A stretch of DNA of 64,000 nt, taken from NCBI RefSeq assembly GCF_963921235.1, contig NC_086102.1, forward strand, positions 177,692,001 to 177,756,000, read 5' to 3'. Made by a program: the position numbers and the translations under genes. Numbering within the stretch: the stretch's first letter is position 1; every line of letters starts with the position of its first letter. The notes beneath the pieces are model-generated. The model searched no databases. It saw only the letters and a program-made list of their open reading frames with translations, and was not told the DNA's origin. Below, in pieces: positions 1 to 64,000 of this stretch. This DNA is from Mobula hypostoma. Lineage: Eukaryota.

Positions 1-75
1 GTTAGGTCTGAAGTCATAGAAGAAGCAAGAACTTAACTATTCAGTCTCTTGCCATTGTGAGATCATCATCATTAC

Positions 76-579
76 TGTGGTGTCTGTGGTGGCCAGTGCT
101 GTCATGTTTGCTGTTGTGTGCTGGGGCAGCAGGCTGAGGGTACCAGACACCAACAGAATCAATAAACTCATTCGTAAGGCCAGTGATGTTGTGGGGATGG
201 AACTGGACTCTCTCACAGTGGTGTCTGAAAAGAGGATGCTGTCCAAGTTGCATGCCATCTTGGACAATGTCTCCCATCCACTACATAATGTACTGGTTGG
301 GCACAGGAGTACATTCAGCCAGAGACTCATTCCACCGAGATGCAACACAGAGTGTCATAGAAAGTCATTCCTGCCTGTGGCCATCAAACTTTACAACTCC
401 TCCCTTGGAGGGTCAGACACCCGGAGCCAATAGGCTGGTCATGGACATTTCATAATTTACTGGCATAATTTACATATCACTATTTAACTATTTATGGTTT
501 TATTACTATTTATTATTTATGGTGCAACTGTAACGAAAACCAATTTCCTCCGGGATCAATAAAGTATGACTATGACTAT
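76..579 (+). mobile_element. 5'-truncated Rex1/Babar-like LINE (ORF2 C-terminus and 3' tail)
   Basis: ORF 77..433 ends HPLH...PRCNTE.HRKSFLPVAIKLYN; AATAAA and (TATGAC)n tail; near-identical copy at 49188-49503. Confidence 0.8.
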
Positions 580-925
580 TATGTGTCACATCATGCCATT
601 GGCAATCATGATCTCATGACCATGATTGTTCTTGGCAAATTTTTCTACAGATGTGGTTTGCCATTGCCTTCTTCTGGGCAGTGTTTTTACAAGATGGGTG
701 AGACCAGCCATTATCAATACTCTTCAGAGATTGTCTGCTTGGCATCAGAGGTGGCAGAACCAGGACTAGTGGTGTGCAGCAACTGCTCAGACGACCATCC
801 ACCACCTGCTCCCTTGGCTTCACTTGACCCTGGTCGGGGGGCTAAGCAGGTGCTACACCTTGCCCAAGGGTGACCTGCACGCTAGCGGAGGGAAGGTGCA
901 TCTTACACTTCCTTACCTCCACCCA
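580..925 (-). mobile_element. Non-autonomous retroelement/SINE with RTE-type 3' tail
   Basis: Homologous to 43780-44055 and 55150-55490; carries GAAGGCAATGGCAAACCAC...TTGCCAAGAACAATCATGG, resembling RTE/Bov-A-type tails. Confidence 0.65.
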
Positions 926-1189
926 ACTACCTTAATTGTAGGGACTTTAATTTGGCCAAATTAGGTCATAGTTGCTTGAGAAGCAAATGGATGACAGGAT
1001 ACATTTACCTTCAAAGGCCAAGGATCATATTAATGTCAGAAGAGTCGGATGTTTCTAATTTGAGACCACAAACAAAAAAAGAAAAGGATTTAACATAAAA
1101 ATGGACAAGACTGGAGGCATACTGGAAGATTCCAAGTGTCATTTCATTAGCCAAATTGCTGATAGTGGCTCAGTTAAGGACCAACATTT

Positions 1190-2060
1190 CACCTTTTCTA
1201 AGCCCTTCCCCAATTGGGGTGGGCAGTGCGGTCCCTAAGTAGGGCTGGTCAGTCGCATGGGTCTGCCGAAAACAGCTGCCACTCTTCCCAGCTGCTAGTG
1301 ATCAAATACCCTGTGCTGCTGCCATGCAGGGTTCTGATTAGGAGTTCCCAGTCCATTCGTACTTGCTCCCATTGCCAGATGCCTCATCACCGTCAGACTT
1401 CAACCATATGTGAGGTCCAAGTATTGTTCACCGTGGTCAGGGGTGGGGACCTATGCACGGAAGATCTTAAAGTGCCACAGCGGGTGCGCCATTCCCCAGT
1501 AGCACTATCTTCACCATGTTGAGGTAAATCCCGATGGCAAGGGTGATCCCAGGACAACCGGTCCCACATCTTGGGTGCAGGAGGCTTCCGGGTCCTTTGT
1601 CTGCTAAGGCCCGCCTATTGCGCGCCGCCCGCGCATTGCCTTTCTGTCAGGGTGTTCTCCCTTAGCCTTGTCTCAACAGACTTACTACAAGGCAGTCGGG
1701 CTATTTGCCCATAGCTGGGGCAGTGGTTGACGGGCACCAGGGCATGTCCACACAGTGGTGGGCTTGCCCGCCACGTCTCTGGGGCCCACTGCTGCTCCGA
1801 GATCCCCTGTAGTTTAGCCTGGGACTGTAAGATACCCAGTTTCCATGTGTGGCCCCAAGGAGGCACTGCAGGAGTCTTGGTGGTGGAGAGGCTCTGTACT
1901 GGCAGGAGGAGGCTTACCCACTCGGTTCCTCTTTTCACCCTTTATTAAGAAGACTAGCCAGCGGCAATAGCTGTAAGCAGAGAGTAGCAAGCGGAGAGCA
2001 CTATGCGGTATACAGCATGCACTAACTACAAGCACTACTACACTACTGCACTAGACACTT
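1190..2060 (-). mobile_element. GC-rich 5' leader of an RTE-clade LINE, truncated before the ORF
   Basis: GC-rich structured island with no credible protein; ends TTAGGGACCGCACTGCCCACCCCAA..GGGAAGGGCTTAGAAAAGGTG, resembling (from recall) the pre-ORF segment of fish RTE elements; HDV-like fold at its 5' end. Confidence 0.6.
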
Positions 2061-2081
2061 CACACACACACACACACACAC
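1804..2081 (-). ncRNA. Putative HDV-like (nested double-pseudoknot) self-cleaving ribozyme
   Basis: Minus strand: P2 CTCCTGCAGT (1874-1865)/ACTACAGGGG (1813-1804); P3 GCC/GGC; L3 TCCTTGG; P1-3' CACACAT; P1.1 GG; P4 CTGGG/CCCAG; J4/2 GCTAA with catalytic-C equivalent at 1817; P1-5' GTGTGTG from the (GT)n at 2081-2061. Confidence 0.75.
2061..2081 (+). repeat. (CA)10 microsatellite
   Basis: Direct reading. Confidence 0.95.
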
Positions 2082-2085
2082 TAGA

Positions 2086-2258
2086 GGCCGGTGATAGAGC
2101 AGCATCAGGACTGGTCTTCAAGGCGGATGGTCCCGAGTTCGAATCCGGCCGGTCCCAACCTACTTTCGTATCTTGCCATGAAAACCCTACGGACAACTAC
2201 ACTATCCACCAAGTCGCCAGGGCTCGACGATGAGTCGATGGCACTGAACAATAACAAC
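2086..2258 (+). mobile_element. tRNA-derived SINE with RTE-like tail
   Basis: tRNA-like head with perfect B box GTTCGAATCC; tail TATCTTGCCATGAAAACCC...GGCACTGAACAATAACAAC. Confidence 0.7.
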
Positions 2259-2282
2259 AGAGACAGAATGCATGACCAAACA

Positions 2283-2878
2283 ACAGGAATTCTGCAGATG
2301 CTGGAAATTCAAGCAACACACATAAAAGTTGCTGGTGAACGCAGCAGGCCAGGCAGCATCTCTAGGAAGAGGTACAGTCGACGTTTGGGGCCGAGACCCT
2401 TCGTCAGGACTAACTGAAGGAAGAGTGAGTAGAGGATTTGAAAGTTGGAGGGGGAAGGGGAGATCCAAAATGATAGGAGAAGACAGGAGGGGGAGGGATG
2501 GAGCCAAGAGCTGGACAGGTGATAGGCAAAAGGGATACGAGAGGATCATGGGACAGGAGGTCCGGGAAGAAAGACAAGGGGGGGGGGACCCAGAGGATGA
2601 GCAAGGGGTATATTCAGAGGGACAGAGGGAGAAAAAGGAGAGTGAGAGAAAGAATGTGTGCATAAAAATGAGTAACAGATGGGGTACGAGGGGGAGGTGG
2701 GGCCTTAGCGGAAGTTAGAGAAGTCGATGTTCATGCCATCAGGTTGGAGGCTACCCAGACGGAATATAAGGTGTTGTTCCTCCAACCTGAGTGTGGCTTC
2801 ATCTTTACAGTAGAGGAGGCCGTGGATAGACATGTCAGAATGGGAATGGGATGTGGAATTAAAATGTGTGGCCACTGG
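2283..2878 (-). mobile_element. Penelope-like element 3' part (GIY-YIG C-terminus and terminal region with hammerhead-like motif)
   Basis: Minus-strand VATHFNSTSHSHSDMSIHGLLYCKDEATLRLEEQHLIFRLGSLQPDGMNIDF*; same family as 36200-37082, which shows the GIY-YIG motif. Confidence 0.8.
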
Positions 2879-3184
2879 GTGCATGACCAGTCCAGTGTTG
2901 GTGCACTATTGGCATGAAGATGGAAAACACTTGTTTCCCATTCAGAATCCAGAATTTACACATTTTGCACGTCTACGGAGGTAGATCTCAAACCTAGAGC
3001 AACACACAACAGGAGATCAGGCAGGACCTATGGAGGGTAATGGACAATTGAAATTTCAGGTTGACACCCTTCACCTGGAGGTAAATGCCAGGAGTTCCTT
3101 TGCAGAGTTGCAGGCATTTTAACAAAAACTAAAATTTTGAATTGCTTGGGCTCCGTGATTCCCATTCTCACTCGCAGCATTCCA

Positions 3185-3480
3185 AAAATCTCAAGTCAGA
3201 GTGTGGGGGAATACTCTCAAGTTTGCCTGAACGAGCGCAGTTTCAACAATACTCCAAAAACTTAATGCAATCGCGGACACAGTGGCTCGCTTGGCTGGTA
3301 CCCCATCCACCACCTTAAACATTCACTCTGCTCGGCAGTGGGCACAGTTGCTGCAATATGTTCTATTTATAAAATGTACCACATCTATTTGCCTGGCTCC
3401 TTTGACAATACCTCTCAAGCACTACACAGATTCACAAAGGTGGTTATTGAACTTAGAGGGAGACAGCACCATCTGCACCC
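3185..3480 (+). mobile_element. Old CR1/L2-group LINE fragment
   Basis: Degraded frame ARLAGTPSTTLNIHS... resembling an RT-downstream region. Confidence 0.5.
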
Positions 3481-3990
3481 TTCGGCCCATGAAGTACTGA
3501 CCAATATAAACTGACTCCATGATCAATCTAACCCTTCCACCCTACGCTACATTTTTTCTTATATCCATCTAAGGGTCTTTTAAATGTCCCTATTGTATCA
3601 CTTTCTACCACAACTGCTGGGCAGCACAATCTAAACATCCACAATCTCTATGTAAAAGAAATGTCTCTTCTATCTCCCTGAAACTTTCCTCTGCTCACTG
3701 TAAGTGGATGTCCTCTGGTATTGGCTGCTGCCACTCTGGGAAAAAGGTGCTGATTTGCCACTCTATCAATGCCTCCCATCATCCTATATTCCTCCATCAA
3801 AGCATCTCTCTTCCTCCATCACTCCAAAGAGAAAAGCCCTAGAGCGCTCATCCGCTCCTCACAAGACATATTCTCTAATCCAGACAACATCCAGGTAAAC
3901 TCTCCTGCACCATCATCAGAGCTGCCCCATCCTTCCATAAAATGATGAACAGAACCAAGCAGAGTACTCTTAACATCAGCAACTTATCAC
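3480..3990 (-). mobile_element. Old CR1 LINE 3' fragment
   Basis: Similar to CR1 3' ends elsewhere in the window, e.g. 40285-40712. Confidence 0.55.
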
Positions 3991-4039
3991 CACCACTCAA
4001 GCAGTTTGAGACAGGCTGGCTTAAGAGCAAGAGTGAAAA

Positions 4040-4603
4040 GGTGAGTGAGAGAGAAAGAGCAAAGAAAAAAGAGAAGGGTGGGGGAGAGGGAGATAGAGGG
4101 GATTAAGGGAGAGGGGGAAGAGGGGGGAGAGTGGAGGGGTAGAGAGGGCGGAAGAGGGAGAGAGAGAGGGGGCGGGAGGACGAGACAGAGGGGGCGGGAG
4201 GGCGAGACAGAGAGGGCAGAAGGGGGAGGGGAGCGGAAGGGAGGGGGGGCAGAAGGGAGAGAGAGAGAGGTGGGGGGCGGAAGGGAGAGAGAGAGGTGGG
4301 GGGTGGAAGGGAGAAAGGGGGGGCGGAAGGGGGAGAGAGAGAGAGAGAGAGAGAGGACGGAAGGGGGAGGGGGGCAGAAAGGAGAGAGCGAGTGCAGAAG
4401 GGAGAGAGAGAGAGAGAGAGAGGACGGAAGGAAGGGGCAGAAGGGAGAGAGAGGGGGCGGAAAGGAGATAGAGAGAGGGCAGAAAGGAGATAGAGAGAGG
4501 GCGGAAGGGAGGGGGGCAGAAGGGGGGGCGGAGGGAGGGGGGGCTGAAGGGAGAGAGAGAGAGAGAGGGCAGAAGGGAGAGGGAGGGGGAGGCGGAAGGG
4601 GGA

Positions 4604-4656
<53 letters not shown>

Positions 4657-5355
4657 CGAGCGCGCAGAAGGGAGGGGGGCGGAAGGGAGGGAGAGAGTGC
4701 AGAAGGGAGAGAGAGAGAGGACGGAGGGGGGCGGAAGGGAGAGTGGGGGGCGGAAGGGAGAGAGAGGGGGCGGAAGGGAGAGAGAGAGGGCAGAAAGGAG
4801 ATAGAGAGAGGGCGGAAGGGAGGGGGCAGAAGGGAGGGGGGCGGAAGGGAGGGAGGGGCGGAAGGGCGAGAGAGAGAGAGGGCAGAAGGGCGAGAGAGAG
4901 AGAGGGGGAGGAAGGGCGAGAGAGAGAGGGGGCGGAAGGGGGAGAGAGAGAGGGGGCGGAAGGGGGAGAGAGAGAGGGGGCGGAAGGGGGAGAGAGAGAG
5001 GGGGCGGAAGGGGGGAGAGAGAGAGGTGGGGGGCGGAAGGGAGAGAGAGAGGTGGGGGGTGGAAGGGAGAAAGGGGGGGCGGAAGGGGGGGCGGAAGGGG
5101 GAGAGAGAGAGAGAGAGAGAGAGAGGACGGAAGGGGGAGGGGGGCAGAAAGGAGAGAGCGAGTGCAGAAGGGAGAGAGAGAGAGAGAGGACGGAAGGAAG
5201 GGGCAGAAGGGAGAGAGAGGGGGCGGAAAGGAGATAGAGAGAGGGCAGAAAGGAGATAGAGAGAGGGCGGAAGGGAGGGGGGCAGAAGGGGGGGCGGAGG
5301 TAGGGGGGGGCTGAAGGGAGAGAGAGAGAGAGGGCAGAAGGGAGAGGGAGGGGGA

Positions 5356-5438
<83 letters not shown>

Positions 5439-6890
5439 CGAGCGCGCAGAAGGGAGGGGGGCGGAAGGGAGGGAGAGAGTGCAGAAGGGAGAGAGAGAGA
5501 GGACGGAGGGGGGCGGAAGGGAGAGTGGGGGGCGGAAGGGAGAGAGAGGGGGCGGAAGGGAGAGAGAGGGGGCAGAAAGGAGATAGAGAGAGGGCGGAAG
5601 GGAGGGGGCAGAAGGGAGGGGGGCGGAAGGGAGGGAGGGGCGGAAGGGAGAGAGAGAGAGAGAGAGAGAGGGCAGAAGGGCGAGAGAGAGAGAGGGGGAG
5701 GAAGGGCGAGAGAGAGAGGGGGCGGAAGGGGGAGAGAGAGAGGGGGCGGAAGGGGGGAGAGAGAGAGGGGGCGGAAGGGGGGAGAGAGAGAGGGGGCGGA
5801 AGGGGGGAGAGAGAGGGGGCGGAAGGGGGGAGAGAGAGGGGGGGCGGAAGGGGGGAGAGAGAGAGAGAGAGAGAGGACACAAAAGGGAGAGAGAGAGGGG
5901 GGCAGAAGGGAGAGAGAGAGGGGGGCAGAAGGGGGAGAGAGAGAGAGAGGGAGGGGCGGAAGGGGGAGAGGGGGGGCGGAAGGGGGAGACAGAGAGGGGG
6001 CGGAAGGGCGAGAGAGAGAGGGGGCGGAAGGGAGAGAGAGAGGGGGAAGAGGGGGGGAGGGGCGGAAGGGGAGAGGGGGGGGGGCGGAAGGGGGAGACAG
6101 AGAGGGGGGAAGGGGAGAGAGGGGGAAGGGGAGAGAGGGGGGAAGGGGAGAGAGGGGGAAGGGGAGAGAGGGGGAAGGGGAGAGAGGGGGAAGGGGAGAG
6201 AGGGGGAAGGGGAGAGAGGGGGAGAGAGGGGGAGAGAGGGGGAAGGGGAGAGAGGGGGAAGGGGAGAGAGGGGGAAGGGGAGAGAGGGGGAAGGGGAGAG
6301 AGGGGGAAGGGGAGAGAGGGGGGAAGGGGAGAGAGGGGGGAAGGGGAGAGAGGGGGAAGGGGAGAGAGGGGGAAGGGGAGAGAGGGGGAAGGGGAGAGAG
6401 GGGGAAGGGGAGAGAGGGGGAAGGGGAGAGAGGGGGGCGCGGAAGGGGAGAGAGAGAGGGGGGGCAGAAGGGGGGAGAGAGAGAGAGAGAGAGAGGGGCA
6501 GAAGGGGGGAGAGAGAGAGGGGGCAGAAGGGGGGAGAAAGAGAGAGGGGTGCGGAAGGGGGAGAGAGAGAGAGGGGGGTGGAAGGGGGGAGAGAGAGAGG
6601 GGGTGGAAGGGGGGGAGAGAGAGGGGGTGGAAGGGGGGGAGAGAGAGAGGGGGCGGGTGGAGAGAGAGAGAGGGGGGTGGAAGGGTGGGGGGGGCGGAAG
6701 GGTGAGGGGGAGAGAGAGGGGGGGGGCGGAAGGGTGGGGGGAGAGAGAGGGGGGGCGGAAGGGTGGGGGGAGAGAGAGGGTGAGAGAGGGTGAGAGAAAG
6801 GGAGAGAGAGAAAGCAAGAGATAGAGCAAGTGAGCTGGTGTGAGAAAAAGAATGAGAAAAAGAGAGAGAAAAAGAGAAAGGAGAGAGAGA
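4040..6890 (+). repeat. About 2.85 kb polypurine (GA/GGAA/GGCGGAAG) complex satellite with higher-order duplication
   Basis: Almost purely G/A on +; landmark GAGCGAGCGAGCGCGAGCGCGCAGAAG recurs at about 4647 and 5429; 16-mer GGGGGAAGGGGAGAGA array at about 6105-6435. Confidence 0.97.
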
Positions 6891-7049
6891 GGATGTTAGA
6901 TAAAAATTAAGTAAAAATAAATAGACCAATATATACACACACACGTGATCAGGATTTATTACAAAAATGTTAACTGATTTTGAATTTGATTTTCCAATTA
7001 CTGTTTAGGCATGCAAAGTTCTTAACTTATTGAAGAAGAATAAGATTAC

Positions 7050-63818
<56,769 letters not shown>

Positions 63819-64000
63819 CTGCGCCAAACATACATAAATTTTTAAAAATTCACTTTAATTAAAATGAACATTTCATTTTAAAGGATTTATATTTCCTCAT
63901 GAATAGAATCCTAGGGTGTGGGTTTGAGAGTAGGCACATGTGATGGCTAACTCCACCTCTCAGATTTAAGGAGTTACCTCAACTAATTAAAATTCCAGGA

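Follow-up and report, generated by a model that had tools for sequence, protein, structure and literature searches.

A conserved HDV-like ribozyme fold with a GT repeat as candidate P1 strand in the 5' UTR of a LINE family of fishes

The occurrence of HDV-like ribozymes at the 5' ends of LINEs is well documented for insects, trypanosomes and R2 elements. The stretch of DNA analysed here, referred to as the window, comprises 64,000 nucleotides of the Mobula hypostoma genome (contig NC_086102.1), and an earlier note on it described a motif on the minus strand that resembles these ribozymes. Two questions are raised by this locus. Does the motif belong to the 5' end of a retrotransposon, and could a GT microsatellite nearly 200 nt upstream provide the 5' strand of its P1 helix? 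From the comparison of the window with diverged copies in fish genomes and metagenome assemblies, we conclude that a conserved HDV-like ribozyme is quite probably present in the 5' UTR of a fish LINE, with the GT run at the 5' edge of the element as its P1 strand.

The core motif in the window and the element that carries it

Every element of the HDV fold named in the earlier note was found on the minus strand, in the order known from HDV (Table 1). Helices P1, P2, P3, P1.1 and P4 follow each other in the nested double-pseudoknot order, both in the window and in 12 aligned copies. The P2 strands of the window copy, CTCCTGCAGT and ACTACAGGGG, form nine of ten pairs; the one exception is a C.A mismatch at A1810, a position occupied by G in the relatives. 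The proposed P1 5' strand offers eight perfect GUGUGUG registers within the GT run.

Table 1. Features of the window copy in the 5' to 3' direction of the minus strand, in window coordinates
Feature	Position	Strand	Sequence and remarks	Basis
GT run, proposed P1 5' strand	2081-2061	minus	(GT)10.5; equals (CA)10.5 on the plus strand, 2061-2081	
J1/2 domain	2060-1875	minus	186 nt; structured insert between P1 and P2	
Helix A	2049-2042 with 1971-1964	minus	GCAGTAGT with GCTATTGC	RNAalifold, 11 copies
Helix B	1962-1958 with 1902-1898	minus		RNAalifold, 11 copies
Helix D	1930-1926 with 1911-1907	minus	AGGAG/CUCCU	RNAalifold, 11 copies
P2 5' strand	1874-1865	minus	CTCCTGCAGT	read in window
P3 / P3'	1864-1862 / 1854-1852	minus	GCC / GGC	read in window
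L3	1861-1855	minus	TCCTTGG; C1860 and C1859 are the P1.1 partners	
P1 3' strand	1851-1845	minus	CACACAT	read in window
GG of P1.1	1844-1843	minus	GG	read in window
P4	1839-1835 / 1823-1819	minus	CTGGG / CCCAG; distal 3-bp stem decayed in window copy	
J4/2	1818-1814	minus	GCTAA; the equivalent of the catalytic C is C1817, and A1815 and A1814 come after it	
P2 3' strand	1813-1804	minus	ACTACAGGGG	read in window
Remainder of LINE 5' UTR	1803-1190	minus	window copy ends at 1190, just short of the ORF start of its relatives	

A strict descriptor of the core, which combined P3, an L3 reading UCCNNGN, a P1 3' strand ending in U and the GG with a P4 of 5 bp or more, a J4/2 containing C and a 9-bp P2 in which no more than one mismatch was tolerated, matched once in the window and not at all in 300 dinucleotide shuffles. 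A lax descriptor matched five cores in the window, and the motif of the 5' half alone is expected 0.25 times per window. Chance matches to the strict descriptor were roughly estimated at 1.6e-3 per window, a rate at which a genome-wide scan would yield some by chance. The window alone therefore cannot carry the claim of a ribozyme, and the case rests on comparative evidence. No match to the core pattern was obtained from the contigs of prokaryotic genomes or from viral contigs. Minimum-free-energy folding of the window copy was unremarkable (z = +2.4 and -0.4), as expected for a fold that is a double pseudoknot. The Rfam search of the window copy returned no HDV-family match even at E <= 10, the Pfam search of the local ORFs in the window returned no domain, and ARAGORN predicted no tRNA in a tRNA-like stretch of the window.

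Logan contigs from several species stack on window positions 1190 to about 2051, and this pile-up identifies the segment as a repeat. The upper limit at 2051 is not a boundary of the family; it is an artefact of the repeat 2052-2089 having been skipped when the contigs were placed. A minus-strand ORF spanning the core (1618-1938) was used as the query for finding relatives, by which proteins P0001 and P0002 were retrieved, and a profile search added 40 proteins. Genes with Exo_endo_phos and RVT_1 domains lie downstream on the contig of P0002, on the same strand as the 5' region, and the gene models P0005, P0009 and P0011 fuse this region to the start of the endonuclease. A total of 13 independent relatives were collected from fish genomes and metagenome assemblies, by way of protein-encoding contigs and one pattern scan of metagenome contigs. 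The endonuclease is encoded 3' of the core in L006, L007, L010, L011, L012, L013 and L014, each time on the strand of the core. The view of the earlier note that the motif belongs to a retrotransposon is supported: the fold lies in the 5' UTR of a LINE with endonuclease and RT, in sense with its genes. An element on the plus strand with a 3' (CA)n tail, to which the motif would be antisense, is ruled out, because the endonuclease and RT genes are downstream on the strand of the motif.

Copy L012 possesses an intact single ORF of 1098 aa, with the endonuclease at residues 34-260 (Exo_endo_phos) and the RT at residues 584-856 (RVT_1). Its core is followed by about 615 nt up to the ATG, and its 3' UTR of about 55 nt terminates in (CAAG)n. 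The single ORF, the length of the 3' UTR and the (CAAG)n tail are compatible with membership in RTE, on which the names given in databases are uninformative. A protein identical to that of L012 was found on 40 contigs, and the relatives of this ORF that carry names come from teleosts of several orders; the LINE family that carries the fold is common and widespread in fishes. Copy L001 is 80% identical to window 2062-1190 and carries on past 1190, where one of its frames, in our reading, resembles the N-terminus of the L012 ORF. This extension rules out 1190 as the true 3' boundary of an 870-nt unit. Beyond 1190 the window turns to unrelated DNA. The minus-strand segment 2081-1190 is an old, ORF-less fragment of the 5' UTR of a LINE with a single ORF encoding an apurinic-type endonuclease and RT.

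Conservation and covariation of the core and the J1/2 insert

Two alignments were evaluated. A5 is a structure-blind MAFFT alignment of 12 diverged copies, and A6 is a model-fitted alignment that leans towards the structure fitted. Copies L011 to L013 were fetched by a pattern that covers P3, L3, the P1 3' strand and the first part of P4; for these parts they contribute no conservation evidence, and they are unbiased for P2 and the remainder of P4.

The copies diverge by 20-30% elsewhere yet keep the core. The inner two pairs of P3 stand in all 12 aligned copies (one of them as G-U), and the outer pair is G-C in all 10 copies that have its 3' C. L3 follows the consensus UCCNCGU, with the U, the two C and the G invariant among the aligned copies. 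The GG of P1.1 is invariant in the 12 copies, and its pairing with the CC of L3 holds in 12 of 12. J4/2 reads GC[U/C/A]AA in every copy, its C and AA being invariant. The proximal pairs of P4 are conserved, P4 of L007 is shortened, and a distal P4 pair is A-U in seven copies and G-C in two. Most copies carry CACACAY or ACACAU as the P1 3' strand; the exceptions are TACACAT (L010), CTCCCAT (L008) and CACGCAC (L009).

Compensatory changes across the copies, the check that the earlier note had proposed, were observed in P2 and in distal P4. Six to seven of the ten P2 pairs are changed on both sides (A5 and A6; seven in A6), as is one pair of distal P4. The proportion of paired cells in A5 is 87.5%, against 82.6% in shuffles, and none of 500 shuffles reaches the observed value. 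Seven pairs are changed on both sides in A5, a number reached by 10 of 500 shuffles, and slid controls gave at most 64% paired cells. The corresponding values in A6 are 90.6% paired cells and eight pairs changed on both sides. P3 and P1.1 are near-invariant and hence uninformative on covariation.

At least five mutually incompatible sequence types of P2 are present among the copies, namely CTCCTGCAGT / ACTGCAGGGG, CTCCTGGTGT / ACACTGGGGG, CCTCCAGATGT / ACACCTGGGG, TCTCGTACAC / GTTGTACAGG and CCTGCCAG / CATGGCAGG. The duplexes of cognate strands have energies of about -10 to -18 kcal/mol (-6 in the decayed L009), and those combined from the most different types mostly -3 to -8 kcal/mol. The HDV-like fold described in the window is thus both conserved and covarying across diverged copies.

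The J1/2 insert has a structure of its own. The hairpin that the earlier note had drawn in J1/2 from the window alone corresponds to helix A, which RNAalifold recovered from 11 copies together with compensatory changes. Helix B takes the form GCUGG/CCAGU in six copies and ACCGG/CCGGU in five, pair 198-265 being U-A in one form and C-G in the other, and changes on both sides are found in helices A and D as well. The three helices fold most of the insert, and in the window copy the remaining linkers measure about 11 nt towards P1 and about 23 nt towards P2.

L013 is a compact relative from the same LINE family, with a nucleotide identity of 72% over 2 kb. The whole J1/2 domain is missing from it, and its (GT)n abuts P2. 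The Rfam model RF00094 (HDV_ribozyme) aligns to L013 over the whole length of the model, positions 1-89, with 24.7 bits and E = 0.076, and the P1 columns of the model fall on GUGUGUG and CACACAU. This copy is the strongest single datum for the GT run as a P1 strand. The gathering threshold of RF00094 is 50 bits, which the 24.7 bits of L013 do not reach, and the window copy is blank at E <= 10; the fold is of the RF00094 type, yet lies outside that curated family.

The GT run and the edges of the element

The tract at 2081-2061 is the only perfect partner of CACACAU within 2300-1875; the one other perfect match, at 2323, belongs to an unrelated repeat farther upstream. The GT run marks the end of the homology between copies and is the only good partner of the P1 3' strand. 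It lies where homology begins on the 5' side in L002, L006, L007, L010, L011, L012, L014 and the young copies that keep the leader. In the window copy, L002, L006, L007, L010, L011, L012 and L014, a partner pairing at 7/7 positions is present upstream of P3, at a distance of 195-265 nt. Pairing is 6/7 in L008, and a good partner is absent from L004 and L009. A perfect GUGUGUG partner thus exists in eight of ten long copies, with G.U or G-C as the closing pair; as a background, 2.4% of 80-nt windows contain a partner of this kind. The runs of L006 and L011 are exactly GTGTGTG, the length of P1, and the homology between these two copies starts at the first G. Relative to the common type, one change on both sides occurred in L010 (GUGUGUA/UACACAU) and one in L008 (GUGGGUG/CUCCCAU), and covariation of P1 is seen in these two copies only. 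The GT run, proposed from the window as the 5' strand of P1, is a good candidate for this role by its place at the homology edge, as the sole good partner and by its perfect pairing in most long copies.

A GT run is by nature complementary to CACACA, and could exist for reasons of insertion alone.

The edges of the element were compared among young copies. Nine contigs besides L012 contain the identical ORF and the identical ribozyme, each scoring 100.9 bits. Seven young copies share a leader consisting of TTAGACGATCATCACACAGGG, an internal GT run and GAAGCGTC. In all seven of these leader-keeping copies a GT run of 9-34 nt precedes the leader, and the DNA farther upstream is unrelated. GT-rich sequence follows the (CAAG)n 3' end in nine of ten young-copy contigs, and L014, from a chromosome-level assembly, has GT runs at both ends. 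The sample of flanks is small, about a dozen copies, and the metagenome contigs are prone to breaks at repeats. Since GT repeats stand on both flanks of full-length young copies, insertion into GT microsatellites is favoured, and the flanks suggest that this is where the LINE family inserts. The earlier note had left it between target site and the element's own 5' end, and the two-sided flanks lean to the former. L024, L001 and the window copy constitute a second class, in which the element starts at the internal GT run and is 27-35 nt shorter at its 5' end. Either cleavage at the internal GT run or joining by microhomology would explain this class.

A 5' UTR element with HDV-like topology could also serve without catalysis, for instance in binding the protein that the element encodes or as a structure for translation start, with the GT repeat being an insertion target only. 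The corresponding region of R2 binds the R2 protein and has been proposed to aid translation (review PMC6765202), and the GT repeats on both flanks would account for the 5' GT run without any role in pairing. The residues kept invariant here, however, are those of HDV catalysis (the C and AA of J4/2, the U, CC and G of L3, and the GG of P1.1). Moreover, what is conserved in the P1 3' strand is its complementarity to the flanking run, and compact L013 aligns end to end with the HDV model. We regard a non-catalytic role as improbable on these grounds, and a ribozyme remains the preferred reading.

If the ribozyme is real, its P1 5' strand might instead be taken from an internal GAGTGYGTAAG, at window 1921-1915 and about 45 nt upstream of P2. 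This site reads GTGTGTA in L001, L002 and L010, where six to seven of seven pairs would form, and T is found at window 1918 in most Logan contigs of organisms A and B. However, it reads GTGCGTA in L004, L006, L007 and L011, and other unpaired variants occur in the window copy, L008, L009 and L012, so that at most 5/7 pairs form in eight of 11 long aligned copies. The TG forms resemble CpG decay, and the internal segment is missing from compact L013. A cut at this site would also deprive the element's template of its first 140 nt. The internal site was rejected, since it pairs well in three copies only, and we consider it very unlikely to provide the P1 strand in place of the GT run.

That the motif is a chance resemblance within a repeat containing no functional RNA, for which the fivefold matching of the lax descriptor, the ordinary folding z-scores and the blank Rfam result on the window copy might speak, is extremely improbable and already contradicted by the covariation among copies, besides the absence of strict matches in 300 shuffles, the conservation over 12 diverged copies, the fixed position in the LINE 5' UTR and the existence of compact variant L013.

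Predicted activity and comparison with known systems

A GT run that serves as P1 strand of a ribozyme would operate as follows. The LINE would be transcribed from upstream, for instance within a host intron. The core lies about 200 nt inside the element, and P1 and P2 would be drawn to each other by the helices of the J1/2 of about 190 nt. As the P1 strand, the upstream half of the GT target would be used, and a predicted cut 5' of a G in the GU run would leave an RNA beginning with GUGUGUG. Several pairing registers would be permitted by the dinucleotide repeat, and another site may be offered about 30 nt deeper in the element by the internal GT run, at which the second class of copies, the window copy among them, begins. 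The GU kept on the RNA would be copied into a (CA)n end of the cDNA, and this end might base-pair with the upstream half of the target. The catalysis, the position of the cut and the part played in 5' joining are predictions from sequence comparison.

The window copy departs from the consensus at several points. Its L3 is UCCUUGG instead of UCCUCGU (L3 positions 5 and 7), P2 contains the C.A mismatch, distal P4 is broken by G-to-A changes, and the ORF is missing. This copy is probably weak or dead; in our judgement it would have a real but minor chance of cleaving in vitro, and the young copies would be highly likely to do so. Cutting of a host intron by the window copy, which the earlier note had envisaged for an active copy, is doubtful, because L3, P2 and distal P4 depart from the consensus in an ORF-less 5' fragment.

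A wider proposal may be offered tentatively. The family may home to GT microsatellites and borrow the microsatellite as the substrate strand of its predicted HDV-like ribozyme. If this is true, the cleavage site slides along the repeat and the leftover GU guides 5' joining by microhomology. A GT repeat upstream of any copy in a transcribed intron would then be a potential self-cleavage site, and the covarying J1/2 of about 190 nt, missing in the compact sister lineage, would represent an added regulatory or protein-binding module.

Some of these features are already known elsewhere, namely the type of fold, the position at the 5' end of a LINE, the long J1/2 and P1 strands derived from the flank, the last two of them from R2. 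In the literature searched, we found no report of an HDV-like ribozyme in an abundant apurinic-endonuclease LINE of fishes, and in Rfam no family captures the ribozyme fold of the fish LINE. An abundant fish LINE family with such a fold, a dinucleotide repeat as P1 strand, and the presence of compact and expanded forms in one family were not found described. If active, these RNAs would constitute a further, large family of self-cleaving RNAs in vertebrates, with a dinucleotide repeat that has several possible registers as the natural substrate helix. They would tie the targeting of microsatellites to ribozyme processing, as R2 ties the targeting of rDNA, and the compact form and the form with a 190-nt J1/2 would allow the role of peripheral domains to be tested within one family. 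For genome annotation, intronic copies may be flagged as possible co-transcriptional cut sites.

The genomic HDV ribozyme (RF00094) and the CPEB3 ribozyme share with the fish LINE the order of helices, P3 GCC/GGC, the GG for P1.1 and a G.U at the base of P1, which in the fish LINE is the proposed P1. L3 is UCCUCGC in HDV and UCCNCGU in the fish LINE, and J4/2 is GCGAA in HDV and GCNAA in the fish LINE. The window copy is said to be intronic, as the CPEB3 ribozyme is. The proposed P1 of the fish LINE, in contrast to both, is a dinucleotide repeat, and the setting is a retrotransposon. The long forms of the fish LINE have no Rfam match, and the compact form stays at 24.7 bits against 50.

Microsatellites are the target of several LINEs with apurinic endonucleases, namely Mino (AC repeats), Kibi, Koshi, Waldo and Dong (PMC3812793). 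Copies of these elements, like most of the full-length fish LINE copies compared here, have one kind of dinucleotide repeat on both sides. The target specificity of the fish LINE is deduced from about a dozen copies, and no ribozyme is mentioned for Mino and the others in PMC3812793.

Closer in their ribozymes are drz-Agam-2 and the other RTE/baggins ribozymes, which, as far as described in PMC6765202 after Ruminski et al. 2011, are located at the 5' ends of promoter-less LINEs with apurinic endonucleases. The fish LINE resembles them in its predicted HDV-like ribozyme at the 5' end of an apurinic-endonuclease LINE. Ribozymes of the drz-Agam-2 type also possess a peripheral J1/2 helix, P1.2, that draws P1 and P2 together (PMC4908430). 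As far as that account goes, the insect elements differ in a much shorter J1/2 and in a P1 of unique sequence.

R2 offers the most extensive comparison (Eickbush and Eickbush; PMC3774820). R2 and the fish LINE are both non-LTR elements that have an HDV-like fold at their 5' end and are co-transcribed with their surroundings. The P1 5' strand of R2 is taken from the upstream 28S flank in many lineages (PMC3774820), in the way that the GT flank would be used here. Active R2 ribozymes have a J1/2 of 216-498 nt and a separation of P1 and P1' of more than 700 nt (PMC3774820), so that a J1/2 of hundreds of nt is compatible with activity in R2. The 186 nt of the fish J1/2 are well within these active sizes (PMC3774820), and its folded insert matches the J1/2 helix P1.2, which 'pinches' P1 and P2 together and speeds catalysis in large HDV-like ribozymes (PMC4908430). 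Flank sequence left on the RNA has been proposed to guide 5' joining, being 28S in the case of R2. R2, however, encodes a restriction-like endonuclease and has one rDNA target, whereas the endonuclease of the fish LINE is of the apurinic type and its flank is a GT dinucleotide repeat in which the pairing register is not unique. The fish LINE further differs from R2 in the conserved and covarying helices of its J1/2, and in holding compact and expanded forms together in one family.

Age and 5' ends of the LINE family

The 1098-aa LINE ORF was found 100% identical across 40 contigs, as noted at the young-copy loci L015-L024, which suggests that the family is very young and possibly still mobile. 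Some of these identical-ORF contigs belong to assemblies that carry a human gut metagenome label and presumably contain fish DNA.

A second class of 5' ends, represented by two related loci and the window copy, begins at the internal GT run. These ends read ..(GT)n and then GAAG[C/T]GTCT, and are 27-35 nt shorter than copies retaining the leader TTAGACGATCATCACACAGGG, a 5' segment shared by young copies. At two other loci, the element is preceded by a partial copy of the same 5' UTR in inverted, head-to-head orientation; a 5' inversion might explain this arrangement, as might a chimeric assembly.

A splice-like site in the 5' UTR

The motif TATGG/GTAAAT, present in three relatives (L002, L006 and L007), resembles a 5' splice site. 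Two gene models, P0005 and P0009, join this point straight to the endonuclease start. The junction may reflect a genuine intron within the 5' UTR of the LINE, or it may be an artefact of annotation. At the corresponding position the window copy reads GCAAAT instead of GTAAAT.

Neighbouring repeats and low-complexity DNA

Positions of the 5'-end variants and of further features in the window
Feature	Location	Strand
Inverted partial 5' UTR	L015:1-210; L021:1-145	
Second-class 5' end	L024:1-100; L001:1-10; window 2061-2081	- (window)
Splice-like site, window equivalent	~1712-1701	-
tRNA-like SINE head	2087-2276	+
Very high-copy repeat	2277-2600	
Further copies of this repeat (examples)	57243-57387; 31587-31720	
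GA- and GGGA-rich tract, ~2.8 kb	4075-6891	
Other LINE, C-terminal ORF piece	77-433	+
Other LINE, RT fragment	25513-26016	-

A tRNA-like SINE head with an acceptor-like GGCCGG and the T-loop GAGTTCGAATCC immediately precedes the GT run and is encoded on the other strand. It is a repeated sequence in Logan contigs, and ARAGORN called no tRNA in it. In three species, the summed contig depth over the very high-copy repeat lies between 1e5 and 1e7; six further copies of it occur inside the window. A spurious 985-aa minus-strand ORF is a reading of the low-complexity tract.

Two fragments of other LINEs were also observed. The C-terminal ORF piece gave no Pfam match, and the RT fragment shares 29% identity with the intact ORF of the relative L012.
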